Source of the DNA: Minisyncoccota bacterium
GTDB taxonomy: Bacteria > Patescibacteriota > Minisyncoccia > Phycocordibacterales > Zambryskibacteraceae
Assembly: GCA_020059045.1 (NCBI GenBank)
Contig: JAGVCW010000018.1
Span: 25,320 to 89,319, forward strand
Direction of reading: 5' to 3'
Length of the DNA: 64,000 nucleotides
In this document: positions 1 through 64,000 of the stretch, in pieces
Layout: each line of letters begins with the position of its first letter
Position numbering within the stretch: position 1 is the stretch's first letter
Program-made: the position numbers and the translations under genes
The notes under the pieces: generated by a model
The model's input: the letters and a program-made list of their open reading frames with translations, nothing else
What the model was told of the DNA's origin: nothing
Databases searched by the model: none

Positions 1-378
1 CAGACGCTTCAATCAGTCTTCGCATCATGTACTTCTTTTGGATAATCTCAGAGTAGTGCTTAATATTTGCAGAAGAGGGGACCACATTTACAAGCTCTGT
101 CAGATAGCTTGATCCACCAATCTGCTCTAAAAGGTTTTTTTCCTTGAGTCGAGATGAAAGTGACAATAAGTCGATAGGTGTACGCTTGGAGAAAAGTTCA
201 AGCATAGTATCAAACGCTATTGCGTTTCTCTCAGAGTAGAAAGTTTTTGTTGTAATAATATCTATAACCTCATATATTGCATCAGGGCGCAGCATTATAG
301 AGCCAAGTAGTGCCAACTCAGCTTCGGTACTTTGCGGAGGAATTCGTACTTTTTCTTTTATAAGTTGGTCAGCCATAA
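1..378 (-). CDS. dnaB: replicative DNA helicase DnaB, N-terminal fragment (gene runs off the window start)
   Basis: Minus-strand ORF starting at ATG 376-378. Translation MADQLIKEKVRIPPQSTEAELALLGSIMLRPDAIYEV... fits the DnaB N-terminal domain pattern. Absent from the ORF track because it is truncated by the window edge. Confidence 0.6.
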
Positions 379-522
379 GTGGGCACATTCTATCATGGAG
401 ACCTGGTACAACTAAAAGTATTAAACCATGCACAAACTGTGATTAAACTGGGGAGTAGACAAGCCGAAACCTTTCTGTAGAATCCATATTGGAACGATAG
501 GGTTCCTACACCCGGAGACCCC

Positions 523-1059
523 ATGCAAATAAGAGATACGGACAGGCTGTATCGCATTGCGTATTTCACAGTTGAAGAGCCTGCTCGACCCACACTAGTA
601 AGTCCTTGTGGCTTAAGGTGTAGAGCATTTTTCTTCTTCATGGTAGTGAATCCTCCGTACCTTTTAGCAAGGCTTGTCTGGTTTGCCATAGCAACTATCT
701 TTTTCTTCTTTTTCGGACTCCACGTGACAAAAATTCATAGGAACTTCGAAATAGCGGTTGCAGAATCCAAGTTCTGGCCAAAAGTGGGGGATGACGGTTT
801 TCCAATCGTTCCACTTACAATACTTGTTCCTCTCGGCATTCTTTACTTTGTTTATCACTTCGAGAGGGTGTACCCGACTGTGTTCGTAACTATTTTCGGA
901 GTCATTCTTGGCATAGTAATCATCTTCATTTTTGCGGCGGTACTTATGAGTATAAGAGACAACTTGTATCTCCACGGAAGGACACGCAAGTACATAAGGA
1001 GAATTGAGAGACGTTTTGCAGAAGCGTGCAAAACAGTAGAAGTGGTCAAAGGTAGGTAA
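523..1059 (+). CDS. hypothetical small integral membrane protein (true start probably internal, around 640)
   Basis: ORF is strongly hydrophobic from about 640 onward (MVVNPPYLLARLVWFAIATIFFFFFGL...). The N-terminal third overlaps a GC-rich non-coding-looking patch. A strong GC hairpin terminator follows at 1104-1146. Confidence 0.35.
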   Translation: MQIRDTDRLYRIAYFTVEEPARPTLVSPCGLRCRAFFFFMVVNPPYLLARLVWFAIATIFFFFFGLHVTKIHRNFEIAVAESKFWPKVGDDGFPIVPLTILVPLGILYFVYHFERVYPTVFVTIFGVILGIVIIFIFAAVLMSIRDNLYLHGRTRKYIRRIERRFAEACKTVEVVKGR

Positions 1060-1103
1060 TTCACTCGGCGGTTGTAATCTACAACTGCTTTTTATTTTAT
1101 ATA

Positions 1104-1146
1104 ACAACTTATAGCGAGGGGGGTCCTCGCTGTAAGTTGTTTTGCC
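1104..1146 (+). terminator. intrinsic terminator (extended GC hairpin followed by a T-run)
   Basis: ACAACTTAtaGCGAGGggggtCCTCGCtgTAAGTTGT followed by TTTTG. A second similar hairpin, CTTGAGGggagtCCTCAAG, sits at 1151-1169. Confidence 0.55.
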
Positions 1147-1244
1147 ATGCCTTGAGGGGAGTCCTCAAGACAATATTATAAGTTGACCATTGATGTATTA
1201 GTATGTATAGTTACTGAAGAATCCTTCTATCCCGGAGAAAGCAA

Positions 1245-1670
1245 ATGATGAAGAAGGGAAGGACCCGCACTCAAGCGGATGCGGTGGCTCTATTAAAAGA
1301 CACTGTAGATTTCTATAGTCGTGATCCTGAAAGTTTACGAGCTTATGTTGAAAAGGGTGAGAACGGTTTTGGCGAGTGCTTGTATAGAACACGTGATGGC
1401 CGGTGCTGCGCAGTGGGGCGCCATCTCCGGAATCCAGAACATACACAACAGTTTTTTCCGGCAAAAGTAGTTTCGGAAATTTCTTACCTTGAAACAAGGT
1501 TACAACCTCAAAGTCGAGGATTCCCCTTAGATTTCTGGGTGGCTATCCAAGTTCTTCATGATGACTCCAATCATTGGACCAAGAAAGGTATTTCGTACAA
1601 AGGAAAAAGAAAAGTAGATCAAATTCGTAAGTGGATCCGGAAGAACATACCGGTACCGCGTAAGGGGTGA
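1245..1670 (+). CDS. hypothetical protein
   Basis: 141 aa ORF, MMKKGRTRTQADAVALLKDTVDFYSRDPESLRAYVEKGENGFGECLYRTRDGRCCAVGRHL..., with moderately high GC. No family recognised. A convergent terminator lies at about 1678-1708. Confidence 0.4.
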   Translation: MMKKGRTRTQADAVALLKDTVDFYSRDPESLRAYVEKGENGFGECLYRTRDGRCCAVGRHLRNPEHTQQFFPAKVVSEISYLETRLQPQSRGFPLDFWVAIQVLHDDSNHWTKKGISYKGKRKVDQIRKWIRKNIPVPRKG

Positions 1671-1732
1671 AAGTCCCAGACCATTCATAAGGAGTGGTTT
1701 TTTTGTTTAAACTCTAATGTAAAACTATTTTA

Positions 1733-3145
1733 TTAGTGTTTTGAAATCCGTGGTCCTTCCTGTAGGTCCTCAACCAGGTATCCTTTTGATTTTAGAATCT
1801 CACGAATCTCATCTGATTTCTTGAAATCCTTATTTTTTCTTGCATCTTCTCTTTCTGAAATAAGTGCTTGAATATCCGCAGGCAAGTTGTCGATATAAGT
1901 TATTTTCTCCTCCATGAATGAGTTCCCAAGACCGAGCCCCAACACTTTGTCAAATTGCAGAAGAGTATTTCGCTTCATATTTTCATTCAAGTCACTTTTG
2001 AGTACTTCCCAGGCGAGAGCAAGTGCTTCTGCCGTATTTAAATCATCCTCAATTACTGCCTTAAATTTGCTCATGTATTCCTCGTCTGGCGCGGCAGTAG
2101 CTTCCTCAAGCGAATGAAATTGTTTTAACAAATTTTCTAAGCCATTTTGAGCCCCACGGAGAGCCTCCCAGCTAAAGTTGGTTGGGGTTTTATAGTGTGA
2201 CCCAAGGAGTAGGTATCTGAGTGCAATTGGGGAAAATCCTTTCTCAATTATTTCAGATAGGTACACCACATTTCCATCTGATTTAGCAATTTTTGAATCA
2301 TTAATCTGCAAGTGAGCTCGGTGAAGCCAGTATCGCGAAAAAGGAGTTTTACCCGTAGCTGCCTCTGATTGAGCAATCTCGTTGTTGTGATGTATTGAGA
2401 CATGCTCTATACCTCCAGTATGTATATCAATCTGTGGGCCCAGTATTTTTATAATCATCGCAGAACACTCAATATGCCAGCCAGGAAACCCTTGTCCCCA
2501 CGGAGAAATCCATCCAATTTTCTCGTTAAATTTCCAAAGAGCAAAATCTTCTGAGTTGATTTTTTCTTGGTTTAGACCAATACGAGTTTGGCTTTCATCC
2601 TTTTTTAAGTTCAAGCCACCAAGCTCTCCATAGTTAGGAAACTTGGAAGTATCAAAGTAGATTCCATCCGAAGTTTTGTAGGCAAAACCTTTTTCTTCAA
2701 GTGCTTTGATTAATTCAATTTGCTCTGGAATGTAATCACTTGCATATGGGAAGGTGGTACCAACAGTATTTATATTTAATTTTTCTATGTCAGACAGGAA
2801 GATTTCAGCGTACTTTTTTCCAAGTAGTTTCATATTTTCGAGAGTTTGCTCCAGACCATCGTTTCTCAACCCTTTGGCCATTTTGTCTTCTCCTTCGTCT
2901 GGGGTACCAAGATTCTCTCCGGTTAGGTGCCCAAAGTCTGTGAAGTTAATGACTTGTTTTACCTCTAATCCGCCATGCTCGAGTGTGCGACGAAGAATGT
3001 CTGTAAAAACAAACATCGAAAGATTCCCAATATGCTGAACACCGTATACTGTAGGCCCGCAGTTATACATGCTTACCTTACCCTCCTGAATTGGTTTAAA
3101 CTCTTCTTTTTTACCAGTTAATGTATTTGTGAGATGCAAGGTCAT
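1733..3145 (-). CDS. cysS: cysteinyl-tRNA synthetase
   Basis: 470 aa class I aaRS. It carries the HIGH-type motif (CGPTVYGVQHIGN) and a KMSKS-like motif (KIAKSDG), with overall CysRS architecture. Confidence 0.92.
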   Translation of the reverse strand: MTLHLTNTLTGKKEEFKPIQEGKVSMYNCGPTVYGVQHIGNLSMFVFTDILRRTLEHGGLEVKQVINFTDFGHLTGENLGTPDEGEDKMAKGLRNDGLEQTLENMKLLGKKYAEIFLSDIEKLNINTVGTTFPYASDYIPEQIELIKALEEKGFAYKTSDGIYFDTSKFPNYGELGGLNLKKDESQTRIGLNQEKINSEDFALWKFNEKIGWISPWGQGFPGWHIECSAMIIKILGPQIDIHTGGIEHVSIHHNNEIAQSEAATGKTPFSRYWLHRAHLQINDSKIAKSDGNVVYLSEIIEKGFSPIALRYLLLGSHYKTPTNFSWEALRGAQNGLENLLKQFHSLEEATAAPDEEYMSKFKAVIEDDLNTAEALALAWEVLKSDLNENMKRNTLLQFDKVLGLGLGNSFMEEKITYIDNLPADIQALISEREDARKNKDFKKSDEIREILKSKGYLVEDLQEGPRISKH

Positions 3146-3234
3146 ATAGTTGAATAAAGAATAGCGAATATCGAGGGTGGAGTAAACATACTCTTAATTC
3201 ATCATTCCTTATTCCTTACTCTTCCTCCGACATC

Positions 3235-4152
3235 CTACAGCCAGTGCCTATGCTTAAAATAAGCAAACATGAGAAGACAGGCAAAAGCCATAATTCCGAG
3301 TATGTACCAGAAATCGTTCGGTGATCCAATGATAGGGACCGAATCAGCTTCAATGGAAAAGATAGCCGCAATAAGTGTTAGTGGGAATGTCACAAACGCC
3401 ATAATAGTTAGCGTTTTCATGATCTCATTTTCCTTTGTAGAAAGTATTGAATTGTTCGTTTCTCGTAGTTCAGCCACAAACTCCAGGTTATTTGTCAGAA
3501 TATTTTGAACCTTTGAGTACTCGTTTATTACGGACTTAATGTGGTGAGAGAAGTATTCTCCAAACATTCTGTGTCCGAACGAATCAAGCGAATCCAGGAT
3601 CTCCCGATGGAAAACTGTTATTTTTCTGAAGTTCAGTAGTTCGCGGCTCACTTCAGAGAGTGCACGAACCATTTCTTTCTCTTTTCCTTCAAATATATTT
3701 TTTTCAATTTTCGAGAGCCAATTATCAATATACTCAAGTTCGTTGAAAAGTGACATATAAATCTCATTTACAATACCAAAGAAGATTTCCCCGGTAATAT
3801 TTTCACCGAATCCCTTATCAAGTATTGTGTTAACCTCTACCACTTTTGCAAACTTGTCTACAGAGTCTATGGTGTCGTAGCGGGTAGTAATGAGGAAGTT
3901 CTTCCCAATGACGAAATCAATTTCCTGTCGGACCTCACTATCAGTATGGCTGTGTTTGAAAGCGGGGAAATGCAGAATAACGTATATATATTGTTTGTAG
4001 AGCTCTACTCTAGATTTGATAGTAGGGGAGATCAGCTCATGAGCAATATCTCTACTTAAAGAGAATTCCTCCATCACACTTCTGATCTCATCTTCTGTGG
4101 GTTTGGTGATATCTATCCAGACTACACCTCTGTAGTTATATCGATTTATCAT
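3235..4152 (-). CDS. CorA-family divalent cation transporter homologue lacking the GMN signature
   Basis: 305 aa with two C-terminal TM helices and a CorA-like C-terminus (LTIMAFVTFPLTLIAAIFSIEADSVP...YFKHRHWL). The position of the canonical YGMNF loop reads FSIEA instead. Confidence 0.75.
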   Translation of the reverse strand: MINRYNYRGVVWIDITKPTEDEIRSVMEEFSLSRDIAHELISPTIKSRVELYKQYIYVILHFPAFKHSHTDSEVRQEIDFVIGKNFLITTRYDTIDSVDKFAKVVEVNTILDKGFGENITGEIFFGIVNEIYMSLFNELEYIDNWLSKIEKNIFEGKEKEMVRALSEVSRELLNFRKITVFHREILDSLDSFGHRMFGEYFSHHIKSVINEYSKVQNILTNNLEFVAELRETNNSILSTKENEIMKTLTIMAFVTFPLTLIAAIFSIEADSVPIIGSPNDFWYILGIMAFACLLMFAYFKHRHWL

Positions 4153-4285
4153 TCACTTAGAAATTTAAATATGCAACATAATAATTTTAGCATATTCTTT
4201 TGTCATTGTGCATGTATAAACATGGATGCCAAAATTTTCGACTCTGTTATAATGGTTCCTACATGTTTGAAGCTGTCGCGCACAA

Positions 4286-5515
4286 ATGAATACATACAAC
4301 AAAAATATATACTCCGCAGTTGCGCTCGTTGCAGTGTTTATTCTTGTATTTTCACTAGGGTTTCAGTCTGGTGAAAAAAGCCGGCATCTTGGTGTAGAAA
4401 ATGTTGAGCTTCAAAACAAGGAGACTGATACGAAAGTTGAGGCCGATTTCGGAGCTTTCTGGAAAGCTTGGAATCTTATAAACGAAAAGTATGTTCCGGC
4501 CTCATCTACCCTGAAAGCGGTGACGGATGAGGAGAAAGTTTGGGGAGCTATTAGCGGACTTGCATCTTCACTCGATGATCCCTATACCGTGTTTCTTCCT
4601 CCTGTAGAAAATGAAATATTTGAAAGTGATGTGAGAGGTAATTTCGAAGGAGTTGGTATGGAAGTTGGCATTCGTGACGGAGTGCTCACAGTCATAGCGC
4701 CCCTCAAGGGAACCCCAGCTTACAATGCCGGGATTAAAACTGGTGACAGAATTACAAATATTGATGGAGTCACTACATACAATCTATCCACCGAAGAATC
4801 AGTGCTCCTTATACGGGGTGAGAAGGGGACAAGGGTAGTGTTTACAATAATTCGTGAGGGAAGCGACGAGCCTCTCGAGATTGGTGTTATAAGAGACGTA
4901 ATCAATATTCCTACTCTTTCGACAAGTCTACGTGCTGACGGTGTGTTTGTAATAGAGCTTTACAACTTTTCAGAGAATTCTCCGAACCTTTTCCGTGCGG
5001 CACTTCGTGAATTCGTGGACGCAAACACCGACAAGCTACTTCTCGACCTTCGCGGCAACCCAGGTGGTTACCTAGAAGCTTCCATAGATATGGCAAGCTG
5101 GTTCCTAGCACCCGGAAAAGTTGTGGTCCGAGAAGATTTCGCTGGAAAGCAAGAAGAAGTTATCCATCGAAGCAGGGGTTATGACATATTTAATAGCAAT
5201 CTCAAATTTGTAATACTTGTAAACGGCGGCTCCGCTTCTGCATCAGAAATTCTTGCTGGAGCGTTGAAGGAGCACGGTGTTGCTAAGCTTGTGGGGAACA
5301 AAACATTTGGCAAGGGCTCAGTCCAAGAGCTTATCAGTATTACTCCGGAGACGTCCCTCAAGGTCACCATCGCGCGGTGGCTTACTCCAAACGGTGTCTC
5401 AATTTCTGCAAGCGGTGTAGCACCTCACTTTGAAGTCAAGAATACTCCAGAGGATGTGAAAAATGGTGTTGACCGTGAGAAGGATAAAGCCATAGAGGTT
5501 CTCCTTAATTGGTAG
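4286..5515 (+). CDS. ctpA: carboxyl-terminal processing protease (S41 family, PDZ-containing)
   Basis: 409 aa with an N-terminal signal/TM segment, a PDZ-like segment, and the S41 catalytic region LDLRGNPGGYLEASIDMASWF...NGGSASASEILAGALKE. Confidence 0.88.
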   Translation: MNTYNKNIYSAVALVAVFILVFSLGFQSGEKSRHLGVENVELQNKETDTKVEADFGAFWKAWNLINEKYVPASSTLKAVTDEEKVWGAISGLASSLDDPYTVFLPPVENEIFESDVRGNFEGVGMEVGIRDGVLTVIAPLKGTPAYNAGIKTGDRITNIDGVTTYNLSTEESVLLIRGEKGTRVVFTIIREGSDEPLEIGVIRDVINIPTLSTSLRADGVFVIELYNFSENSPNLFRAALREFVDANTDKLLLDLRGNPGGYLEASIDMASWFLAPGKVVVREDFAGKQEEVIHRSRGYDIFNSNLKFVILVNGGSASASEILAGALKEHGVAKLVGNKTFGKGSVQELISITPETSLKVTIARWLTPNGVSISASGVAPHFEVKNTPEDVKNGVDREKDKAIEVLLNW

Positions 5516-5587
5516 GCTGGCAATCGTTTCCCATTGGACAAAGAGCTATTTATAAGTAGTATTAAACCCTAAATAATAAGATTAGGA

Positions 5588-5715
5588 ATCCCGTTAGAGA
5601 CGGTCGGGGTTAAGAGTAATATACAATAGTAATAAGCGTTTAGAGGTCGAAAAAATCATTTAATAAAAAATCTAATCAAGACAGGAATCGAAAGGTTCCT
5701 TGTCTCTAACGGGAT
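5588..5715 (+). repeat. TIR-bounded ~125 bp element, copy 3 (ATCCCGTTAGA ... TCTAACGGGAT), ending in the rplI start codon
   Basis: A perfect 11 bp inverted repeat at 5588-5598 and 5705-5715. The final AT of the downstream repeat is the first two bases of the rplI ATG (5714). An internal hairpin GACAGGAAtcgaaaggTTCCTTGTC precedes the downstream repeat. Related copies are at 26261-26385 and 54938-55062. Confidence 0.7.
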
Positions 5716-6163
5716 GAAGGTAATACTACTAAAAGATGTGCCAAAGATTGGTAAGAAATATGAGGTCAAGAACGTGGCTGAAGGTCATGCTCTCAATTTT
5801 CTTATACCCCGGGGTCTAGTTGAGACTGCCACAAAGAGCGCTTTAGAGAAGGTTAAGACTTACAAGACTCAAGATGAAGCAAGGAGGAAAATACAGGAAG
5901 ACCTACTTCTGAAAAATATTGCGGATCTCGAGGGTGTAAAGATAGAGATGAGCGAAACAGCGAATGACAAGGGTCACCTTTTTGCAGGTATTCACAAAGA
6001 AGAGATAATCCCAGAAATTTCAAAACAGACTAAGCTTGAGATTCTTCCAGAGCACCTTCTGCTTGATAAGCCTATTAAGTCTGTCGGTGAACATATAATA
6101 GAAGTCAAAATCAGAGATACTCACGCCAAATTCACTCTAATTGTAAGCGCAAAGACAGATTAA
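5714..6163 (+). CDS. rplI: 50S ribosomal protein L9
   Basis: 149 aa, MKVILLKDVPKIGKKYEVKNVAEGHALNFLIPRGL..., canonical L9 N-terminus. Confidence 0.9.
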   Translation: MKVILLKDVPKIGKKYEVKNVAEGHALNFLIPRGLVETATKSALEKVKTYKTQDEARRKIQEDLLLKNIADLEGVKIEMSETANDKGHLFAGIHKEEIIPEISKQTKLEILPEHLLLDKPIKSVGEHIIEVKIRDTHAKFTLIVSAKTD

Positions 6164-6214
6164 ACTAACAAGCGGCAAAGTTATTATAGGCTAAACATAT
6201 AAAAGAAAGACCCG

Positions 6215-6650
6215 GAGCGAAACGCTCACGGGCCCGTACTGCATGTATGCAAAGTCCAATTTCTGGACTGAAAGATCTTAACCCGCTTGCCGAACACCTG
6301 GCTCTCGGCCGGCAAGCGGGTCGTGTTCAGAGGAAGCTCGAGTGCTGCCTCGTCATGGGAGTGGATGCGGTTTCACTCCGATTACAGTGTGCCCGGCCGG
6401 GGCTCCGCATCAGCGCTTCCACCTCGTTGGAGACGGTCGCTTTCCCAAACACTTATTAGACCCTTGCGCCGTTTTTTACCAGCACGCTTAGGTGGTTTGA
6501 GCATGACTCGACAGCCTTCCTTTGAACACCCACCTCGGTTTCTTCCCCGGCTGTGAGGGAGGACTTCTGACTACCCCGAGGTGTCACTTACTTGTTTAAC
6601 CTGCCCTGGAGCTTCTGCCGGGACCCAAAGGGACCCCACAGGCGCTAGCA
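6215..6650 (-). ncRNA. rnpB: RNase P RNA (bacterial type), probable
   Basis: A GC-rich ~430 nt non-coding block. The minus strand carries GCTCCAGGGCAGG (compare E. coli GCUCCAUAGGGCAGG), an upstream GTCCCGGCAGAAGCTCC (P4 5' strand-like), and a 3' ACGACCCGCTTGCCGGCC (compare ACAGAACCCGGCUUA). A terminator-like hairpin plus U-run lies at its 3' end (about 6210-6235). The only ORFs here are short and overlapping. Confidence 0.55.
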
Positions 6651-6800
6651 GATATTTGTTCCTACATGTCCTGTAACTAGCTCCAGAGCATTCTATTATC
6701 TATTATAGCATGCCCACTTTTTTTGTCAAGCAATTTAGCATGAAAATAGAAAAAACTTTGCTAGACAATCAAAATAAGCCTTAAAACAAAGCTTTTTTCA

Positions 6801-6831
6801 AAAATGTTAAACACTCGGTGTTTAACATTTT
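6801..6831. terminator. bidirectional intrinsic terminator (perfect 14 bp inverted repeat flanked by A- and T-runs)
   Basis: AAAATGTTAAACACtcgGTGTTTAACATTTT lies between rnpB and rpmA on the minus strand. Confidence 0.6.
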
Positions 6832-6849
6832 AGAATCAAAATAATATAT

Positions 6850-7065
6850 AAAAAAAGATCCTGCAGGTTGCATTCGCCTCCTCTTTACTCCTCACTCTTA
6901 ATTCTCTGCTCCTAATTCTTTATTCTCCATTCCTCATTCTACGATTCATCATTCATTCTTCTCCCTTTCCACTGCACTCATTATTTTAGTAGTTAGATCA
7001 ATTAGAAATTCTCTCCCTTACTCCTCATTCTTCCCCCGCTCTTGCTACGTTGTTGGTTGTCGGTG
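6850..7065. repeat. polypyrimidine (+ strand) ATTCNT/TCCTCATTC-rich tract, locus A, containing a 39 bp core shared with locus B (6979-7017)
   Basis: Low-complexity CT-rich + strand run (tcctcattc, attcat repeats). The core cattattttagtagttagatcaattagaaattctctccc matches 37848-37886 at 35 of 39 positions. Confidence 0.6.
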
Positions 7066-7081
7066 GTTGGTTGTAAGTTCT

Positions 7082-7354
7082 CTACACCACCTGTATTACC
7101 TTCTTCACAATAATTTTATTATTAAAGTGTATTTTTCTTTTACTTTTCATTTGGACAATCCCATCCTTGAGTGCAAATATAGTGTGGTCTCTGCCAATAG
7201 AAGTGTTTTTTCCTGGCATTACATCTGTGCCTCTCTGACGCACGAGAATAGACCCAGTATACGTCTGGGTTCCGGGTGTGACCTTAATCCCCAGATATTT
7301 TGGGTTTGAGTCTCTTCCGTTTTTTGTCGATCCTCCCGCTTTCTTTGTTGCCAT
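7082..7354 (-). CDS. rpmA: 50S ribosomal protein L27
   Basis: 90 aa, [25 protein letters not shown]..., canonical L27. Confidence 0.92.
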
Positions 7355-7407
7355 GTGTATTGAAACTTATTCGTATATTAGTATGCTTAACCTATAAATA
7401 ACAGGCT

Positions 7408-7914
7408 ATGAGTATACAAGAAGAGGGAGAGAAAGACAAGCAGGGAAATAGCTTAGAAACAGACATAACTGAAGAGGAATTTGACATTGTGCCTTCAAAC
7501 GGAGCTGTCGCAAAGACTTCTCCGTGGAAGCATGTAGTAAGCATTCTTATTATTGTTCTAGTTGGCACAGCATCTTTTGGTCTTGGGAGACTCTCTTTTT
7601 ACGAGAAGAAAACAGCCCCGGTTACAATTGAGACAAGTGTGATAGAGCCTAGAAGTGAAGAGGTTTCTGGGGAAGTGAAGGGTGCCTCAGTTGCAATCCC
7701 TACTACCATTACAAACAAGCCGCCTGTTGCACCAGCCCAAGCACCAACTGCCGGGGAAGAGGTGGTTGCGTCAAGAAGCGGTAGCAAGTACCACTATCCA
7801 TGGTGTGCCGGCGCGAAACAAATTGCAGATAAGAACAAAATAGTTTTTCAATCATTTGAAAGCGCTAGAGCTGCAGGCTATACCCCAGCTGCAAATTGCA
7901 AAGGGCTTAGGTAA
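7408..7914 (+). CDS. membrane-anchored protein with a C-terminal Ada-like (Ada_Zn_binding-type) Cys/AGY domain
   Basis: 168 aa with an acidic N-terminus and one TM helix (VVSILIIVLVGTASFGLG). The C-terminus KYHYPWCAGAKQIADKNKIVFQSFESARAAGYTPAANCKG resembles the Ada N-terminal metal-binding consensus (C...N.v.F.s.eeA.aaGYrPC). Confidence 0.4.
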   Translation: MSIQEEGEKDKQGNSLETDITEEEFDIVPSNGAVAKTSPWKHVVSILIIVLVGTASFGLGRLSFYEKKTAPVTIETSVIEPRSEEVSGEVKGASVAIPTTITNKPPVAPAQAPTAGEEVVASRSGSKYHYPWCAGAKQIADKNKIVFQSFESARAAGYTPAANCKGLR

Positions 7915-7952
7915 TCCTAAATAATTCTTTATACTTAGTAGCCTAGATTACT

Positions 7953-8195
7953 ATGCCGAAAAAATATAAAATTATTTTTCTACAAACTGCGGGATTTCTC
8001 TTATTTGTGCTTGGAGTTATTTCTCTTTTTCTACCTTTTTTACAGGGTATAATATTTATCATATGCGGCCTCTATCTCATGTCTCTTAGTAATCCAAAGT
8101 ATGAAAAATTATTTAATGAAAGCCTCTCGAAGTTTCCCAGATTACATCGTATGTATATCCGTTTTCATAATAAAATAAAAGAATGGTTATTGTAG
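7953..8195 (+). CDS. small two-TM membrane protein (DUF454/YbaN-like?)
   Basis: 80 aa, with hydrophobic segments FLQTAGFLLFVLGVISLFLPFLQGIIFIICGLYLM. Confidence 0.35.
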   Translation: MPKKYKIIFLQTAGFLLFVLGVISLFLPFLQGIIFIICGLYLMSLSNPKYEKLFNESLSKFPRLHRMYIRFHNKIKEWLL

Positions 8196-8770
8196 ATGTA
8201 GAGACTACAGGTACAGACCCAAACAAGCACTCTCTTGTAAGCATTGGTGCAGTTGAGTTTGAGCGGCCAGATAGGCAATTTTACGAAGAGTGCCGGATTT
8301 GGGATGGAGCTCATATGGATCCAGAAGCACTTCAAATAAACGGTTTAAGTGAAAGTGATGTTACCGATCCGTCAAAGCAGACGGAAGCTGAACTTGTAGC
8401 AAATTTTAGTAGGTGGACCGAGGGGTGCACTGACCTCGTCATTGCTGGACAAAATGTTTTCTTCGACATGCGATTTATTGAGCAAGCCGCATTAAGAGCA
8501 GGTGTTTCAGTGTCCTTTTCAAGAAGAATAGTAGATAACCACTCAATTACTTATTACCACATGAGAAAACGTCGAATAACGCCGCCACTACATGGTCGCA
8601 AGACCAATCTCGATTCGGATACCATAATGGCTTATGTTGGTATCCCAGTAGAGCCGAAGCCGCACAATGGGCTGAATGGTGCGATCTGGGAAGCAGAAGC
8701 ACTTCACAGACTAATGTTTGATAAACCACTTTTTGATCGATTTAAAATACACGCGATTCCTTGGCTTTAA
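8183..8770 (+). CDS. DEDD-family 3'-5' exonuclease (DnaQ-like)
   Basis: 195 aa. The Exo I motif MVIVDVETTGTDP sits at the N-terminus, followed by a DEDDh-type fold pattern. Confidence 0.75.
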   Translation: MVIVDVETTGTDPNKHSLVSIGAVEFERPDRQFYEECRIWDGAHMDPEALQINGLSESDVTDPSKQTEAELVANFSRWTEGCTDLVIAGQNVFFDMRFIEQAALRAGVSVSFSRRIVDNHSITYYHMRKRRITPPLHGRKTNLDSDTIMAYVGIPVEPKPHNGLNGAIWEAEALHRLMFDKPLFDRFKIHAIPWL

Positions 8771-8781
8771 CACTAAAGTTA

Positions 8782-8860
8782 AAAAGTGGTTGTTATAATT
8801 TTTTTATCATAAATACTGCCGATGGACAGTATTTATGATAATATTGATTACCACTTTTTT
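8782..8860. terminator. long imperfect palindrome / bidirectional terminator
   Basis: AAAAGTGGT...ATCATAAATACTGccgatggaCAGTATTTATGAT...ACCACTTTTTT. It has a 13 bp inner stem plus an outer stem, with a T-run after it. Confidence 0.55.
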
Positions 8861-8919
8861 AAGTAACACAGTTTTAGGTACACACACATTTGACATACTA
8901 GGGATTATGATGTAACATC

Positions 8920-9363
8920 ATGAAAGCGTTGGAAACCCCAACACCTTCCTCAATGAGGAAGTCCCGCTCTTTAACGGAGACCATCTTGGCGGATGACCTG
9001 GAAGTAGAGACCGCGGATGAATCTAGCTCGGAGTCCCAAATTTTTCGAAAAAAGGTCGTTGGTATGGCTCTTATCAGAGCCTTGTTACTCAACGACGAGG
9101 ATAGTGACGGAGGAGAGCTTGAGGCTCGAGTAATCAAATTGATGGTTAGGGATGTTATTGAGGAAGATCGAAGAAAGGGTGGAGATGATTCATTCCGCGA
9201 TGCGGCAAAAAAGTTCTTGAGTGACATCAAGTCTTCTGACATTGGCGTTACCGGGGTTGAAAGTTCTACGTGTGGGAGTAGTAAAAATCTTTTTCATACA
9301 AAACAAAGCCGTCTCGTGGAGAGACGGCTTACCGGATTTTTGGCCACGCCGGTGTGGGCTTAG
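8920..9363 (+). CDS. hypothetical acidic, low-complexity protein (doubtful)
   Basis: 147 aa ORF in the GC-rich island, preceded by TTGACA-N17-TAACAT directly abutting the ATG. Composition is acidic and disorder-like. It overlaps a competing minus-strand ORF. Confidence 0.25.
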   Translation: MKALETPTPSSMRKSRSLTETILADDLEVETADESSSESQIFRKKVVGMALIRALLLNDEDSDGGELEARVIKLMVRDVIEEDRRKGGDDSFRDAAKKFLSDIKSSDIGVTGVESSTCGSSKNLFHTKQSRLVERRLTGFLATPVWA

Positions 9364-9724
9364 GGTTCAGTCGAACTTCGTGTGGGGGGGGTACCCCAGC
9401 CTGGATCATCGAGGCGATCGCGACGACCGCCTCGATTCTGACGAAGCTTTCGGCAATCTGCGTCGGGCCGAAGGTTCGACGAACCAGTTCCGACAGGAAC
9501 CGGTGCCAAACCTCAGCACTAGGCGAGCCGTTCAGCGTGAACGACTGACTTCGCAGACTGGCGATGAATCTCTCAGCGTAGCCGAGATATTCATCTGCGT
9601 TCACTCCGTAGTAGCAGTGGAGTGGGTCAACCGTGTTGAATGCTTCCAACACGATCGAACCTAGCTCACCGTTACTCGTGAGAAAACCCTCCACTTTCTG
9701 CCGGGGGTTGGTGGCTGCGGTCAT
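9329..9724 (-). CDS. hypothetical protein encoded in a GC-rich island
   Basis: 131 aa, with an AGGAGG RBS 4 nt upstream of the ATG (minus strand). Local GC is clearly higher than the rest of the window. No recognisable family. Confidence 0.5.
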   Translation of the reverse strand: MTAATNPRQKVEGFLTSNGELGSIVLEAFNTVDPLHCYYGVNADEYLGYAERFIASLRSQSFTLNGSPSAEVWHRFLSELVRRTFGPTQIAESFVRIEAVVAIASMIQAGVPPPHEVRLNPKPTPAWPKIR

Positions 9725-9902
9725 GCTTCCTCCTGGTTGCGGGTTAAGGGGGTTTGTATTGGTCCCTGCATATTGTCCCGACTAACCACTAGAGCATTTC
9801 CGCTGTGCCAAGGAGCTACTTATACATACTAGCATACTTGATCCCTAAAGTCAAGTACTAAATTTTACAAATAGAAAAAAACTGCTAAGATAAAGGATAT
9901 AA

Positions 9903-11186
9903 ATGATTAGAAGGATAAATCAAAAGCTCTCGCATCTTCAGACCGACCTATCCGTCGGCTTCTTTCTTGCATGGCGTCAGGTCAAGCGATCAAGCCTTGC
10001 GACTACATTGCTTATCATTTTTGTGATGATGCTCACGTTTCTCAATCTCGTTGTTGTGCGAGGTATTCTTGTGGGTCTTCTACAGGGTTCCACAGAAGCT
10101 TACAAGGCACGATTTGCAGGCGACATCATACTTACCAATCTGCCTAAGAAAGATTTTATTGAGAACAGCCCTTCAGTTATAGAAGTAGCAGAGAACCTTC
10201 CTTGGGTAGAGCATCTCACGTACAGATATGTTGACGGTGGCACAGTTGAAGCTGGTTACAAAACAAGAGTGAGTCTCACCGATGACCCCAATTCCACTGC
10301 CGGCTCAGTTGTTGGTATTAATCCAGAAGTTGAAGACAGAGCCACAGGACTTGCGGGCACAGTTCTTGAGGGTAGGTATCTTACTCCCGAGGATTCAGAG
10401 GGCATCCTAATTGGTGCCAATATGCTCAAGAAATATCTTGATATAGAAGCTCCAGGGCTCACTCTTCTTGAAAATGTTGCAGTGGGTGACAAAGTCAGAC
10501 TTACGATAGGTGATACTCGCAAGGAGTTTGTTATTAGAGGGTTTCTTCAAAGCAAGGTAGACCAAGTCGATTTCCGGATGTTTATACTTGATTCTACTTT
10601 CCGCAACATGACAGGTCGGAGTGATTTCAATGTTGACGAAGTTACTCTTGTCTTGAAACCCGGCAGTGATCCCGAGCTTGCGAAGAGTGCTCTCATTGCA
10701 TCCGGCGTAGACAAGTACGCTCGGGTTCAAACTTGGGAAGAGTCTCTACCCAAGTTTCTTCTTGATATTCAGAACACCTTCGGTCTACTTGGAAACGTAG
10801 TTGGCTCAATCGGTCTTGTCGTGGCATCAATCACTATTTTCATTGTTATCTTCGTTAACGCCATAACTAGGAAGAAATATATTGGAATTCTAAAGGGTAT
10901 TGGAATTGATAGTACAGCTCTAGAATTCACATATGTGATGCAGTCAGCTTTTTATGCCGTTGCTGGTACACTTCTTGGTCTTTTAGTTCTTTATGGATTT
11001 CTAGTGCCGTTTGTGACGGCGCACCCTATTAAATTTCCGTTTAGTGATGGAATACTTGTTGCAGAAATACCTAATACTCTCGTAAGGGCTGGGCTCCTGC
11101 TTCTTGCTACCCTAATCGCAGGATATATTCCCGCACGTATTGTAGTGAAGCAGAATACACTGGACGCTATTCTTGGTAGAAAATAA
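9903..11186 (+). CDS. ABC transporter permease, FtsX/MacB-like
   Basis: 427 aa. It has an N-terminal TM helix, a large periplasmic domain and C-terminal 3-TM FtsX-like helices. An AAGGA RBS sits upstream. Confidence 0.82.
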   Translation: MIRRINQKLSHLQTDLSVGFFLAWRQVKRSSLATTLLIIFVMMLTFLNLVVVRGILVGLLQGSTEAYKARFAGDIILTNLPKKDFIENSPSVIEVAENLPWVEHLTYRYVDGGTVEAGYKTRVSLTDDPNSTAGSVVGINPEVEDRATGLAGTVLEGRYLTPEDSEGILIGANMLKKYLDIEAPGLTLLENVAVGDKVRLTIGDTRKEFVIRGFLQSKVDQVDFRMFILDSTFRNMTGRSDFNVDEVTLVLKPGSDPELAKSALIASGVDKYARVQTWEESLPKFLLDIQNTFGLLGNVVGSIGLVVASITIFIVIFVNAITRKKYIGILKGIGIDSTALEFTYVMQSAFYAVAGTLLGLLVLYGFLVPFVTAHPIKFPFSDGILVAEIPNTLVRAGLLLLATLIAGYIPARIVVKQNTLDAILGRK

Positions 11187-11868
11187 AATGATTAAAGCAC
11201 TAAATTTAAGGAAATCTTTTAGAAGCGGAGACTCAGAGCTTCATGTATTGAAGGGAATTTCTTTTGATGTAAAAAGTGGAGAGTTTGTAGCTATAACTGG
11301 TCGCTCAGGATCGGGTAAGAGTACTCTCATGTATCAGCTCGGGCTCCTCGACAATCCCACTTCCGGAGAGGTATATATCGATGGAGTCGAGGCCACACAG
11401 ATTAGCGCAGATGAAAGAACGAAGATGCGGTTAAGCGAGCTCGGGTATATTTTTCAAGATTATGCTTTAATGCCAGAGCTAACTGCACTTGAAAATGTTT
11501 TGATTCCGCTCTTGATGCAGGGTCTGACACGGAAAGATGGTGAGAAGAAAGCAGCAGAATCACTTGAAAGAATTGGCTTGGGTCATAGACTAGAGAACAC
11601 TCCTAGCCAGTTATCAGGTGGAGAGCAGCAACGTGTGGCTATTGCTCGGGCAGTTGCTCATGAGCCGAAAATTATTTTTGCAGATGAGCCTACTGCAAAT
11701 TTGGATAGCGAAACCTCCCAAGTGGTGTTACAAAACTTTATAAGTCTCAATAAGGAAGGTCAAACCATCCTTATGGTGACTCATGAACCTGAGTATGCTA
11801 ATCTTACTGATCGTATTATTACTCTTTCAGATGGTCTTATTGTTTCCGATGTGAAATTAAAGAAATAG
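11173..11868 (+). CDS. ABC transporter ATP-binding protein (MacB/LolD-like)
   Basis: Walker A GRSGSGKST, signature LSGGEQQRVAIARA and Walker B IIFADEPT. It overlaps the permease by 14 nt. Confidence 0.92.
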   Translation: MVENKMIKALNLRKSFRSGDSELHVLKGISFDVKSGEFVAITGRSGSGKSTLMYQLGLLDNPTSGEVYIDGVEATQISADERTKMRLSELGYIFQDYALMPELTALENVLIPLLMQGLTRKDGEKKAAESLERIGLGHRLENTPSQLSGGEQQRVAIARAVAHEPKIIFADEPTANLDSETSQVVLQNFISLNKEGQTILMVTHEPEYANLTDRIITLSDGLIVSDVKLKK

Positions 11869-11877
11869 AAAACTAAA

Positions 11878-13404
11878 ATGAAAGAAAAATTCAATAAAAT
11901 TATCGCCTGGATAAAGGCAAACAAGAAGAAGTCTATAGCACTTGCTCTCGTAGTCCTCCTTATTCTTTGGAGTGTGCTCAGAGAAGGTGCAGTAGACTAT
12001 GAAGATGTTTTAGCAGTACGCGGAACTGTGGTCCAAGAAGTTTCAGTTACCGGCAAAACTAGGGCTGTGGGAGAAGTTGATCTTGCATTCGAGCGAGGTG
12101 GCACTGTGGCAGGGATCGGCGCAGAAGTTGGTTCCACTGTATCTAAAGGGCAAACCATAGTCCGTCTAAACCAAGGAGAGCTTCTAGCAGATCTCAACTC
12201 TGCACGAGCGACTCTTTCACAAGAGGAGATTAAGCTTGCAGAAATTAGGAAAACAAGTCCAAGCGCACGTAAGGATGCGATGGAGGGCCTTGTGGCATCT
12301 CTACGTGATGCTTATGCGAAAGTTGATGATGCAGTGAGGAACAACATTGATCAATTCTTCAAGAATAAGGGCACTGCAAGTATGAACATTGAATTTGCGT
12401 TTATTGATGGAAACACAGTCTATACATTTCCCATCAACTCTGACTTGCGTCTCGACATAAACACAAAGCGAGCAGAACTTGAAAGCAAACTAACATTCTG
12501 GCATAACTCACTTCTTTCTCTTGATTCTAAAACCGATTTCGACGGGGACATTAGGACTGCCAAGGATACCATCGCTGAAGCCCAAGTATTACTAAATAGA
12601 GTCGCAACAGCCGCCAATTCGCTTGTTGCAACAGAGTTTCAATACGAAGCAACTGTAAGTGGTTACAAGGATACTGTAGCGACAGCTCGCTCCTCTACAA
12701 ATACTGCACTCACAAATCTGCTTACAGCTGAGAGCAAGTTCGAGAATGCGCCAACCCAAGTGACAACGTCGCAAGGCGTAGGTCTTGATGAGGTTCTTTC
12801 TCAGGAGGCGCGGGTAGGGCAGTATCGAGCTCAAGTTGCTTCAGCAGAGGCAAGACTTGCAGAAACTGTCATTAGCTCTCCAATCGCAGGTATTCTCACA
12901 AAGCAGGATGCAAGAATTGGCGAGGCGGTTACGGCCGGCACTATACTCGTATCAGTTATACAAGATGCTGGTTTTGAAATAGAAGCGAACGTCTCCGAAG
13001 TTAGTGTTGGAAAAGTTGCACTAGGCAATGCCGTCTTAGTTTCCTTTGACGCATTCCCAGGTGAGGAGTTCGCAGGTGAGCTGTTCTACATTGAACCATC
13101 AGAAACTATTGTTGACGGAGTAGTCAATTACAAAATAAAAGTCATGCTAAGAAATGAGATCCCAGGACTTAAGAGCGGACTCACGACCAATTTGAAAGTG
13201 AAGACTGCTGAAAAGCCTGATGTTTTGAAGGTTCCTCAGTTTGCAATAATTACAGAAAATGGTTTGTCCTATGTAGAGAAAGTAGTGGGTGATAACCTCG
13301 AAAGAAGCGAGGTGGTTGTAGGTCTTAGAGGTAGTGATGGAACTGTAGAGATAATTTCAGGAATAAGTGAAGGCGACACGGTAAGATTCAGCAAGTCCAA
13401 GTAA
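11878..13404 (+). CDS. efflux periplasmic adaptor (HlyD/membrane-fusion family)
   Basis: 508 aa with an N-terminal TM helix, a long coiled-coil and a C-terminal beta-barrel/lipoyl-like region (VISSPIAGIL...), typical of MacA/HlyD adaptors. Confidence 0.78.
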   Translation: MKEKFNKIIAWIKANKKKSIALALVVLLILWSVLREGAVDYEDVLAVRGTVVQEVSVTGKTRAVGEVDLAFERGGTVAGIGAEVGSTVSKGQTIVRLNQGELLADLNSARATLSQEEIKLAEIRKTSPSARKDAMEGLVASLRDAYAKVDDAVRNNIDQFFKNKGTASMNIEFAFIDGNTVYTFPINSDLRLDINTKRAELESKLTFWHNSLLSLDSKTDFDGDIRTAKDTIAEAQVLLNRVATAANSLVATEFQYEATVSGYKDTVATARSSTNTALTNLLTAESKFENAPTQVTTSQGVGLDEVLSQEARVGQYRAQVASAEARLAETVISSPIAGILTKQDARIGEAVTAGTILVSVIQDAGFEIEANVSEVSVGKVALGNAVLVSFDAFPGEEFAGELFYIEPSETIVDGVVNYKIKVMLRNEIPGLKSGLTTNLKVKTAEKPDVLKVPQFAIITENGLSYVEKVVGDNLERSEVVVGLRGSDGTVEIISGISEGDTVRFSKSK

Positions 13405-13507
13405 AAAGGAGGTAAATTAGACATTTAGCTCTAAATATTGGATAGTTAGTATTGTAATAATATAGCCTTAAATAAGGATATAATACATGTTATGTCGCAT
13501 TTTATCC

Positions 13508-13536
13508 TTGACTTCTCTTTTCTAATCTGCTATAAT
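13508..13536 (+). promoter_or_regulatory. sigma70-type promoter, TTGACT-N17-TATAAT
   Basis: -35 TTGACT at 13508-13513 and -10 TATAAT at 13531-13536. It drives a ~190 nt GC-rich, hairpin-rich leader ahead of the 13730 gene. Confidence 0.55.
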
Positions 13537-13729
13537 ATATATAAATCAGTGAAAGCTGATTTTTTGTGCTCTTGGGCAAGCACTTGTTGCTCATGCCTCG
13601 GGCAAGCACATAGTGCTGACGTGTCCTCGCTTAAGCAGTTAGTGCTTTAGCAATTGTTCTCTCGGTCTCGGCCCGCTTAAGTTGAAAAACCTAAGTGAAC
13701 CGTTATCGTCGTAATCCCGAGAACATTTC

Positions 13730-14245
13730 TTGATCTTTCCCGTACGATCTACTAGGCTCTCTTCACAGAGATTTTGGTGGGTAAACAGAATTACAACTAA
13801 CCACATAAGTATTTTAAATTTAACAACGGTAGGTCTACTTGCAGTTATTTCTGGTTTCAACACAGTTGGTACACCCATAGATATGGAAGCATCCCTTGCG
13901 ACAGAAGAGACCTCAATAGAGAAATCTCTGACCGTAAAGGATAAGGTATCAATTTATTTTGATGACCTTCCAATCATGATTGATGTCGCACGTTGCGAAT
14001 CTCGCTTCAGACATCTAGATAAGAATGGTAGTGTCCTTCGTGGTGTAGAAAATAGCAAAGACGTGGGTGTGATGCAGATAAACGAGTATTATCATGGAAA
14101 GACTTCCAAGAAACTCGGTTATGACATCTATACTCTCGAAGGTAACATGGGTTATGCCAGATACCTTTATGAGAAAGATGGTGCACGACCATGGCTTGCC
14201 TCATCTAGCTGTTGGGCCAAGTATGCAAGTATAGCCAAAATATAA
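13730..14245 (+). CDS. lytic transglycosylase-like (SLT/lysozyme-fold) secreted protein
   Basis: A signal-anchor-like N-terminus. The motif ARCESRFRH...GVMQINEYYHG matches the SLT catalytic E-S ... G.MQ.. pattern. Confidence 0.5.
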   Translation: MIFPVRSTRLSSQRFWWVNRITTNHISILNLTTVGLLAVISGFNTVGTPIDMEASLATEETSIEKSLTVKDKVSIYFDDLPIMIDVARCESRFRHLDKNGSVLRGVENSKDVGVMQINEYYHGKTSKKLGYDIYTLEGNMGYARYLYEKDGARPWLASSSCWAKYASIAKI

Positions 14246-14330
14246 TCTTGTAACCTTGTTTACAAAGTTAAGAGATAAAAGAAAAGCCGCTTGGGTAGCC
14301 CTAAGCGGCTTTTCTTATGAAAATCCGCAC

Positions 14331-14741
14331 CTATCGAAGGCGCGGCAGCGTTTCAAGATATGCTGTAAAGCAAATCATCACTTGCTCAAGGTGCTCAACC
14401 CTCTTTCCAAGAATGAAAATAATTAGAAAGCAAAACAAGAAGTAGAGGAGAAGTCCACCAATTGAATAGAGAATAATTCCAGTAAGTATCCCAGCAATAA
14501 AACTTATTACCGCTGGAAGTCTTATCCCAGATTTCAAAAGACTAATAGCGTGAGGGTTTAACCTTTGGTGCACACTATTTTCTCTGTTGTATTTCTTAAA
14601 CCAAGAAAAAACAAGTATGGCTACTATAAACCAAATTACTATAAAAGGTCTAAAGTAGTACGAATACCCAAACATAAACCCCATAACCGACAGAAGCGAA
14701 ACAAGAGCATTTCTGAAGGTACCCAGTGGAGTATCATCCAC
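14331..14741 (-). CDS. hypothetical 4-TM membrane protein
   Basis: 136 aa, very hydrophobic. Confidence 0.4.
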   Translation of the reverse strand: MDDTPLGTFRNALVSLLSVMGFMFGYSYYFRPFIVIWFIVAILVFSWFKKYNRENSVHQRLNPHAISLLKSGIRLPAVISFIAGILTGIILYSIGGLLLYFLFCFLIIFILGKRVEHLEQVMICFTAYLETLPRLR

Positions 14742-14783
14742 ATTTCTCTCCAGTGTTTAGTCTAAGTAGAATCTATTAGATTT

Positions 14784-15227
14784 TTATGTGTTTGGCAACA
14801 GAGGTGTGACTTTCTCTTTTATAAATATTTGAATACCAAGCAAGAATAAAATTGTGGATGTCCCAGCAGATAGAAGACAATACGTGCAGAATGCATCAAG
14901 TATCACAGCTTGTACATAGACAAACCATATGGATGCAACAAGTCCTATAGCTGTTGCCCAGGGTATTGCTTTTGCTACGTTAAACCGGTTCTTATCAATA
15001 TACCCAAGACCAAGAACGAGCATCCCGAGGTAGTATATTATCCCAAGCATGGGTACGGGGATGCCAATAATTTTTGAGTAAGCACTACTTGTCACAGTGT
15101 CACATCCATCTGTGAGAAGACAGGGTGGCGGTATGCCTCGGAAGTGGCTTGCCGCAAGGTAAGTTGCGTCCATGAATCCCACGAATGCAACAATAAGAAA
15201 CAATATCGCGATTGCTTTATTCGACAT
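14784..15227 (-). CDS. vitamin K epoxide reductase (VKOR)-like membrane oxidoreductase
   Basis: 147 aa. It has a loop Cys pair (CLLTDGC), TM helices, and a CxxC (CTYC) near the end of the last TM. It overlaps the upstream thioredoxin-like gene. Confidence 0.65.
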   Translation of the reverse strand: MSNKAIAILFLIVAFVGFMDATYLAASHFRGIPPPCLLTDGCDTVTSSAYSKIIGIPVPMLGIIYYLGMLVLGLGYIDKNRFNVAKAIPWATAIGLVASIWFVYVQAVILDAFCTYCLLSAGTSTILFLLGIQIFIKEKVTPLLPNT

Positions 15228-15882
15228 TTGGTATACCTAATTCAGTATTGATTAATGTAGTGAATTCAGCTACAGATCTAGGGTTAACAATCTTTTTTCC
15301 GTTTAGATAAAACGTAGGTGTCCCAGAAAGCCCTAGTGCAACAGCATCCTTGTAACTATTTTCAACTTTATCTTTTACCAAGTCTGAATCTAGATCTGCC
15401 TTGAACTTAAGAACATCAAGTCCTAGTTCTTCGGCATACTTCTCAAAAAAGCTATTTGTTAGTTTTCCAGCCCAAGCAGTTTGGTTCTCAAAGAGTTTTG
15501 CGTGCATTTCCCAGAACTTTCCTTGTAGATTCGCTGCCTCTGATGCGCGAGCAGCTGCCACAGCTGTTGTGTGAATTGTTTTAAGTGGGAAGTGTCTGTA
15601 CACAATTCTTAAATCATTTGGGTACTGTGCAAAGACCTCATTTAGTAGTGGGTGATAGGCTTGGCATGCAGGACACTGAAAGTCTGCAAACTCTACAAGC
15701 GTGACTTTCGCAGTAGGCAGTCCCTTCACGTGGTCGTCCGTTGTAATTTCAAAAGATACATCATTTTTAACATCATTGGGATCAGTAGATGGTAGGGCAT
15801 TGTCCCTTCCCGCAAACCACATGGCTCCAATGGCTCCTACGAGTATTACAGCTAGTCCTATTCCCCAAATATTCTTAGGCAT
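15217..15882 (-). CDS. DsbA-like thiol:disulfide oxidoreductase (thioredoxin fold)
   Basis: 221 aa with a signal/TM segment. It carries the CPAC active site (FQCPACQAYHP) and a DsbA-like helical insertion. Confidence 0.8.
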   Translation of the reverse strand: MPKNIWGIGLAVILVGAIGAMWFAGRDNALPSTDPNDVKNDVSFEITTDDHVKGLPTAKVTLVEFADFQCPACQAYHPLLNEVFAQYPNDLRIVYRHFPLKTIHTTAVAAARASEAANLQGKFWEMHAKLFENQTAWAGKLTNSFFEKYAEELGLDVLKFKADLDSDLVKDKVENSYKDAVALGLSGTPTFYLNGKKIVNPRSVAEFTTLINTELGIPNVE

Positions 15883-16328
15883 ATGTATAAGTTTTGGTAT
15901 TAATCTTTATTAATTTGAAATTATTATAGTACATTAATTCGTAAAAAAGAGATTGTATTCAGTTTCTCTACGTGGCATAGTTTACATAGATCTTCCTGCA
16001 CAAACACCTATTACTCAAAGAGTGATTACATTGATAATCCCCTCAGGTCTCCGTCACCAAGTGAAAGCCGTTCACTTTGCTCATGAGGAGAGGAAAGCCT
16101 TTCAACCCCCTGTTACGGGATCAGTTGATGGCCCAATAAGTGAGAGCCTTCAAACTCCAGATGTTCTAGCAATTACTGAAGCTGAAAGGACAGAAGGGGT
16201 TAAATCAGGTATTTTCAAACTGATTGTTCCATAAATAGGTTTGCTCGTCTGGCTATAGGCCTGACGATTTTTTTTAATTAAACTCATTCAAGGGAAAGCG
16301 TTATAAAATGTACATTTTTAAAATATCG

Positions 16329-16337
16329 TGATATGAT
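16329..16337 (+). promoter_or_regulatory. extended -10 element (TGaTATGAT) upstream of 16353
   Basis: cgTGaTATGATct sits 15 nt upstream of the ATG. A weak -35 TGTACA lies 17 nt upstream of the -10. Confidence 0.35.
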
Positions 16338-16352
16338 CTATTTTAGAAGTTA

Positions 16353-16889
16353 ATGTCCACCTCGACTCGGAGCGATGCCATGAGTATCGGAGAAAGGGAT
16401 CCTAATGCAGAATACGTGGCCGGGGGTTTCAGGTATGAAACAAAAGTAGGATCGGGGACGATGGCCTGGATGCGAGATGGCGCACAGGTCACGGCGGCAG
16501 TGTCTCTCCGTGGAGATGTTGTACTTTTGGTTCTAGATGAGGTTCGCAGGTTAAAAAGTGAGCTTGCCAAAGAAAAAGCCATCAAAGTCGAACTAAGTAA
16601 GCTTGTGGATACAATTCGAGAAATTTTTCGTTTACATGTTGTTGTAGAAAATAGCACAATACTTTCGGCGGCACGTAACATAGCAGTTAATGCTGAACGA
16701 TGGATGAAGCTCCTTGCTTGCCCAAGAATTCGCGTGATGGGCACTGCATCCCTCGGGAGGCCAAACGGTCATATCGAAGTAGGACTGTGGGGTAGACATC
16801 CATCAAGTGATAGTCCTGAAACTGGAGGGAAGAGAATAATGGAAAAATTCGTCGATGGCCTTGACCATCTAAAGGGCCCACTGTTCTAG
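16353..16889 (+). CDS. hypothetical protein (GC-rich gene)
   Basis: 178 aa with no recognised family. A weak hairpin plus T6 follows the stop (CCACttgttgGTGGTTTTTT). Confidence 0.4.
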   Translation: MSTSTRSDAMSIGERDPNAEYVAGGFRYETKVGSGTMAWMRDGAQVTAAVSLRGDVVLLVLDEVRRLKSELAKEKAIKVELSKLVDTIREIFRLHVVVENSTILSAARNIAVNAERWMKLLACPRIRVMGTASLGRPNGHIEVGLWGRHPSSDSPETGGKRIMEKFVDGLDHLKGPLF

Positions 16890-16977
16890 GTCATAGTTAT
16901 TCCGCCACTTGTTGGTGGTTTTTTAATTTATCGAGGACCCCATAGGTGTGTGAGTTTAGAATTGATATAATTTTTAT

Positions 16978-17508
16978 ATGAATTATGTCTATCACGGTGT
17001 TCCGAAACGTATGGAGGGAAATATTCTTCATCCTCTAAGCATTCTAAAAACACAGTTCCCAGAAGTTTATTCTGAAGAAGTTCGTAAATATGCAGGAAGG
17101 GAACATGTAATGGAAAATAGAATTCCGATTTTTAATTGTCTATGGAACGATGTTTTGCATTTTGCGTGTGTACCACCAATTGAATTAAAAAATGCGTTAG
17201 TAGAAGCTGGAATGGCAGAGGCAGTTAAGCTCTCCTTCTATAAAATCGATACGTCTATTCTTGATAAGGAAAACTGTATTGTCTATTTAAACAACAAAAG
17301 AGAAAAAGGTGAACTGATGAGTGAAAGCGATTTTACACAATACGATCAAAATAATTTGAAACGATATTCTATAATTCCCCAGATTGCAAAAGATAAATAC
17401 AAAGAGGCCTATATTGCAGGAAAAACCCCTTTAATGTTTCTCTTTATTCCGCATATCCTTTACCGTGGTTCTGTTAATGTTTCTAGTGCAGAAATTATCA
17501 CCGTTTAG
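16978..17508 (+). CDS. hypothetical protein
   Basis: 176 aa, MNYVYHGVPKRMEGNILHPLSILK..., AT-rich. The family is unknown; an N-terminal YHG...NILHPLSIL motif is noted. Confidence 0.4.
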   Translation: MNYVYHGVPKRMEGNILHPLSILKTQFPEVYSEEVRKYAGREHVMENRIPIFNCLWNDVLHFACVPPIELKNALVEAGMAEAVKLSFYKIDTSILDKENCIVYLNNKREKGELMSESDFTQYDQNNLKRYSIIPQIAKDKYKEAYIAGKTPLMFLFIPHILYRGSVNVSSAEIITV

Positions 17509-18378
17509 CCAGTTATTCACTAAAGTTCTGTGTCCATAAAATTATCGAAGGGTCCCTCGTTATTGGCAAACTAAAATATAGCTCAATGAAACTTGCTTTT
17601 TAATCTATTTCGTGCTAATGTTATGGGAGTTAGTTCCATTAAATACTTTGCGTTCTCTCAGGAACCTTCGTCCTTCATTTCTCACAGATCACTGTGTGAA
17701 GCGAAGGGGGAGGCAGCCTGATTAGGGCAATGCAGGCATAAGTCGTGCCCGCCCAAGCTTCTCTCAACTTTACTTGTATGAAAATACTACGAGTTGTAGG
17801 GCTTGGACTTGCAATAGTCATGCTCAAGTTCCTAGTTCCTAGAATCTTTTTAGGAATCGAGAATGTCCTCCTCACGTTCTTTGATACCTTGGGGTCTATT
17901 TTTTCTCAGGTTAACCCGTCCGTAGACAGTGGCGCCGCGAGCATCGAGGCGACTCCGTTTCTTCATAGCAAATAGATTCCAAGAGGAGTCCTCGAGGCCA
18001 TTGCCCGAGGACTTTTCGTTATCCACAGGCCAGCACTTGCATGGTGAACCAGAGTTCACTAGAATAGTAACAAAGAGAGTAATGAATTATCAATTACTAC
18101 TTACTTACAACTAATTACTATTACAATGAGTGGAAACAAACTAGTTAGCACAATTTCAAGGGAGATTGAAAACTTGAATGAGGTCATTGATCTCAAAGTG
18201 ATACAAGGTATTCCTTACAAAAGGGAAGCGAAGAGACACAGATTACTTTTAAACATGTTACACGATGTGTCAGGCAAAATATCTTCAAATTCTTACAGCT
18301 TTTTATCCTTCCTACTATGAATTTATTCGTATTAATTCGTGTATTCGTATAATTCGTTGATTCGTATGTTTACTTAAA

Positions 18379-18951
18379 ATGAACAAAAAATTAGAACAAA
18401 AAGATAAGCTCCTAGATTTTTACAAGAAGAACCGCCGAATGCCCGGTTACAAGGAGATTATGGATTTACTTGGTTTTAAGTCTAAGAATTCTGTTCACAA
18501 GCTCATTACATGGTTAGTGGAGGAGGGGATAGTGTCGAAGGATGGTCAAGGCAGGATCATCCCGAACCAAATTTACGATGAGATCCCTATTCTTGGTCTT
18601 GTTGAAGCTGGTATGCCAAGTGAAGCAGATGTAGATGAGCTCGATCGGGTAAGTCTCGAAGAGTTTCTTATCGAAGACAAAGAGAAAAGTTATCTACTCG
18701 AAGTGAAGGGCGACTCCATGATAGACGCGCATATTAGCGAAGGGGACTATGTTTTAGTTGAGCGCAAAGGTGAGCCTCGAGAAGGAGACATTGTGATTGC
18801 CGAAGTAGATGGGGGATGGACCATGAAGTATTATCGCAAGAAAGGTGGCAAGCCTTACCTTGAACCTGCAAACCGGAAGTACAAACCCATTTTCCCAACA
18901 GAGAGTTTCCACGTTGCCGCAATTGTTAAAGCTATAATTAGGAAACTCTAG
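18379..18951 (+). CDS. lexA: LexA-family transcriptional repressor (S24 peptidase)
   Basis: 190 aa with an N-terminal winged-helix domain and the cleavage-site region LVEAGMPSE. The catalytic Ser lies in GDSM and the Lys in IVIAEVDGGWTMKYYRKKG. Confidence 0.85.
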   Translation: MNKKLEQKDKLLDFYKKNRRMPGYKEIMDLLGFKSKNSVHKLITWLVEEGIVSKDGQGRIIPNQIYDEIPILGLVEAGMPSEADVDELDRVSLEEFLIEDKEKSYLLEVKGDSMIDAHISEGDYVLVERKGEPREGDIVIAEVDGGWTMKYYRKKGGKPYLEPANRKYKPIFPTESFHVAAIVKAIIRKL

Positions 18952-18994
18952 GATATAAAAAACTGCCAGAATTATGGCAGTGCTACATTAGTCA

Positions 18995-20143
18995 TTAGTT
19001 AAACATTTCCACCTGCTCGAGGTCATTTACTTTTTCCTCCTTTTCACTATGGGGAGGTTTTTTCTCCAGTGAAGGAACAAAAGGTAGAGATATCCCTGAT
19101 TGATCAAAGAGGTCAAGAGGTTTTTGCCTCTTCCCACGAATCACCACAAGACCTTGCACGTAATAATTGGCAGACGGTATTGCCCACTGACATTTCTTTT
19201 CAATAGGGCAGCGACCACATGTTCGAAAGTATCGTGTTTCCTCTGTCTTGCTCCATCGCACTATTTTTTCTGTAATTCGAGTACGACGAGCTTCGTATTT
19301 CTCTGCAATAGAGGAGGCATTCGAGGGGCTATCACGACAAAACTCACGCGAAAGGTTCCAAAGAGCGTCAGCCAACTCTAGAGTCTCAACAGAGTTATTT
19401 TGACAATATTTGAGAGTGAGTATTCTCGCTTCGCGGCTTAGTCTATTAATACTTAGGGCAGTTCCAGGCTGAGTGGAGTCCACATAGAGTATTCCAGTTG
19501 ATACTAAGTCTCGCAGAATATGGAAATCTACAGGCACAGGGTAGGGAGGTGGCTTGACAATACCTGCATCTTCAAAAAACCATGTAAGCATGCTTGCCAT
19601 CTTGTGTCGAAAGCCGAAGAATCCATGCGGTTCCTCTGGGCCAGTCCTTTTCCCACGGCGGAACAGAATCTTACAAAGGTCCTCGTAAGTTTCTGCATTC
19701 TTGTAGAAAAGCACGGGGTTACCGTCCCAGTGTCGAGCAAGCTTGTGCATGTTATGCACCCAATGCCCACTAACATTTAGAGCATCAAAACTCAATCCAT
19801 TTTTACTAAGACTGTCAAAAACGCGACTTCGCAGCTCCGAAGAATTACCATTCAAGTGTTCGAAACTTTCAGGCTCAAACATCCATTGCTCTCGATCATA
19901 AAGTTGTGACAAAGCAATAAGAGCAGTTCCACTGTCTATCTTTCCTTTCATGTAGAAACATGAAAGTTTAAGAAATCTTGCATGTTCAGTGCTTCCCCAT
20001 GGGAATGTTTTCGGGATAATTTTCGGTCCCTGAACCCTTACTACATTATCGTATGGGGGGAGCTTGTTTCGCCAAGCATGTAGGAGAATGCCGAATACCT
20101 CATCGGCCAACTCCCAGTTAGTTTGGATTGCCGGTGCGCTCAC
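18995..20143 (-). CDS. endonuclease III-like HhH-GPD DNA glycosylase/lyase, atypically long
   Basis: 382 aa. The segment FGFRHKMASML...PVPVDFHILRDL parallels EndoIII GVGRKTANVV...AVDTHIFRV (HhH Lys and catalytic Asp). A C-terminal Cys cluster CGRCPIEKKC is present (C-x2-C-x5-C). Confidence 0.5.
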   Translation of the reverse strand: MSAPAIQTNWELADEVFGILLHAWRNKLPPYDNVVRVQGPKIIPKTFPWGSTEHARFLKLSCFYMKGKIDSGTALIALSQLYDREQWMFEPESFEHLNGNSSELRSRVFDSLSKNGLSFDALNVSGHWVHNMHKLARHWDGNPVLFYKNAETYEDLCKILFRRGKRTGPEEPHGFFGFRHKMASMLTWFFEDAGIVKPPPYPVPVDFHILRDLVSTGILYVDSTQPGTALSINRLSREARILTLKYCQNNSVETLELADALWNLSREFCRDSPSNASSIAEKYEARRTRITEKIVRWSKTEETRYFRTCGRCPIEKKCQWAIPSANYYVQGLVVIRGKRQKPLDLFDQSGISLPFVPSLEKKPPHSEKEEKVNDLEQVEMFN

Positions 20144-20273
20144 TTCTAGTCTCGGTTGTGAAGGTTCAATGGTCTTTTTACATTATATGTGTCATGCCTC
20201 GATTGTCCACTTCAAGGAATGGTTTTAAATACATATAATATTTGCTAGACACGTCCTTTAAAATGGAGCTTCG

Positions 20274-21095
20274 ATGGCAAGAGAACCTGCAGTTGCTAGT
20301 CGTAACCAAGATGGAAGACCTCACTTAAGTGATAGTGAGCGTACGCGGATAGCGAAAAATAGTTGGAAGAGAACTATGCGTAAAAATACAATGGGCACCG
20401 TAGGCGACTTCGGACAGAACATTGTCGCCGAACTGCTTGATTGCAGTATCTCTCCCCGTGGCAACACAGATTTTGCAGATCTTTTTAGCGAAAATCTGGG
20501 TATCCGAGTGGAAGTTAAGACTTGTGACAACAACCACAGGTTTGTATTCAAGCATAAGCAGTTACGCGGTTATCAAGATGAAGACTCAGTTCCGTTCCCC
20601 ATAAGTGATACGTTGTACGCACTTCTGGGGTACCGAAACAGAAAATCTATAAAAGATCATAAGCTGAGACCAAAGCGTCTTCGTTCGAAGACTTTTTCCG
20701 AACTCGCGAGGTTACTACTTCCTGGTGAACAAGCGCAATATCTTGCGGATCGTGTTGACGAGCTCTATCTTCTTGACCTTGATGTTGTGACAGCACTTGA
20801 GGACATTCTACCTACAAGTACCAATTACTTTCCTGGACATCAGGGCAAAACTTCAATGAGTGCTGGTAGGAGTGAATTGAGGAGTCTCTTCAGAGACAGT
20901 GATTTTTCTCGCCTCTGCAGGACACTAAAGCTCAAAGAGTGCTCTTGGGTTCGAGAAATTCTTCCCATCTCTCGACCGGTTTCAATAGGGGACCTGACAT
21001 TTACAGTGGAGTACCGTCTCATAGCTCTTTTGAAGAAAAGTACATACAAGATGCTTCTCCAGACGCTCCGTTCCAAGGCCCAATTACCACAGTAG
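20274..21095 (+). CDS. hypothetical protein with a PD-(D/E)xK nuclease-like motif
   Basis: 273 aa. The motif GDFGQNIVAELLDC...TDFADLFSENLGIRVEVKTCD follows the D...(E)VK pattern of restriction-endonuclease-fold nucleases. It is divergent from the EndoIII-like gene. Confidence 0.4.
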   Translation: MAREPAVASRNQDGRPHLSDSERTRIAKNSWKRTMRKNTMGTVGDFGQNIVAELLDCSISPRGNTDFADLFSENLGIRVEVKTCDNNHRFVFKHKQLRGYQDEDSVPFPISDTLYALLGYRNRKSIKDHKLRPKRLRSKTFSELARLLLPGEQAQYLADRVDELYLLDLDVVTALEDILPTSTNYFPGHQGKTSMSAGRSELRSLFRDSDFSRLCRTLKLKECSWVREILPISRPVSIGDLTFTVEYRLIALLKKSTYKMLLQTLRSKAQLPQ

Positions 21096-21393
21096 TTTGG
21101 GTCTTTTTAATATATTTGTGATTAATACTAGGTAGCCTTAAATAGACAAAATAGGATGACTATGACATATAGACAGGGTAGGGGAGTTGTGTTCTAGCAT
21201 TGCTATCCACATTTTAAAGATGCAATAAAAAAGAGATAATAGATGAAACCAGTTGCGGGGTTTAGTTAAAAGATAAACATTAAGATCCTATGAACACAGA
21301 AGAATATACAAGTAGTAACACTGTTTCATTCTCCGATTTACCAGACGTCGAGGACCCCGCAAACCAATACATCTGTGAATCCTGTGCATAAAG

Positions 21394-21424
21394 AAAAATC
21401 CTGACTCGTAGTCAGGGTTTTTTG
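21394..21424. terminator. bidirectional intrinsic terminator
   Basis: AAAAATCCTGACtcgtaGTCAGGGTTTTTTG, directly at the 3' end of the 21412-21699 minus gene. Confidence 0.6.
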
Positions 21425-21699
21425 TCATTGTTTCCATTTTTGTAAAGCCTTTTAAAGTAGTTTACAGTTGTCTTCATCTCAAGCTTCCAAAGCGGTAGAA
21501 ACATTCGAAAGAAAACTGAAAACAAGAGAAAGGCGAGTAGTGCAAGAATTGTAAGAGCAATCCCATAGAGAGGTCGTCTCTCAAAAACTATCACAAGCAG
21601 CAGAAGTCCGGTCCCTGTTGCAAGGCTTGCAGTATTGAGCAATGCTAGCCATGTGTAGCGAAGCTGGTAGAGTAGTCCATGTTGGTTGACTCTGCTCAT
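21412..21699 (-). CDS. small 2-TM membrane protein
   Basis: 95 aa, hydrophobic. Confidence 0.4.
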   Translation of the reverse strand: MSRVNQHGLLYQLRYTWLALLNTASLATGTGLLLLVIVFERRPLYGIALTILALLAFLLFSVFFRMFLPLWKLEMKTTVNYFKRLYKNGNNDKKP

Positions 21700-22129
21700 T
21701 TGTTCTCGACGGCTTGAAGTGTTGAAGTAAAAGAGCGGAAAGAAAATCTAAACTAACTATAGCTATATTTTATTTTATGTCCATTTTAAAACTAAAGGTA
21801 TATTTGGTAGATCCTTAAAGGGAAGTGATTTTAGTAGGAGCTTCCTAAGTATATGAACGTCGCACAATATATCTTTTACGACATTAAACTAGGTACATAA
21901 GATCGAGCCACTCCCCTAGTAACAAAAAAAATAAAAAAGAGGATTTATATTTTATGTACTTATTTAATTTAATTCCCCATCAATCAAGCAGGTCTTCCCA
22001 CCACTTAAACGTGTAATGCAAAAAAATGTACATTGGTACGTAAATTGGAGCCAACAGGAAAAATATGACAATTTTGGCTGTTTTCATTTTAGAACCTGTT
22101 ATATTACTTATTTTAAAATTTCTGTCTAA

Positions 22130-22414
22130 CTAGCTCTGGCCATCTACCCAACCCTTCATAGCGTCGAAGATTATAACGGCATATTTCCAGAAAATTCCGA
22201 CAATAACTGTGTTCCAAACATAAAGTACAGGTCCTGCAAGGAACTTTTCCCATACGAGAATTATAAATTTCTTAATATAACTAAAAACAGCAATCACTTC
22301 TGGTGAATTCAAAAAATCAATAATATTCCAATTAAAAAAGTATTTAGCGAGCGCCAAAGCAAATATGAGTACAAGTATTATGCCAATAAATCCTTTTTGA
22401 TTATTACTTTTCAT
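22130..22414 (-). CDS. small membrane protein
   Basis: 94 aa, hydrophobic, 4 nt upstream of the M23 peptidase gene. Confidence 0.4.
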   Translation of the reverse strand: MKSNNQKGFIGIILVLIFALALAKYFFNWNIIDFLNSPEVIAVFSYIKKFIILVWEKFLAGPVLYVWNTVIVGIFWKYAVIIFDAMKGWVDGQS

Positions 22415-22419
22415 TTGTA

Positions 22420-23733
22420 TTATAGTGGTGGCAAATATATAAGTGGGTCGAGATATGCGTTTGAGCTTGCCACAGGAATATCGACTTGTTTGCAGAAATT
22501 GCTCTGTGCATATTTCTGAATTCGTACTCCTTCAGAAGCATATAAACCTAGGTGAAGATGCGGGCCAGTTGAGTATCCTGAGCCATTTACGCCCGGCTGG
22601 CCACCACTGTATCCAATAATTTCTCCACCACTAACACTTTGGCCTACCGTGACTCTTGTGGTTGAGAGGTGGGCATAGAGGCTAGAAAGACCGTTAGGGT
22701 GCTTTATGAGGACCCAGCGACCATATGAATAGCATCCAGCCTGATCATCTGTGTTTCCAGCACCCTCTACTACCCCACTAAGAACCGATTTTACTGCAGT
22801 CCCCATAGATGCCCTGAAGTCGACTCCATTATGTGTTCCAGATACATATAATCTCTTTGAGTCCACCGTTTTGCCAAATCTCTGTGTTATAAGTACATTA
22901 TCAAGTGGCCAGCTAAGCACCCCTTCACGGACAGTAGGTAGCTTGCTTTTGTCTATTGCAAATTGGAGCTCAGATTCAAACATAAAGAGTTCTTGCTCAA
23001 ACTTCTTACCAAGCTCAATGTTTCTCTCAAGCATTTTCTTGTATTCACTTTCTTTGTTTTTTGTTTGTGACAAAAGTGTTGATTGAGCTTTCTTGCTTTG
23101 CTCCACAACCACTTTCTTGTCCGAAAGTTCCCCTTTGTAATCTACTAATTCAACTTTATGACTCTCGTTTTCTGTCTTTTTTTCCTCGAGATCATCCTTT
23201 AATCCGCCCAGTTCTCGCGTTCTCTGCCTGATAGTTTCCTGGAACCTTTTTAGCGTCTCTACACCATCCCATACCTGACTTACATTTTTGTACTGTAGTA
23301 GGTCCTCGAGGAGCGATCTTCGCTCAGATTCATACAAATTTCGTAGGCTTTCAGATATTGCGTCTTGGTTCGTCTTTATACTTTCCTGTGTATCGGTTAT
23401 TTCAAATCCAAGTTTCTGTATGGACAGCTCAGTGCTTGAAATTTTAGTTTGCGTTACTTTCAGATCATTTTCCAATTTCTTCTGTGTCGTTTCAAGACTC
23501 TTAACTGCACCCTGTAGTGTCGCAGCTTGTTTTGCTGTTTCTGCAATTTGGGCCTCAAGTTTTTTGTTCTCTTCCTCTATCCGAGCTTTTTCAAGTCGCT
23601 TTGCCTCAATTTGTAACTTGAGCTCATCGATTGTTAGTGCATGTGCCACGGGTAGCGCATGCATGTCTAATGTCGCACAATATGTGGTCAAAATAGTAAA
23701 CGCAATAATAAATATAAATGTTTTATTTCTCAT
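22420..23733 (-). CDS. M23 family metallopeptidase with a long N-terminal coiled coil (EnvC/LytM-like)
   Basis: 437 aa with a signal peptide and an extended coiled-coil. The C-terminus carries HNGVDFRASMGTAV and GPHLHLGLY, the M23 HxxxD and HxH motifs. Confidence 0.85.
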   Translation of the reverse strand: MRNKTFIFIIAFTILTTYCATLDMHALPVAHALTIDELKLQIEAKRLEKARIEEENKKLEAQIAETAKQAATLQGAVKSLETTQKKLENDLKVTQTKISSTELSIQKLGFEITDTQESIKTNQDAISESLRNLYESERRSLLEDLLQYKNVSQVWDGVETLKRFQETIRQRTRELGGLKDDLEEKKTENESHKVELVDYKGELSDKKVVVEQSKKAQSTLLSQTKNKESEYKKMLERNIELGKKFEQELFMFESELQFAIDKSKLPTVREGVLSWPLDNVLITQRFGKTVDSKRLYVSGTHNGVDFRASMGTAVKSVLSGVVEGAGNTDDQAGCYSYGRWVLIKHPNGLSSLYAHLSTTRVTVGQSVSGGEIIGYSGGQPGVNGSGYSTGPHLHLGLYASEGVRIQKYAQSNFCKQVDIPVASSNAYLDPLIYLPPL

Positions 23734-25102
23734 TTTTTAAAATATCATTTGCTGCACTAAGTCTTTTCAGCGTTTCCTCCTTTCCAAGTATAGTAGCAAG
23801 GGTAAACGGATCAGGTGACTTCTGCATTCCAGACAAGGCGTACCGTATAGGCCAGAGCACACTGCCCTTTCCCTCACTTTCAGCATACGGCCACACCACT
23901 TCCTTAATTTTATCAGCTGTCCAGTCATTCTCTGGAATATCGGTAAGAAGTATTATGACTCTCTCTATATGACGCAAAGTGTTAGCAAAATCTTTCTCCC
24001 CCTTCCACGTGAGATCTCTTGCAGTATACTTGGGTGTCCTTAATACATAATCAAACTCACCGTTATCAATTAACTGTGTTACTTCGCCCCATACTGAAAT
24101 ACGTTCAAATATGATTGGAATAATTTTTTCAATTCTTCCCTCGTCAACATCAACCCCTTCGTTTTTTATTCTTAGGGATTTGTTAATCCAATTTTTGATT
24201 TCAGAATTTACTACATCCAGGGGTAATCTTTTCAAATGCTCTTTATTTATCCACTTAAGCTTGAGAACGTCGAAGACAGCACTTCCCTTCTGGACACGCA
24301 GAATGTCAAAGATCTGAGTAATCTCATCGAGGGTAAAAATTTCTCTATCATCACCAGGGTTCCATCCAAGAAGTGAGAAATAGTTTAGTAAAGCTTCAGG
24401 TTGGTAACCCTCCTCCTTGTATGTATCAAGCCATACCACCGCACCGTGCTTTCTCTTAGAGAGCTTTGCCCTGCTCGAGTCAACTATTAGGGGCAAGTGA
24501 GCGTATTCCGGCCTTTTTGCCCCAATTGCCTCCTGAATAAGGATTTGCCTTGGTGTGTTTGAAATATGATCGTCCCCACGGATAACATGCGTAACTTTCA
24601 TTTCATGGTCATCTACAACTACTGCCAGGTGGTATAGAGGCTCCTCCGGACTACGTGCTATAACAAAGTCCAGAAGCTCCGTAGTGTCAAATGTTACCTC
24701 CCCTCGTATAAGATCATTAAAGGTAATTTTTTTATTTGGATTTTTGAATCTCACTACAGACTCCCTTTGTCCAGGTTCTGTGGGAGTTTCTTTAGATATA
24801 TATGCAGATCCATTTTCTATCATTCTTTTTACATAATCTACATAAATGTCCCCTCTTTCAGATTGACGATAAAATTCGTCATGCTGAAGTCCAAGCCACA
24901 AAAGACCAGTAAGAATATTTTCCTCAAACTCCTTGGTCGAGCGTTCCTTGTCAGTGTCTTCAATGCGCAAAATAAACTTACCACCATATTTTTTTGCAAA
25001 CAAAAAATTATATAGAGTCGTGCGTGCGGTCCCAATATGCAAGTTACCCGTTGGCGATGGTGCCATTCGAACTACTATTTTTTTATCAGTGTCTTTGCTC
25101 AT
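23723..25102 (-). CDS. gltX: glutamyl-tRNA synthetase
   Basis: 459 aa class I aaRS. It has a HIGH-type motif (PSPTGNLHIGTAR), a KMSKS-type motif (KLSKRK) and GluRS architecture. Confidence 0.92.
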   Translation of the reverse strand: MSKDTDKKIVVRMAPSPTGNLHIGTARTTLYNFLFAKKYGGKFILRIEDTDKERSTKEFEENILTGLLWLGLQHDEFYRQSERGDIYVDYVKRMIENGSAYISKETPTEPGQRESVVRFKNPNKKITFNDLIRGEVTFDTTELLDFVIARSPEEPLYHLAVVVDDHEMKVTHVIRGDDHISNTPRQILIQEAIGAKRPEYAHLPLIVDSSRAKLSKRKHGAVVWLDTYKEEGYQPEALLNYFSLLGWNPGDDREIFTLDEITQIFDILRVQKGSAVFDVLKLKWINKEHLKRLPLDVVNSEIKNWINKSLRIKNEGVDVDEGRIEKIIPIIFERISVWGEVTQLIDNGEFDYVLRTPKYTARDLTWKGEKDFANTLRHIERVIILLTDIPENDWTADKIKEVVWPYAESEGKGSVLWPIRYALSGMQKSPDPFTLATILGKEETLKRLSAANDILKNEK

Positions 25103-25134
25103 TGCTTCTTATTACTATCTACTTCACTACTACA

Positions 25135-26262
25135 CTAGCCTTCATGCCTAAGTGCAATCTTGAGTATTTCATCAGCAATTTTCCGGGCTGCATCAGGTTT
25201 TACAAATAATTTCGCTGACTCCTTCATTTTAGATATGATCTCGGGTGCCCCAAGAATTCTTGAAACTTCTGCAAATAAAATATTTCCGGTAAGATTATTT
25301 TCCTCAATTACTTCTGAGCTTCCGGTACGTGCGTAAGCAAAGGCATTTTTCGTTTGATCGTGGCTCACCTCCTCGGGGATAGGTATCATAATGGACGGGA
25401 TGCCCCACGCCGCAACCTCAAATATTGCTGACCCTGCTCTCGATATAACCAAATTTGCTGCTCCAGCAGCCGAACGCAATGTTAGGGCATCGAGATAGCT
25501 GTATGGGCGGTACCTGTCCTTGTGCTCACTTTGAAAGAGTACCGCCTCAGCCACCTTCTTAACTTCCTCAAAGTTTCCTTTGCCAGTCTGATGAACAACT
25601 TGGTACTTCTCTACTAGCCTTGGAAGAACTTCAAGCAGGGCCTCATTTATCCTCTTTGATCCAAGTGATCCGCCAAGTATAAGAATAGTGGAAAGTAGAG
25701 GGTCAAGTTTTAGAAATTCATGAGCATTCGTTGCAAGTGGCATGAAGAATTCCTTCCTAATGGGGTGCCCAGTATGTGCAACTTTCTCCATTGGGAAATA
25801 TGCTGCAGCTTCACCATACGAAACTGCAATCCGGGTTGCAAATTTACCTGCCCATTTACTTACTTTGCCAGGTCGAGTATCTGATTCGTGAATAACAACT
25901 GGAATTCTAAGTATTCTTGCCGCAAATAGTGCTGGGAAACTCGCATACCCTCCCTTGCCAAACACAACATCAGGGTATATCAAGAATATTTCCCAAATGG
26001 ATTTTATAACTCCCCACCCGGTTTTAAACAGGTCAAAGAAGTTCATTATCGAGAAATATCTTCGAATTTTACCAGCGTAGTTCTTCTTGTAAATTATGTT
26101 GTTATTAAAAAGAACTCCCGCATTGTATGGTGAGGGTGACATATAGTAGAGTTCCACATCTACAAGTTTATTTTCTCGGACAATCTGGTTCAGCTCCTCG
26201 GCAATTGCAATAATCGGGTAAAAATGCCCGCCTGACCCCCCTCCTGTAAATAAGATCTTCAT
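25135..26262 (-). CDS. murG: undecaprenyl-PP-MurNAc-pentapeptide-UDP-GlcNAc GlcNAc transferase
   Basis: 375 aa. The N-terminal MKILFTGGGSGGHFYPIIAIAEEL is the GT28 MurG hallmark. Confidence 0.92.
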   Translation of the reverse strand: MKILFTGGGSGGHFYPIIAIAEELNQIVRENKLVDVELYYMSPSPYNAGVLFNNNIIYKKNYAGKIRRYFSIMNFFDLFKTGWGVIKSIWEIFLIYPDVVFGKGGYASFPALFAARILRIPVVIHESDTRPGKVSKWAGKFATRIAVSYGEAAAYFPMEKVAHTGHPIRKEFFMPLATNAHEFLKLDPLLSTILILGGSLGSKRINEALLEVLPRLVEKYQVVHQTGKGNFEEVKKVAEAVLFQSEHKDRYRPYSYLDALTLRSAAGAANLVISRAGSAIFEVAAWGIPSIMIPIPEEVSHDQTKNAFAYARTGSSEVIEENNLTGNILFAEVSRILGAPEIISKMKESAKLFVKPDAARKIADEILKIALRHEG

Positions 26263-26385
26263 CCCGTTAGAAGTAAGGAGTCGTGAGACTCCTGTTTTGT
26301 TAGTATAGTAAATAAAACGCTATCTCGAGTATCTGGCACATACAAATTTATCGTTGTTTTAAAGCACAACCACTTCTAACGGGAT
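26261..26385 (-). repeat. TIR-bounded ~125 bp element, copy 1, oriented so that its terminal repeat ends in the murG ATG
   Basis: ATCCCGTTAGA at 26261-26271 and TCTAACGGGAT at 26375-26385. On the minus strand the sequence reads ...CCTTACTTCTAACGGG-ATG-AAG, the murG start. An internal hairpin CAGGAGTCtcacGACTCCT is present. It shares the blocks GATAAATTTGTAT.TG.CAGAT and TTTTATTTA with copy 2. Confidence 0.7.
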
Positions 26386-26428
26386 GAATCCCGTTAGATC
26401 CTCATTTTAACATATAATTTTGGCACTT

Positions 26429-27538
26429 TTAGCTCACTTTCTTTTGTCCTTTAGATATATTTAATATTATGCCGACTTCAGCCAGGGTAAAGAAAAGAGC
26501 TGTCCCCCCATGGCTCACAAAAGGCAGTGGGTTTCCAGTAAGCGGCAAAATCCCAAGCATCGCACCCATATTGAGAAATGCTTGGGAAACAATTAGTGCA
26601 ACAATTCCAACTATTAAATATTTACCAAACGGGTCCGTGGTCCTTGCTGCAATTTTGAGCCCACGTAAACCAAACAGTACAAACATCGCAACTATTGCAA
26701 TAGTTCCAGTAAAGCCGAATTCCTCACCAGCCACAGCAAATATAGAGTCACCTGTTGGTTCGGGCAGAAAGTTGAATTTTTGAATACTTTGGCCGAAACC
26801 TCTTCCAGTTAATCCACCAGAACCTATTGCAATGAGAGATTGTTGGATCTGGTAACTTGAAGTAAGACCATTTTCCGCAGGATTAATAAACGTTTGAATT
26901 CTTTGTTTGATATATGGTCTTGCACTAATGATTATTCCCACACATAGCACACCAATGAGAAACACAGGTATCATATGGCGCCACTTTCCACCCGCTGTAA
27001 GAAATATAGCAAACCCAGCTAGCGCAGTTATTGCGAGTACATCAGTATCAGGTTGGCTAAGGAGCACTATGGCAACAAGTCCGAGAATTACAAGCATAGG
27101 GAGAAGCCCATATTTTATGGTAGTAACTTTGTCCTTAATCCCCGCTACCCATGCAGACATATAAACTACAAAAGAAATTTTCAAAAGTTCAGATGGTTGG
27201 AAAGAGAATCCGAACAAGTGTAGCCACCTGTGTGCTCCTCCATGCTCAAATCCTATACCCGGGACAAACACTAGTACAGAAAGAATAAGTGATAAGCCAA
27301 AGGCGATAAATGACACCTTTCTCCAGAACCGGTACGGTATGCGCGATGTAATTATTAAAGCGAGAGTCCCTAGAAATAAACCGAAAAATGTTTGAGAAAA
27401 CGTTGCGCTTGAGTATCTGTCGCCTCCTTTTGCAAGTAGACCAAGTGATGCAGAGCTAAATATGAAAAAACCTACAACAATTAGTGCAATAACAGAGAAC
27501 AAAAACATTCTGTCGAAGCTTTTAGACATCGCATTCAT
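26429..27538 (-). CDS. ftsW: SEDS-family peptidoglycan polymerase FtsW/RodA
   Basis: 369 aa, 10 TM, with the conserved SEDS C-terminal region (PLPFVSHGGTALFFTL). Confidence 0.88.
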   Translation of the reverse strand: MNAMSKSFDRMFLFSVIALIVVGFFIFSSASLGLLAKGGDRYSSATFSQTFFGLFLGTLALIITSRIPYRFWRKVSFIAFGLSLILSVLVFVPGIGFEHGGAHRWLHLFGFSFQPSELLKISFVVYMSAWVAGIKDKVTTIKYGLLPMLVILGLVAIVLLSQPDTDVLAITALAGFAIFLTAGGKWRHMIPVFLIGVLCVGIIISARPYIKQRIQTFINPAENGLTSSYQIQQSLIAIGSGGLTGRGFGQSIQKFNFLPEPTGDSIFAVAGEEFGFTGTIAIVAMFVLFGLRGLKIAARTTDPFGKYLIVGIVALIVSQAFLNMGAMLGILPLTGNPLPFVSHGGTALFFTLAEVGIILNISKGQKKVS

Positions 27539-27555
27539 TATAGTATGAATGTTTA

Positions 27556-27584
27556 ATAAAAAAACTGCTAAGTTACAGCAGTTA
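27556..27584 (-). terminator. intrinsic terminator (minus strand)
   Basis: On the minus strand, AACTGCTgtaacttAGCAGTT is followed by TTTTTTT. Confidence 0.6.
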
Positions 27585-27601
27585 GTACCTCGAAAGTCCG
27601 C

Positions 27602-27985
27602 CTATTCCCGACGTTTATGGTAGCGCAAGTGGTGTGCTGCCGCCTTGAGAAAGAAACAAACAAGAATCACATATATTGTCCAGGCAATTCTTACTTGCCA
27701 AACTGTGAGAGGCCGAATAAACAATAGTCCTACAAGTACCCACCCGAGAGTCATACATAGTAGTGTACCTAAAAGGGAAAAAAAGTATTCGTTCCGATTT
27801 CTGGTGTGTATTTCCGAAAATTGTACTGTAATGAATGCCGTAACTAGCGGCATTATTAGGGGTGGGCCAATTTGCCATGGATAACTCATAGAACTCGCAG
27901 CAATGGCAGAAGCAAATACTGCAAAGGCACCAAAAGTCCATGTCCGACGACTACTACTTATGGTGTTGAAATGGTTTTTGCCCAA
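27602..27985 (-). CDS. hypothetical 4-TM membrane protein (TTG start with AGGAGG RBS)
   Basis: 127 aa. On the minus strand AGGAGGaaacgTTG precedes the ORF. Confidence 0.45.
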   Translation of the reverse strand: MGKNHFNTISSSRRTWTFGAFAVFASAIAASSMSYPWQIGPPLIMPLVTAFITVQFSEIHTRNRNEYFFSLLGTLLCMTLGWVLVGLLFIRPLTVWQVRIAWTIYVILVCFFLKAAAHHLRYHKRRE

Positions 27986-28050
27986 CGTTTCCTCCTCTGA
28001 GAGGTTCTACTTCTAGAACAAATAGTAACGGTGAAGAGAGCCATTGTCAA

Positions 28051-29127
28051 CTACCCCACCAAAGCAAGTATTACTCCAAGGATTGCAAACACAACTCCAA
28101 TAATCCAGAACCGCATTGTAACTTTGTATGATGGCCAGCCAATTGCTTGAAAATGATGATGGATTGGGGCAACAAGGAATATTTTTTTCCCGTTGCGCAG
28201 TCTTTTAGAGCTAATCTGTATTATGTCGGAAAGGGTGGTAATGACTAGAGGCATTGCGATTACAGGTAATACTAGTATTCCGTATCCTCCTCCAAGTGAG
28301 TCAGTCATAAATGCTACCACCGCAAGAGTGATGGTGAGCCCCATTATTCCAGTCTCAGACATATAGAATCGAGCTGGCGGGATATTAAACCAAAGAAACG
28401 CAAGTATCCCACCCACCACTGCAAGGCAGAATGCTGCAAGATTAATTTGCTGTTGGTAGAAAGCAATTCCAGCATAGGCAGAAAATATTGTTGCAAATAT
28501 TCCTCCTGACAATCCGTCAATACCGTCAATCACACCCCCTGAGTAAATTGCATTTACGACAACAATAAAAAATGGAATAAAGAGCATGCCAAGCGGAAGA
28601 GTGAACCCCCCGGGTAAACCAAGAGTACTTACATCAAGCTTGAAATAAAACCAGGATCCCACTGCAAGCCCAATCAAACTTACGAGTGCAAGGCGTTTAG
28701 AAAGTGACAGTCCCCCTGCAATATGATCACCCCCTCCTCTAGTCTCAAGATAGTCATCAATAAGTCCAAGCAGTCCTCCAATGACAAGAGTAAAGAGTGG
28801 AAGCCACGTTTGATTACGACTCAGGAAATCAAGTTTAAGGGAAAGGTCGGTGGGAAGAAATTTTGATATGAACCACACAACGACAGTCGCAAATGCTGCA
28901 GATATCCATATTATAGATCCGCCCATTCTTGGGGTTTTCTTTGCCTCATCATTGTGGAGACTTTGAGATATTGGGGCGCCTCTTCCGTCAAGAGCTACAG
29001 ACACACTTTTTTTCTTCCACAACTCCTTTCTATATAAAAAGTCAGAAACAACAGGAGTGATAGCAATACCTACAATGAATGCTATAACGGCTGGTAGTGT
29101 TACTTTTACAATATCCGCGATAATCAT
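28051..29127 (-). CDS. mraY: phospho-N-acetylmuramoyl-pentapeptide transferase
   Basis: 358 aa multi-TM protein with the MraY motifs GLIDDYLE and the C-terminal HHHF region. Confidence 0.9.
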   Translation of the reverse strand: MIIADIVKVTLPAVIAFIVGIAITPVVSDFLYRKELWKKKSVSVALDGRGAPISQSLHNDEAKKTPRMGGSIIWISAAFATVVVWFISKFLPTDLSLKLDFLSRNQTWLPLFTLVIGGLLGLIDDYLETRGGGDHIAGGLSLSKRLALVSLIGLAVGSWFYFKLDVSTLGLPGGFTLPLGMLFIPFFIVVVNAIYSGGVIDGIDGLSGGIFATIFSAYAGIAFYQQQINLAAFCLAVVGGILAFLWFNIPPARFYMSETGIMGLTITLAVVAFMTDSLGGGYGILVLPVIAMPLVITTLSDIIQISSKRLRNGKKIFLVAPIHHHFQAIGWPSYKVTMRFWIIGVVFAILGVILALVG

Positions 29128-29199
29128 AATTTAATTATACTTTATAGCCATTTCGTATAGCAATCACATACTTTCACGCAAGACACTTGAAACGTTTGA

Positions 29200-30156
29200 T
29201 TATCTTCCTTGAGCAATATACTCAAATGTTTTTAGAGAAAGTAATTCCACATCTTGAAATCTTCCAGATGAAGTTGAACCGAGCACCACTATTGCTATGG
29301 GACGTACAAGCCCAGTATCCATGACAATACCAAGGTTCCCTCCTGCAAGTTCAGTGAAGCCTGTTTTAGATGCAATTAGGCCGGGTATTCTAGACACACC
29401 TTCATTCGTATTCACTCCAGTGTGATCAATCTCATCAAGGGATGTAAACACTCCTTTTACATCTCGTGTCGCGTCAAAAATCTGTGGATGATTTCGCACA
29501 GCATAGCCAAAAAGCATAGCCATATCATGTGCCGATCCATACGCTCCACTTCTTCCAGCATCTATATCAAGTCCCGTTTCGTTAAAAAATAAAGAGTAAT
29601 CCATTCCAATTTCTCTGGAAAGTTCGTTCATCTCTTCAATAAAATTATTTTCATTTATCGGAGGACTATCTGCTCCATATCCCAGAGATCCAACGGCGCC
29701 TGCGACAGCGGCTATCCCATCGTTAGATGACACTGTGAGTGAGAAATTAAGAAGCTCAGCAATACCCCACTTTTCATCTGCGAGAAGCCCCGAATCTCCC
29801 TCTTCATTAATGAAACTTCTTTCAATAGTTATAACAGCATCACTCGGTAGGAGTCGAGTTGCAGTTACTGCAGTCATCACTTTTGCAAGAGATGCAAGTG
29901 GCAGAGGCATGTTAGCGTTTTTCTGGAATATAATTCTGCCAGTTCCAATTTCATATACGATTGCCGCTTTTGCAATAACATTAATATTTTGGAATGGGTC
30001 TACTTGCACAATCGGTTCTTCATCCACAATCCTTATACTCCTATGCGTGTATAGTGATACAAGAAGCACAAGTGAGAGTACTAGTATAAGTAACAAACCG
30101 AGATTGAGTAATCGTCTATTATCTTGACTGAAAAATTCTTTAGCCTGATCTTGCAT
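29200..30156 (-). CDS. D-alanyl-D-alanine carboxypeptidase (S11 penicillin-binding protein)
   Basis: 318 aa carrying SxxK (ASLAK), SxN (SSND) and KTG (KTGFT) motifs. Confidence 0.82.
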   Translation of the reverse strand: MQDQAKEFFSQDNRRLLNLGLLLILVLSLVLLVSLYTHRSIRIVDEEPIVQVDPFQNINVIAKAAIVYEIGTGRIIFQKNANMPLPLASLAKVMTAVTATRLLPSDAVITIERSFINEEGDSGLLADEKWGIAELLNFSLTVSSNDGIAAVAGAVGSLGYGADSPPINENNFIEEMNELSREIGMDYSLFFNETGLDIDAGRSGAYGSAHDMAMLFGYAVRNHPQIFDATRDVKGVFTSLDEIDHTGVNTNEGVSRIPGLIASKTGFTELAGGNLGIVMDTGLVRPIAIVVLGSTSSGRFQDVELLSLKTFEYIAQGR

Positions 30157-30160
30157 TGGT

Positions 30161-30721
30161 TTAATTGGCTTGAGATGAAGTCTCCTCTTTCTTCATATTA
30201 TCTTCGAATTCATTAAGCTCACTTAATACATTTTCGTATTCCGGTAATTCACGCGTTTCCTTCAAGCCCATAAATGAGAGTAATTCCAAAGTAGGCTTAT
30301 AGAAATAACTTCTTTCTCCTTCTTTTGAACCAGTTCGTTCTACGAGTCCTCGTATTAAAAGGTTCCTAATTATAAAGCCAGAATTAACCCCGCGTATGTA
30401 GTCAATTTCTCTTTTACTTACGGGATGCTTGTAAAGAATAATAGTCAGAGTTTCAAGTCCAGCTTTGCCCAAGTCGCGTGACAATTCCTCTCGGGTTATG
30501 GCTTCTATGATTTCACTTGCCTCCCTCGATGTCCCAAGCATTATCTCATCATCGCTTTGAACAAGACATATTCCTCTGCCTTCTAAGTTCTTTCCAAGCT
30601 CATCTAGTGCCACGCGTATCTCTTCGGGTTTGGACGAAAGAGTTGTAGAAAGCTTCTTAACGGTGGTTGGCTCTCCACGAAAGAAAAGTATGGCTTCAAT
30701 TTTTGCTGAAAGAGTTAGCAT
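30161..30721 (-). CDS. scpB: segregation and condensation protein B
   Basis: 186 aa, MLTLSAKIEAILFFRGEPTTVKKL..., a tandem winged-helix ScpB. Confidence 0.88.
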   Translation of the reverse strand: MLTLSAKIEAILFFRGEPTTVKKLSTTLSSKPEEIRVALDELGKNLEGRGICLVQSDDEIMLGTSREASEIIEAITREELSRDLGKAGLETLTIILYKHPVSKREIDYIRGVNSGFIIRNLLIRGLVERTGSKEGERSYFYKPTLELLSFMGLKETRELPEYENVLSELNEFEDNMKKEETSSQAN

Positions 30722-30734
30722 TTTATAGCAAATT

Positions 30735-31505
30735 TTATTTGTAGCTCGGTATGCCTAAATTTTGTGTTTCAAGTGTAATATCCTCGCTTTCACTACTTTG
30801 TGTTGCATGAATAATACCCTGTTTTACAAGTTCAAGCATAGCAAGGAAGCTAACAATAACATGTGCTCTCTCTTCTCGCGTTACAATGTGTTTTGATCCA
30901 GTATTTACCTTACCCTCCTGCTCCTTAGCAAACTCGCTAAAATTAATTTTAAGCGTCTCTGTAACACGCACTGTTAGCCTATCTATCATTTCCTCAAGGC
31001 TGACAATTTTTTGCACCATCGCCCTTGGCAGCTTTTCCTCCTTGGGTAGATTTTTTAATAGCTCTTTAATGGACTGAAGAGTGGCAATTACGGTAATCTC
31101 GTCCCCGGGAGAAAAAACGGGAGAAATATTTTTGGATGAGAGCTTGGCAAAAATAATTCTACCACCAAAGCGCTCACTCGTGTGTTGTGAAAGCTCTTTG
31201 AATCTTTTATAGAGTTTCAATCGCAGTTCAAGGTCATGCACACTCTCCTCCTCTTCTTCAGTCAGAGCGAGTGTAGGTAGTAGTGATTTTGATTTTATAA
31301 GTAAAAGTGTTGATGCAACCAGAATGAAGTGTGCGGTTTCTCCCATTGGTAGCTCATTTGATTTTTGAATATATAAAATATAGTCATCTGCTACTTTGGC
31401 AAGTGATATATCGTTTATGAAAAGCTTTCTTTTTTCAATAAGCGAAAGCAGAAGGTCAAGGGGACCTTCAAATGCTTCAGTTTTTACGTTGAACTGGCTT
31501 GTCAT
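30735..31505 (-). CDS. scpA: segregation and condensation protein A
   Basis: 256 aa, GPLDLLLSLIEKRKLFINDISLAKVADDY, a kleisin ScpA N-terminus. Confidence 0.88.
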   Translation of the reverse strand: MTSQFNVKTEAFEGPLDLLLSLIEKRKLFINDISLAKVADDYILYIQKSNELPMGETAHFILVASTLLLIKSKSLLPTLALTEEEEESVHDLELRLKLYKRFKELSQHTSERFGGRIIFAKLSSKNISPVFSPGDEITVIATLQSIKELLKNLPKEEKLPRAMVQKIVSLEEMIDRLTVRVTETLKINFSEFAKEQEGKVNTGSKHIVTREERAHVIVSFLAMLELVKQGIIHATQSSESEDITLETQNLGIPSYK

Positions 31506-31728
31506 TACAATGTGTCAAATTATAGCCTAAACAAGCCATTTCCCTAACAATTGACTTATACAAACTCCGTGCTATAATTTTGCTCATCTTGTTCTTCCGA
31601 GTGAGTCTGAAGTGTATCTCGCGCGTTAATCAAATTTCTTGTCCGCTTGCATCTAAGGCAGCAGATTTTTTAATTTTCAATTTTCTAAACTTATCCAACT
31701 TATACAACATATTAAACTTATCAACTAA

Positions 31729-33024
31729 CTACGGGTTAAGCCTTTTTACATCCCTTGGCAAGAATGTTGCCTCTCTCACGTTAGGCAGATCAAGTATTTT
31801 CATTATGAAGCGCCCTGGTCCAATACCAGCACCACCATGTGGCGGCACGCCAAAGCGAAAGAAGTTTATATAGTCACGAAGTGGTTCTAGATCCATTCCT
31901 TTTTCAAGAGCATGTTTTTCCAGAATCTCTGGTCGGTGCTCGCGCTGGGCAAGTGTAGTTACTTCAAGTCCTCTGTATATAAGATCAGCTCTTCGAGCAA
32001 ATTCTGGGTTATCAGGATGCCTCATGTGATAGAAAGCACTTCTTGACTTGTGATAATCCATGAGGAAAACAAACTCATGGTCATATTTTTCCCTCACATA
32101 CTCATATAGTGCCTTCTCCTCTTCAGGTGATATGTCATAAGGCTCACTACTAGGTACCCCTTTTCCAGCTAATATTTTTTTTGCGTCAACCATACTTATT
32201 CGTGGGAATGGTCTTTTCGGTACGGTTATAGCTGTCAGAGGATAAGCCGCGAGTATTGATTCAAAGCCAGATACAATCATTCCTTCTTCGGCATCCATAA
32301 CATCGTGATGTGATTCGACGAACCCCATCTCGAAGTCCCAGCCAGTAAATTCTGTAAGATGTCTTGTGGTAAACGAGTGTTCCGCTCGAAATACTGGACC
32401 AACCATACAAACTTTCTCAAATCCTGAAGCAATAGCCATTTGTTTATAAAATTGTGGCGATTGGGCAAGGTATGCTTTACGATCGAAATACTCCACAGTG
32501 AAGACTTCCGCCCCTGTCTCAGACGGGGTTGACATAAATGCCGGTGGATATACTTGTATAAAGTCATTTTCTGACCAGTACTTTCTCCAACCTTTTTCAA
32601 ATTCTGTCCAAACTTTAAATATCTGTGTTTTCTCAGGCTTACGTAGATCAATCCATCTATAATCGAATCTTACAGGAGCCTCTGTTTCCTCTCCACCCTT
32701 TAAGGTAACGACTGGTATTGGGAGTTCGGGCTCTGAAGCCGATAGTACTTGGAGATCTTCAATTTGTATTTCAAAGCCACCTGGTGCATTAGTTTCCTTC
32801 TTTACACTTCCTGTTATGCGAACTACGGACTCTAAAGTTAGATCCTTTGCGCTTTCAAAGGTTTGGCTATCCTTTGTAATAACAACTTGCACAATACCAG
32901 TCACATCTCTAAGTACTAGGAAAATAATCTTGCTCTGGATACGGAGGGCCTGTGCAAACCCCTGAAGAGTAATACTTTTTCCTTCGTGACTTGCCAAATC
33001 TTTAGTATGAATTGCCTTAAGCAT
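31729..33024 (-). CDS. class IIb aspartyl/asparaginyl-tRNA synthetase (compact type)
   Basis: 431 aa with an N-terminal OB anticodon-binding domain and class II motifs 2/3 (FRAEHSFTTRHLTEF...GGAGIGPGRF). Asp versus Asn specificity cannot be resolved from the sequence alone. Confidence 0.82.
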   Translation of the reverse strand: MLKAIHTKDLASHEGKSITLQGFAQALRIQSKIIFLVLRDVTGIVQVVITKDSQTFESAKDLTLESVVRITGSVKKETNAPGGFEIQIEDLQVLSASEPELPIPVVTLKGGEETEAPVRFDYRWIDLRKPEKTQIFKVWTEFEKGWRKYWSENDFIQVYPPAFMSTPSETGAEVFTVEYFDRKAYLAQSPQFYKQMAIASGFEKVCMVGPVFRAEHSFTTRHLTEFTGWDFEMGFVESHHDVMDAEEGMIVSGFESILAAYPLTAITVPKRPFPRISMVDAKKILAGKGVPSSEPYDISPEEEKALYEYVREKYDHEFVFLMDYHKSRSAFYHMRHPDNPEFARRADLIYRGLEVTTLAQREHRPEILEKHALEKGMDLEPLRDYINFFRFGVPPHGGAGIGPGRFIMKILDLPNVREATFLPRDVKRLNP

Positions 33025-33070
33025 TTTAGATTAAATTAGTTCACTTGGGTTAATTAGAAATTAGGTTAAT

Positions 33071-34069
33071 TTACTCTAAATTCACCCCTATTCTCTCTTT
33101 AACTTCACTCATCTTCTCCTCAGTCCTTTCCCTAGCTCTCTCTCTACCTTCTTTTAGGACTCCAAGTACGTAATCCTTATCGCGAACAATCTTTTCACGC
33201 TTTTCACGAAGAGGTGCAATAAAATTAATAATATTTTTTATTAGGATTTCCTTAGATTCTTTATACCCTATTTTTCCAGTCTCGTACCTGTCTTCTAGGT
33301 CCTCAAGCTCCGTACCATCTGTAAAGAATTTGTGAAGTGCAAAGATTTTGTCAGTCAGTGGATCCTTCACATCACTTACATCTTTAGAGTCAGTAGGAAT
33401 CTTCATTATCGCAGTTCTAACATCAGCGTCCGAGGCAAAAAGTTCAATTGTATTTTTGTAGCTTTTACTCATTTTCTGTCCGTCTGTTCCAGGAACAGTT
33501 TGGGTCGTTTCCATAATAAGTGCTTGGGGGGGTTTAAATGTCTCGCCGAAGATGCGATTGAATTTTATTGCAACATCTCGAGCAATCTCAATGTGTTGCT
33601 TCTGATCAAGTCCCACAGGTACCACATCTGCATCATAGAGAAGTATGTCAGCCGCCATAAGCATTGGATAGTTGAAAGTCCCAACATTAATCTCCTTGTT
33701 TTTAGCTTCAGCATCTTTGAATGCGTGTGCTCTCATAAGGTATGGCATAGAAGTAATAGTGCTAAATATCCAAGAAAGCTCCGTGTGCGCCGCCACATCA
33801 GATTGCTTGAAAATACTATTTTTCTTAGGGTCAAGGCCAATTGCAAGGTAGTCCACTGCGAGATTGTAGGTCAGGTCTCTCATTTCATCCGCGTTCTGTA
33901 TAAAGTTTAAAGCATGGTAATCCACAATAGCAAAAAAACATTCGTAATCATTTTGAAGATCTACAAACTGCTTCATTGCCCCAAGGTAGTTTGCTACATG
34001 AGGTCGTCCAGTAGGTTTCACACCAGACAAGAGTATTTTGCCATCCTTCATATGGAAAAATAATACCAA
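33071..34069 (-). CDS. trpS: tryptophanyl-tRNA synthetase
   Basis: 332 aa class Ic enzyme. It has SGVKPTGRPHVANYLGA (HIGH-type) and KMSKS, with a size typical of TrpRS. Confidence 0.88.
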   Translation of the reverse strand: MVLFFHMKDGKILLSGVKPTGRPHVANYLGAMKQFVDLQNDYECFFAIVDYHALNFIQNADEMRDLTYNLAVDYLAIGLDPKKNSIFKQSDVAAHTELSWIFSTITSMPYLMRAHAFKDAEAKNKEINVGTFNYPMLMAADILLYDADVVPVGLDQKQHIEIARDVAIKFNRIFGETFKPPQALIMETTQTVPGTDGQKMSKSYKNTIELFASDADVRTAIMKIPTDSKDVSDVKDPLTDKIFALHKFFTDGTELEDLEDRYETGKIGYKESKEILIKNIINFIAPLREKREKIVRDKDYVLGVLKEGRERARERTEEKMSEVKERIGVNLE

Positions 34070-34107
34070 AGTTGGCTATTTTTTGAAAGATCGTAATTTA
34101 AGTGGTT

Positions 34108-35211
34108 TTAGAGGCTTAGTTTCACAAGTTTGTCATCACCTTCTTTCTTGTTACCTCGGCCGTCGGTATTTGACGTAATTATATAAAATAAGTTATCTGG
34201 TCCAAGCACAATTGTTCGGATACGGCCGAATTGATGAGCTATGTGCTCTGTCACTTCCCCTATTACCTTTCCATTCTCAATTTTCAGACTATATACTGCC
34301 TCTCCTCGCAGTCCAGCAAACAAAAGCCTCCCATTTGAATAAACCATGCCCGACGGGGCCCAAGTCTTACTTTCACCAGATTGCGCCACTGGGCTTATCA
34401 TACCTTCCCTTCTTTGTGTTCCTTCTATTTCGGGCCATCCATAGTTACCGCCTTTCACAATTAAGTTCACCTCATCAAAGCCTGATTGTACTCCTGATCT
34501 GCCGTGTTCAGTTGCCCAGAGATTCCCGAGATTATCCCATGCCAGTCCCTGAGGGTTTCTGTGACCGTAGGAGTAGATTTCGTTATCGAATGGGTTGTCC
34601 ATAGGCACCAAACCATCCTTATTTATTCTTAATATTTTTCCAGATAATTTACTTAAATCTTGTGCAGAATCATCGTCTCCCGCGTCCCCTGTAGTTATGT
34701 AGAGATATCCGTCAGGACCAAATGCAATGCGACCTCCATCATGATTATTGGACCCTGGTATACCAGAAATAATGACGATCCTTTCGCTAAGATTATTTTC
34801 TACAAGTTTATATCTCTCAACCCTATTTTCTATCTTGCCATTAATTTGGGTTGTAAGATAAAGATAAATATTCTGATTAACTGTAAACTGCGGATCAAGT
34901 ACCATACCAAGCAACCCGTCTTCTCCAGAATGGCTAACGCCAGATACAGGTATGGCCAAACGTTCTTCACCAATTTTAAGAAGATTCCCACCCCGCTCGG
35001 TTATTAGAATGCTCTTGTCAGGTAAGAATGCTACTTCCCACGGGATATTAAGATTTTCAAGTACAATTTCAGGTGCTTGCTGTGTTTGAGTAGTATTACT
35101 CTCCTGATTTTCCGTCTGATCAGGTTCTTTATTAAAAGAGACTTGCGTAGCAGCAAGGTAAACAAAAATTAAGGTAATTAGTGATATAAGTATTTTTGGC
35201 CATTTTTTCAT
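34108..35211 (-). CDS. PQQ-dependent soluble aldose sugar dehydrogenase-like beta-propeller (YliI/Asd family)
   Basis: 367 aa with a signal peptide and GHRNPQGLAWD plus repeated propeller blades. Confidence 0.72.
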   Translation of the reverse strand: MKKWPKILISLITLIFVYLAATQVSFNKEPDQTENQESNTTQTQQAPEIVLENLNIPWEVAFLPDKSILITERGGNLLKIGEERLAIPVSGVSHSGEDGLLGMVLDPQFTVNQNIYLYLTTQINGKIENRVERYKLVENNLSERIVIISGIPGSNNHDGGRIAFGPDGYLYITTGDAGDDDSAQDLSKLSGKILRINKDGLVPMDNPFDNEIYSYGHRNPQGLAWDNLGNLWATEHGRSGVQSGFDEVNLIVKGGNYGWPEIEGTQRREGMISPVAQSGESKTWAPSGMVYSNGRLLFAGLRGEAVYSLKIENGKVIGEVTEHIAHQFGRIRTIVLGPDNLFYIITSNTDGRGNKKEGDDKLVKLSL

Positions 35212-35222
35212 AAATATGCGTC

Positions 35223-35846
35223 TTATATTAGTTCAGCAAATACTACAATCCGTTCGGTGTATGTATTTTCGTCATCGAGCCACTGACCACTGCATGTTAT
35301 AAGGTTGAGCCACGATGAATCCTTGGTGTTAAATATTTTTGTAAGCGGCATATCTAGGTAGGAATAGCGTAGAACCTCTCTTACTATAAAGTGTACGGTG
35401 ACACCTTGTCCGTTAGTAATGTAGATATCATCCCCCGATCTAACCTCCTCAAGCCGTCGGAAAACGGCACCAAATCCTGCTCCGTTATCATAATGGCCAG
35501 CCATAACCGCGCTTCCTACTTCTCCAGGCTTTGGTCCATATCGGTACCATCCTACGTCCCTATAGTTACTAGGAACAGCCATATTCCCCCGGAGACTTAT
35601 GCCCACGTCCTGTATGGAAGCCCTAACATCAATAATTGGAATAAAAATCTCTACAGGGTCTGCCATATCTGGTGTCTTTACATCCTCGACCCCGTTTAAC
35701 TCAAGCTGAGGATACCCCCTTGCCACTTCATCCTCTGTTAGCTCACTTTCTGGTGCATAGAAAAAAGCTTGACTAATTCCAATTCCAAGTGTAAATATGG
35801 CAATTAATGTGATCGCTCCTATTAGTTTGTCTTTTGTGGTTCTCAC
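35223..35846 (-). CDS. sortase-family transpeptidase
   Basis: 207 aa with an N-terminal TM helix, AGH (His), the LNLITCSG catalytic Cys motif and a C-terminal RIVVFA (Arg). Confidence 0.65.
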   Translation of the reverse strand: MRTTKDKLIGAITLIAIFTLGIGISQAFFYAPESELTEDEVARGYPQLELNGVEDVKTPDMADPVEIFIPIIDVRASIQDVGISLRGNMAVPSNYRDVGWYRYGPKPGEVGSAVMAGHYDNGAGFGAVFRRLEEVRSGDDIYITNGQGVTVHFIVREVLRYSYLDMPLTKIFNTKDSSWLNLITCSGQWLDDENTYTERIVVFAELI

Positions 35847-35920
35847 TCTTACATCTACAGATTAACACAGGCGACTACTTTCGCTTTCAGTGCTTCTGGC
35901 CAATAGTAGTTACTCTTATA

Positions 35921-36148
35921 TTAGACTGTTTGACGGACGAAATACGTGAGTCCGAATGCGATTACTGCTGAAGATATTGCCAGGAGTAAAAGCGTGCTCA
36001 TGCTCTCTCCTCCGAAGCCAGTTACTGGTGCTCCTGGTGTGGTGCTTGCTGTTTGCGCAAAAGCCGTGCTTGTCGTCTGCGTAAGAAGTAGTACGGGTAT
36101 CATTAGCAAAGGAAGTAGTCGTCCCCGCGATATTTGAGACTTTAACAT
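35921..36148 (-). CDS. 75 aa secreted protein with a C-terminal TM plus basic tail (candidate minimal sortase substrate)
   Basis: It has a signal peptide (MLKSQISRGRLLPLLMIPVLLLTQTTSTAFA), a short mature region, APVTG followed by a hydrophobic helix and RQTV (sorting-signal-like). It lies next to the sortase gene. The alternative-frame ORF 35916-36188 has no such features. Confidence 0.35.
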   Translation of the reverse strand: MLKSQISRGRLLPLLMIPVLLLTQTTSTAFAQTASTTPGAPVTGFGGESMSTLLLLAISSAVIAFGLTYFVRQTV

Positions 36149-36432
36149 TGTAATGGAATATATTATTTGGTATGGATAATTTCGACATTGTGTCCCGGAT
36201 TACAAGCTAGGCTCGTAAATTGCGGTACATATATTGTGTATTATTAAGATGAATATTTAGTGATCACCACTCAACATAATTTCTCACCAATTTTACTGGC
36301 AGTTCTTCTCTCCCTGCAATTATCTTGATAAATTTTGCACATTAAAACTTTAGAATATATAAAATTGTGTGTAACAAAACTGACGGCCGTCAGTTTTGTT
36401 ACAGTCTCTTTTTGTACACAAACAAACTGAGG

Positions 36433-36885
36433 CTACTTAAAGTGAATGCGAATTTCGTGATGCTCACTGATACTTGAGTTTCTAGTTGGATTAGTTCTAG
36501 CAAGAATTAGGAAACCATCATCGTTATATACTGGCTTCTCGAATGTTACAGTTGCAGAAAAGGGCATTAGACCTCCCTCATGCTTTCCGTGAGTATATAT
36601 GGCTAGAGCCTCAGATATTATAAGTCCATCCCAGTTTGTGAGAGTAACTGGAAACTCGTTGTTTATGAACCAGTCAGGGTGAGCAAACCCAGCCACTATA
36701 AACGGATCGCTCACATACTCCTCGGAAAGCGGTTTACTAAGTATTATTCTCTCTGTGCTTGGCGTGATCAGAAGAGGATCCTTTTTTTGCCAGTGAAAAT
36801 ACCCACCAAGTAATATGAGAATGAGAGATAGAAGTATAATTACTTTTTTCATAACTATTCGGTTGCAATGGGAATGTTTCCACAC
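36433..36885 (-). CDS. hypothetical secreted protein
   Basis: 150 aa with an N-terminal signal/TM helix. Confidence 0.4.
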   Translation of the reverse strand: MWKHSHCNRIVMKKVIILLSLILILLGGYFHWQKKDPLLITPSTERIILSKPLSEEYVSDPFIVAGFAHPDWFINNEFPVTLTNWDGLIISEALAIYTHGKHEGGLMPFSATVTFEKPVYNDDGFLILARTNPTRNSSISEHHEIRIHFK

Positions 36886-37478
36886 TTTGTTTGTGTGTGC
36901 CCCACCACTTCAAAAACATCATCGATTTGGGGTTCAACCGCTACAACTCTCCTTCCGTCAAGAAGATTTAAATAAACATTGAGGCTATGATCTTGCATAA
37001 CCATACTTACAGCACAGTCTTCTATGAGTAATACCGCTTGTGGCCATGATATGAAGTGTGCTCCTGGTTGCTGTGCTATAGATTGCTCACTTTCGACTAA
37101 CACTCTGATTTTTCTAACTAGCACAGTTTCGCCTTGCGCAATTCCTTCTACAAGTACCCGTTTATCGCCAAGTGATTGCGATGGGCTTACACTCATTGCA
37201 ATACATGGAGTTGCCCCATTTTGGAACGCACAAGAGCTAAGCTCATCAAAAGTAAGCGTCCTCGTACTTGTGCCTGCACTTCCCTCGTAGACTAAGTGAG
37301 GTACGTCTTGAGTATCAGGCAAATTAAATTTTACTATCCCATACTCTACGAAATTTGTTGGGGTACTGAGTACAATTACATTCCCAGGGATTCTCACAGG
37401 GTATTTAATAGATAGGCCAATTCCGTATAAGATAAAAGCTAGAGTGAGGAGTATTATTACAAGTGTAGTCTTTTTCAT
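36855..37478 (-). CDS. hypothetical secreted protein
   Basis: 207 aa with a signal peptide, MKKTTLVIILLTLAFILYG. Confidence 0.4.
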   Translation of the reverse strand: MKKTTLVIILLTLAFILYGIGLSIKYPVRIPGNVIVLSTPTNFVEYGIVKFNLPDTQDVPHLVYEGSAGTSTRTLTFDELSSCAFQNGATPCIAMSVSPSQSLGDKRVLVEGIAQGETVLVRKIRVLVESEQSIAQQPGAHFISWPQAVLLIEDCAVSMVMQDHSLNVYLNLLDGRRVVAVEPQIDDVFEVVGHTQTKCGNIPIATE

Positions 37479-37523
37479 ATCGTTTAGTTAGTGACGTAAA
37501 TATATTCTAAATATTTCCATAAA

Positions 37524-37562
37524 GCAAAAAACCACTTTGAGTTTATCGAAAAGTGGTTTTTT
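37524..37562. terminator. bidirectional intrinsic terminator
   Basis: AAAAAACCACTTTgagtttatcgAAAGTGGTTTTTT, downstream of the histidine kinase gene on the minus strand. Confidence 0.6.
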
Positions 37563-37799
37563 GAAAGCCTACTGATTAAGCAGCAACTTCTCCTTCTGCT
37601 CCTTCCTCCTTTGGTTTAACTGGATTCATAGGATCCATTGCTGGGTCCTGGGTGTTATTTGGTTCCATGATGATTTATAGTACTTAGAATGCTAATAATC
37701 TAGCTGTATTCGACTCCAAACGGCCTCTCTTGCCGAAAAATAATACTCGACGATTAGCCGAGTCCCTCTAAGTATACAGCACTCAATTCTAAATTGCAA

Positions 37800-37925
37800 G
37801 CATCAACCCCCCCAAGTATTTATTCATATCATTCGTGGGATCGTATTCATTATTTTAGAAATTAGATCAATTAGGAATTTTCTCCCTTTTTATTCCTCCT
37901 TCATTTTTCCTTATTCTTCCTTCCC
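37800..37925. repeat. polypyrimidine/ATTCNT tract, locus B, with a 39 bp core (37848-37886) nearly identical to 6979-7017
   Basis: The core cattattttagaaattagatcaattaggaattttctccc is followed by ttattcctccttcatttttccttattcttcc. It runs into the 3' end of the histidine kinase ORF. Confidence 0.6.
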
Positions 37926-39578
37926 CGGTATCTCAATATAGAATGTTGAGCCCTTTCCTTTACCATCTGACTCCACCCACACTCGCCCCTTATGTGCCTC
38001 AACCATTTGCTTAGCAACATATAGTCCTAGTCCTGTCCCAGAGACATTTGTTTTGGATGCGTCCTTAGCTCGCGAAAACATTGAAAAGAGCTTCGATGTT
38101 TCCTCAGGTGCTATACCCACACCAGTGTCAGTTATTGAGAACCTAATTATATGATCAGAAGACTTCCCCACAGAAACTGTGATACCTCCTTTTGGTGTGT
38201 ACTTTATCGAATTATCAACAATATTACCTATAACTTGCTTAATCTTACCTCGGTCGGCTCTTACCATGTATTGCCCGGGATTTGCCTTGTACTCAAAGCT
38301 AAGGCCTTTTTTCTCTACATTTGGACGCAGTTCAGCTACTACTTCTCGAGCAAGCACTTCCGCATCAAAGTCTGTTAATTCGTATTTCATTCTTCCCTGC
38401 TCAATTCGTGATACATCAAGGAACTCGTTTACAATTTTAATAAGGCTCTTTGATGATTGATCAATAATACCTATTTGGTCCATGATCTTTGGAGGTACTT
38501 CGCCAAAGTCTCCTTCCAGAAGCATAGAAGCATATCCATCAATTGCTGTCAGTGGAGCTCGAATTTGATGTGATGCAAATGATAAGAACTGGGATTTAAG
38601 CTGATCTAATTCCCTGAGTCTTGTATTCGCCTTCTCTAAGTCTTGTGCAAGCTTCTCTATCCTTTCGCGCTGCTTAATTTCACGTTCAACACTTCTGATA
38701 AGTAGGTACCCGAAAACAAGTGTAAGCAGGACAGTTATGGTATTTAAGATAATGGCAGTTCCTCCATCTATGAATGTATATTGGGTTCCTATAAGTGCAA
38801 CAAGACCAGCAACGAGCATCTGTACTCCCAAAACCTTTATGTTAAAGGCCTGGAACTTGACAATTAAATATGCAAGGAACGCTACAAATACAATCATTCC
38901 AAATAGGCCGTATATTTCAAAAGTATAGTTGCCTGTTCTCTCAGAAATCTGTCCAGCAATGAAGAATGCGAATATGAATCCCAAGATGCCGATGGTTAGT
39001 AGGCTAATCTGTTTTCGTAGCTGACTTTTTGCCTCAAAAAATTTATAAATACCAAACCCCAGAATAATGACAGACAAAATAAGCTTAAGATAAAATACAT
39101 AGCTCAAAAACAAAGGGCTCTCCAGAGCCACACACTCCTGCAGATCATATTCTGTTAAATATGACGTTGTTGGCGCAGCAATAATAATTGGCAAAAGTAG
39201 CAGTGCGAAACCAATCTTTGCAATTATTGGGGCATCCTTCTTTGTAATAAATACATATACAAAATAAAGACACAGTTCAAACAGAAGTACACTGAAAATT
39301 TCAATAGGTGCCCACGAGAACATAAGAACACTTGCCTTATCGTAGTTTATCCAAATTGCAAGATCGAGAAACGCCCATAATGAGAATACCAGACTAATGG
39401 AGAGTAATATTTTGGCCAAAAGGTCCTTTTTGTTTTGTGTGTATACAAAAACTCCTGCCAAAAGTGCAATTATTGCTGTAGGTATGTGCGAGTAATATAA
39501 AAGCTTTAAGAGATTATCGACAAACTCCCCACAGTAGGCGAGGTTCTCTGAAAAGTTGAAATCAATAATTTCTAGCAT
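37911..39578 (-). CDS. sensor histidine kinase with a multi-TM N-terminal sensor domain
   Basis: 555 aa with 6-7 predicted TM helices. The HisKA H-box is FASHQIRAPLTAI, and HATPase_c N/G boxes are present (DNSIKYT, DTGVGI, GTGLGL). Confidence 0.85.
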   Translation of the reverse strand: MLEIIDFNFSENLAYCGEFVDNLLKLLYYSHIPTAIIALLAGVFVYTQNKKDLLAKILLSISLVFSLWAFLDLAIWINYDKASVLMFSWAPIEIFSVLLFELCLYFVYVFITKKDAPIIAKIGFALLLLPIIIAAPTTSYLTEYDLQECVALESPLFLSYVFYLKLILSVIILGFGIYKFFEAKSQLRKQISLLTIGILGFIFAFFIAGQISERTGNYTFEIYGLFGMIVFVAFLAYLIVKFQAFNIKVLGVQMLVAGLVALIGTQYTFIDGGTAIILNTITVLLTLVFGYLLIRSVEREIKQRERIEKLAQDLEKANTRLRELDQLKSQFLSFASHQIRAPLTAIDGYASMLLEGDFGEVPPKIMDQIGIIDQSSKSLIKIVNEFLDVSRIEQGRMKYELTDFDAEVLAREVVAELRPNVEKKGLSFEYKANPGQYMVRADRGKIKQVIGNIVDNSIKYTPKGGITVSVGKSSDHIIRFSITDTGVGIAPEETSKLFSMFSRAKDASKTNVSGTGLGLYVAKQMVEAHKGRVWVESDGKGKGSTFYIEIPGKEE

Positions 39579-39594
39579 ATGAGATATTATAACC

Positions 39595-40353
39595 TTAATT
39601 TTCGGGAATAAGCTTCTTTAAGTGGGCTGGGTATGCAAGCCAGTGCTTGTATTTCTGATACCCAATTGGTACTAATGGAAATATTAAGGGCTTTAATCCA
39701 TAGTATCTCCCAGCCTCAACCAAACTTGGGTATATTTTCTCTTTCAAAAAAGAAACTTCTGATCCATCGTCAAAGAGAAAATTCTCAAACAAAACTGCAT
39801 TACAAATAAATAAAGATAAGTACTGAAAGTAGTAATAATCGGATGCAGTTCTCGCTGTATTAAACCATTTAGTTATATCCACAAACATTTTTTCCCCACT
39901 ATTAGGATATTCGTTTAAAAGTAGTTTGTGGTGAAAATCATGGACACTTTCTCCCCAAAGTGTCTTAACTTTAGAAAACATTTGGCCCTCATACTTAGCT
40001 ATGTCAACAATTTTTTTAGCTTCAAGGATGTGATTATTTTTATTTACTTCGTCAAGAAATAGTAGTTTACAAAGGCAATATTTTTCCATATTAGCACCGA
40101 CAAGCTTACCATCGTATTCAAGAATAAGCGGCTCAAGATTAAGATCCTTCGCTAGTTCAATAAAATATCTAAGCTCTAAGTTGGGTGTTGCTACGGTTCT
40201 TGAAAGTATTGCCAGGGGCTTATCTAAACTAAATGGGATGAGGTTCTCCCCCCAAGTGCTAATAATTTTCTGCCGAAGTGTGTCATCACACTGTCTTCTG
40301 GCGAGCTCTTCTTTTATTGTTGAGAATGGAGTGTATATTTCGGTGGGTGTCAT
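39595..40353 (-). CDS. hypothetical protein
   Basis: 252 aa with no recognised family. Confidence 0.4.
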   Translation of the reverse strand: MTPTEIYTPFSTIKEELARRQCDDTLRQKIISTWGENLIPFSLDKPLAILSRTVATPNLELRYFIELAKDLNLEPLILEYDGKLVGANMEKYCLCKLLFLDEVNKNNHILEAKKIVDIAKYEGQMFSKVKTLWGESVHDFHHKLLLNEYPNSGEKMFVDITKWFNTARTASDYYYFQYLSLFICNAVLFENFLFDDGSEVSFLKEKIYPSLVEAGRYYGLKPLIFPLVPIGYQKYKHWLAYPAHLKKLIPEN

Positions 40354-40745
40354 ACAGCAGAAATACTTAAATCTGATTCGGAAGACTCATTTTCCTCCAA
40401 AATCGTACACTCGCCTTCTATTGCATATTCCTCCAATATTTCCTCTGAACACAGAACAATTTCGCATTCTCTTTCATTTTCTGAACAGGAATCAATGGGA
40501 GGGATCATATTGGCACTTTTGTATATAATTTTAAAAACATTTACTCCCTGAATTTGATCACACCTAGGATCAAGGGTGTCACATTCTTCTATAAAACAGC
40601 TTTCAAGTTTTGGGTCGCAAGGTATCTTAGCAAACACAATATAGTCTTGAAGAATAATAAATCTTATAAACGACATTGTTATGGACAACAATACAAGAAA
40701 CATTGTTAAACCAATTAATACATTAGAGATTTTTTTGTCTGACAT
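40350..40745 (-). CDS. hypothetical membrane-anchored Cys-rich protein
   Basis: 131 aa with an N-terminal TM helix. The C-terminal region has 8 Cys (CDPKLESCFIEECDTLDPRCDQ...). Confidence 0.4.
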   Translation of the reverse strand: MSDKKISNVLIGLTMFLVLLSITMSFIRFIILQDYIVFAKIPCDPKLESCFIEECDTLDPRCDQIQGVNVFKIIYKSANMIPPIDSCSENERECEIVLCSEEILEEYAIEGECTILEENESSESDLSISAV

Positions 40746-40762
40746 TGCTTACTAATTATAGA

Positions 40763-41674
40763 TCAAAATAGAAAATATGTACCAACAATGATGAGTACAA
40801 TCGAACCAGCCTTGTGCATAAGGCTTCTTGCGCTTATATCCTCCTTGATTATGTGTGGAAATAAAAGGGTGAGTAGTATCCCCTCAAGAAATACAAACAG
40901 CGGCTGATACCCAGTTGTGATCATTACAAGAGCCGCTGGGGCAAGTAGTAATGCGAAATTATAAAAACTGTTACCAAGAATAGTTAGTCCTTCATTTGTT
41001 ATATTTATGCTGAATAACTTCCAATTATGCTTCCTAATTAAAAAAAGAAAGTCTGATCTGTACTTCTTTACACAAGTAAAAAGACATAATCCAAAAATGA
41101 AAAGGCCCACATACTGCCAGAAAGTTGCTTTCCAGAAACCTTCCTCAACCGCCGCTAATTTAAATAGGACCTCGTATAATGCAAAGGATATTGAGGAAGC
41201 AAACATGAGTAGCGTTATTTTTCTTTTAAAGCTCACACCATTATCGTCAGTAATTTCAAATGACAGTATTATTGCTCCAAGCATGATTATAAGTCCTCCA
41301 ATAATTTGTGATGTTGTCAAATGTTCTCCAAGGAAAAACAGGCCCATGAAATAGCCAAAAACAGGAATGGTCTGAAAAAATGGTACAACGATAGAAGCTT
41401 CCTCGTCTTCAAGAGCATACAGGTACAAATAAATTGCAAATGAGCTTAGAATTCCGCAAACAACAAGAATCAAGATGTTTTTGTGCCCAATACTAAAAAC
41501 GCTATTGTCGATAATAAATGCTATTGGCAACATTATTACCCCAAAAAAAGTAGAGTAAAGAACGAGCGCTCCCTTTCCGACACCCTGCATGTGCTTTGAA
41601 AGTAAAAACTTATCGAGGTGATTCGTCAGGCTCCAAAATAGTGGTCCGAGAATTGCAATAAAGAGCCAGTGCAT
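40763..41674 (-). CDS. EamA/DMT-superfamily 10-TM transporter
   Basis: 303 aa with two EamA-like 5-TM repeats. Confidence 0.68.
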   Translation of the reverse strand: MHWLFIAILGPLFWSLTNHLDKFLLSKHMQGVGKGALVLYSTFFGVIMLPIAFIIDNSVFSIGHKNILILVVCGILSSFAIYLYLYALEDEEASIVVPFFQTIPVFGYFMGLFFLGEHLTTSQIIGGLIIMLGAIILSFEITDDNGVSFKRKITLLMFASSISFALYEVLFKLAAVEEGFWKATFWQYVGLFIFGLCLFTCVKKYRSDFLFLIRKHNWKLFSINITNEGLTILGNSFYNFALLLAPAALVMITTGYQPLFVFLEGILLTLLFPHIIKEDISARSLMHKAGSIVLIIVGTYFLF

Positions 41675-41692
41675 TATTTTAGTTGTCTACAA

Positions 41693-42757
41693 TTATATAC
41701 CCTGATTCCGTATTTCACTTATAAGCTTCCTTGTCTCCTTAGATAACTTCTTTGGCATTTCAATTATTATTTTTACCAGTATATCTCCTCTCTTGCCAGA
41801 ACTGAATGGAACTCCTTTATTCTTAAGACGCAGTATCTCACCAAAGGCGATCCCTTCTGGAATTTTGAGTTTAACCTCACCATCAAGAGTTTTAAGTGGA
41901 TACTCAGTGCCAAGAAGGGCATCAGATAGTTTAATGTGTATTGTTGCAAACAAATTGCTTCCTTCCTTAGTAAAGAGAGTATGCTTACGTACATGAATTT
42001 TAATATACAGGTCCCCCGCCGATCCTCCGGTTATGGCCTCGCCCATACCCGTTAGCCGTATTACCTCTCCATTATCAATCCCTGCTGGAATCTTGACCTT
42101 TATTTCTTGCTCTCTCTTTAGTACCCCTCTACCATGGCAGGAGTCACATTTCTCCTTAGGGATCTTCCCAGTGCCATGGCAAGCCTCACAAGTACGTGTA
42201 GTAGCGAATGACCCTATTATTGACCTACGTACCTCCTGGACCGATCCCTTCCCATTACAAGTTGAGCAAGTATCAAGCTTGCTTCCTGGCCTTGCTCCGT
42301 TTCCTTGGCAGACATTACAAGCCGCAGTTTTGTTTAAAAGTATTACCCGCTCGACGCCAAACACAGAATCTTCAAAAGCAATTTCTAGGTCCATCGAAAT
42401 ATCGCGTCCTCTCTTTCCTCTACTTCGTCCTCCACCAAATATATCTCCAAATATATCTCCAAGGTCAAACTCAACTCCGCCATTCCCACCAGAAAATCCC
42501 GAGAAGTCGAATCCGCCAAAGTCATTCGGATTAAATCCGCTTCCTGCTCCTTCTGCACTACCAAACGTATCGTATTGCGAGCGCTTCGTGTCATCAGACA
42601 GTATCGTGTAAGCCTCATTTACTTCCTTAAACTTACTTTCATCACCACCTTTTTTGTCTGGATGATATTCATGCGCAAGTTTACGAAACGCCTTTTTAAT
42701 TTCGTCCTTAGTGGCTGTTCTATTTACACCGAGTATTGAGTAATAATCCTTCGACAT
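41693..42757 (-). CDS. dnaJ: molecular chaperone DnaJ
   Basis: 354 aa with a J-domain (DYYSILGV...HPDK), a G/F-rich region and four CxxCxGxG zinc-finger repeats. Confidence 0.93.
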
Positions 42758-42898
42758 AAGTATAATTTTACCACTTCTCGCCCCGTAGGAAATAAGCTAT
42801 TTATTAGCTTCTATTTCGTACGGGGTCATCCTTTGTAGTTGAATAGTAAGAAGCATTGTAAACAAAAAGGACCCGCTTTCGCAAGTCCCGACGCTCTC

Positions 42899-43132
42899 CT
42901 ATGACACTATCCCGCTTTGCTTTGGCAGAACTTGCGTGATCTCGATATCGACAGCAATCCCGTCAATTTCAAGAGGCAATCTTTCACACTGTCCTTCATC
43001 CGGAAGCTTTACCGCTATCCGGAATGATCCTGACACTCGAGTCAGCTCTACCTTGCCTGGAATGTGCTCACTTTGGAGCGTTCTTTCGAGTTTCCCCTTT
43101 GCAGTCTGAGCCACAATCCTCGAGATCTCCAT
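42899..43132 (-). CDS. hypothetical small protein
   Basis: 77 aa ORF inside the dnaK operon. No family recognised. Confidence 0.3.
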   Translation of the reverse strand: MEISRIVAQTAKGKLERTLQSEHIPGKVELTRVSGSFRIAVKLPDEGQCERLPLEIDGIAVDIEITQVLPKQSGIVS

Positions 43133-43204
43133 TCACTATCCTCCGGAGCGGGTGGACTTCCTCAATAAATCTATTAAGAAAAGCAGGTGTTGTCAATAGC
43201 AAGC

Positions 43205-43234
43205 AATAAAAAAAGACTTGTTAACACAAGTCTT
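43205..43234 (-). terminator. intrinsic terminator (minus strand)
   Basis: On the minus strand AAGACTTGTgttaACAAGTCTT is followed by TTTTTTT. Confidence 0.6.
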
Positions 43235-43238
43235 ACAT

Positions 43239-44360
43239 TCACTTTTTAATTTCCAGCCACGTTCCATTGACAAGAACCTCACTTCTTTCGCTTGTTTCAA
43301 CTTTTACCACAACGGCCTGGAATAATGGATCCGAAAGACTCTCTACTGCACCGGCATAATCTCCTAGTGTAGGTTCAAGGTTACCTGTCTGAGGAGAGCT
43401 CACAGTTTGAATTGTAGCTTTTACTCTGTTGTTAAAATCTGATGCAGCCATATGCAAACCAAGTTTAGGAATAGCGACTGGGTTCTCTTTTTTGATACGA
43501 GCCCCTTCAAGTCGGTAATAAACCCAAAACCAAGTGGTAATGCGAAGTGGTGTACCCTCCTTTGTTTTCATTGCAGGTCCTTTTACTTCTGCAATTTCAA
43601 GTCTGGCATACTGCTTCCAGTCAAAGTCTTTGTCCACTGAAACACTTACAATTCCCTGTCCAAGGGACCTTGTTGTTTTTACAAAAGAAATCTGCACATT
43701 GCTATTTAAGCTTCTTTCTTCTAGTGTCCCTAATGCCCAGTCTCCGCTTACCAGAAACACTCCATCATCAAAAGTAGGCGGCTCTCTTGAGACGGCAGTA
43801 ACAATGAAGTTCGAGGAAAAGGCAAGTAGAAAAGTTGGTAATAGGGCACGAAAAACATAGCTTGCTCTATACTCTCTTGGGCTTCTAGACCTTGGAGAAA
43901 AAAATAGCAGTACACCAGTAATACCTAGAACAGCAAGACATAGTATTAGCCCCTTTACTCCAAGAAACAGAAATAGAGCGGCAACAAGCAAATAGATCTT
44001 GGGATACTCAAGCAAACTCTCCCATGCCAATCTGAGTGGGTAGAAGAAGTTTGATAGAGCTTGCTTCGCGCTCGCCATAATACCTCTTGCAAAGTCCGAA
44101 AGCATCCAGCCAAGCCTTTCATATTTGCCTGGGCCTCTATCTGCAAGCAGGAGTAGTTCTTCGTAGAGAACCATATCCTCGCCTATCTTTATTGAGGCAT
44201 CAACATCTAATCGAGGCAGGTTAGCGAATTGCTTCTCAGTTTCCTCAGCAAGTCTCAGGAATGCCAGCTTCCCAGTTTCAGTCTGCGCTTCATTTGCTAA
44301 CTCTCTCCATGTTAAGGCGGGATTCTCACTGTGCCTTCTCAGAAACTCTCTTTTGTTCAT
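43239..44360 (-). CDS. hypothetical membrane protein
   Basis: 373 aa with a cytoplasmic N-terminus, 2-3 TM helices and a large C-terminal domain. It sits within the dnaK-dnaJ interval. Confidence 0.45.
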   Translation of the reverse strand: MNKREFLRRHSENPALTWRELANEAQTETGKLAFLRLAEETEKQFANLPRLDVDASIKIGEDMVLYEELLLLADRGPGKYERLGWMLSDFARGIMASAKQALSNFFYPLRLAWESLLEYPKIYLLVAALFLFLGVKGLILCLAVLGITGVLLFFSPRSRSPREYRASYVFRALLPTFLLAFSSNFIVTAVSREPPTFDDGVFLVSGDWALGTLEERSLNSNVQISFVKTTRSLGQGIVSVSVDKDFDWKQYARLEIAEVKGPAMKTKEGTPLRITTWFWVYYRLEGARIKKENPVAIPKLGLHMAASDFNNRVKATIQTVSSPQTGNLEPTLGDYAGAVESLSDPLFQAVVVKVETSERSEVLVNGTWLEIKK

Positions 44361-44481
44361 GACTCCCTCCTCTGTCTTGGGTGTATGGAAACGTCAACGA
44401 GCGTCTAATCCAGTTATATCAGAATATAGTACTAATGTAAAGACCTATCCACTTGATACCAAAACCCTCGAAACTGCTTAT

Positions 44482-45372
44482 CTAGTTTGAGGCGTCAATG
44501 CTCCTCCAAGAAGCAAAAATGGACATAGGAAGTAGGCGATTTGAGTCCTTGTGCTTTAGAGCAAGTTCTCCTTTCTCAGTTTTTCCTTTGTAACCTTGTG
44601 TAACGTCTAAGAGCAAGTTTTCGAGCGAAATCGCCGAAAGATCTGTTGAATACATATTCAAAATAATAAACAGAGGTTTGTCACTAAGCAGTTTTCCGCA
44701 TTCTGTAAGTAGTGGCAGTAAATTTTCCTCAATTTTCCATACTTCACCTTTTGGCCCCTTACCATAGCTTGGCGGGTCCATCACTATCGCATCATACCTC
44801 TGTCCCCTCTTCACCTCTCTTTTAAGAAATTTAAGGGCGTCATCAATTATCCATCGAATAGGTGTGTTTTCTAGCCGAGATAATTTTTGATTCTCCTTTG
44901 CCCAGTCAATTGTATTTTTTGACCCATCCACATGAGTTACTTTTGCACCAGTCCGTGCAAGTGCAAGTGTTGCAAGCCCAGTGTAGCCGAATAAGTTGAG
45001 GGCATTGATTTGTCTACCACTTTTCCTCACAAGTTCCTCCATCCATCTCCACTCCTCAACCTGCTCGGGGAATACTCCAATATGCTTTGACGTTCCGCCA
45101 AGCATAATTTTCGCCTTAAAGCCGAATGTTTCAATCTCAAATTGGTGAGGAACACTGTTCTTGTATACCCAACTACCTTTAGAAACTTTTTCGAATCGTG
45201 CTTGGGCTTTATCCCACTCAACTTTGGGCAAGATCGGATTCCACCAGGCTCTTGGCTCGCTTCTCACTATTGTTATACCTCCAACTCTTTCCAATTTTTT
45301 ACCCAGGCCTGAATCCAGAAGTTCGTACCCCTTTCCGTCATTAGTCCAAACTTTAATATGTTCCGGGGTCAT
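44482..45372 (-). CDS. class I SAM-dependent methyltransferase, RlmI/YccW-like (rRNA m5C family)
   Basis: 296 aa. The motifs LNLFGYTGLATLALARTGAKVTHVD (motif I) and IVMDPPSYG (motif IV, DPPS) are present. Confidence 0.7.
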   Translation of the reverse strand: MTPEHIKVWTNDGKGYELLDSGLGKKLERVGGITIVRSEPRAWWNPILPKVEWDKAQARFEKVSKGSWVYKNSVPHQFEIETFGFKAKIMLGGTSKHIGVFPEQVEEWRWMEELVRKSGRQINALNLFGYTGLATLALARTGAKVTHVDGSKNTIDWAKENQKLSRLENTPIRWIIDDALKFLKREVKRGQRYDAIVMDPPSYGKGPKGEVWKIEENLLPLLTECGKLLSDKPLFIILNMYSTDLSAISLENLLLDVTQGYKGKTEKGELALKHKDSNRLLPMSIFASWRSIDASN

Positions 45373-45440
45373 GATTAAGTACTAAGTGTGAGAGTTCTAA
45401 GTTCTAAGTACTAAGTAGCGCAAAGTTCACCCCCCACGTT

Positions 45441-47360
45441 CTACGCCTTGGGTGATTCGTTATCTTTCTTCTCCTCAAATTCAGCCTCTCGAGCTCTGCC
45501 TGTGTCCGAATCTTCTTTGGCAGAGCTCGACCCTGAGGCAGCAGCCGTAGGGCCGGCGTTTTGTTCCTGCATATACTTCCCAATCTTTTGAAGTTCCATT
45601 GAGAGTTCTTCGGTAGCCTTCTTAATATTTTCAATATTATCCGTGTCTTTTGATTTCTTGAGCAGATCAATCTTTGCTTCAATACCGCTCTTTACGTCTA
45701 CTGGTACTTTATCCCCCGCATCCTTAATTGATTTCTCCGCAGTATATGCGAGTTGTTCTGCCAGATTGCGCACCTCAACAAGATCTTTCTTTTTTTTGTC
45801 TTCTTCCCCATGTAGCTCTGCATCTTTTTTCATTTTCTCTATGTCGTCCTTAGACAGTCCGGAGCTAGCTTCTATACGTATGGACTGTTCCTTACCCGAT
45901 GTCTTGTCTTTTGCTTTCACACTTAGTATTCCGTTTGCATCTATGTCAAAGGAGACTTCAACTTGTGGCATACCTCGAGGTGATGGAGGGATTCCATCGA
46001 GAATGAATCTTCCAAGGCTTTTGTTGTCACTTGCCATAGGTCTTTCACCTTGAACTATGTGAATCTCAACTGATGTCTGATTATCTGCGGCAGTGGAGAA
46101 AGTCTGTGACTTCGAAGCAGGTATTGTTGTATTTTTTTCGATGAGCTTAGTTGCTACTCCACCAAGAGTTTCTATACCTAGCGACAGCGGGATGACATCG
46201 AGCAGGAGAATGTCTTTCACATCTCCAGCTATAATTCCGCCCTGTACAGCCGCACCGAGCGCCACAACTTCGTCTGGGTTTATGGATTTGTTCGGATCCT
46301 TCCCAAAGTAGGATTTCACTGCTTCAGCGATAGCTGGCATTCGAGTCTGTCCACCTACTAGAATTATTTCATTAATATCACCCACCTTAAAAGGAGATGC
46401 TTCCATAGCACGCTTAGTAATAACCATAGCCCGATCCACAAATTCTCTAGATAGTTCTTCAAGCTTTGCACGAGTCATTTTGACAAGCAGATGTCTTGGC
46501 CCACTTGAGTCAGATGTAATGAAAGGGATATTTATCTCCGTATCAAGCGCCGTTGAGAGCTCAATCTTTGCTTTCTCTGCCCCTTCATCAAGTCTCTGTA
46601 GTGCAAGAGGATCAATTCGTACATCTATACCAGACTCTCTTTTAAACTCTTCTGCAAGCCAGTTAATAATCTTTTGGTCTATATCTCGTCCTCCCAAGTG
46701 GCTATCACCGTCAGTAGACTTCACCTCCACCACATCATCCCCCACTTCTAGAATTGAAATATCGAATGTCCCTCCTCCGAAGTCAAACACAGCAATCTTT
46801 TCGTTCTTCTTTTTATTAAATCCGTATGCGAGGGCCGCTGCTGTTGGCTCATTTATTATTCTTTTGACGTCAAGACCTGCTATTTTACCAGCGTCTTTGG
46901 TTGCTTGTCTTTGTGCATCGTTAAAGTATGCAGGTACTGTGATGATAGCTTCTGTAATTTTTTCTCCAAGTTTAGTCTCAGCGTCAGTCTTAAGTTTCTG
47001 CAATATCATTGCAGAAATCTCTTCTGGTCGGTAGCTTTTGTCACTCATTTTTACTTCCACCCCACCATTTGCAGATTTCGCAATTTCAAATGGAACATTT
47101 GTCTTATCCTTCTGAACAGCCGGGTCATCAAATGTGTGCCCAATGAATCTCTTGATTCCGAATATAGTATTCTTTGGGTTTGTTACCGCCTGCCTTTTAG
47201 CTAGTAGTCCCACTAGACGCTCATTTGTCTTAGATATAGCTACAACAGAAGGAGTTGTCCGCGCTCCCTCAGCGTTTTCAATGATTTTAGGTACACCAAG
47301 CTCCATTACAGCTATAGCTGAGTTTGTCGTCCCCAAGTCAATTCCTATAATTTTAGACAT
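45441..47360 (-). CDS. dnaK: molecular chaperone DnaK (Hsp70)
   Basis: 639 aa with [18 protein letters not shown] and a C-terminal EEKK tail. Confidence 0.96.
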
Positions 47361-47393
47361 ATTTTTTACTTAAATTAAATTTTATGAACAAAT

Positions 47394-47422
47394 ATTGTAT
47401 AACCTTGCTCTCTATTTGTCAA
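47394..47422 (-). promoter_or_regulatory. sigma70-type promoter for dnaK, TTGACA-N17-TACAAT (minus strand), in the grpE-dnaK spacer
   Basis: The minus strand reads TTGACAaatagagagcaaggttaTACAAT, with the -35 at 47417-47422 and the -10 at 47394-47399. The dnaK ATG is about 35 nt downstream. Confidence 0.55.
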
Positions 47423-47451
47423 ACCCCTTATCCCTCCTTATTCCTCATTCT

Positions 47452-48105
47452 TTATTCATTATTCTTCCCTTCATACTCTCCAATCTGAACTTTAGCTGGT
47501 CTCACAAGCTTTCCATTTAGCATATACCCTGCCTGAAACACTCCCTTCACCATATGATCTTCTTCTTTTTTAGTAACAGGAACCATGTTTACTGCCTCAT
47601 GCAGTTTTGGGTCAAATGCTTCACCAAGGGCTTTTATTTTTTCTAAACCATGACTTTCAAGGGCCGCTACTAGTTGGCCAATACTTGATTCCATACCTTT
47701 CCTCCACTCGGGAGGCAACGCCTGCCAGGCGGCCTCATCCTTTCTAGCAATTTCAAAACTATCCAGTGCTGGGATAATATCAGATAGAAGTCCGGCAGTA
47801 GCCCATTTCATAAATGTTTCTCTGTCAGAACTATCTTGCTTACGAAGATTTAGGAAATCTGCCTTATCCTTTTGCCAATTTGTTAGGTATTCCTGCTTCT
47901 CCTTTTCAGCTCTCTTAAGTTTTTCCCTAAGTTTCTTTATGGTTTCCTGCATGGACTCTTCCGCGACAACTGAGTCATCCCTATACGCATCTTCCTCAAG
48001 ATGCGTCGGGCGATCATCCACAGATGATTTAGCCAGATCTGTGTCGGTGTCGACAGTTACGTCATCGGCCTCATGATTTTCGTTTTTATCATCATCTTTT
48101 TTCAT
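47452..48105 (-). CDS. grpE: nucleotide exchange factor GrpE
   Basis: The GrpE fold is clear (coiled-coil plus C-terminal beta domain, ...RKDEAAWQALPPEWRKGME...). The start is probably M at 48105 (MKKDDDKNE). The ORF track extends it to 48195 with a hydrophobic, unlikely N-terminus. Confidence 0.85.
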   Translation of the reverse strand: MKKDDDKNENHEADDVTVDTDTDLAKSSVDDRPTHLEEDAYRDDSVVAEESMQETIKKLREKLKRAEKEKQEYLTNWQKDKADFLNLRKQDSSDRETFMKWATAGLLSDIIPALDSFEIARKDEAAWQALPPEWRKGMESSIGQLVAALESHGLEKIKALGEAFDPKLHEAVNMVPVTKKEEDHMVKGVFQAGYMLNGKLVRPAKVQIGEYEGKNNE

Positions 48106-48149
48106 TTGAGTGCAGAAAATATACATTAAAACCCAAAATATTTGTAGTA

Positions 48150-48178
48150 TTGACCCGTGTATGAATGTAATATATAAT
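48150..48178 (+). promoter_or_regulatory. sigma70-type promoter, TTGACC-N17-TATAAT, for the divergent 48217 gene
   Basis: -35 TTGACC at 48150-48155 and -10 TATAAT at 48173-48178. A GAGG RBS sits 6 nt before the ATG at 48217. Confidence 0.55.
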
Positions 48179-48216
48179 ATTTCCAGAACGAACATTCACA
48201 TCAGCAACGAGGTTTC

Positions 48217-49416
48217 ATGCCAAGTGATATCTCAGTCTTCGAGTCTATCGTAGAAGGTGACGACGAGCTCAAGAAGTTAATTGAAGAAATCGTACCAGAG
48301 CTCAAAATTCCTGTCCCTAAGCCCCAGAAACCAATTGGCTTCTTTAAAGCTATGAGTCAGGCCGTCAAGCATTGGTGGGGATTTAATTCTCCGGATGACG
48401 GATGGCGAGAAATTAAGGCATATCGGTACATGATGAGAAAACTGTGGGTGCAAAATGGCGCAAATATTGGCCTTGGTCTTGGACTAGCGAGTGGTGAAAA
48501 CCTGCTTGGTCTTGTTGCTCTAGGAGCAGCAGCGTCTTTTCTTATAGTCCACCTTAACCGAGACACGGAAGAACTTACAGGTGAGGTAATTCAAGGAAAA
48601 GGCTCTACAATTTGGTTCTTTTTTTCGTACATATACCTATTGTCCTTTGGTATGATTAACATGTTGCCAGGTCAAACTGACGGCATGTGGCTTATCAGTT
48701 TTATATTTCCTGTGTGGAGCTGGATCATATACGCCATAATGGAAATGAGAAAGTCGAGAGATAGGGCATCTAAGCCACACATTCGACCACCTCTTCCAGA
48801 TATCGAAGAGATTCAAAGACGATTCCTAGAAAAAATGAAGAGCGTTGTTGAGGAATCACAAAAAATGATTGTTGGTTCAGGATCCGAAGTTGGGAGACAA
48901 GTCGAAACGCTTAAAGGAAAGCAGTACAAAGCAGAGAACATTTTAAGAAGGTTTGAGGAACATTGTAAGAGAAGTCCCGATAACCAGGAGTACAAGCGTC
49001 AGTGTAACTTAGCGCGAGAGACAATACTCCTCTTCAAGGGTGACCTTTCAGCTCTTGAAGCTGAAAGAACAGAAGTTCTCCGTCAGTGTGGTGAAGTAGT
49101 ATCATTCATTCCACAAGAAACTGAACGTCTCGAGGTTGGCCAGCTTATCTCCGAGCTTGCAATTCTACGAGGCGAGGCACTCGAATCAAGGCAAGTATCA
49201 CGCTCGATCCTCATGGAAGCGGTAAGACCAATGATTGAGAAGTTTGTTCCACTTGCTGAGGCACGAGAGCGACTCCTAATGCATGCCAATGCTCTCATTG
49301 ATGGAGAACCAGGCAGCCTTGCAGGCTTTATTGGAGAAGCTGAATCTAGTGGTCAGAGGATTGCAGGTGTCGAAGGAGTTGAGCGCAAGCTGAGACTCCT
49401 CACAGGCGGAGAGTAG
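48217..49416 (+). CDS. hypothetical membrane protein with a C-terminal coiled-coil region
   Basis: 399 aa. A Gly-rich amphipathic segment plus 2 TM helices is followed by a long charged helical region. No family recognised. Confidence 0.5.
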   Translation: MPSDISVFESIVEGDDELKKLIEEIVPELKIPVPKPQKPIGFFKAMSQAVKHWWGFNSPDDGWREIKAYRYMMRKLWVQNGANIGLGLGLASGENLLGLVALGAAASFLIVHLNRDTEELTGEVIQGKGSTIWFFFSYIYLLSFGMINMLPGQTDGMWLISFIFPVWSWIIYAIMEMRKSRDRASKPHIRPPLPDIEEIQRRFLEKMKSVVEESQKMIVGSGSEVGRQVETLKGKQYKAENILRRFEEHCKRSPDNQEYKRQCNLARETILLFKGDLSALEAERTEVLRQCGEVVSFIPQETERLEVGQLISELAILRGEALESRQVSRSILMEAVRPMIEKFVPLAEARERLLMHANALIDGEPGSLAGFIGEAESSGQRIAGVEGVERKLRLLTGGE

Positions 49417-49518
49417 AATAATTTATTGTTTGCTGACGATGCCACCTTTTATAGGACTGGCATTTTTTCTTATTCTTTTACTTGCAGGCAAGCCATATTT
49501 TTAGGCACAAATTGGTGC

Positions 49519-49547
49519 TTGACAATCAGAACTAAATTTGATATACT
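49519..49547 (+). promoter_or_regulatory. strong sigma70-type promoter, TTGACA-N17-TATACT
   Basis: -35 TTGACA at 49519-49524 and -10 TATACT at 49542-49547. Confidence 0.55.
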
Positions 49548-49554
49548 ACATATA

Positions 49555-49852
49555 GCAGTACAACAAGGAGCATAAATGATGAACAGGAAGTTCGACCCTG
49601 GTTAAGTACCCACTTAACCAGGGGGAAGTATGCAGTTGCTCCACATGATCGTGACCGGCAAGGCAAAGCTCGTTGGGGTCGTGAACCCCGGCAACTCTCT
49701 CAACCAGGCGTTCTGGATTGCGGAGGCTCGTAGCCGCGGGTACCACACGTCACGGGCGATGAGCGGCTTCATTCTCATCTACCGCTAGTCTGCCACTCAA
49801 GCGGTCACAAAAACGCCGTCACCTTAACAAGTGACGGCGTTCCCATTTATTT
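49555..49852 (+). ncRNA. unclassified ~300 nt GC-rich structured transcript (candidate ncRNA or cis-regulatory leader) ending at a strong intrinsic terminator
   Basis: The promoter is immediately upstream. The region is GC-rich within an AT-rich genome and contains many hairpins, for example CCCTGGTTAAgtacccaCTTAACCAGGG. The terminator AACGCCGTCACcttaacaaGTGACGGCGTT plus a U-rich tail lies at 49812-49852. The only ORFs are a 9-codon upstream ORF and a spurious minus-strand 66 aa ORF. Confidence 0.35.
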
Positions 49853-49937
49853 GAAGTCCTTATAAGAAATTAGGGCTTGACGTTTCTATAAAATTTGTTA
49901 TTGTGACTTGATATTGTACCCTTAAACTGAGGTAAGG

Positions 49938-50186
49938 ATGAGCTCACTGTGCGGCAAAACTATTGAGATGATTCGAAGAGATTTTTTTCATCCCAGAAGC
50001 GTGCGAAAAATAATAGGTGTCGTTCACAACAAAGCAGAGTTAGAAGCAGGTATTTGGCTCCAAAAAGGGGCAATAGAAAATTCCGAAAGGACCTCAGAAA
50101 GGACTTCAGTGGACACTTTTCATCCTTGGCATAATGTTATAGACGTAAATCTGGATGTTCAAGTCCCGTCCCAGGAGCTTAAATGA
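49938..50186 (+). CDS. hypothetical small protein (first of an overlapping pair)
   Basis: 82 aa, with a GAGGT RBS 7 nt upstream. Its stop overlaps the next ORF's start (ATGA). Confidence 0.4.
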   Translation: MSSLCGKTIEMIRRDFFHPRSVRKIIGVVHNKAELEAGIWLQKGAIENSERTSERTSVDTFHPWHNVIDVNLDVQVPSQELK

Positions 50187-50473
50187 AGAACCTCTTTGAG
50201 TGGTTCAAGTCCGTAAGCATTGCTCGTAAACAAAGGATTGCGAGGGTTACACTTGAGCGGGTGCAGGAGCTCAGCCGAACAATTTCAAGACTGCAAGATG
50301 AAAATCGTGATATTGCAGCCAAAATCAAACGCGGTTGTCACTACTCCATGTTTGATTTAGATACTATGAGATCGAATTTGAGAGCCATAAGTAGCGCTCA
50401 CGATGAACGCGCTACCTTACATAGAGATAATGCCCACAAGTGGCATCTTCCGTCACCAAAACGAGTCTTTTAA
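50183..50473 (+). CDS. hypothetical small protein (second of the overlapping pair)
   Basis: 96 aa, basic and helical (RIARVTLERVQELSRTISRLQDENRDIAAKIKR). It is translationally coupled to the upstream ORF. Confidence 0.4.
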   Translation: MKNLFEWFKSVSIARKQRIARVTLERVQELSRTISRLQDENRDIAAKIKRGCHYSMFDLDTMRSNLRAISSAHDERATLHRDNAHKWHLPSPKRVF

Positions 50474-50716
50474 CAGAGTCGTTTTTTTATTCTGTATTGA
50501 TGTCTCCTCTTTTATTATTCACCATTCTCTCACCTATCTCTAATGTACCGAAGGAGCTAGGGCGATGTTAAGCGAAGCTTAACGTTTAGACCAATGAGGT
50601 CACTCCGCCCTTTGGAAAACCACGGTTTTCCAACTCTCGTGATTACACGAACTGCCTTCCTCCACGGGAAAAGCAGAGTTTTCCCGACCCCTTTCTCACA
50701 CCTCATGTTCTGTAAA

Positions 50717-51130
50717 CTAGCGTTTACTCCACTGAGGTGCTTTTCTTGCTTTTTTGAGACCGAATTTTCGGCGCTCCTTCATTCTAGGATCACGTTTTAG
50801 AAATCCAGCCTCCTTTACCTTTTTGCGAAGTGTCTCATCATGCTTTACTAGTGCCCTTGCTATGCCGTGTCTCACAGCCCAAGCCTGCGATGATATCCCC
50901 CCTCCAACAATTTGTGCTGTTACCTTAAATTTCTCTGTGATCTTACTTTTATCAAAAGCCTCTCTCAAAGTATTCTGTAGCTCCTTTGTAGGGAAATAGA
51001 TTTCAAGCTCCTTACCGTTAACAGTGAAAGAGAACTTCGTCGCCTCAGTCATTCTAACTCTGGCAACAGATGTTTTTCTGCGTCCAACTGCCTCAATATA
51101 TTTTTCTTTTGATTTAGTATCTCTTTCCAT
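50717..51130 (-). CDS. rpsI: 30S ribosomal protein S9
   Basis: 137 aa ending in ...RRKFGLKKARKAPQWSKR. Confidence 0.92.
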   Translation of the reverse strand: MERDTKSKEKYIEAVGRRKTSVARVRMTEATKFSFTVNGKELEIYFPTKELQNTLREAFDKSKITEKFKVTAQIVGGGISSQAWAVRHGIARALVKHDETLRKKVKEAGFLKRDPRMKERRKFGLKKARKAPQWSKR

Positions 51131-51249
51131 CCCAGTACAAAAATTTTTATATAATTATTTCGCTAATAATACGTAATTTGAGACGCTTGTCCACACATTT
51201 TCATTGTTTACAGTTTGCTGAAATTTCATACGGGACAAGTATTTATTCT

Positions 51250-51621
51250 CTATTCGCTATTCTTTAGTTTCAAGTTTTTAATCATACGACTTCGGAGTTT
51301 GTTCTTTGGTAACATTCCATATATAACCTTCCGGAGAGCTTCGGGCGCACCTTTCTTTGCAATCACCTCTCCAAGGTTTTCAGTACGGAATCCACCTGGG
51401 TACCCAGAATACTTTGCATATACTTTTCCATCCTTTTTCTTTTCAGTAATATCTAGGAGAGACACATTCGTGATGGTGATAGCCACAACTGGCACGACGT
51501 TTCGAGCGAAATCTGTTCTGTTCTTCCCCATAAGCAACTTTGCCGCCTCGCTTGCGATTCTACCAAGTTTCTTTCCTTTTGCGTCAATAGTGTGATTAGT
51601 CATGGGATTCAATATAGCCAA
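51250..51621 (-). CDS. rplM: 50S ribosomal protein L13
   Basis: 123 aa, ...IDAKGKKLGRIASEAAKLLMGK... Confidence 0.92.
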   Translation of the reverse strand: MAILNPMTNHTIDAKGKKLGRIASEAAKLLMGKNRTDFARNVVPVVAITITNVSLLDITEKKKDGKVYAKYSGYPGGFRTENLGEVIAKKGAPEALRKVIYGMLPKNKLRSRMIKNLKLKNSE

Positions 51622-51626
51622 ATATA

Positions 51627-51974
51627 CTAAACAAACTCAATTATAGCCCTAGGACTTGCATCCTTCTTCCTTGAGCCAGTTTTTACAATTCTCGTGTACC
51701 CACCTTTTCTGTCCTTATACTTGGGTCCCACCACATCAAGAAGTTTCTTACCTGCTCTTGCACCCACCTGCGAAACAACACCTCTACGATCTGAAAGTGT
51801 AGCACGACGCGCGGAAGTTAGTAGCTTTTCAATAAAAGGTCTCAGTTCCTTAGCCTTTGGAAGTGTTGTTTCAATTTTTTCTCGAGTTATGAGAGACACG
51901 GCAAGAGCTTTCAAGAGTGCTTTTCTCTGATTCTTCGTTCTTCCAAATTTTCTGTTTTGATTGTGATGCCGCAT
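51627..51974 (-). CDS. rplQ: 50S ribosomal protein L17
   Basis: 115 aa, MRHHNQNRKFGRTKNQRKALLKAL... Confidence 0.92.
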   Translation of the reverse strand: MRHHNQNRKFGRTKNQRKALLKALAVSLITREKIETTLPKAKELRPFIEKLLTSARRATLSDRRGVVSQVGARAGKKLLDVVGPKYKDRKGGYTRIVKTGSRKKDASPRAIIEFV

Positions 51975-52045
51975 GAATCTTGTATGTGTTCTATTTGATT
52001 TAAGAATTACATTTATAACATCTATAACAATTAGAACATGTAAAC

Positions 52046-53002
52046 CTACTTAAGAGTTATGCCATACCCGCCAAGCATTTCCTTTATTTCAGAAATACCC
52101 TTTGCCCCAAGTCCCTCTACGTCAAGCAAATCTTTTTCCTTTTTGCGCGCTAGGCCTCCAACAGTACGGATATTTGCATTGGACAAAGCGTTTTGTGTAC
52201 GTGCGGAAAGGCCAATTGATTCGATTCGAGTTTTTAGAAACTCTGAATCAGGTTCTGCTTTATCAAGCTTCATAGAACTACCATCTGCTTTTTCCTCCAT
52301 CTCCATTTCCTCCTTAAATCCAACAATAGCCTTGAGTTGGTTTATCATCACTTCGATAGAAGTTTCAAGCGCTTCCTTGGGAGCAAGCGTTCCATCAGTT
52401 TCTATAAATATTTTGAGTCGATTGAAGTCTGTTCTATCCCCAACACGCATATTCTCTACTTCATAGCTAACTCTTCTGATAGGGGTGAATATTGCGTCAA
52501 GCGCGATTGTACCTATATCAACTCTGTTCTTTTGCAATACTTCTTTTGGTACATATCCCATACCACGCTCAACTGTCATTTGGATATCTAGCTCGGTGTT
52601 TTTGTCTGTAACATTTGCTACCACAAGCTCTGGGTTTAGGATCTCCACTTGACCTGGGTGCTCTATATCGCTTGCTACAATAGTTTTTTGCCCTTTGACC
52701 TTAAGAGTAAGAGTTTGTGGTTCAGAAGTTAGCATCTTCAAACGAATTTTCTTCAAATTTAAAATTATTGTTATCACATCCTCCTTCACGCCAGTCATTA
52801 CTGAGAACTCATGGCTAACACCAGCAATTTTAATGGTAGTAATAGCAGCTCCAGGCAGAGATGATAAGATAATTCTTCGTAGCGAATTTCCAAGTGTATG
52901 ACCGTATCCAGGATACAAGCCGTCTATCTCGTAGCTTCCAGTGAATTGGTCTTCTGTGACAATTCTTGGCTTAGAAGGCAAAATGATTGAATGTTCACTC
53001 AT
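52046..53002 (-). CDS. rpoA: DNA-directed RNA polymerase alpha subunit
   Basis: 318 aa with GHTLGNSLRRIILSSLPGAAI...HEFS and a C-terminal CTD HhH. Confidence 0.93.
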   Translation of the reverse strand: MSEHSIILPSKPRIVTEDQFTGSYEIDGLYPGYGHTLGNSLRRIILSSLPGAAITTIKIAGVSHEFSVMTGVKEDVITIILNLKKIRLKMLTSEPQTLTLKVKGQKTIVASDIEHPGQVEILNPELVVANVTDKNTELDIQMTVERGMGYVPKEVLQKNRVDIGTIALDAIFTPIRRVSYEVENMRVGDRTDFNRLKIFIETDGTLAPKEALETSIEVMINQLKAIVGFKEEMEMEEKADGSSMKLDKAEPDSEFLKTRIESIGLSARTQNALSNANIRTVGGLARKKEKDLLDVEGLGAKGISEIKEMLGGYGITLK

Positions 53003-53041
53003 GGTATTAAAATTATTTTTTAAATTAAAATTTATCCCTGA

Positions 53042-53653
53042 CTATCTACTATAAAATTCCAAGATTGCATTAATATCAAACAATGAATTCCCTGCATCAA
53101 ATTTCGGGTTACCATCGATCTTAGCCTCCTTCTTCCCTGCATCCACCTTAAGCCACGGTACAGAAGTAAACTTACTTGCTCGCTCCTCATAACTTGCAAA
53201 AAGAGGTTTCCTTGCACTAGCTGGACGTATGGAGACTACATCACCGAGAGAGAGCCTCATGGATGGGATTGTAATTCTTTTTGCATTAACCATCATATGC
53301 CCATGAGAGACTAGCTGCCTTGCCCCTTGTCTTGTGGTCGCAAACCCGGAGCGATAAGCTATATTGTCAGCCCGTAGTTCTAGCGTCTCATAGAGTTCTG
53401 TAACTGCATTGGAAGACTTCTTCGCAAGAGAACTCTTTACATATTTTGCAAATTGCTTTTCCGAGATTCCATAAGTATAGCGGGCCTTTTGTTTCTCAAT
53501 AAGTTGTAGACCGAAGTCTGATTTAGGGCGGGAGAATGACCTACCACTTTTGTCCTTGCGCTGTTGCGACTGCACAAACTTGTGTGTCTGCGTTTTCTCA
53601 AACACAGGCGCCCCAAGTCTTCTTGCAATTTTGTATTTTGGACCAATGCGCAT
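53042..53653 (-). CDS. rpsD: 30S ribosomal protein S4
   Basis: 203 aa, MRIGPKYKIARRLG..., with an S4 domain. Confidence 0.9.
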   Translation of the reverse strand: MRIGPKYKIARRLGAPVFEKTQTHKFVQSQQRKDKSGRSFSRPKSDFGLQLIEKQKARYTYGISEKQFAKYVKSSLAKKSSNAVTELYETLELRADNIAYRSGFATTRQGARQLVSHGHMMVNAKRITIPSMRLSLGDVVSIRPASARKPLFASYEERASKFTSVPWLKVDAGKKEAKIDGNPKFDAGNSLFDINAILEFYSR

Positions 53654-53749
53654 GGGTTAAAGTTAAAAGGTAATGTTTAAAATTTAAATTATTCGTTTCT
53701 TGGCCTGAATTATCATTTTGTTTCTTGATATTTCAGTTTTCAATTGACT

Positions 53750-54178
53750 TTATACTCTTCGTGGTTTCTTAGGCTTTGTACCATTATGTGGAACTGGAGT
53801 CATATCTCTAATAGATGTGAGATTCATCCCTTTTGAAAGGAATCCTCTTATACCTGATTCTCTGCCTGAGCCCACTCCTTTCACAATCACGGAAACCTCT
53901 TTTAGCCCCATGGCTTGCGCCTTGGTGCCCACTGTTTCTCCTACTTTTGCAGCTGCAAAAGGGGTTCCCTTCTTTGCGCCCCTGAACCCCAAGGACCCAC
54001 TAGATGACCAAGACAAGGTATTACCTTTTATATCTGTAAGTACGATCTTGGTGTTATTGTATGTCGATTCTACACAGAGAATCCCCACATCAGCCCTTTT
54101 CTTTGAAACCAAAGATACAGCCTGTTTAGACTGAGCTCCTTCTTCCCCTTCCTTTGTTATAATTCTTTTTTTTCCCAT
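53750..54178 (-). CDS. rpsK: 30S ribosomal protein S11
   Basis: 142 aa, ...ILCVESTYNNTKIVLTDIKGNTLSWSSSG... Confidence 0.92.
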   Translation of the reverse strand: MGKKRIITKEGEEGAQSKQAVSLVSKKRADVGILCVESTYNNTKIVLTDIKGNTLSWSSSGSLGFRGAKKGTPFAAAKVGETVGTKAQAMGLKEVSVIVKGVGSGRESGIRGFLSKGMNLTSIRDMTPVPHNGTKPKKPRRV

Positions 54179-54357
54179 TTATCTATTCCCACTTATTTTA
54201 TTTGAGCAGTCCCTAATGGTGCCCCTTAAAAATCTTATTTTACGAAAATAAACCCCCACTGGGCATGTTGTCCAGATAAGGTATTCATATGGACTACTAC
54301 TCTAACATGTGAGTAGAAATGTGCAAGCCCCACTTTTTAATAGTGCTTTCATGTGGC

Positions 54358-54738
54358 CTATTTCTTATCTGCAATCTTGCGCCCAGTACCCATGGTCTTT
54401 CTTACATTTCCACGTCTTGTCCTTGAGTTAGTCTTCGTCCTTTGGCCTCGCGCAGGTAGCCCTCGCATATGACGTACTCCTCTATAGGCTTTTATATCCT
54501 TAAGTCTCTTGATGTTTCCTGCAATCTCCCTTTTTAGATCTCCCTCTATTTTTATACTTTCTATTACCTTTCGAATGCTGTTTTCCTCTACTGCTGTTAT
54601 ATCTTTGGGCTTCATATCGTATGATACCTTCGCTTCAGTTAATATTTTTCTAGCCAAAGGTCGGCCAATGCCATATATCATGGTAAGAGCAATTTCCATC
54701 TTCTTTTCTTCAGGTAGTGTTATTCCAAGTATTCGCAT
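54358..54738 (-). CDS. rpsM: 30S ribosomal protein S13
   Basis: 126 aa, MRILGITLPEEKKMEIALTMIYGIGRPLARKIL... Confidence 0.92.
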   Translation of the reverse strand: MRILGITLPEEKKMEIALTMIYGIGRPLARKILTEAKVSYDMKPKDITAVEENSIRKVIESIKIEGDLKREIAGNIKRLKDIKAYRGVRHMRGLPARGQRTKTNSRTRRGNVRKTMGTGRKIADKK

Positions 54739-54822
54739 GTATTTTCTTATTTAGTATCTAAACTTATCAATCTTCTAAGCTACTTCCTAACTTATTAAAC
54801 TTTTTTAACTTATCAACTAACT

Positions 54823-54939
54823 CTATCCCTGCCTCTGCTTATGTCTAGGATTAGCTTTGCATATAACATAAACATAGCCCTTCCTTCGGACTACCTGACA
54901 CTTGGTGCACATCTTTTTTACTGAAGCCTTAACTTTCAT
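54823..54939 (-). CDS. rpmJ: 50S ribosomal protein L36 (below the ORF-track size cutoff)
   Basis: Manual translation of the minus strand gives [38 protein letters not shown] (38 aa, a C-x2-C...C...H zinc ribbon). The ATG overlaps the terminal inverted repeat of repeat copy 2. Confidence 0.85.
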
Positions 54940-55062
54940 CCCGTTAGATGTAAGGAGTCCTTAGACTCCTGTCTTGCTAGGTTATTAAATAAAACTCTAT
55001 TTCGGTCATCTGACATATACAAATTTATCATTATTCTTTACCTCGACTACATCTAACGGGAT
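54938..55062 (-). repeat. TIR-bounded ~125 bp element, copy 2, oriented so that its terminal repeat ends in the rpmJ ATG
   Basis: ATCCCGTTAGA at 54938-54948 and TCTAACGGGAT at 55052-55062. On the minus strand it reads ...CCTTACATCTAACGGG-ATG-AAAGTT. An internal hairpin CAGGAGTCtaagGACTCCT is present. It is about 75% identical to copy 1. Confidence 0.7.
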
Positions 55063-55149
55063 TCATCCCACAATATAATCTAATCAAATATACGAATTAA
55101 GATTGTACATGAGATAGTATTATAGTCAACAAAGAGTGGTATGGTTGAT

Positions 55150-55175
55150 ATTTCCGTCGGGAAGCTTCCGGAAAT
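55150..55175. promoter_or_regulatory. 26 bp near-perfect palindrome (operator-like) just upstream of the 55185 gene
   Basis: ATTTCCGtcGGGAAGCTTCCgGAAAT, centred on AAGCTT and ending 10 nt before the GTG start. Confidence 0.35.
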
Positions 55176-55184
55176 AATGCTACT

Positions 55185-55649
55185 GTGCTACAAATAAACA
55201 GGACCCTCCACCTAGAGGTAGCTGTGCAAAGACGTTACTACGCAATTATTCTTTTGTTGACGCTTGTTGGTCTCCTAGCAACAGCTCTGTTTGGATTAGT
55301 TCAAACGCCTGAAGAAGTGTTAGGGGCTCTTGCTTTAATAGGCACATTTTGTACCTTGGCAATCTACAACTTTCCGCATAATCGTCAATTACGACTTCAT
55401 AGGGAAATGAAGTTTGTTCTTGAGGAGATTCGTTTCATTGATAGCGAGATCGCTAACCTAGAAATCAGCAAATGGCGAATTAAAGCAGAGTACCCTATTG
55501 GTAGATCTCAAGCTCTACCACAAATATCTTGGTACCAAGCATGGAACCACAAGGAGAGAATTAGAGAATTAAAGGCAAGAAAACCAGAACGCGTTGAGAG
55601 ACTTTTCGCGCTTGTGATGAATTCCAAAATACCACTTACAATCGATTAA
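55185..55649 (+). CDS. hypothetical 2-TM membrane protein inserted between infA and rpmJ on the opposite strand
   Basis: 154 aa with a GTG start, two TM helices and a charged C-terminal helix. It is antisense to the flanking conserved ribosomal operon. Confidence 0.45.
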   Translation: MLQINRTLHLEVAVQRRYYAIILLLTLVGLLATALFGLVQTPEEVLGALALIGTFCTLAIYNFPHNRQLRLHREMKFVLEEIRFIDSEIANLEISKWRIKAEYPIGRSQALPQISWYQAWNHKERIRELKARKPERVERLFALVMNSKIPLTID

Positions 55650-55669
55650 TGAGTGGTTTTTTTAATTTC

Positions 55670-55891
55670 TTAGAGTCTTCTAATAATTCTTCCTTTACCA
55701 CCATATGGATCAATTTCTACTTCTACACTATCACCGACAAGAATACGGATTTTATGCATACGCATTTTGCCCGATAGATACGCGAGGAATTCCTCTGCAC
55801 CGTTTTCAGGCATTACTTTAAACAAAATATTTGGGAATGCTTCGGTTACTTTTCCTATAATTATTTCTTGTTTTTTTGTTGGGTCAGGCAT
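55670..55891 (-). CDS. infA: translation initiation factor IF-1
   Basis: 73 aa S1-like OB fold, ...[51 protein letters not shown]... Confidence 0.9.
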
Positions 55892-57225
55892 TATTGTTCG
55901 TTCGTTGTAAGGTCTGCCGCTTCAATCTTAATATTTTTTATATCGGTAGGAAATGCTCTTTTCCAGAATGGCCTTACTACGGCACTGGCTCGTTCAATTG
56001 TGGGATAGTTTGTCATAATTTCATTAAGATTCTTTTTTGGCTGACCTGCTACATCCGACATAATCTTTTCAGCGTCAAACTGTGAGACAAAATTGATAGG
56101 CCCACTCACTGTGAATTTTAAGTTCACATCAGTTTTTGGGTTGAGACTTTCTTTGTTTTCAATCGCAAATGCAAGTGATTCAATATTCGATATCATTACA
56201 TCACTTTTAGGTAGATTAGTTGCGAGATTCTCTGCAAGGTACTTAGACAATTCTTCACGGTTAAATATTACTCCATTGAGAATTCCTCGACGATTTATGA
56301 CCACAGATGACCCCTTGGCATCCGACTGTGGTAGTGCTTCGAATGAGTAAAACATTCCACCGCTATAAAGTATGAAATCCTTTGGCAGTTGAGCCACTGC
56401 TTCCTTCTCAAGCTCTACTATAAGTGCAGCCTCCAATTCAGCTTGGACGGTCGTAAGTGTCGCTGGTGCAACCTTTTTTACATTTCCTACAAAGCCTCCA
56501 CTCATTTCTCCTTTTGATCTCGCATACACCGCCTTAAAACGTGGGTCATCCTTAAAGCCAGGTATAGTGAAATCCTTTAGTCCGACGTTGTACTTCTCAC
56601 CTGGCTCATCCGCATAAACGGTAACTTCTATACTTCCGGGTGTCATCTGTGCACCTTGGCCAGTTCTGCCAGGCACTACCACAGACTCGTTGATTCTATA
56701 TATAAGTCCTTCTGGGGTTTCGAATCTTGTATTTTTTATTAGTCGCTGTGGGTTCGCATCAAAAGTGTTGTATATGATTATTCTTCCGCTCGCCTTCTCC
56801 TCGACGTGCTCCTCACCTGATGTCTCTACAGTTTGTCCAAGCTCCTTACTAATCGTTACAATCTGGTATGAAACATTGGCCACATCTGCGGTAAGTGCTG
56901 CAGAAAGTACCGTTGTACCGTCAGATGCAACAACTTCTTGCGTAGGAACAATGGTAATTGTTGCTCCCTTAAACAGTGAAAGAACTGCAAAGAAAACAAT
57001 AACCAAAGCGAGGCCTACCGCAATCCAAATCCACTTTCTTCCAGAGCCTGAAGAATAAGACTCATTTTCATACTGGTAAACCTTTGGTTGCTCACTTTGT
57101 TGTGGCTTTTTAGGTACAGAACTATTCATGGGTGGAACCGGCTTACCCATTCTCGCAGGTACGGGAATATTTCTTATTGATCTTTTTTCAGGGGGTATAA
57201 CATCCTGCAAAATATTTTTGGACAT
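55891..57225 (-). CDS. hypothetical single-pass membrane protein (Pro-rich cytoplasmic N-terminus, large extracytoplasmic domain)
   Basis: 444 aa with a TM helix at about residues 63-85. Its stop overlaps the infA start. Possibly PilN/O-like or FtsQ-like, given the upstream actin-fold ATPase. Confidence 0.4.
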
Positions 57226-57241
57226 ATGCGAGATTATAACA

Positions 57242-58435
57242 CTAAATTTTAAATGGATACAAAGAAAGGAAAAGGGATTCTAGGGCGATAAATGGGTCTT
57301 GCATGACAAATTTATCATATTCGATTTTCTCCAGGAAAAGATTGGGTGTTAAAGGCATGATAGAGAAAGCTCCTTGTGTAGACTTGAGACCTTCCAAATG
57401 TTTAATGAATATTCCTCTCGCTTCCTCTCCACTAGTTAAAAATATTTTTTTCATTGGCAATGTCACAGAAAAGCGCTTAAGCGCCAGGTCAAGTTCCTCT
57501 GTCCACTTCGCACCAAACTCATTTATCATTGCTTCAATATCAGAGTGAAGCCCACTTTCAAGCCCACCACTTTCGAACATAGCAATCGATGAAAAAGCAA
57601 TATCTGTTGTTGTTGCAAGTTTTCTGGCAGTAGTCCTGACAAGGTGATTTCTCCCAATATTAAATGAGCTAGAGCCAATAATGACTCCATTTTCTACATA
57701 AGAAACGTCTGTATTTTCTCCGGTTATATCTAGCAGAACATAGTTTAATTCATGCGGGTAGAGAAGCCTCACAGATGCAAAGGAAACAAGTGGGAATGTG
57801 AAGGATCGAATTTTAGTCGTATGGAGATAACGATCTATTAGTGCTTCAACTTTTTGGTGCACTGAGTGAGGAATGAGACTCATGTAAATAGAAAGCTCAG
57901 CAACGGAAGCCTTCTTGTCATACGGGTTATTTGTTTCATAGCCATTCAGTTTTACCTTTACCAACTCACGTTCCACCATCACAATATCCTTTTGAACTAC
58001 ATTTTCATATTTGCCCCCAAGAGCCCTATCTTCAAATTTCTTCTCTTCACTGTCCATTAGAGCCTCCACCTCACTCAATTTCAACACAAAAGGTTTTTCT
58101 TTTTTTATTTGAATTGTTTCAGTCCTCGAAACGTACCATGGCGAAGAGTAGATAAGATTAACAAACTCAAACCTATGCAATCTAAGCCCCAGATCATACT
58201 TTCTTGTTTGGCCGCTCACGACAAGTGATTTTAGCGCATCTTCAAGAAAGCTAAGCATCACAGGCTCCAAAGTTTCAGTCTTCGGAGTTTCTTGTATTGT
58301 TATTGGAAAATGATTACTAAACAAAACTTTTGGTTTTTCTCCATTTCGTAGCAAGAGAAGTCCGATGCTGACACTAGCGCTCCCAATATCGCAAATTACA
58401 CCAAGTTTTGCTTCAGATTTATTCCAAAGGGGCAT
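57242..58435 (-). CDS. actin-fold ATPase, PilM/FtsA-like
   Basis: 397 aa. The N-terminal phosphate-1 motif LGVICDIGSASVSIGLLL is similar to PilM (GIDIGSSSIK) and FtsA. Confidence 0.5.
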   Translation of the reverse strand: MPLWNKSEAKLGVICDIGSASVSIGLLLLRNGEKPKVLFSNHFPITIQETPKTETLEPVMLSFLEDALKSLVVSGQTRKYDLGLRLHRFEFVNLIYSSPWYVSRTETIQIKKEKPFVLKLSEVEALMDSEEKKFEDRALGGKYENVVQKDIVMVERELVKVKLNGYETNNPYDKKASVAELSIYMSLIPHSVHQKVEALIDRYLHTTKIRSFTFPLVSFASVRLLYPHELNYVLLDITGENTDVSYVENGVIIGSSSFNIGRNHLVRTTARKLATTTDIAFSSIAMFESGGLESGLHSDIEAMINEFGAKWTEELDLALKRFSVTLPMKKIFLTSGEEARGIFIKHLEGLKSTQGAFSIMPLTPNLFLEKIEYDKFVMQDPFIALESLFLSLYPFKI

Positions 58436-58496
58436 ATCTAATAATTATATATAAAAAATAATGGATTGTACCTACTAATTATTAGTATCTGGGTAA

Positions 58497-60425
58497 TTAG
58501 CCAAGTGTGGCTTTTATCCTCCTTGTACCAGCCGATACTGCTTCCTCTTTAATAATTTTGAAGTTACCTTTCAATTTACCGTCAGTTTCGGAAAGACTAG
58601 AGAGGTCACTAGTTTTCTCGACATGTGGGCCACCACAGAATTCCTTGGATATAATGTTTCCATCCTTATCTTCAATAAAATAAAGTGAAACAATGTCGGG
58701 GTACTTGGCTCCGAATTCCATCTCTGCACCAATAGTTTCAGCCTCAATACGTGGCATTTCTTTGCGTAGAACGGTTAGATCCTCCTCAATACGACGATTT
58801 ACAATATTTTCTACTATTCTTAATTCATCACTTGTAAGTTTTCTTGGGAAGGAAAAGTCCATACGTAGTCTTTCCTCAGTAATATTACTTCCCTTCTGCT
58901 TCACTTCCTTACCAAGCACCTCTTGTAGGGCAGCAAGTAGTAGATGATGCGCAGTATGAAGTTTTATAGTTTGCTCACTTGTATTTGCAAGTCCACCCTT
59001 AAACATCCCTACAGAAGATGTACGAGATAGCTCTTGATGTTGTTTAAGCTTTTCTTCAAAGCCTGGAGTGTCTACATTGATACCTCTTTCCTTTGCAATT
59101 TCCGCAATAATCTCTATTGGGAAACCATAGGTTTGGTAAAGGTCAAAAATTACTGTTCCAGGTAAAGTAATTGCTTCTTTGTATCCAGTCTGGTTCGGAG
59201 CGTATGTCATTCCGTTTCTAATTATTGGAACTTCTGAGGTATTACTTGCTATGTATGCATATTCAATAATTGTTTTCTCAAATTCTTTAAGACCTTGCTT
59301 GAGTGTTTCCTCAAACTTAATTAATTCTGTATCAATAGTCTTAATTATATCAATGACTTTACTCTCCAAATCGTAGAGTCCAGAGTATTTACTAACCACA
59401 CTTTTCACAAACGCAGTAATTTGTGGATTATCTATATTTTTTGAGTCCACTTTTAGAAGAGCTCGACGCAATAATCTTCTAAGTACGTACCCTCTTCCTG
59501 TATTAGATGGAGCCACTCCGTCTGAAATCATAAATACAGCAGTACGGAAGTGGTCAGCAATTATTCTTTGACTTTTAGTATCATTTGAAAGTTTACTTGT
59601 CTCATTAATCAAGTTCACAAATAGATCTGTATCAAACACAGTATCTTTTCCGTTCACAGCGGCGGTAGTTCTTTCAAGTCCCATTCCTGTATCAACATTT
59701 TTTTGTGTAAGAGGCTCAAAAGCGCCTTGTTCTGTTTTATTAAATTCGATAAACACATCATACCAAATTTCAACGAACCGATATGAGTCAACAAGATCAC
59801 TGAAGCGGCCAACTGGCTTGCCGAGCTCTGGGCGGGTGTCATAAAACATCTCTGTATCACCACCGCATGGACCAGTAGACCCAGCAATCCAGAAATTATC
59901 CTTTGTTCCAAGCGGGATTATGCGTATATTATCTGCGACCATCTCATCATCACCTGCAACTCCATTACTCAAATTATTCTCATTTAGTACCTCACGCCAC
60001 TCATTTATTGATTCCTCGTCTCTGGGAATCCCATTTTCTCCCTTGAAAACAGTAATATACAATCGGCTTGGATCCAACCCAAGTCCCTCCTCTTTTGAAG
60101 TAATAAACTCAAAGCTCCACCGAATTGCTTCCTTCTTGAAATAGTCGCCGAGGGACCAATTACCAAGCATTTCAAAGAATGTCAGGTGCCTATTGTCGCC
60201 AACATCCTCTATATCTCCTGTACGTACGCACTTCTGAGCGTCAACAAGTCTTTTACCCAGTGGATGCTCTTGCCCCAATAGGTAAGGAACAAGTGGTTGC
60301 ATGCCAGCAGTTATAAAGAGTGAGGATGGATCATTTTCGGGCACAAGAGAAGCCGAAGGGATGATTTTGTGTCCCCTCTTTTCAAAAAATTTTAGAAACC
60401 TACCGCGAATTTCTTCAGATGTCAT
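58497..60425 (-). CDS. alaS: alanyl-tRNA synthetase, short form (catalytic plus editing domains, no long C-terminal extension)
   Basis: The probable start is MTSEEIRGRFLKFFEKRGHKIIPSASLVP.... The ORF track extends 25 codons upstream to 60497 with a hydrophobic stretch. The editing-domain HxxxH is HTAHHLLLAALQ. Total length is about 643 aa versus the usual ~870. Confidence 0.85.
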   Translation of the reverse strand: MTSEEIRGRFLKFFEKRGHKIIPSASLVPENDPSSLFITAGMQPLVPYLLGQEHPLGKRLVDAQKCVRTGDIEDVGDNRHLTFFEMLGNWSLGDYFKKEAIRWSFEFITSKEEGLGLDPSRLYITVFKGENGIPRDEESINEWREVLNENNLSNGVAGDDEMVADNIRIIPLGTKDNFWIAGSTGPCGGDTEMFYDTRPELGKPVGRFSDLVDSYRFVEIWYDVFIEFNKTEQGAFEPLTQKNVDTGMGLERTTAAVNGKDTVFDTDLFVNLINETSKLSNDTKSQRIIADHFRTAVFMISDGVAPSNTGRGYVLRRLLRRALLKVDSKNIDNPQITAFVKSVVSKYSGLYDLESKVIDIIKTIDTELIKFEETLKQGLKEFEKTIIEYAYIASNTSEVPIIRNGMTYAPNQTGYKEAITLPGTVIFDLYQTYGFPIEIIAEIAKERGINVDTPGFEEKLKQHQELSRTSSVGMFKGGLANTSEQTIKLHTAHHLLLAALQEVLGKEVKQKGSNITEERLRMDFSFPRKLTSDELRIVENIVNRRIEEDLTVLRKEMPRIEAETIGAEMEFGAKYPDIVSLYFIEDKDGNIISKEFCGGPHVEKTSDLSSLSETDGKLKGNFKIIKEEAVSAGTRRIKATLG

Positions 60426-60505
60426 CAGAAAAATATAGCACAATAAAAAACTAATAAAAAACTCCAAGAATTGCCTTCTTCTTGAAGTAAGTTTCACCTG
60501 GCATT

Positions 60506-60850
60506 CTAGATGCTCCCATCATAAATGGAGAACTGCAAGGGAGAGTACATAACAAGTCTCCAAGATGCTCCAAGGCGAAGGAAATCCCTATATGTCCCCG
60601 AAATAAGCATAAACGGCACTCTATGCATTTGAAAACAACATTCGATTGTACCCGTGCTACTCCGTTTGGGGGCCCGGTCTTCTCCATCCTCATCCTTCAA
60701 AACAGGAGTAACTGGCTTAAACGTTAGCCGGAAGTAATTGCCTGGACCTGGGGCTACACATAACTCCACGCGAACAGGTTTCTTGAAAACTACCTTACGC
60801 TCTACTTCCGCGGTAGAAGACATTTTCACCTCAAGTGGGTGGTTAGACAT
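60506..60850 (-). CDS. hypothetical protein
   Basis: 114 aa with no recognised family. It competes with the overlapping 60451-60693 ORF. Confidence 0.3.
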   Translation of the reverse strand: MSNHPLEVKMSSTAEVERKVVFKKPVRVELCVAPGPGNYFRLTFKPVTPVLKDEDGEDRAPKRSSTGTIECCFQMHRVPFMLISGTYRDFLRLGASWRLVMYSPLQFSIYDGSI

Positions 60851-60910
60851 TTACATCTTGCTCTAATGTAGCAGGTCCAAGAACAAGAAGCAAAAACACT
60901 CCTAATACAT

Positions 60911-61504
60911 TTATATGTATTCTTTAATCCTTTGGAAGTCCTCTTTTAGGGTGTCCAATGAACTTGCGTTGTAAATGGCAACTGCCGGATGGTACAAGGG
61001 AAGAATTTTCATTTCACCCCATGAAACTTTCGTCTCAAAGATTTGTCCATGGATTTTTGAAATAGGTTGTAGTGCACTTTCAAGTTCGAATTTCTTCATA
61101 ACATATGCCATAGAAAATCTCCCGAGGGTTGCAATAATCTTTGGTCGTATTATTTCAATTTGTCTATCAAGAAACGGAGAGTATATTTCAATTTCAACTG
61201 GCTCTGGATCGCGGTTACCAGGTGGGCGATCCTTTACAGTGTTTGTTATATAGACCTCACTACGTGGCAGCCCTATGCTTGCAAGAAGTTCATCTAGAAT
61301 CTTTCCCGCCCTGCCACAGAACGGCTTCCCTGTTTTTGCTTCATTCTGTCCCGGTGCCTCACCTACAAACATCACCCTAGAATCATGACTCCCCTCCCCA
61401 ATTACTGGGAAATATTTGTTTTCGGTCCGATAATTAAATAGAGGAGACTTTTCCAAGACCAGAATCTCATCCTTTATTCTTTTCATCTCATCAAATTTAC
61501 TCAT
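60911..61504 (-). CDS. uracil-DNA glycosylase, family 4
   Basis: 197 aa. The motif FVGEAPGQNEAKTGKPFCGRAGKILDELL is the family 4 UDG motif A. Confidence 0.85.
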   Translation of the reverse strand: MSKFDEMKRIKDEILVLEKSPLFNYRTENKYFPVIGEGSHDSRVMFVGEAPGQNEAKTGKPFCGRAGKILDELLASIGLPRSEVYITNTVKDRPPGNRDPEPVEIEIYSPFLDRQIEIIRPKIIATLGRFSMAYVMKKFELESALQPISKIHGQIFETKVSWGEMKILPLYHPAVAIYNASSLDTLKEDFQRIKEYI

Positions 61505-62021
61505 GGGTTAGAGTTTCGTCGTTTAATATTTTATAATAAAACTCGTATTTGGCTTTCTGGTACTCGTATTTACTTTTTTTATGGCACGCCTTTTTTATAC
61601 TCTCGTATTCATCTTGAAGAGAAGGATTTGTTTTCAGTAGATTAAACAGTTTAAGCTGGCGGGATAAATTTTCTGTCCGAACTGACAAATATAATTCAAC
61701 CGGAATGTTACCTTCATTCCATAACCACTCACAAAAAAGAGTTCCTTCATGGAGCGGTGTCCCAAATATTTGACATAAGGAAGCTTTATTATTTTGGTAT
61801 AAAGACTGATCAGTAATAGCATATAAATCCACATCACCTTCTCCAACAAGGCTAAGTGCAGACGCTCCAATAAAATATGTCTCTATATCCAAACCTTGTT
61901 CATTGATTTTTCTTAGAATGTCATTGGCAACTTGGTGAGTTCTTGGGTTAAATGCATTAATTACAACTTTTTCAGTATTACTTAATGTGGACAAATATTT
62001 TTCATCGTCGGGGTACATCAT
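61497..62021 (-). CDS. GrpB-family nucleotidyltransferase-fold protein
   Basis: 174 aa. IGASALSLVGEGDVDLYAIT (GS...D.D) and a C-terminal ...LLKTNPSLQDEYESIKK resemble GrpB/UPF0157. Confidence 0.65.
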   Translation of the reverse strand: MMYPDDEKYLSTLSNTEKVVINAFNPRTHQVANDILRKINEQGLDIETYFIGASALSLVGEGDVDLYAITDQSLYQNNKASLCQIFGTPLHEGTLFCEWLWNEGNIPVELYLSVRTENLSRQLKLFNLLKTNPSLQDEYESIKKACHKKSKYEYQKAKYEFYYKILNDETLTHE

Positions 62022-62070
62022 TTTGAATGGTTGCTGTATGTATTAATATTTTGTATGTTACGCAACAATA

Positions 62071-62916
62071 CTAGCCAAAGAGAGTTTCCTTAGTTGATTC
62101 GCCCTTTGTTTCCGATTTTAAATTTCTATTTTTCCCTTTTTCATTATTATCTATTGCATTTCCCCTCATCACATCTCCGAGAGATTCTACATAACCACAA
62201 TAATCACATTCCTCACCCGCCTTCGGAATTCTTCCGTCCATTAGGCATGTTTTCATTTTGCTAATAGTTTTTGGTATCCAATCTGTGTTTCCCTTGTATG
62301 GGATTATAGTTACATCAAATTCTAGTTTGCCATCAAGTGCCTTTTTGTCAGTTTTACCATTCACATATACAAAGTAGCCCGTATCTGAAACTTTAAATTT
62401 ATTTTGTTTGAAGAGCCATTGGTATATCTCCATCTGTCTCTTGTACTGTATCTTCCACTCATCATCAAGTGTAATCTCTTCGTCCTTACTTGTTGCTTTG
62501 TAATCTACAATGATTAATTCTTCCTGTGGACTTACCCACACATCATCCACTCCTCCACGAATAATGAGATTATTTTCCTTATCATGAAACGATATGCCCC
62601 TGCGTAATGCATCACGCCACTCTTCCATTCGCGAGTCCTGAAGTGGCACCGCGTCAATTCCGTATGATTTCATTAGTGGGTGCACAGTCTTCTCGGCTCT
62701 ATGAATGTCAAATTCTTTCTTAAGTAGTGTGTCCACTGCATTGTTAAGTGTCAGAGGAAAACTTGCAGGCCTTCCAACACCAAGTCTCACATCAAGATAA
62801 AAGCATCTTGGACATTGAATAAAGAGGTCTATTTTTGAGCGAGACAACCTAAATGGCTCAGTTGCATTTGGGTCGAAGAGATTCCTTGTTCTTCTAGGAT
62901 TATAGTACTTACTCAT
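62071..62916 (-). CDS. Cas4/RecB-like PD-(D/E)xK nuclease with an Fe-S cysteine set (stand-alone)
   Basis: 281 aa with an N-terminal CPRC. The motif GGVDDVWVSPQEELIIVDYK matches D...E.VDYK. C-terminal C...CDYCGY completes a 1+3 Cys arrangement typical of Cas4/AddB nuclease domains. Confidence 0.6.
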   Translation of the reverse strand: MSKYYNPRRTRNLFDPNATEPFRLSRSKIDLFIQCPRCFYLDVRLGVGRPASFPLTLNNAVDTLLKKEFDIHRAEKTVHPLMKSYGIDAVPLQDSRMEEWRDALRRGISFHDKENNLIIRGGVDDVWVSPQEELIIVDYKATSKDEEITLDDEWKIQYKRQMEIYQWLFKQNKFKVSDTGYFVYVNGKTDKKALDGKLEFDVTIIPYKGNTDWIPKTISKMKTCLMDGRIPKAGEECDYCGYVESLGDVMRGNAIDNNEKGKNRNLKSETKGESTKETLFG

Positions 62917-63743
62917 TGAAGATTTTTAATCTCGTCATACACAAGTTTAGCCTTAGCATCGCTAAAGCCAATAGATTTTAAAATACTTGGATCCTCGATT
63001 AGGGTCCTACACAACACAATCTCTCGAGAAAGTAACATTCTCTTCTGACTTCCAGACAGGTGCGTTAAGCAAGTAAGTGGATGAAGCCCACTATCCTCTA
63101 TCATTTCCTGTAGGTTCCCCTTTTTGGGATAATTCCATCCAATTAGTTTAAGACCCTTGCATTCTGCATAGCGTATTGCCGTATCAGTAAACTTTGTATT
63201 AGTTATGAGCCACCCTTCATCTAGATGCCTTGGTCTACCATAATCGTGCATTACTTCCTTAAGATCATCCATCCTTGCTTTCACGTATAGTGCCACCTTT
63301 ACATCTGACTTTAATCCTATTTCATTATGAAATTTAGCTTCAGCCATTATGAGCTTATTCTCATTCCAAGCCACCACGTCTACCTCATGAGACACACAAC
63401 CACCCATTACTATCTCATCAGTTTTAACCTCATAACCTTTTTCCTTAAGTACAGACCCTATGTAATCCTCAAAGGGAAACCCTGATGGGCCAAGTTCTTG
63501 TATTGCACGCCTAAGAGAATACTTCACCGCTGCAGGTCGTAGCCTTTTGTGCAATAGAAACAGCGCATGTTTGTATATCTGCGATGTTGCCATCCCATCT
63601 GTAATCTCAAGTGAGATGTGCTCTGTGAGATCCTCCGCGAGCTTCTTATCTGCTCCGGCCCTCACGAGAGAAGCTTCTAGTTTACTTCCATCAAATGGTT
63701 CAGACTTACCACTTGCTTTTACAACAGTAATTTCTGGTTGCAT
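62913..63743 (-). CDS. ATP-cone domain fused to an Mrr-like restriction endonuclease catalytic domain
   Basis: 276 aa. The N-terminal VVKASGKSEPFDGSKLEASLVRAG fits the ATP-cone pattern. The central FEDYIGSVLKEKGYEVKTDEIVMGGCVSHEVDVVAWNENKLIMAEAKF fits Mrr_cat (D...EAK). Confidence 0.6.
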   Translation of the reverse strand: MQPEITVVKASGKSEPFDGSKLEASLVRAGADKKLAEDLTEHISLEITDGMATSQIYKHALFLLHKRLRPAAVKYSLRRAIQELGPSGFPFEDYIGSVLKEKGYEVKTDEIVMGGCVSHEVDVVAWNENKLIMAEAKFHNEIGLKSDVKVALYVKARMDDLKEVMHDYGRPRHLDEGWLITNTKFTDTAIRYAECKGLKLIGWNYPKKGNLQEMIEDSGLHPLTCLTHLSGSQKRMLLSREIVLCRTLIEDPSILKSIGFSDAKAKLVYDEIKNLQ

Positions 63744-63785
63744 GTAAGTATTATAAGTAAGCTTTTTAGATTTAGCTATAAGACC

Positions 63786-64000
63786 CTAATTCTCTCAATC
63801 ACCCCACCTCCAAGACACTCATTTTTATCGTAAACAACGAGCGATTGACCTGAGGCTATATCAACGAGTGTCCTTTTGAAAGTTACAAGCCACTTCCCCT
63901 TTTCAATTTTAATCTTCGCATCTTGTAGTGGTTGCCTATATCTAATGCGCACACCATAGGTTTTATTAACTTCAGGTCTTCCCGTTATCCAATTGGTTCC
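63786..64000 (-). CDS. mnmA: tRNA 2-thiouridylase MnmA, C-terminal fragment (gene enters from beyond the window end)
   Basis: Minus-strand translation ...RPEVNKTYGVRIRYRQPLQDAKIKIEKGKWLVTFKRTLVDIASGQSLVVYDKNECLGGGVIERIR* matches the MnmA C-terminal beta-barrel (GQS.V.Y....CLGGGVI). Confidence 0.6.

Follow-up and report, generated by a model that had tools for sequence, protein, structure and literature searches.

Gene Pair and Its Surroundings

Two neighboring genes without annotation were found in a candidate-phyla-radiation bacterium (Patescibacteria). They lie in a stretch of 64,000 nucleotides, which is called the window here. The two open reading frames drawn in the first-pass annotation, which encode proteins of 382 and 273 amino acids, were recovered at their coordinates together with the 130-bp spacer between their divergent starts (Table 1). 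The 234-aa JGI call of the second gene is too short, because the ATG at 20274 follows a GGAG sequence and residues 28–40 align with homologues.

Scans of both proteins with Pfam, NCBIfam and PADLOC found nothing, neither the single proteins nor the family profiles had a significant sequence match in the PDB, and the cluster look-up returned only the name "hypothetical protein." Neither protein family was found described in literature searches. Rfam had no match across 17500–22500, and phmmer with E. coli Nth detected no Nth-like open reading frame in the window or in the fetched loci, a search that covered these stretches and not whole genomes.

Table 1. Features of the glycosylase/nuclease locus (positions in the window).
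Feature	Position	Strand	Remarks
Terminator-like hairpin, then T-run	18962..18981	-	Separates the lexA and glycosylase genes, which converge
Glycosylase-like gene	18995..20143	-	ORF, 382 aa, HhH-GPD superfamily; GTG start
QVEMF, Q377-F381	19001..19015	-	Second motif resembling a clamp-binding site; F381 is the penultimate residue
LDLF, L343-F346	19106..19117	-	First beta-clamp-binding-like motif; directly after the catalytic core
CGRCPIEKKC, C309-x2-C312-x5-C318	19190..19219	-	Fe-S-cluster-loop-like motif; invariant in 35 sequences
C269	19337..19339	-	Candidate displaced fourth Fe-S ligand (putative role); invariant in 35 sequences
"GPD" element, Y201-R211, YPVPVDFHILR	19511..19543	-	Pro-rich loop, then invariant D206 (19526-19528)
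Helix-hairpin-helix-like segment, G174-M185, GFFGFRHKMASM	19589..19624	-	Contains invariant K181 (19601-19603)
Divergent promoter and leader region	20144..20273	.	Blocks conserved in 11 divergent loci
Conserved block CTAGTCTC	20146-20153	.	Within 20144..20273
Conserved block GTGAAGGTTC	20158-20167	.	Within 20144..20273
Conserved block CATTATATGTGTC	20181-20193	.	Within 20144..20273
Conserved block TTGTCCACT	20203-20211	.	Within 20144..20273
Glycosylase promoter TGGACA-16-TATAAT	20209 to 20182	-	Best sigma-70-like site of the region, 11/12 positions
Nuclease -10, TATAAT	20234-20239	+	Within 20144..20273
Nuclease Shine-Dalgarno, GGAG	20265-20268	+	Upstream of ATG 20274
Putative PD-(D/E)xK-type nuclease gene	20274..21095	+	ORF, 273 aa; partner of the glycosylase
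Putative active-site segment	20478..20573	+	D69 (20478-20480), E80-V-K82 (20511-20519), Q96-x3-Y100 (20559-20573)

The genes surrounding the module, in the window as well as in its relatives, are housekeeping genes. Within one clade the module stays syntenic with bipA, truB and cmk; between clades its genomic site differs. A UbiE-type methyltransferase, which is of the small-molecule type, is present in loci L004 and L005. The pair had been described as modestly GC-richer than its surroundings and, on that account, as suggestive of horizontal acquisition. The GC content is indeed higher (0.444 vs. 0.409 for the window) but unremarkable, with a z of 1.66 and 5.8% of same-size windows equally or more GC-rich. 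Horizontal acquisition is not borne out, given this z value, the housekeeping neighbors and the absence of flanking repeats marking a mobile-element boundary, where only short repeats at chance level were seen.

The divergent region carries a shared element, AGAC...GAACCTTCAC, with a putative location in the mRNA leaders. On the other side of the glycosylase gene, the lexA-like neighbor (18379–18951) was confirmed by matches to TIGR00498 (115.5 bits; cut-off 110.95) and Peptidase_S24 (9.5e-26). This adjacency would be explained if the module belonged to the LexA (SOS) regulon, and the ATTCG-type repeat upstream of lexA has a similar counterpart upstream of the glycosylase gene in the distant locus L032. 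However, lexA and the glycosylase gene converge and have no promoter in common, and lexA is found in none of the other ~50 loci of the module. The first-pass annotation proposed a search for a LexA box in the shared spacer; the ATTCGT repeat found upstream of lexA is absent from 20144–20273, which is a partial operator test. Outside the spacer, its conserved blocks recur in the window no more than chance would predict. Membership in the SOS regulon is thus highly improbable, and the place of the pair beside lexA is coincidental.

Fold and Putative Catalytic Residues of the Glycosylase

The 382-aa protein is a glycosylase-like protein of the HhH-GPD (EndoIII/AGOG-like) type. Its model (pTM 0.67) has the two-domain all-helical fold common to EndoIII, MutY, AlkA, OGG and AGOG, and identity in the structural alignments to EndoIII-type enzymes is just 12–16%. 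It belongs to a previously unannotated, very divergent, EndoIII-like family of the HhH-GPD DNA-glycosylase superfamily, in which K181, D206 and four cysteines (C269, C309, C312 and C318) are invariant among 35 homologues sharing 27–55% identity. The protein is not an ordinary Nth/MutY orthologue, in line with the unusual character first ascribed to it, since it matches no Pfam or NCBIfam model and only nine relatives were returned by a word search of 5.8 billion proteins. The detected relatives come exclusively from Patescibacteria, and none was found in the viral contigs of IMG/VR. Four proteins with long multi-stretch matches in the representative search (P0074, P0136, P0139, and P0148) were of low complexity and were discarded.

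The segments FGFRHKMASML and PVPVDFHILR and the C-x2-C-x5-C cluster, on which the first assignment was built, are present and invariant in the 35 homologues. The proposed correspondence with K120 and D138 of EndoIII was reproduced with hhalign, which paired K181 with K120 and YPVPVDFHILR with IAVDTHIFR around D138, although alignments to single templates are of low significance (P about 1e-3). In bifunctional glycosylase/AP-lyases (Nth, OGG, AGOG type) the Lys nucleophile stands where the second HhH helix begins; K181 corresponds to it by alignment, and a helix begins at residue 179 in the model. The stretch PPPYPVPVD206 is followed in the model by a helix from residue 207, which corresponds to the Gly/Pro loop and catalytic Asp of the superfamily. 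The HhH hairpin itself is atypical, with an 18-residue loop of low confidence and Arg in place of the second hairpin Gly. The canonical h-P-G-h-G pattern is missing, and PF00730 matched none of the 35 members at E <= 1.

The relationship to endonuclease III (Nth; E. coli 2abk, D. radiodurans EndoIII-1 and EndoIII-3) lies in the Lys and Asp at aligned catalytic positions and in the C-x2-C-x5-C motif aligned with the Fe-S cluster loop. In contrast to endonuclease III, the new glycosylase has no match to Pfam HhH-GPD or NCBIfam Nth, a long loop instead of the tight HhH hairpin, a clamp-motif tail and a dedicated nuclease neighbor gene; the first Cys is missing and an invariant Cys is positioned 40 residues upstream. 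It is also ~170 residues longer. About 150 extra residues had been placed at the N-terminus, whereas the offset at the catalytic Lys relative to E. coli EndoIII is ~60 (K181 vs. K120); the remaining length consists of an insertion of ~50 residues that separates the Asp from the Cys cluster, and of the C-terminal tail.

The AGOG, an archaeal 8-oxoguanine glycosylase/lyase (PF09171; Pa-AGOG 1xqo/1xqp), has the bifunctional Lys/Asp pair in common with the new family and no other family gave a signal to it at the sequence level. Six of the 35 members matched PF09171 weakly and short of the gathering score (best E 3.6e-4, in one member), and the window protein had no match. The profile of 35 sequences gave a sole match in the PDB, to Pa-AGOG 1xqo at P-x-P-V-D, which is below significance (E 1.1); in the profile search YPVPVDFHILR aligns with PIPVDYRVARL. 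The AGOG enzymes have no Cys cluster and are archaeal, whereas the family described here is patescibacterial.

Cysteine Cluster and Clamp-Motif Tail

The cysteine motif CGRCPIEKKC was paired by hhalign with CGSCIIEDLC of EndoIII. The C-x2-C-x5-C part alone of the canonical C-x6-C-x2-C-x5-C set is present. The absence of the first Cys, which had been noticed at the outset, was confirmed in the hhalign alignment, where its position is taken by non-Cys residues and a 13-residue insertion. The invariant C269 lies ~40 residues upstream and, judged from its conservation, could act as the substitute fourth ligand of the cluster. Weak matches to WhiB (four members) and EndIII_4Fe-2S (one member) were also seen in the family.

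The tail after the catalytic core carries two motifs that resemble beta-clamp-binding sites. The bacterial consensus for clamp binding is QL(S/D)LF, located at the C-terminus (PMC9690074). The pattern Qxx[LMIVF]F was found in the C-terminal tail of 24 of the 49 family members, with QLNLF, QLGLF and QLTLF among them, and in 2 of 268 control ORFs. Such QL(S/D)LF-like pentapeptides are a mark of DnaN binders, and clamp binding is predicted for the family, a five-residue motif in a single sequence being weak evidence.

These features also bear on whether the protein acts on DNA. The hydrolysis catalyzed by QNG1 (DUF2419) is part of queuine salvage, and Patescibacteria depend heavily on salvage, which would agree with a QNG1-like enzyme acting on a free nucleotide or an RNA base while the nuclease supplies its substrate by degrading nucleic acid. 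Such an activity is quite improbable, since the invariant Lys is aligned with the Schiff-base Lys of EndoIII, no family member matched Pfam QNG1/DUF2419, and the clamp-binding-like tails point to DNA. The motif resembling the Fe-S loop of EndoIII argues in the same direction, because this loop is part of the DNA-binding element in EndoIII and MutY.

The Nuclease-Like Protein

The family of the 273-aa protein is unannotated, comprises at least 135 clusters and has the signature D-x10-ExK-x13-QxxxY/H. The protein was originally described as a PD-(D/E)xK nuclease-fold protein with a D...EVK motif and no other recognizable domain. The motif is real: in 125 family sequences, D69 is conserved in 95%, E80 in 96%, K82 in 99%, Q96 in 98% and the H/Y in 77%, so that an acidic residue followed by the (D/E)xK of the superfamily is present family-wide. 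The Pfam, NCBIfam and PADLOC scans of the protein were empty. The nuclease fold, with its alpha-beta-beta-beta-alpha-beta core, was not confirmed, because the model is poor, and no known family of the PD-(D/E)xK clan was matched significantly, by structure or by profile. On the strength of the conserved residues, the protein is probably a nuclease.

Several likenesses to known nucleases agree with this assignment. The order D-x10-ExK and then QxxxY/H resembles that of the minimal PD-(D/E)xK cores Hjc and RecU and of the RecB/Cas4-like enzymes with QxxxY. In the low-confidence model, D69 and ExK are placed on consecutive strands after a helix. The hhalign comparison set the D and ExK on D33 and E46-x-K48 of Hjc with P 0.088 (Hjc sequence verified), and the comparison with MutH gave nothing (MutH sequence approximate). 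Weak and scattered matches of the family were to RE_Eco47II (0.016; three members), RecU (E 0.001; one member) and Tox-REase-5 (0.061). The 273-aa protein differs from the minimal cores in ~130 extra residues, which form its C-terminal half, and from PD-(D/E)xK nucleases in general in being linked to a glycosylase gene; Cas4 and AddB have a Cys cluster that it lacks.

Linkage of the Two Genes

The co-occurrence of the two genes across genomes, a check proposed with the first description, was seen in 25 fetched loci (~20 distinct), where they are 130–300 bp apart, measured as gaps between matched stretches. The pair occurs in divergent, convergent and both tandem orders. Every nuclease gene with enough context adjoins a glycosylase gene, except one on a 1.5-kb contig. 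Pairwise distances among the glycosylases correlate with those among the nucleases (Mantel r 0.39, p 5e-4), and the nuclease evolves faster, with a mean pairwise identity of 29% vs. 39% for the glycosylase.

The association is not reciprocal. In iterated HMM searches, no nuclease was present within 3 kb of the glycosylase in 15 of 24 species-level genome loci, and one was near it in just 2 of 16 metagenome loci, several of which are short. The nuclease is present in some lineages only, and the stand-alone glycosylases keep their catalytic residues intact. Since the glycosylase is often without a nearby nuclease, the nuclease is either dispensable or encoded elsewhere.

This one-sided linkage could mean that the genes are co-regulated but independent, the glycosylase being the Nth/Ogg equivalent of the lineage and its partner a general structure-specific nuclease (e.g., an Hjc/RecU-like resolvase) that shares the promoter region. 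The frequent solitary glycosylases, the RecU match of one nuclease-family member and the placement of D..ExK on the catalytic motif of Hjc are in keeping with such independence. It is unlikely, because adjacency persists through four orientations, not all with a common promoter, because a nuclease without a glycosylase neighbor was seen only once, on the short contig, and because the RecU and Hjc matches are not significant.

Proposed Role in Base-Excision Repair

A large part of bacterial diversity belongs to the Patescibacteria (the candidate phyla radiation), whose genomes are very small and whose DNA repair has, to our knowledge, hardly been studied. With a probability of about one half, the pair is a Patescibacteria-specific base-excision repair module, composed of a clamp-recruited glycosylase/lyase and an accessory nuclease. 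A lineage-specific base-repair module is preferred because a divergent EndoIII-like glycosylase with a clamp-like motif stands together with a probable nuclease that is found almost only beside it. Repair is also favored by the setting, in that the module is surrounded by housekeeping genes and, in some Saccharibacteria, stand-alone glycosylase genes adjoin genes for UvrC-like, DnaQ-like exonuclease and MazG proteins.

In the proposed sequence of events, the glycosylase would remove a base that is damaged or mispaired and cleave the abasic site by beta-elimination via a Schiff base, a prediction that follows from the retained K181 and D206 of the bifunctional enzymes (EndoIII and AGOG). The four invariant cysteines (C269 and C309-x2-C312-x5-C318) would coordinate a [4Fe-4S] cluster in which the first ligand is displaced ~40 residues upstream. 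Through its C-terminal QxxLF-type motifs the enzyme is predicted to be tethered to the sliding clamp DnaN and would thereby be coupled to replication or repair synthesis. The nuclease, whose signature is typical of Mg-dependent PD-(D/E)xK enzymes, presumably works after the glycosylase, where it may incise at the abasic site or clear the blocked 3' end that the lyase reaction leaves. Polymerase and ligase would then complete repair.

The first-pass annotation had offered repair or restriction as the role of such a base-excision module, and repair is the favored half of that proposal. If the pair were a type IV-like, modification-dependent system for restriction or anti-phage defense, modified bases in foreign DNA would be removed by the glycosylase and the abasic sites turned into breaks by the nuclease. 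The concept is known from the R.PabI-family restriction glycosylases and from anti-phage glycosylases such as Brig1, in which DNA is cut by base excision followed by strand cleavage. A two-gene glycosylase and nuclease cassette without annotation would suit this role, as would the faster evolution of the nuclease, its limitation to some lineages, the variable site of the module between clades and the weak RE_Eco47II matches of three nuclease-family members. However, R.PabI and Brig1 have folds other than that of the new glycosylase and are paired with methyltransferases or found in defense contexts, and neither context was found at the module in the labeled loci, PADLOC, or IMG/VR. No PADLOC match reached a meaningful E-value, there is no defense-island or mobile-element context and no flanking repeat, IMG/VR holds no relative of the glycosylase, and, in the loci with Pfam labels on their called genes, no DNA methyltransferase is listed next to the module. 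In addition, the glycosylase is commonly alone with its catalytic residues intact, clamp-binding-like tails mark replication and repair proteins, and the bipA, truB and cmk synteny is kept in one clade. Restriction is therefore an unlikely function of the pair.

The base-excision reading can be extended to a self-contained, clamp-directed repair system found only in Patescibacteria, which would replace canonical AP endonucleases or mismatch repair in reduced genomes. The DnaN clamp would position the Fe-S HhH-GPD glycosylase on newly replicated DNA, the glycosylase would mark the lesion or mispair, the partner-only PD-(D/E)xK nuclease would make the strand incision, and the deeply conserved leader element common to both mRNAs would serve as a regulatory switch of its own. 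This extension is tentative and, on balance, rather unlikely.

Two protein families that domain libraries do not recognize are defined by this analysis, and in the glycosylase family an EndoIII/AGOG-like core is combined with an unusual spacing of putative Fe-S ligands and a clamp-binding-like tail. If the base-excision reading is true, the family would be a new branch of the HhH-GPD superfamily and, with its first ligand relocated, a natural test case for the role of the Fe-S cluster loop. The pair would also add a further case in which bacterial base excision is linked to the sliding clamp, with a nuclease dedicated to the downstream step, and the enzymes may be useful reagents if their base specificity is unusual.

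Arrangement and Proposed Role of the Gene Pair

The best-supported reading of the putative HhH-GPD glycosylase gene and its putative nuclease partner is a Patescibacteria-specific base-excision repair module (probability about 0.5). A glycosylase/lyase of the Fe-S-type HhH-GPD class would be recruited by the sliding clamp and, in many lineages, assisted by a dedicated PD-(D/E)xK-type nuclease, which probably incises at, or cleans up, an abasic or 3'-blocked intermediate.

Both ORFs lie where the first-pass annotation placed them, divergently oriented with 130 bp between them. Public JGI gene calls are shorter (318 aa for the glycosylase and 234 aa for the nuclease), and N-terminal conservation in the homologues of both genes favors the long ORFs. 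The lexA-like gene upstream is convergent with the glycosylase gene, from which a terminator-like hairpin separates it. The module is GC-richer than its surroundings, as first described (0.444 vs. 0.409 for the window), but the rise is unremarkable (z 1.66; 5.8% of equal-size windows are at least as GC-rich). No repeats flank the module, and its region has no Rfam match.

Features of the window and of homologous loci (L numbers) fetched from other genomes or metagenomes
Feature	Position	Strand	Description
ORF upstream of lexA	16353-16889		178 aa; no Pfam/NCBIfam/PADLOC match
ORF upstream of lexA	16978-17508		176 aa; no Pfam/NCBIfam/PADLOC match
Direct repeats	18325-18368		five ATTCGT(A/G)T, 8-10 bp spacing, just upstream of lexA start
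lexA-like gene	18379-18951		TIGR00498 115.5 bits (cut-off 110.95); Peptidase_S24 9.5e-26
Glycosylase ORF	18995-20143	minus	382 aa, GTG start
Clamp-like motif 2	19001-19015		QVEMF, one residue from C-terminus
Clamp-like motif 1	19106-19117		LDLF (of PLDLF), directly after core
Divergent spacer	20144-20273		shared promoter region
21-nt GGTCTTTTTACATTATATGTG	20171-20191		overlaps glycosylase -10
Second copy of GGTCTTTTTACATTATATGTG	21100-21120		81% identity, just past nuclease stop codon
Nuclease ORF	20274-21095	plus	273 aa
Triple repeat, L032	2221-2250		ATTCGATTA
ORF, L015	4138-5346		next downstream of stand-alone glycosylase
ORF, L021	4065-5204		next downstream of stand-alone glycosylase
ORF, L022	4059-5213		next downstream of stand-alone glycosylase
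ORF, L033	4167-5357		next downstream of stand-alone glycosylase

The Putative Glycosylase

Neither Pfam, NCBIfam nor PADLOC has a model that matches the 382-aa protein, the PDB has no matching sequence, and only nine relatives turned up when 5.8 billion proteins were searched with a word index. Its structural matches, with the values listed for them, are Endonuclease III (three structures; 12.8, 12.4, and 11.7), QNG1/DUF2419 (two structures; 12.2 and 11.9), NTHL1 (11.3), MutY and MIG (10.8 each), and AGOG (10.2). An alternative reading, a QNG1-like enzyme whose target is not DNA, is quite improbable beside the catalytic residues described here. In a profile-to-sequence alignment with E. coli Nth (sequence checked against 2abk; P 1e-3), GFRHK181MASM falls on GVGRK120TANV and VPVD206FHILR on IAVD138THIFR, and among 35 sequences with 27-55% identity to the window protein, K181, D206, C269, C309, C312, and C318 never vary. 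Therefore, the catalytic-core alignment to EndoIII drawn from the sequence at first reading, which lined the core up with the Lys120 and Asp138 region, is correct. In the HhH-GPD superfamily, a lysine at the K181 position marks bifunctional glycosylase/lyases, and by this rule the protein would be one of them.

A deeper profile aligned CGRCPIEKKC to CGSCIIEDLC of EndoIII. Nothing aligns with the first cysteine of EndoIII, where the family has 13 inserted residues instead. The 35-member profile had Pa-AGOG as its sole PDB sequence match, at PIPVD, and its members weakly matched Pfam AGOG (six members), WhiB (four), and EndIII_4Fe-2S (one). The extra length noticed earlier is real, but not as some 150 N-terminal residues: about 60 aa are N-terminal, about 50 aa lie between the Asp and the Cys cluster, and the remainder forms a C-terminal tail.

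Clamp-like motifs were surveyed in the C-termini of about 50 homologues, which are rich in QxxLF pentapeptides (QLNLF, QLGLF, QLTLF, QMNLF, QSDLF, and others). The strict form Qx2[LMIVF]F occurs in 24 of 49 family tails vs. 2 of 268 control ORF tails of equal mean length. Longer family proteins often carry two motifs, one directly behind the core and one at the extreme end. Bacterial proteins that bind the beta-clamp have the consensus QL(S/D)LF, located at the C-terminus (PMC9690074). These tail motifs point to a glycosylase that works alongside the replication/repair machinery, with clamp binding predicted.

The glycosylase is a new family inside a well-known superfamily. Pfam, NCBIfam, PADLOC, and PHROGs lack both it and the nuclease family, cluster members are named solely "hypothetical protein," and full-text literature searches found neither described. 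Three features are novel to our knowledge: the candidate Cys ligand at a shifted position, the tail with its clamp-like motif, and the putative nuclease as an obligate partner.

The Putative Partner Nuclease

In the word-indexed search, the 273-aa protein matched itself alone; its relatives were found as neighbors of glycosylase homologues, with 27-32% identity over the full length. When 1.84 billion cluster representatives were searched with a profile, 135 relatives were obtained at E <= 0.001, nearly all of 220-270 aa, and four matches of 862-1309 aa were dismissed as low-complexity artefacts. Among 125 members, D69, E80, K82, Q96, Y115, Y120, and D168 are near-invariant and position 100 is H or Y. 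The family pattern, D-x10-ExK-x13-QxxxY/H, is that of PD-(D/E)xK nucleases, with a QxxxY element reminiscent of the RecB/Cas4 type. Profile searches gave scattered weak matches to RE_Eco47II (three members, 0.016), RecU (0.001), and Tox-REase-5; hhalign aligned D..ExK to D33..E46-x-K48 of P. furiosus Hjc (sequence verified beforehand) at P 0.088, and the AlphaFold model, built from eight sequences, has a pLDDT of 54. The protein is probably a nuclease of the PD-(D/E)xK type. The RE_Eco47II matches would also suit a modification-dependent restriction module, which seems unlikely beside the clamp-like tails of the glycosylase.

Linkage and Distribution

The glycosylase gene was present in all 25 fetched nuclease loci with sufficient flank (about 20 distinct), at 130-300 bp between matched stretches; the sole exception to adjacency is a pair of contigs (1.1 and 1.5 kb). 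The pairs are mostly divergent, while tandem pairs with either gene first and convergent pairs also occur. An HMM from the 135 representatives detected no nuclease gene within 3 kb of the glycosylase in 15 of 24 genome loci, and only 2 of 16 metagenome glycosylase loci, several of them short contigs, have one. Apart from that exception, the nuclease gene comes paired, and the glycosylase gene is often alone; therefore, the glycosylase is the core of the module and the nuclease an accessory depending on it. In a neighbor-joining tree of the glycosylases, those from paired loci make up two large clades and occur sporadically within a third. Distances among the nucleases correlate with those among the glycosylases (Mantel r 0.39, p 5e-4), and mean identity is lower for the nuclease (29% vs. 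39%), the more divergent of the two. Two independent enzymes that are only co-regulated from a shared promoter region are an improbable alternative.

The 24 genome loci came from scanning a single genome for each GTDB species, and the 16 others from a metagenome scan; no glycosylase relatives were found in the viral collection. By the labels of the records, 20 of the 24 belong to Patescibacteria (Parcubacteria, Paceibacterota, Saccharibacteria, Campbellbacteria, Wolfebacteria, and Moraniibacteriota) and three are merely "bacterium." The last, L025 (CAYRBH010000007.1), lies in a bin labelled "uncultured Gammaproteobacteria" that may be mislabelled or contaminated.

Gene Neighborhood and Divergent Spacer

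Among fetched loci, lexA adjoins the module only in this window; elsewhere its neighbors include ftsH/smpB, bipA/truB/cmk, and gyrA. Stand-alone glycosylases neighbor genes for ParB-like proteins, a UvrC-like protein, a DnaQ-like exonuclease, and MazG. The downstream ORFs of L015, L021, L022, and L033 are homologous (about 380-400 aa), and the two scanned, of L015 and L021, have ParB N-terminal and/or ParB HTH domains. The neighbors in L026, L027, and L029 are mutually similar, with a UvrC-like GIY-YIG nuclease and a DnaQ-like exonuclease identified.

The ATTCGT-type array upstream of lexA may serve as an operator, perhaps LexA's own. A similar triple repeat lies in the distant L032 (Moraniibacteriota), just upstream of a glycosylase -35-like TTGACT, and all other fetched loci lack such an array. 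The first-pass annotation had proposed looking for a LexA box in the divergent promoter. In this partial test nothing points to LexA control: the lexA repeats are missing from the spacer, and the rest of the window has the spacer blocks at no more than chance level. An SOS-regulated module is very improbable.

The spacer is conserved in blocks across 11 loci (the window, L001, L003, L004, L006, L007, L009, L012, L013, L016, and L019) despite flanking proteins only 30-50% identical. The blocks are GTGAAGGTTC, CTAGTCTC, GCATTATATGTGTC, TTGTCYACTAG, and TATAAT, with AGA..GAACCTTCAC ahead of the nuclease ribosome-binding site; AGAC..GAACCTTCAC is common to both predicted leaders, just before the ribosome-binding site. 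In the window, CTAGTCTC and GTGAAGGTTC are swapped in order and the nuclease leader lacks GAACCTTCAC. Some of the conservation is accounted for by the promoter of the glycosylase gene (TGGACA-16-TATAAT), which ranks first among the sigma-70-like sites of the region and whose core is flanked by CTAGT/ACTAG arms, and another share by the nuclease -10 element. Judged by position relative to the -10 boxes, the remaining conserved element would stand at the start of both leaders. The second copy of GGTCTTTTTACATTATATGTG, after the nuclease stop codon, may be due to chance.

Follow-up and report, generated by a model that had tools for sequence, protein, structure and literature searches.

What kind of sequence ends in the start codon of the gene behind it, and does so at three places in one stretch of DNA? 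The window analysed here, a stretch of 64,000 nucleotides from a Minisyncoccota bacterium, contains seven exact matches to the 11-mer TCTAACGGGAT on its two strands, compared with 0.9 expected with one mismatch allowed. Three inverted pairs of this 11-mer bound elements of 125–128 bp that share identical 11-nt ends and lie where rplI, murG and rpmJ begin (Table 1). The initial annotation had reported these elements, and the 11-mer search reproduced them exactly; it had also placed the start ATG of each gene inside the downstream repeat, and each of these ATGs indeed opens the named, Pfam-confirmed ORF. The explanation that we consider fairly probable is that all three loci contain members of a mobile family of Patescibacteria, MITE-like and non-autonomous, which inserts at start codons and for which a stop-restart mode of expression is proposed.

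Layout and predicted folds of the window copies

The gene-proximal repeat of every window copy reads TCTAACGGG-ATG-AA(G/A). In copy 1, the rplI ATG is formed by the final two bases of the element and a G. Copies 2 and 3 are 80% identical, and the interior of copy 1 is unrelated to the interiors of both. The shared internal blocks and the CAGGAGTC hairpin, which had been ascribed to the first two copies, are in fact features of those at 26261 and 54938, and the divergent copy is the one at 5588. All seven window repeats are perfect despite the 20% interior divergence between copies 2 and 3. Other gene starts in the window carry no convincing element relics, and no tRNA or tmRNA was found in the window.

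Table 1. Positions of the three elements, their parts and the adjoining genes in the window
Feature	Position	Strand	Remarks
Element copy 1	5588..5715	+	128 bp; 3' end is AT of rplI ATG; exact repeats 5588-5598/5705-5715
Copy 1 P1, 5' strand (ATCCCGTTAGAGAC)	5588..5601	+	Pairs with 5702-5715 (GTCTCTAACGGGAT)
Copy 1 helix P2, AGGAATC-GAAA-GGTTCCT	5683..5700	+	Followed by a single U, then the P1 3' strand
Copy 1 decayed left start duplicate	5584..5587	+	AGGA versus family ATGA (one T-to-G change)
rplI (ribosomal protein L9)	5714..6163	+	Pfam L9
Element copy 2	26261..26385	-	125 bp; ends in AT of murG ATG; exact repeats 26261-26271/26375-26385
Copy 2 helix P1	26372-26385 with 26261-26274	-	Sequence and predicted fold
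Copy 2 helix P2, AGGAGTC-TCAC-GACTCCT	26276..26293	-	Sequence and predicted fold
Lone seventh repeat, TCTAACGGGAT-TC	26388..26398	-	Abuts copy 2 on its 5' side
murG	25135..26262	-	Pfam MurG
ftsW-family gene upstream of copy 2	26429..27538	-	Stop 43 nt ahead of the lone repeat; Pfam
Element copy 3	54938..55062	-	125 bp; ends in AT of rpmJ ATG; exact repeats 54938-54948/55052-55062
Copy 3 helix P1	55049-55062 with 54938-54951	-	Sequence
Copy 3 helix P2, AGGAGTC-TAAG-GACTCCT	54953..54970	-	Sequence and predicted fold
Copy 3 left start duplicate, ATGA	55063..55066	-	Compared with family pattern
Upstream ORF inside copy 3, 31 codons	54936..55031	-	TGA overlaps rpmJ ATG (ATGA)
rpmJ (ribosomal protein L36)	54823..54939	-	Pfam L36

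The lone seventh repeat and the neighbouring repeat of copy 2 together make the palindrome TCTAACGGGAT-GA-ATCCCGTTAGA, and the lone repeat is able to pair with the 5' repeat of copy 2 in place of the 3' repeat. The same layout of lone repeat and element recurs at murG in locus L160, and tandem copies are present in L047, L078, L010 and L012. The upstream frame that is open in copy 3 extends over 38 codons in copy 2, with TTG and GTG starts, and a TATATT hexamer ends 5 nt upstream of the left ATGA of copy 3. In copy 1 the left ATG is absent, and neither stop frame offers a start codon.

The predicted RNA folds of the three copies contain a long-range helix (P1) and a local hairpin (P2), with fold z-scores of -4.39, -4.10 and -4.36 for copies 1, 2 and 3. 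A closing helix had been described as the repeats extended outwards to 11–13 bp; the helix is present but measures 14 bp in all three copies and consists of the 11 nt plus three interior base pairs. The local hairpin beside the gene-proximal repeat is equally real, although the copies had been numbered inconsistently. Across 150 copies, P1 is 99.0% paired versus 93.0% in shuffles, and double-sided changes occur in nine of its 14 pairs (207 cells; none of 500 shuffles scored as high). Helix positions 12–14 covary, fully compensated variants were found within the 11-mer itself, and G-U variants maintain the pairing and leave the ATG intact. The 7-mer of P2, which sits at a fixed offset, occurs in 35 distinct sequences and meets a complete 7/7 partner in 59 copies and a 6/7 partner in 50, compared with 8.6 and 36 after permutation. 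Compensatory changes, which had been proposed as a check, are found in both the closing helix and the inner hairpin.

On the 3' strand, P1 and P2 together make up a quasi-continuous helix of ~21 bp. In an mRNA, the ends of the element would pair as P1 and bury the AU of the new AUG, with P2 adjoining and stacked alongside. The structure appears to belong to the mobile element and not to a gene-specific riboregulator; the genes downstream are diverse, and most of their orthologues are without the element. Covariation between the two ends may stem in part from the copying mechanism and not from RNA function.

Spread, mobility and start-codon duplication

The wider search for the paired motif that the initial annotation had called for retrieved the exact end pair, at a spacing of 90–120 nt, in no fewer than 119 contigs, which represent many lineages of CPR across the Patescibacteria; the copies run into the hundreds. 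This database search demanded exact 11-mers, which fixes the first and the last duplicated base, so the apparent invariance of the ends is inflated. The consensus of the element is about TCCCGTTAGA-RRY ... RYY-TCTAACGGGA, in which conserved inverted repeats of 10–11 bp are followed by 3 covarying bp, and the interior is AT-rich and highly variable with no conserved pocket-like part. Many copies hold an internal TAACGGGA-like or AGCGGGA-like motif. Element lengths range from 65 to 210 bp, mostly 112–142 bp, and are not multiples of 3; short variants have lost interior sequence and retain both ends, and 5'-truncated copies are absent. Up to three copies occur per 6–8-kb locus, and the genes downstream are diverse. 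About 90% or more of the copies lie at start codons. The orientation relative to the gene is the same in ~90% of copies, though the ends are symmetric, and inverted copies show the same flanks as the others.

No viral carriage was detected among 2.9 million viral contigs (0 matches). The elements match no Rfam family of riboswitches, leaders or ribozymes at gathering score in the window and 14 loci, and hits at E<10 on copy 2 were noise only. Literature searches by sequence and by topic returned no description of the element. The family is apparently undescribed to date and widespread in the ultra-small Patescibacteria (CPR), and it is a previously unannotated, common feature of Patescibacterial genomes.

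Filled and empty sites were compared at murG, where ~6 of 77 orthologues are filled or carry relics and the others are empty. The murG gene in L147 is filled, and those in L148, L168 and L177, whose MurG proteins are 86–92% identical, are empty with precise borders. Two near-identical copies are located at unrelated genes in L056, and relics are decaying in place at L122 and L164. Empty sites in close relatives together with near-identical copies at unrelated genes demonstrate that the element is mobile. Four of the accepted features of a MITE are fulfilled: the element is short (<300 bp) without coding capacity of its own, it has terminal inverted repeats, its target duplication is of characteristic though not perfectly fixed length, and its dispersed copies are polymorphic between relatives. 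The initial annotation had offered, as one of two options, a MITE-like element that either inserts at initiation regions or supplies them; the spread, the filled and empty sites, the near-identical copies, the start duplication and the relics support this option, and the empty sites and target duplications that it had suggested seeking in relatives were both found. It would have been refuted by a motif confined to three places without covariation or mobility, or by an extended ribosome-binding site found at most gene starts. Neither is the case, as the motif is widespread, covarying and mobile and is not a general ribosome-binding site.

The type of enzyme that moves the element is inferred only. 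No transposase or autonomous partner with the same ends was found in ~1.3 Mb of element loci, and a Pfam scan of 27 window ORFs revealed none. The only exact lone ends in the loci that were read, those in L074 and L011, were recognised as an element with a 1-nt insertion in one end and as a copy cut by the edge of the locus.

The flanks of 134 copies carry the trace of insertion. An ATG lies within 0–2 nt of the left end in 112 copies; in 108 of these 112, the base or bases after the left ATG match the right flank (ATG-X|element|G-X), and a G directly follows the right end in 129 of the 134. When the ends are set at 10 bp, the duplication measures exactly 4 bp in 100/134 copies, 3 bp in six and 5 bp in six; in the remaining 22 it is absent or decayed. 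The duplication is thus not strictly fixed in length (3–5 bp, and 2 in two cases). Judged from the flanking letters, the pattern fits a 4-bp target duplication TGNN, mostly TGAA or TGGA. Where a copy begins with G, ATGAG is found on either side of it, which assigns that G to the target. The right junction is always ...GGGA|TG, and the left junction varies by 2–5 nt. Left ATGs decay by single changes (for example to ATA, ACG, CTG or AGG), and the old ATG has been lost in 22/134 copies (~16%), including two of the three window copies. Xer/dif-like or serine-recombinase (hix-like 11-2-11) core sites were considered on account of the TCTAACGGGAT-GA-ATCCCGTTAGA palindrome; once the G-first variants are taken into account, a staggered duplication of 4 bp is the better fit.

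In the proposed mechanism, integration at a start codon would duplicate ~4 bp (TGNN). On the right side, the terminal A of the element and the duplicated TG would again make an in-frame ATG, and the gene would survive. The left duplicate would remain with the former driver of initiation, which may be a leaderless promoter whose -10 ends 6–9 nt upstream or an overlapping upstream stop (ATGA). Random insertion followed by purifying selection does not easily explain the siting at start codons, and a targeting step or positive selection is needed. The shared orientation, despite symmetric ends, is not predicted by a plain DNA transposon.

Initiation context, upstream ORFs and rival readings

The host genomes are largely leaderless and without Shine-Dalgarno sites. 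The initial annotation had pointed to the lack of such a site at the three starts; this is correct but not special, as only seven of 57 long window ORFs possess one. Hexamers of the -10 type peak 6 nt ahead of the left ATG, and the same is seen at ordinary window genes and at empty murG sites. Upstream genes often end at the left ATGA or at a TAG within the 5' end of the element. The initial annotation had missed the lone seventh repeat and the duplication of the ATG, and it had recognised neither the leaderless context nor the stop-restart design nor the spread through the phylum.

The 3' end of the element carries UAA-CGGG-AUG and AUGA, so that each of the two non-gene frames meets a stop. 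Upstream ORFs that open with ATG, span 15 codons or more and end at the UAA number 56, compared with 18.0 +/- 4.0 in shuffles, and in-frame upstream ORFs are depleted (6 versus 11.9 in shuffles). Taken together, the built-in stops terminate an ATG-started upstream ORF of 15 codons or more in 71 of the 134 copies. Relative to the old ATG, the new ATG places 53 copies in the UAA frame, 33 in the UGA frame and 26 in frame. These upstream-ORF counts are phylogenetically non-independent. The junction expected for termination-reinitiation, with a stop within a few nucleotides of the next start or overlapping it, is present, and reinitiation itself is inferred.

The approximately threefold enrichment of UAA-ending upstream ORFs suggests, by inference, a relay in which the element is translated through and the ribosome stops and restarts. 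Ribosomes would start at the old AUG or at an AUG inside the element, translate into the element and melt P1 and P2, stop either at the UAA, which precedes the new AUG by 4 nt, or at the UGA, which overlaps this AUG, and restart at the new AUG; the insertion would in this way neutralise itself. Copy 1 has neither a left ATG nor a start in the stop frames, so such a relay cannot be the sole route of expression. No significant link was observed between a left -10 and full-length upstream ORFs (15/45 versus 15/67). An outward promoter inside the element was rejected as a family feature, with -10-like hexamers equal on both strands (97 versus 100 copies; TG-extended, 7 versus 7). Some element-internal upstream ORFs have leaderless-type promoters. 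A conserved leader peptide was likewise rejected, as the lengths, frames and sequences of the ORF peptides upstream of the new ATG are not conserved.

The covariation of P1 and P2 admits a reading mainly as a host cis-regulatory RNA, a translational occluder or switch in which P1 hides the AUG and opens in response to a factor, to temperature or to an alternative pairing, and host selection retains an element whose mobility is merely its origin. It gains weight from the G-U variants that preserve both pairing and ATG, from the ~90% shared orientation relative to the gene and from the seven perfect window repeats beside the 20% diverged interiors of copies 2 and 3; the internal TAACGGGA-like or AGCGGGA-like motifs or the lone repeat of copy 2 could compete for the 5' strand. 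We nevertheless regard it as unlikely: the affected genes are an arbitrary set, orthologues in close relatives manage without the element, relics decay in place, the AT-rich and variable interior has no conserved pocket, and Rfam yields no match. The structured leader that the initial annotation gave as its other option, occluding the start, is accordingly upheld for the RNA, in which P1 and the hairpin covary, but not as a gene-specific riboregulator, given the diverse genes and the orthologues that mostly lack it. The constant right junction and the left junction varying by 2–5 nt would also be produced if a hairpin were cut from mRNA, annealed by its 3' end (...GGGAUG) to the complement of a start codon and reverse-transcribed. 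Sense-transcript intermediates would account for the orientation bias, selection for the hairpin structure fits, and CPR retain RNase III among their RNases (PMC12641178). This RNA-mediated mobility is quite unlikely, since 5'-truncated copies are absent and short variants retain both ends, 75% of the duplications measure exactly 4 bp as with staggered DNA cuts, no reverse transcriptase was linked to the elements, and inverted copies show the same flanks.

The quasi-continuous ~21-bp stack of P1 and P2 could alternatively be an RNA processing signal, cut by RNase III or another nuclease to give an mRNA that starts at or near the new AUG and is leaderless again, as most host genes are. Precedent is provided by the Correia elements of Neisseria, whose hairpins of terminal inverted repeats are bound or cut by RNase III (PMC2649163). 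However, the helix includes the AU of the AUG, a 5'-terminal AUG would not result from the known cuts of RNase III, and the enrichment of UAA-ending ORFs and the in-frame depletion would stay unexplained; we consider this reading very unlikely. Programmed bypassing of the kind known from T4 gene 60 and the mitochondrial 'byps' would have ribosomes leave the old AUG, hop over the hairpin and land on the new, identical one. This would match the identical take-off and landing codons and next bases that flank a stable hairpin, and bypass inserts elsewhere are themselves mobile (bioRxiv 10.1101/2022.08.31.505936). Bypassing is highly improbable here, as the old AUG is followed by an ordinary sense codon (AAU or GAU) that is neither a stop nor rare, the old ATG is dispensed with in ~16% of copies, and the frame and upstream-ORF statistics point to ordinary translation into the element. 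Only the position beside ATGs favours a species-specific extended ribosome-binding site or chance matches. We consider this practically ruled out by the excess of exact matches (7 versus 0.9 expected), by the presence of the motif at only three of ~57 window genes, by the inverted partner that always lies ~100 nt upstream and by the orthologues that mostly lack it; outside the elements, the 9-mer is no more frequent than chance when one mismatch is allowed, which also excludes a general ribosome-binding site.

The mobile family with its inferred stop-restart expression thus remains the preferred explanation. A bolder version of it is offered only tentatively, as a possibility: the element would be more than a parasite that hosts put up with, namely a portable, superphylum-wide 'start-site relay' for organisms whose initiation does without Shine-Dalgarno sites, in which obligatory loading at the old AUG, leaderless or coupled, gates a few percent of CPR genes, ribosomal and cell-wall genes included, and in which start targeting is active and possibly RNA-mediated. 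The element-borne upstream ORF would then be translated, the 14-bp helix opened, and stop-restart would hand the ribosomes to the real AUG.

Known systems and meaning

Correia/CREE (NEMIS), ERIC and RUP elements are short, co-transcribed MITEs that form long hairpins and affect expression (PMC2649163, PMC2229807, PMC10969869). They share with the present element a length of ~100–150 bp, the lack of coding capacity, multiple copies, terminal inverted repeats and a short target duplication. In contrast, they are intergenic, use TA or similar sites and are restricted to genera, whereas the present element sits on the start codon in ~90% of copies, rebuilds the ATG, places stops in both non-gene frames beside it, and has spread across a superphylum with nearly invariant ends. 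Correia elements proper (26-bp inverted repeats, TA duplication, Neisseria) differ in ends, duplication and hosts alike. A 2024 review of MITEs mentions neither start codons nor CPR. Rickettsia palindromic elements are also selfish, palindromic, ~100–150 bp long and harmless to the product; they are inserted in frame and translated within the host protein (PMC10969869). In the present element, in-frame read-through is depleted and the protein is unchanged, and an identity with the Rickettsia elements was rejected on the lengths that are not multiples of 3, the in-frame ORFs (6 versus 11.9) and the interior stops.

The bypass inserts of T4 gene 60 and the mitochondrial 'byps' are, like the present element, mobile, flanked by identical codons and equipped with a hairpin that the ribosome gets past. 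They lie within coding sequence and require peptidyl-tRNA hopping, whereas here the initiator ATG is repeated, its old copy is dispensable and the statistics favour stop-restart; the flanking codons match, but the next codon (AAU/GAU) and the loss of the old ATG in 22/134 copies exclude a programmed bypass element. AUGA and UAAUG coupling junctions likewise have a stop near or overlapping the next start, with an upstream ribosome that melts the structure hiding it; unlike these ordinary junctions, the one described here is mobile and is brought ready-made to many unrelated genes. REP/REPIN sequences resemble the element as hairpin-forming repeats with compensatory changes that are long-lived and host-wide. 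A REP, however, is a palindromic unit with a GTAG head, extragenic, without target duplication and linked to a RAYT, none of which is seen here; the 11–14-nt ends of the element are not self-complementary, its copies sit on start codons and duplications are present, and a REP/REPIN-RAYT system was rejected on these grounds.

Further candidates were discarded. Integron attC sites (RYYYAAC ... GTTRRRY) have the opposite order, as the element has GTTAGA first and TCTAAC last on both strands. The boundaries do not suit a group I or other intron, and introns make no target duplication. The Rfam families named above gave no match.

Introner-like elements of eukaryotes are DNA transposons whose own end and target duplication recreate a splice site, and they are removed by splicing; they were reportedly treated by Huff et al. 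in 2016. In both cases a recreated signal makes the insertion harmless, namely a splice site with splicing in the introner-like elements and a start codon with translational by-pass in the element described here.

A gene into which mobile DNA inserts itself is normally destroyed. The present element represents a different way of being harmless, in which the start codon is targeted and rebuilt from the last base of the element and the duplicated target, with a ready-made stop-restart junction. Gene callers applied to CPR genomes will meet duplicated starts and 40-codon upstream ORFs at such loci. The elements mark true start codons, and they could be put to use as markers at strain level or as a portable device for coupling. 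The identity of the enzyme that acts on their nearly invariant ends throughout the superphylum is a tractable question. If the obligatory relay were true, the expression of a few percent of CPR genes would be gated by a stop-restart step. For the study of leaderless translation and of translation driven by reinitiation, the elements amount to a natural experiment within a huge and poorly studied bacterial group.

Element anatomy and the duplicated start codon

The 11-mer TCTAACGGGAT was found as seven exact matches on either strand of the 64-kb window, where ~0.9 would be expected even with one mismatch. Six of these form the three inverted pairs reported in the initial annotation, and in each pair the gene-proximal repeat runs, as had been claimed, into the ATG of a gene (L9/rplI, MurG and L36/rpmJ). 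Copies 2 and 3 exhibit 80% identity over 135 nt; copy 1 has only ends and architecture in common with them. The seventh repeat, previously overlooked, is unpaired and forms with the adjoining end of copy 2 the palindrome TCTAACGGGAT-GA-ATCCCGTTAGA. The three starts indeed lack a canonical SD, but this is a genome-wide property rather than a special one, as an SD precedes only 7/57 long ORFs. A motif search of the window ruled out the 11-mer as a general ribosome-binding site.

Coordinates of elements and neighbouring features in the window and in loci fetched from other genomes (L-numbers)
Feature	Position	Remarks
Copy 1	window 5588-5715	rplI
Copy 2	window 26261-26385	murG
Copy 3	window 54938-55062	rpmJ
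Unpaired repeat	window 26388-26398	adjoins copy 2
154-codon ORF	window 55185-55649 (+)	no Pfam match; between infA and rpmJ, on the opposite strand; breaks the usually compact infA-rpmJ-rpsM arrangement
infA	window 55670-55891 (minus)	
Second intergenic repeat family	window 3190-3238, 6880-6942, 37885-37933, 47433-47481; 6978-7033 and 37847-37902	CT-rich on plus strand (GA-rich on minus); TTATTCCT-like units; includes a 56-nt pair of 82% identity
Two similar terminator-like hairpins	window 37525-37565 and 55625-55665	CAAAAAACCACTTT...AAAGTGGTTTTTTG
Minimal versions (65-85 nt)	L024 4314-4393, L084 3929-4013, L148 147-228, L147 2421-2502, L029 158-239	second helix usually kept; AT-rich interior mostly lost
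Copy with inverted flanks	L076 2773-2891	flanks an inverted, not direct, repeat (GCGCTC/.../GAGCGC), lengthening the palindrome to 17 bp; outward-reading ATG on both strands
Copies in bins labelled non-CPR	L046 1169-1282 (WOR-3), L067 5514-5652 (Omnitrophota)	same ends; GC-rich hairpin interiors; no ATG or gene on either side; 4-bp duplications TTTA and TAAA
Elements near the cell-division cluster, related genomes	L160 2296-2502, 3625-3820; L172 1124, 2384, 3625	three in each genome within 6 kb of the cluster, including at the gene after murG

With 134 copies oriented by the downstream ORF, the consensus reads ...ATG-X / ATCCCGTTAGA RRY ... RYY TCTAACGGGAT / G-X.... The first base of the right flank is a G that completes an ATG in 129/134 copies, and this right ATG opens a long ORF in ~90% of copies. 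A left ATG precedes the left end by 0-2 nt in 112/134 copies; there, X (A 77, G 19, T 2, C 2, CA 4, AA 2, GA 1, absent 5) is identical to the base(s) following the right ATG in 108. Where the left ATG is missing, the sequence is mostly one base away from it (GTG, ATA, CTG, ACG), and copy 1 has AGG.

Extra copies from the same loci, obtained by dropping the exact-11-mer constraint, were decisive for the element borders. In copies whose 11-mer begins with G, both flanks read ATGAG (L010, L115, L160), and one copy in L034 has ATGCG duplicated, so that this base must be part of the target. These sequences are most simply described as an element TCCCGTTAGA...TCTAACGGGA with a 4-bp flanking duplication, which measures exactly 4 bp in 100/134 copies and 3 or 5 bp in six copies each. 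The ATG is rebuilt from the last A of the element and the duplicated TG, which in two copies (L009, L072) turned an old TTG start into ATG. In a sub-variant with C...G termini, also at a start codon, the duplication is CATG or TTGA (L160_1080, L003). About 15 of the 22 copies unconstrained by the search pattern directly precede an ATG from which an ORF of 100 codons or more starts. Both ends are kept in short (65-85 nt) and long (~195 nt) versions.

Pairing of the element ends

The closing helix of the paired ends (P1), which contains the AU of the new AUG, had been described as 11-13 bp; it exists, and its pairing extends 3 bp inwards in every window copy, giving 14 bp. The local hairpin 5´ of the gene-proximal repeat was also confirmed, as a 7-bp hairpin (P2) 1 nt 5´ of the gene-proximal strand. 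Both helices are present in the predicted RNA folds of all three window copies (z-scores -4.1 to -4.4). In an alignment of both ends from 150 copies, P1 is 99.0% paired compared with 93.0% in shuffles, with two-sided changes at 9 of its 14 pairs, in 207 cells; 0/500 shuffles reached these values, and sliding the partner by 1-3 columns reduced pairing to only 35-45%. At positions 12-14, A-U/G-C and U-A/C-G alternate almost 50:50 with 2-5% mismatches, and rare variants within the conserved part are fully compensated (ACCCCG/CGGGGT, ATCACG/CGTGAT, CCCAATAGA/TCTATTGGG and GCTAGA/TCTAGC).

The P2 7-mer, taken at a fixed offset from the 3´ end, comprises 35 different sequences, and its partner is perfect in 59 copies and matches at 6/7 in 50, compared with 8.6 and 36 after permutation. 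P2 forms either a local hairpin, GGNNNNN-loop-NNNNNCC-U, or a helix with the bases just after the P1 5´ strand, leaving the AT-rich variable region in the loop; it is located on the gene-proximal side in ~90% of copies. On sequence evidence alone, selection on this pairing points to a stage at which the nucleic acid is single-stranded, as RNA or ssDNA. It cannot be excluded that the copying mechanism made both ends evolve in concert.

At many loci, the element 5´ half contains a motif similar to the 3´ end, TAACGGGA-like or AGCGGGA-like, that could be an alternative partner of the 5´ end, instead of the long-range helix. An AT-rich block (ATTATTAAT-like) also recurs at many loci, 10-15 nt before the second helix.

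Distribution and mobility

Bacterial and archaeal genomes, one for each species, were scanned for ATCCCGTTAGA-N90-120-TCTAACGGGAT, and at least 119 contigs carry the end pair at 90-120 nt spacing. Among the matches listed, nearly all are Patescibacteria/CPR (Saccharibacteria, many Parcubacteria/Paceibacterota lineages, Levyibacteriota and Kerfeldbacteria), and a few lie in bins labelled otherwise. Exact 11-mers were demanded, so the ends in this sample are invariant partly because of the search itself. No viral contig with the end-pair pattern was found. The copies in L046 and L067 could be mis-binned or belong to a related family outside CPR.

The initial annotation had suggested a MITE-like mobile element as one of two readings, and this one is supported by filled and empty murG sites, the start-codon duplication and near-identical copies elsewhere. 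Among 80 orthologous loci retrieved from metagenomes with the window MurG (50-71% identity), an element occupies the murG start only in L132, L147, L160 and L172; L164 and L122 carry decaying relics, and all others read uninterrupted ...ATGAAAAT..., many with an extended -10 element 6-8 nt upstream. L147 is filled and L148, L168 and L177, with MurG 92, 91 and 86% identical to its own, are empty; their alignment reveals a clean 80-odd-nt indel bounded by duplicated ATGA. Near-identical copies occur within one genome at unrelated genes and flanks (L056_324/L056_6261; the L049 pair), and tandem copies occur in L047, L078, L010 and L012. The genes downstream are varied and recur only modestly (murG, rplI and topA 3x each; pheT 4x). 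The filled and empty sites, within-genome copies, diverse genes and size variants are hallmarks of a non-autonomous mobile element. In L160, a lone repeat contains the end of the ftsW ORF (…ACT CTA ACG GGA TGA).

The copies are more concentrated at start codons than would be expected if they inserted at TGNN sites and were then subject to purifying selection; the orientation bias is likewise unexpected from symmetric ends. No transposase or recombinase was detected in the 27 window ORFs scanned or adjoining lone ends. The right junction is constant and the left varies by ±1 nt, which leaves room for an RNA-mediated or recombinase-type mechanism.

Initiation context and a possible stop-restart relay

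In the nearly SD-free window, -10-like hexamers pile up 6-9 nt before ATGs, with extended -10 boxes at many, a signature of leaderless mRNAs, which appear, as judged from these motifs, to be the norm both in this organism and among the relatives with murG orthologues (L120-L198). The original context for initiation stays with the left ATG: -10 hexamers are most frequent 6 nt upstream (13 copies, with 12 more at 7-9 nt), and SD-like motifs before it are at chance level only. In operons, the upstream gene often ends in the left ATGA (~15 cases) or TAATGA, and in 7 cases at a TAG within the element 5´ end. Stop codons in the element 3´ end close both non-gene frames, one with a UAA 4 nt ahead of the AUG and the other, whenever X = A, with a UGA that overlaps it.

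ATG-started ORFs of at least 15 codons end at the UAA in 56 copies, compared with 18.0 ± 4.0 (max 33) when the AT-rich interior is shuffled. Upstream ORFs that share the frame of the gene are fewer than expected (6 vs 11.9), and those ending at the UGA are near expectation (17 vs 12.3). Counted from the old ATG, 53 copies place the new one in the UAA frame and 33 in the UGA frame, and in 26 both ATGs share one frame. In 30 copies, a single ORF opens at the old ATG and spans the entire element as far as the built-in stops, and 41 others have a long ORF from an internal ATG. Copy 3 contains a 31-codon ORF with its TGA overlapping the rpmJ ATG, and the homologous frame of copy 2 stays open for 38 codons. 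These counts are not phylogenetically independent; as predicted ORFs, they show that ribosomes matter at the elements.

A stop-restart relay is proposed because of the retained left-ATG context, the built-in stops and the upstream-ORF statistics. A ribosome would start at the old site or an internal start, translate into the element, melt P1 and P2, stop adjoining the new AUG and restart there; that genes stay expressed by such melting and reinitiation is inferred. Copy 1 lacks a left ATG, and its stop frames contain no start, so other initiation routes must exist. At copy 2, the AUG could become free through competition of the lone upstream repeat for the 5´ strand.

The element family is real and widespread. 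It is apparently undescribed: no Rfam family matched the elements, at gathering score or at E<10, and sequence and keyword searches of the literature found no description; a 2024 review of prokaryotic MITEs makes no mention of start codons or of CPR. By the operational definition the family is a MITE, except that no autonomous partner is known. Similar to Correia and ERIC elements, it forms mRNA hairpins and, similar to RPEs, 'byps' and introner elements, it neutralises its own insertion. Its solution is its own: the start codon is targeted and rebuilt, and a stop-restart junction, as inferred from the putative relay, would be supplied.

Follow-up and report, generated by a model that had tools for sequence, protein, structure and literature searches.

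The repeat family described here has close counterparts in overall design among bacterial MITEs such as the Correia elements of Neisseria (CREE/NEMIS), which are about 100-150 bp long, have terminal inverted repeats and a short flanking duplication, lie in many copies beside genes and are transcribed within operons into stem-forming RNA. Correia-type MITEs derive from, or are mobilised by, DDE-type insertion sequences and insert at intergenic TA, whereas the parent of the present family is a 288-bp GIY-YIG ORF that has the repeats as its ends, and about 90% of the family's copies are placed precisely at a start codon. Rickettsia palindromic elements (RPEs) resemble the family in being short palindromic selfish elements that reduced genomes tolerate within their essential genes or at the margins of these; RPEs insert in frame inside ORFs and are not known to have a coding parent, whereas the present elements insert at the start codon, with the stop/start overlap ATGA. 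Free-standing GIY-YIG homing genes (T4 seg; the I-TevI catalytic domain) are comparable as selfish small nuclease genes between host genes. Homing genes have one cognate site and a separate DNA-binding domain and, to our knowledge, none has terminal repeats, a flanking duplication or non-coding derivatives. The protein of the present family, in contrast, is a catalytic domain alone, nearer to UPF0213/Slx1 than to I-TevI, and it fails the expectation of a single shared cognate site, since copies precede genes of 138 Pfam families. UPF0213 (YhbQ-type) proteins and the nuclease domain of eukaryotic Slx1 are its best sequence and fold matches, and neither group is known to include proteins bounded by repeats or tied to mobility. 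In form only, the palindrome with which we are concerned recalls the serine invertase sites hix and gix, in which two ~12-bp inverted half sites flank an asymmetric 2-bp centre that sets directionality; unlike those sites, it has no associated serine recombinase, and the enzyme here is a predicted nuclease. A REP/REPIN-RAYT system (20-40 nt palindromes with a Y1 HUH transposase) was considered and rejected, as the arms carry no GTAG or CGTC tag and the associated gene is of the GIY-YIG type.

In the window (the whole 64-kb stretch of DNA that we analysed), ftsW (26429..27538, minus strand; Pfam FTSW_RODA_SPOVE, E = 2e-87) lies upstream of murG (25135..26262, minus strand; Pfam Glyco_transf_28 and Glyco_tran_28_C) in the same operon, and the two are separated by a spacer of 166 bp. 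By direct reading of the plus strand, this spacer contains TCTAACGGGAT at 26375-26385, GA at 26386-26387 and ATCCCGTTAGA at 26388-26398, a perfect palindrome with 11-bp arms whose pairing ends at T26374/T26399. It lies 30 nt downstream of the ftsW stop (26429-26431, minus) and 113 nt upstream of the murG ATG (26262-26260), and as RNA either of its strands is predicted to fold at -15.1 kcal/mol (z = -4.1 to -5.2), with 10 bp in the stem and 4 nt in the loop. An earlier note, made from the sequence alone, had claimed a perfect palindrome at 26376-26397 and a 10 bp RNA hairpin downstream of the ftsW stop; both claims held, the arms proving one pair longer (26375-26398), while the terminator explanation that it had named as the alternative failed, for reasons given below. 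Palindromy by itself is weak evidence: when the window was simulated 100 times with a first-order Markov model, 8 simulations produced a perfect palindrome with arms of 11 bp or more and a loop no longer than 4 nt, and three longer perfect palindromes are present in the real sequence. It is the identity of the arm sequence that counts, and this is not due to chance. The arm 11-mer has seven exact matches in the window, against 0.9 expected even with one mismatch permitted; six of these occurrences are the inverted ends of three ~125-nt units, and the seventh is the extra arm at 26388-26398.

The three units all abut genes. Copy A (5588..5715, plus strand, 128 nt) ends in the ATG of rplI (L9, 5714-6163); copy C (54938..55062, minus strand, 125 nt) ends in the ATG of rpmJ (L36, 54823-54939); and copy B (26261..26385, minus strand, 125 nt), which the earlier note called copy 1, overlaps the murG start codon and with its gene-proximal end gives the AT of that ATG. 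In all three the gene-proximal end reads ...TCTAACGGGATG, and the ATG there is the native start of the host gene. Copy B is non-coding, of MITE type, and is recovered by nhmmer at E = 2e-7 in the murG-sense orientation. Its 14-bp gene-proximal and distal inverted repeats (26261..26274, ATCCCGTTAGAAGT on the plus strand; 26372..26385, ACTTCTAACGGGAT on the plus strand) extend to a perfect repeat of 17 bp when the flanks TTC and GAA are included (26258-26274 and 26372-26388); these flanks are inverted, not direct, and copy B has no direct repeat. Copy A shows a partial direct repeat (AGGA/ATGA), its left flank AGGA being, as we read the sequence, a decayed ATGA, and copy C shows a direct repeat (ATGA/ATGA), its distal flank in gene sense, GGGATGA, comprising the ATGA repeat and a 5-bp partial second arm. 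The interiors of copies B and C are 78% identical, and elements elsewhere, outside the window, reach at most 66% identity to B. Within the window the units are, as expected of MITEs, small, non-coding and present at 3 copies per 64 kb; a profile built from relatives detected no degenerate further copies there, only the three units and the 11-nt orphan arm. A pattern scan found no promoter-like site in the ~125-nt unit, and Rfam gave no match to the window at gathering score, with chance-level matches only (E up to 10) in 26200-26460.

The 24-bp palindromic junction (26375..26398) accordingly consists of the right terminal repeat of copy B, the dinucleotide GA and an orphan terminal repeat, ATCCCGTTAGA (26388..26398, plus strand), which rests on an 11-mer match and of which nhmmer matches these 11 nt only. 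Preceded by ATGA on the plus strand, the orphan arm reads ATG AAT CCC GTT AGA TCC TCA TTT TAA; beyond it there is no more element sequence, nor any partner arm within 420 nt. The 30-nt stretch between the ftsW stop and the orphan arm (26399..26428, minus strand) is without equivalent in relatives, whose spacers measure 10-11 nt, and might be residue of a lost neighbouring copy. The centre of the palindrome reads TC in murG sense, while that of tandem arrays elsewhere reads GA; the reversed centre (TC in gene sense) is a minority state, met at five other loci only. We consider it likely that the palindrome is the junction of two ends of one mobile-element family, namely the distal repeat of copy B and an orphan repeat that is most probably the remnant of a neighbouring copy. 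Because the orphan arm is only 11 nt long, its origin from a whole element is unprovable.

The family itself extends well beyond this genome. A scan of one genome per species with the pattern ATCCCGTTAGA-N90-120-TCTAACGGGAT returned at least 119 contigs, nearly all of them titled as Patescibacteria (CPR) MAGs and with G+C contents from ~35% to 55%. For 125 of 140 elements, exactly one end supplies an ATG from which an ORF of 35 codons or more extends. Host genes vary widely, with 138 Pfam families among 103 complete downstream proteins and each family represented at most 3 times; together with the empty sites described below, this diversity rules out a conserved leader or regulon. The distal (left) flank matches the bases following the proximal ATG, reading ATGA in 72 and ATGG in 19 of 126 elements, and the same dinucleotide occurs on both flanks in 98 of the 126 (shuffle mean 61.5, maximum 72). 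A 4-nt ATGN direct repeat is present in 92/126, and the length of the flanking repeat varies from 3 to 5 nt (ATG, ATGN, ATGNN).

The family inverted repeat measures 14 bp, of which 11 positions are invariant and three (positions 12-14) covary; the latter vary as R, R, Y and are complementary in 92-96% of elements. G-T and A-C mismatches at positions 12-14 are equally frequent (10 vs 14), which suggests that the pairing constraint is strand-symmetric and acts at the DNA level rather than being specific to the mRNA strand. In the largest cluster the interior faces the same way with respect to the gene in 46 of its 52 members, yet both orientations occur, and about 10-15% of copies have an inverted interior. 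A resemblance of the arms to integron attC sites (GTTAGA...TCTAAC) was dismissed, the core-site order being reversed and no cassette being present. No long autonomous element with distant arms was seen in the retrieved loci, where most arms with 2 mismatches were noise, and phage carriage was not supported, neither the coding nor the non-coding form being matched in 2.9 million viral contigs.

Comparison of orthologous loci shows filled and empty sites. The closest MurG relatives (76-77% identity; L251 and L255) keep the same mraY-ftsW-murG-gltX order and have an ftsW-murG spacer of 10-11 nt without the element, reading TAA, 10-11 nt and then ATGAAG or ATGAAA (for example ...TAAtacataaacacATGAAGATA). 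Their spacer is an empty orthologous site with an intact single ATGA target, so that the site exists in a filled and an empty state, with 10-11 nt in these two relatives against 166 nt in the window. Another relative, L250 (MurG 79%), has a 104-nt ftsW-murG spacer ending in the arm-like CGTACGGGATG; aligned to copy B, this spacer showed no convincing homology beyond its arm-like end, and that it is a decayed copy is merely possible. Copies at the same locus are more alike than copies at different loci, 30% of same-locus pairs but 2% of different-locus pairs reaching at least 70% identity (p = 7e-10).

A coding form of the element became apparent at palindromes that elsewhere look isolated, where an ORF follows, starting at the palindrome's own ATG. 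This ORF is 288 bp long (95 aa) and runs from ATG-A joined to ATCCCGTTAGA through to TCTAACGGGA joined to TGA. It opens with ATG AAT CCC GTT AGA... (MNPVR...YVYV...WYTG.T.DLRKRF..H...) and closes with ...KRFLSLTG and the stop, encoded by ...CGTTTCCTATC-TCTAACGGGA-TGA, such that its first five and last five codons are the inverted repeats of the element. The ORF begins at the duplicated host start codon, and its TGA stop overlaps the regenerated host ATG as ATGA, a type of stop/start overlap associated with translational (termination-reinitiation) coupling (PMC6728339). Loci picked by protein identity alone show the same arrangement, with the gene bounded by the same arms and an ATGA overlap with the next host gene, here RuvX or a 67-aa ORF.

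The encoded protein carries a GIY-YIG domain (PF01541, 64 bits against a cut-off of 22.6, E = 1e-17) and falls into more than 3,300 clusters in the protein database. The best 120 of these are mostly 95 aa long, 76 beginning MNPVRD and 103 ending FLSLTG, and those records of 86 aa that come from NCBI span no more than 91% of the query, as would be expected if their start had been called 9 codons too late. Across an alignment of 77 sequences, there is no variation at Y14, Y25, G27 and R33/R35, and at least 90% have E59; by analogy, these conserved GIY, YIG, Arg and Glu positions would be catalytic. An AlphaFold model (pLDDT 87) has the element order E-E-H-E-H-H and a fold of a three-stranded sheet with helices, for which Foldseek matches 1zg2, 7cq2 and 4xm5; the closest structures are the UPF0213 protein BH0048 (1zg2; E = 2e-8 by sequence) and the nuclease domain of the structure-specific endonuclease Slx1, which come before I-TevI. 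The coding form is thus predicted from sequence and model to be a GIY-YIG nuclease of UPF0213/Slx1 type, a prediction for which there are no activity data.

The relation of the non-coding copies to this ORF rests on their ends, global alignment of MITE interiors to the full ORF being unreliable elsewhere. Beyond the arms, non-coding copies share 20-35 nt (5') and 25-40 nt (3') with the ORF, as illustrated by an element at another locus (L115; 30/35 and 27/29 nt) and by copy A of the window (30/39). In 78 of 107 elements, the frame opened by the upstream ATG of the non-coding copy stops early. The possibility that non-coding copies keep an ORF to the overlapping TGA was rejected, because just 5 of the 107 frames end at that stop and the copies have lengths not divisible by 3. 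We conclude that the non-coding copies are deletion derivatives of the GIY-YIG ORF. No GIY-YIG gene occurs within the 64-kb window, and the coding partner is accordingly shown for the family, not for this genome. Small UPF0213 proteins without these arms exist, and it remains possible in principle that the nuclease is a passenger instead of the driver. The family shows the traits expected of a MITE, namely terminal inverted repeats, a flanking duplication, a coding parent with shared termini and subterminal sequence, and insertion polymorphism, with mobilisation by the parent enzyme being an inference.

The junction seen in the ftsW-murG spacer recurs in other genomes. A metagenome scan for exact TCTAACGGGAT-NN-ATCCCGTTAGA returned at least 120 contigs, and the same sequence was found in three contigs of the genome scan (L012, L047, L078). 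When redundant junctions and those at contig ends are set aside, 90 remain: 54 lie between two tandem MITE-sized copies, and 18 have, as in the window, an orphan arm on one side, defined by the absence of a partner arm within 420 nt. Arrays of three copies also exist. In tandem pairs the central dinucleotide is the flanking repeat; it reads GA, GG or GT on the strand that places the host gene to the right of the array, and the opposite strand shows the complement. In many cases an orphan arm is located immediately 5' of a full-length nuclease ORF. These results bear on the further claims of the earlier note, which had taken the palindrome for the remnant terminus of a second element abutting copy 1 within a MITE-like family, a reading that is now supported. 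Of its wording of nested or adjacent insertions, adjacent (tandem) held and nested failed. It had proposed looking for the junction or solo repeats in other copies, with a positive outcome that lies partly outside the window (54 tandem and 18 orphan of 90), and for a larger autonomous element with the same repeats, for which the 288-bp GIY-YIG ORF is a candidate in other genomes, with none in the window.

How such junctions would arise can be pictured as follows, with the reservation that mobilisation of the elements by the GIY-YIG protein is inferred, no nuclease activity, excision product or circle having been observed. Elements lie at the ATGR of host start codons, with ATGN repeated on both sides; the ORF therefore begins at the start codon of the host gene, and its TGA overlaps the regenerated host ATG. 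Since an insertion leaves an ATGA at each flank, repeated insertion at one gene start necessarily gives the tandem junction ...TCTAACGGGAT-GA-ATCCCGTTAGA... At the present locus, the orphan arm may then have arisen by deletion of its element, and the central GA may have been flipped by hairpin-loop inversion. Start codons may simply be the only surviving sites, insertions elsewhere in compact genomes having been lost; that the start-codon pattern stems largely from selection is a possible inference, given that with 10-nt spacers the start-codon ATGA would be nearly the sole harmless site.

Two models of the cut can be considered. One posits a 2-nt staggered break at AT|GR|A, both in the target and at the two element ends, such that excision, circle or tandem junctions and reinsertion would share compatible GA ends. 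This model fits the 2-nt matching flanks, the exact restoration of ATGAAG on excision and the junction GGGAT-GA-ATCCC; known GIY-YIG enzymes leave short 3' overhangs, which fits it too. In the other, the 14-bp repeats pair into a stem that is cut at its base, much as branched DNA is cut by Slx1; this model fits the kinship to Slx1 and the strand-symmetric covariation. Neither explains why the ATG-anchored repeat varies from 3 to 5 nt in length, nor the inverted interiors: the variable length is not accounted for by a strict 2-nt stagger, and inverted interiors are not predicted by directional insertion. A bolder reading, which we hold to be slightly less likely than not, is that the family represents a hitherto unrecognised kind of transposable element in bacteria, at 288 bp perhaps the smallest that is autonomous, whose sole gene is a Slx1/UPF0213-type GIY-YIG nuclease and which would move by nuclease cutting and host ligation at AT|GR|A. 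It would persist as a parasite of start codons, taking over initiation from the host gene and returning the ribosomes to it by means of the ATGA overlap, the palindrome being the signature of an end-to-end (circle or tandem) junction.

Several other explanations of the palindrome deserve consideration. It could be part of a cis-regulatory RNA in which the orphan arm competes for the middle arm, the resulting anti-sequestor hairpin freeing the murG start codon. In favour of such a switch, the murG-sense transcript carries three mutually complementary arms, the AUG is buried in the long-range stem, transcription produces the local hairpin first, and copy B lacks the upstream ATG that most copies retain. 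The switch is kinetically possible but has no comparative support, and we regard it as unlikely: the predicted MFE and centroid folds favour the long-range stem and leave the orphan arm bulged; junctions with an orphan arm are rare, at about 1 in 140 elements in a junction-blind sample; and the family's pairing shows no RNA-type strand bias, its interior occurs in both orientations and the site is empty in relatives. The palindrome could instead be a functional recognition or cleavage site of the family's nuclease rather than a relic. Its 11-bp half sites around a 2-bp centre resemble the sites of dimeric enzymes, the short 3' overhangs of GIY-YIG enzymes can be cited in support, orphan arms are frequently found immediately 5' of full-length ORFs, and more than 120 contigs carry the junction without a single change, though they were selected by exact match. 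Against this, ~95% of sampled elements (n=140) have no abutting arm, which argues that the full palindrome is not needed for persistence, and no nuclease gene lies within the window; in the absence of biochemical data, this reading too appears improbable.

Less still can be said for a Rho-independent terminator or an mRNA-stabilising hairpin downstream of ftsW. Although the 10-bp stem (-15.1 kcal/mol) lies 30 nt past the ftsW stop, and a pattern scan calls the palindrome terminator-like on the plus strand, the T-run is present on the antisense (plus) strand only, the sense-strand stem being followed by AAGUGG. Moreover, the arms are the terminal repeat of the family and not a free-standing hairpin, and ftsW and murG lie 10-11 nt apart in relatives and are therefore co-transcribed, leaving the terminator very unlikely. 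Finally, the ~125-nt units could be invertible promoter switches (invertons), with the palindrome as a product of recombination by the invertase. In favour, the ~100 bp immediately preceding the genes are enclosed by inverted repeats and are found in either orientation; however, the unit contains no promoter-like site, no recombinase gene is associated with it, the units precede essential genes belonging to 138 families, are flanked by ATGN repeats and have a GIY-YIG ORF as their source, and empty orthologous sites exist, which all but excludes this possibility. The junction of two element ends, one of them probably a remnant, therefore remains our preferred reading.

In the literature that we searched, neither these repeats nor a GIY-YIG element bounded by repeats was found described for Patescibacteria; coverage was incomplete, and a prior description is not excluded. 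The family thus appears to be undescribed, and it is widespread in ultra-small Patescibacteria. A MITE with a parent element is a known arrangement; what appears new is the enzyme of the parent, its size of 288 bp, repeats that are themselves coding and the start-codon/ATGA arrangement. Should the inference of mobilisation be true, a transposon type driven by a GIY-YIG nuclease would be added to the bacterial repertoire, and landing on start codons with coupled restoration of stop and start would constitute a new route by which selfish DNA can be harmless where there is almost no intergenic space. It would also account for many odd spacers of 110-170 nt and for small "GIY-YIG family" ORFs in Patescibacteria, often annotated 9 codons short. 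The element offers a sequence tag for tracing gene flow across uncultured lineages, and a 95-aa nuclease with a defined 24-bp palindromic site would make an easy biochemical target.

The arrangement also raises the question of how essential genes such as murG, rplI and rpmJ are translated with their AUG locked in a 14-17 bp stem. The whole spacer folds at -51.8 kcal/mol (z = -5.0), with the two arms of copy B paired over 17 bp and the murG AUG buried; across predictions, MFE values for the long-range stem lie between -46 and -52 kcal/mol (z about -5 to -6), and both the MFE and the centroid folds of the whole spacer use it, with the orphan arm bulged. It is likely that the palindrome itself has no function in the cell, local RNA pairing being possible but the fold between the arms of B more stable. 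A split ribosome-binding site, in which the stem would bring a Shine-Dalgarno sequence of the left flank to the AUG, was tried as an explanation and rejected, the SD-like 4-mers upstream of the duplicated ATG being at shuffle level (13/95 vs 11.8). Copy B further contains an internal hairpin (26276..26293, minus strand; AGGAGTC-N4-GACTCCT) that adjoins its gene-proximal arm and is a trait of a MITE subfamily, in which it is maintained by compensatory changes.

In a single Paceibacterota MAG (DATDWZ010000016.1, locus L011), both forms of the element occur in one dcw cluster, the full-length GIY-YIG element sitting on the start codon of ftsW and a non-coding copy on that of murG. At a further locus outside the window (L244, 2860-2950), a full-length copy lies upstream of ruvX, and the opposite strand carries, ~50 nt away, a stretch that, inferred from sequence alone, resembles a tRNA gene; the ATG at this copy has no preceding SD-like motif. 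Across the element-bearing genome contigs (L001-L119), SD-like motifs occur upstream of start codons in the element left flanks at chance frequency (13/95), suggesting that initiation in these organisms is mostly SD-independent.

Several NCBI-sourced matches to the 95-aa nuclease are 86 aa long (P0002, P0047, P0072 and others), and such records, P0002 for example, span just 91% of the query. This coverage fits an annotated start placed at an internal Met, and such a call, if made, would hide that the ORF starts inside the terminal repeat. Family counts from exact-match arm scans are underestimates, since variant arm subfamilies exist, namely ACCCCGTTAGA/TCTAACGGGGT (L059, 3874-3897), AGCCCCGTTAGA (L205, ~8170-8280) and ATCCCGATTAGA/TCTAATCGGGAT (L209, ~900-1100).

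Within the window, at 55052-55069, TCATCCC directly follows the distal end of copy C, the element on the rpmJ start codon, and thereby creates GGGAT-TC-ATCCC, a 5-bp partial version of the 24-bp palindrome formed in the ftsW-murG spacer by the distal arm of copy B and an orphan arm. It is possible that this partial palindrome represents a decayed orphan arm; alternatively, it may be merely the ATGA repeat with GG before it. In the same region, infA (55670-55891, - strand) and rpmJ, normally a tight pair, are split by a 154-aa ORF on the strand opposite to infA (55185-55649, + strand), which fills most of the ~730 nt gap.

The longest palindrome of the window is a perfect 34-nt one with 17-bp arms and zero spacer (36370-36403); others have arms of 14 bp (6801-6831) and 12 bp (49596-49623), and all three may act as bidirectional terminators. 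The window also carries a second, pyrimidine-rich repeat family, CCTTATTCCTCATTC..., at 3190-3238, 6880-6942, 6978-7033, 37847-37933 and 47429-47481, with 82% identity over 56 nt between 6978-7033 and 37847-37902. A AACTTATC-type repeat (31669-31730 and 54742-54822; 72-85% identity) is common to the rpmJ-rpsM spacer and one further intergenic site.
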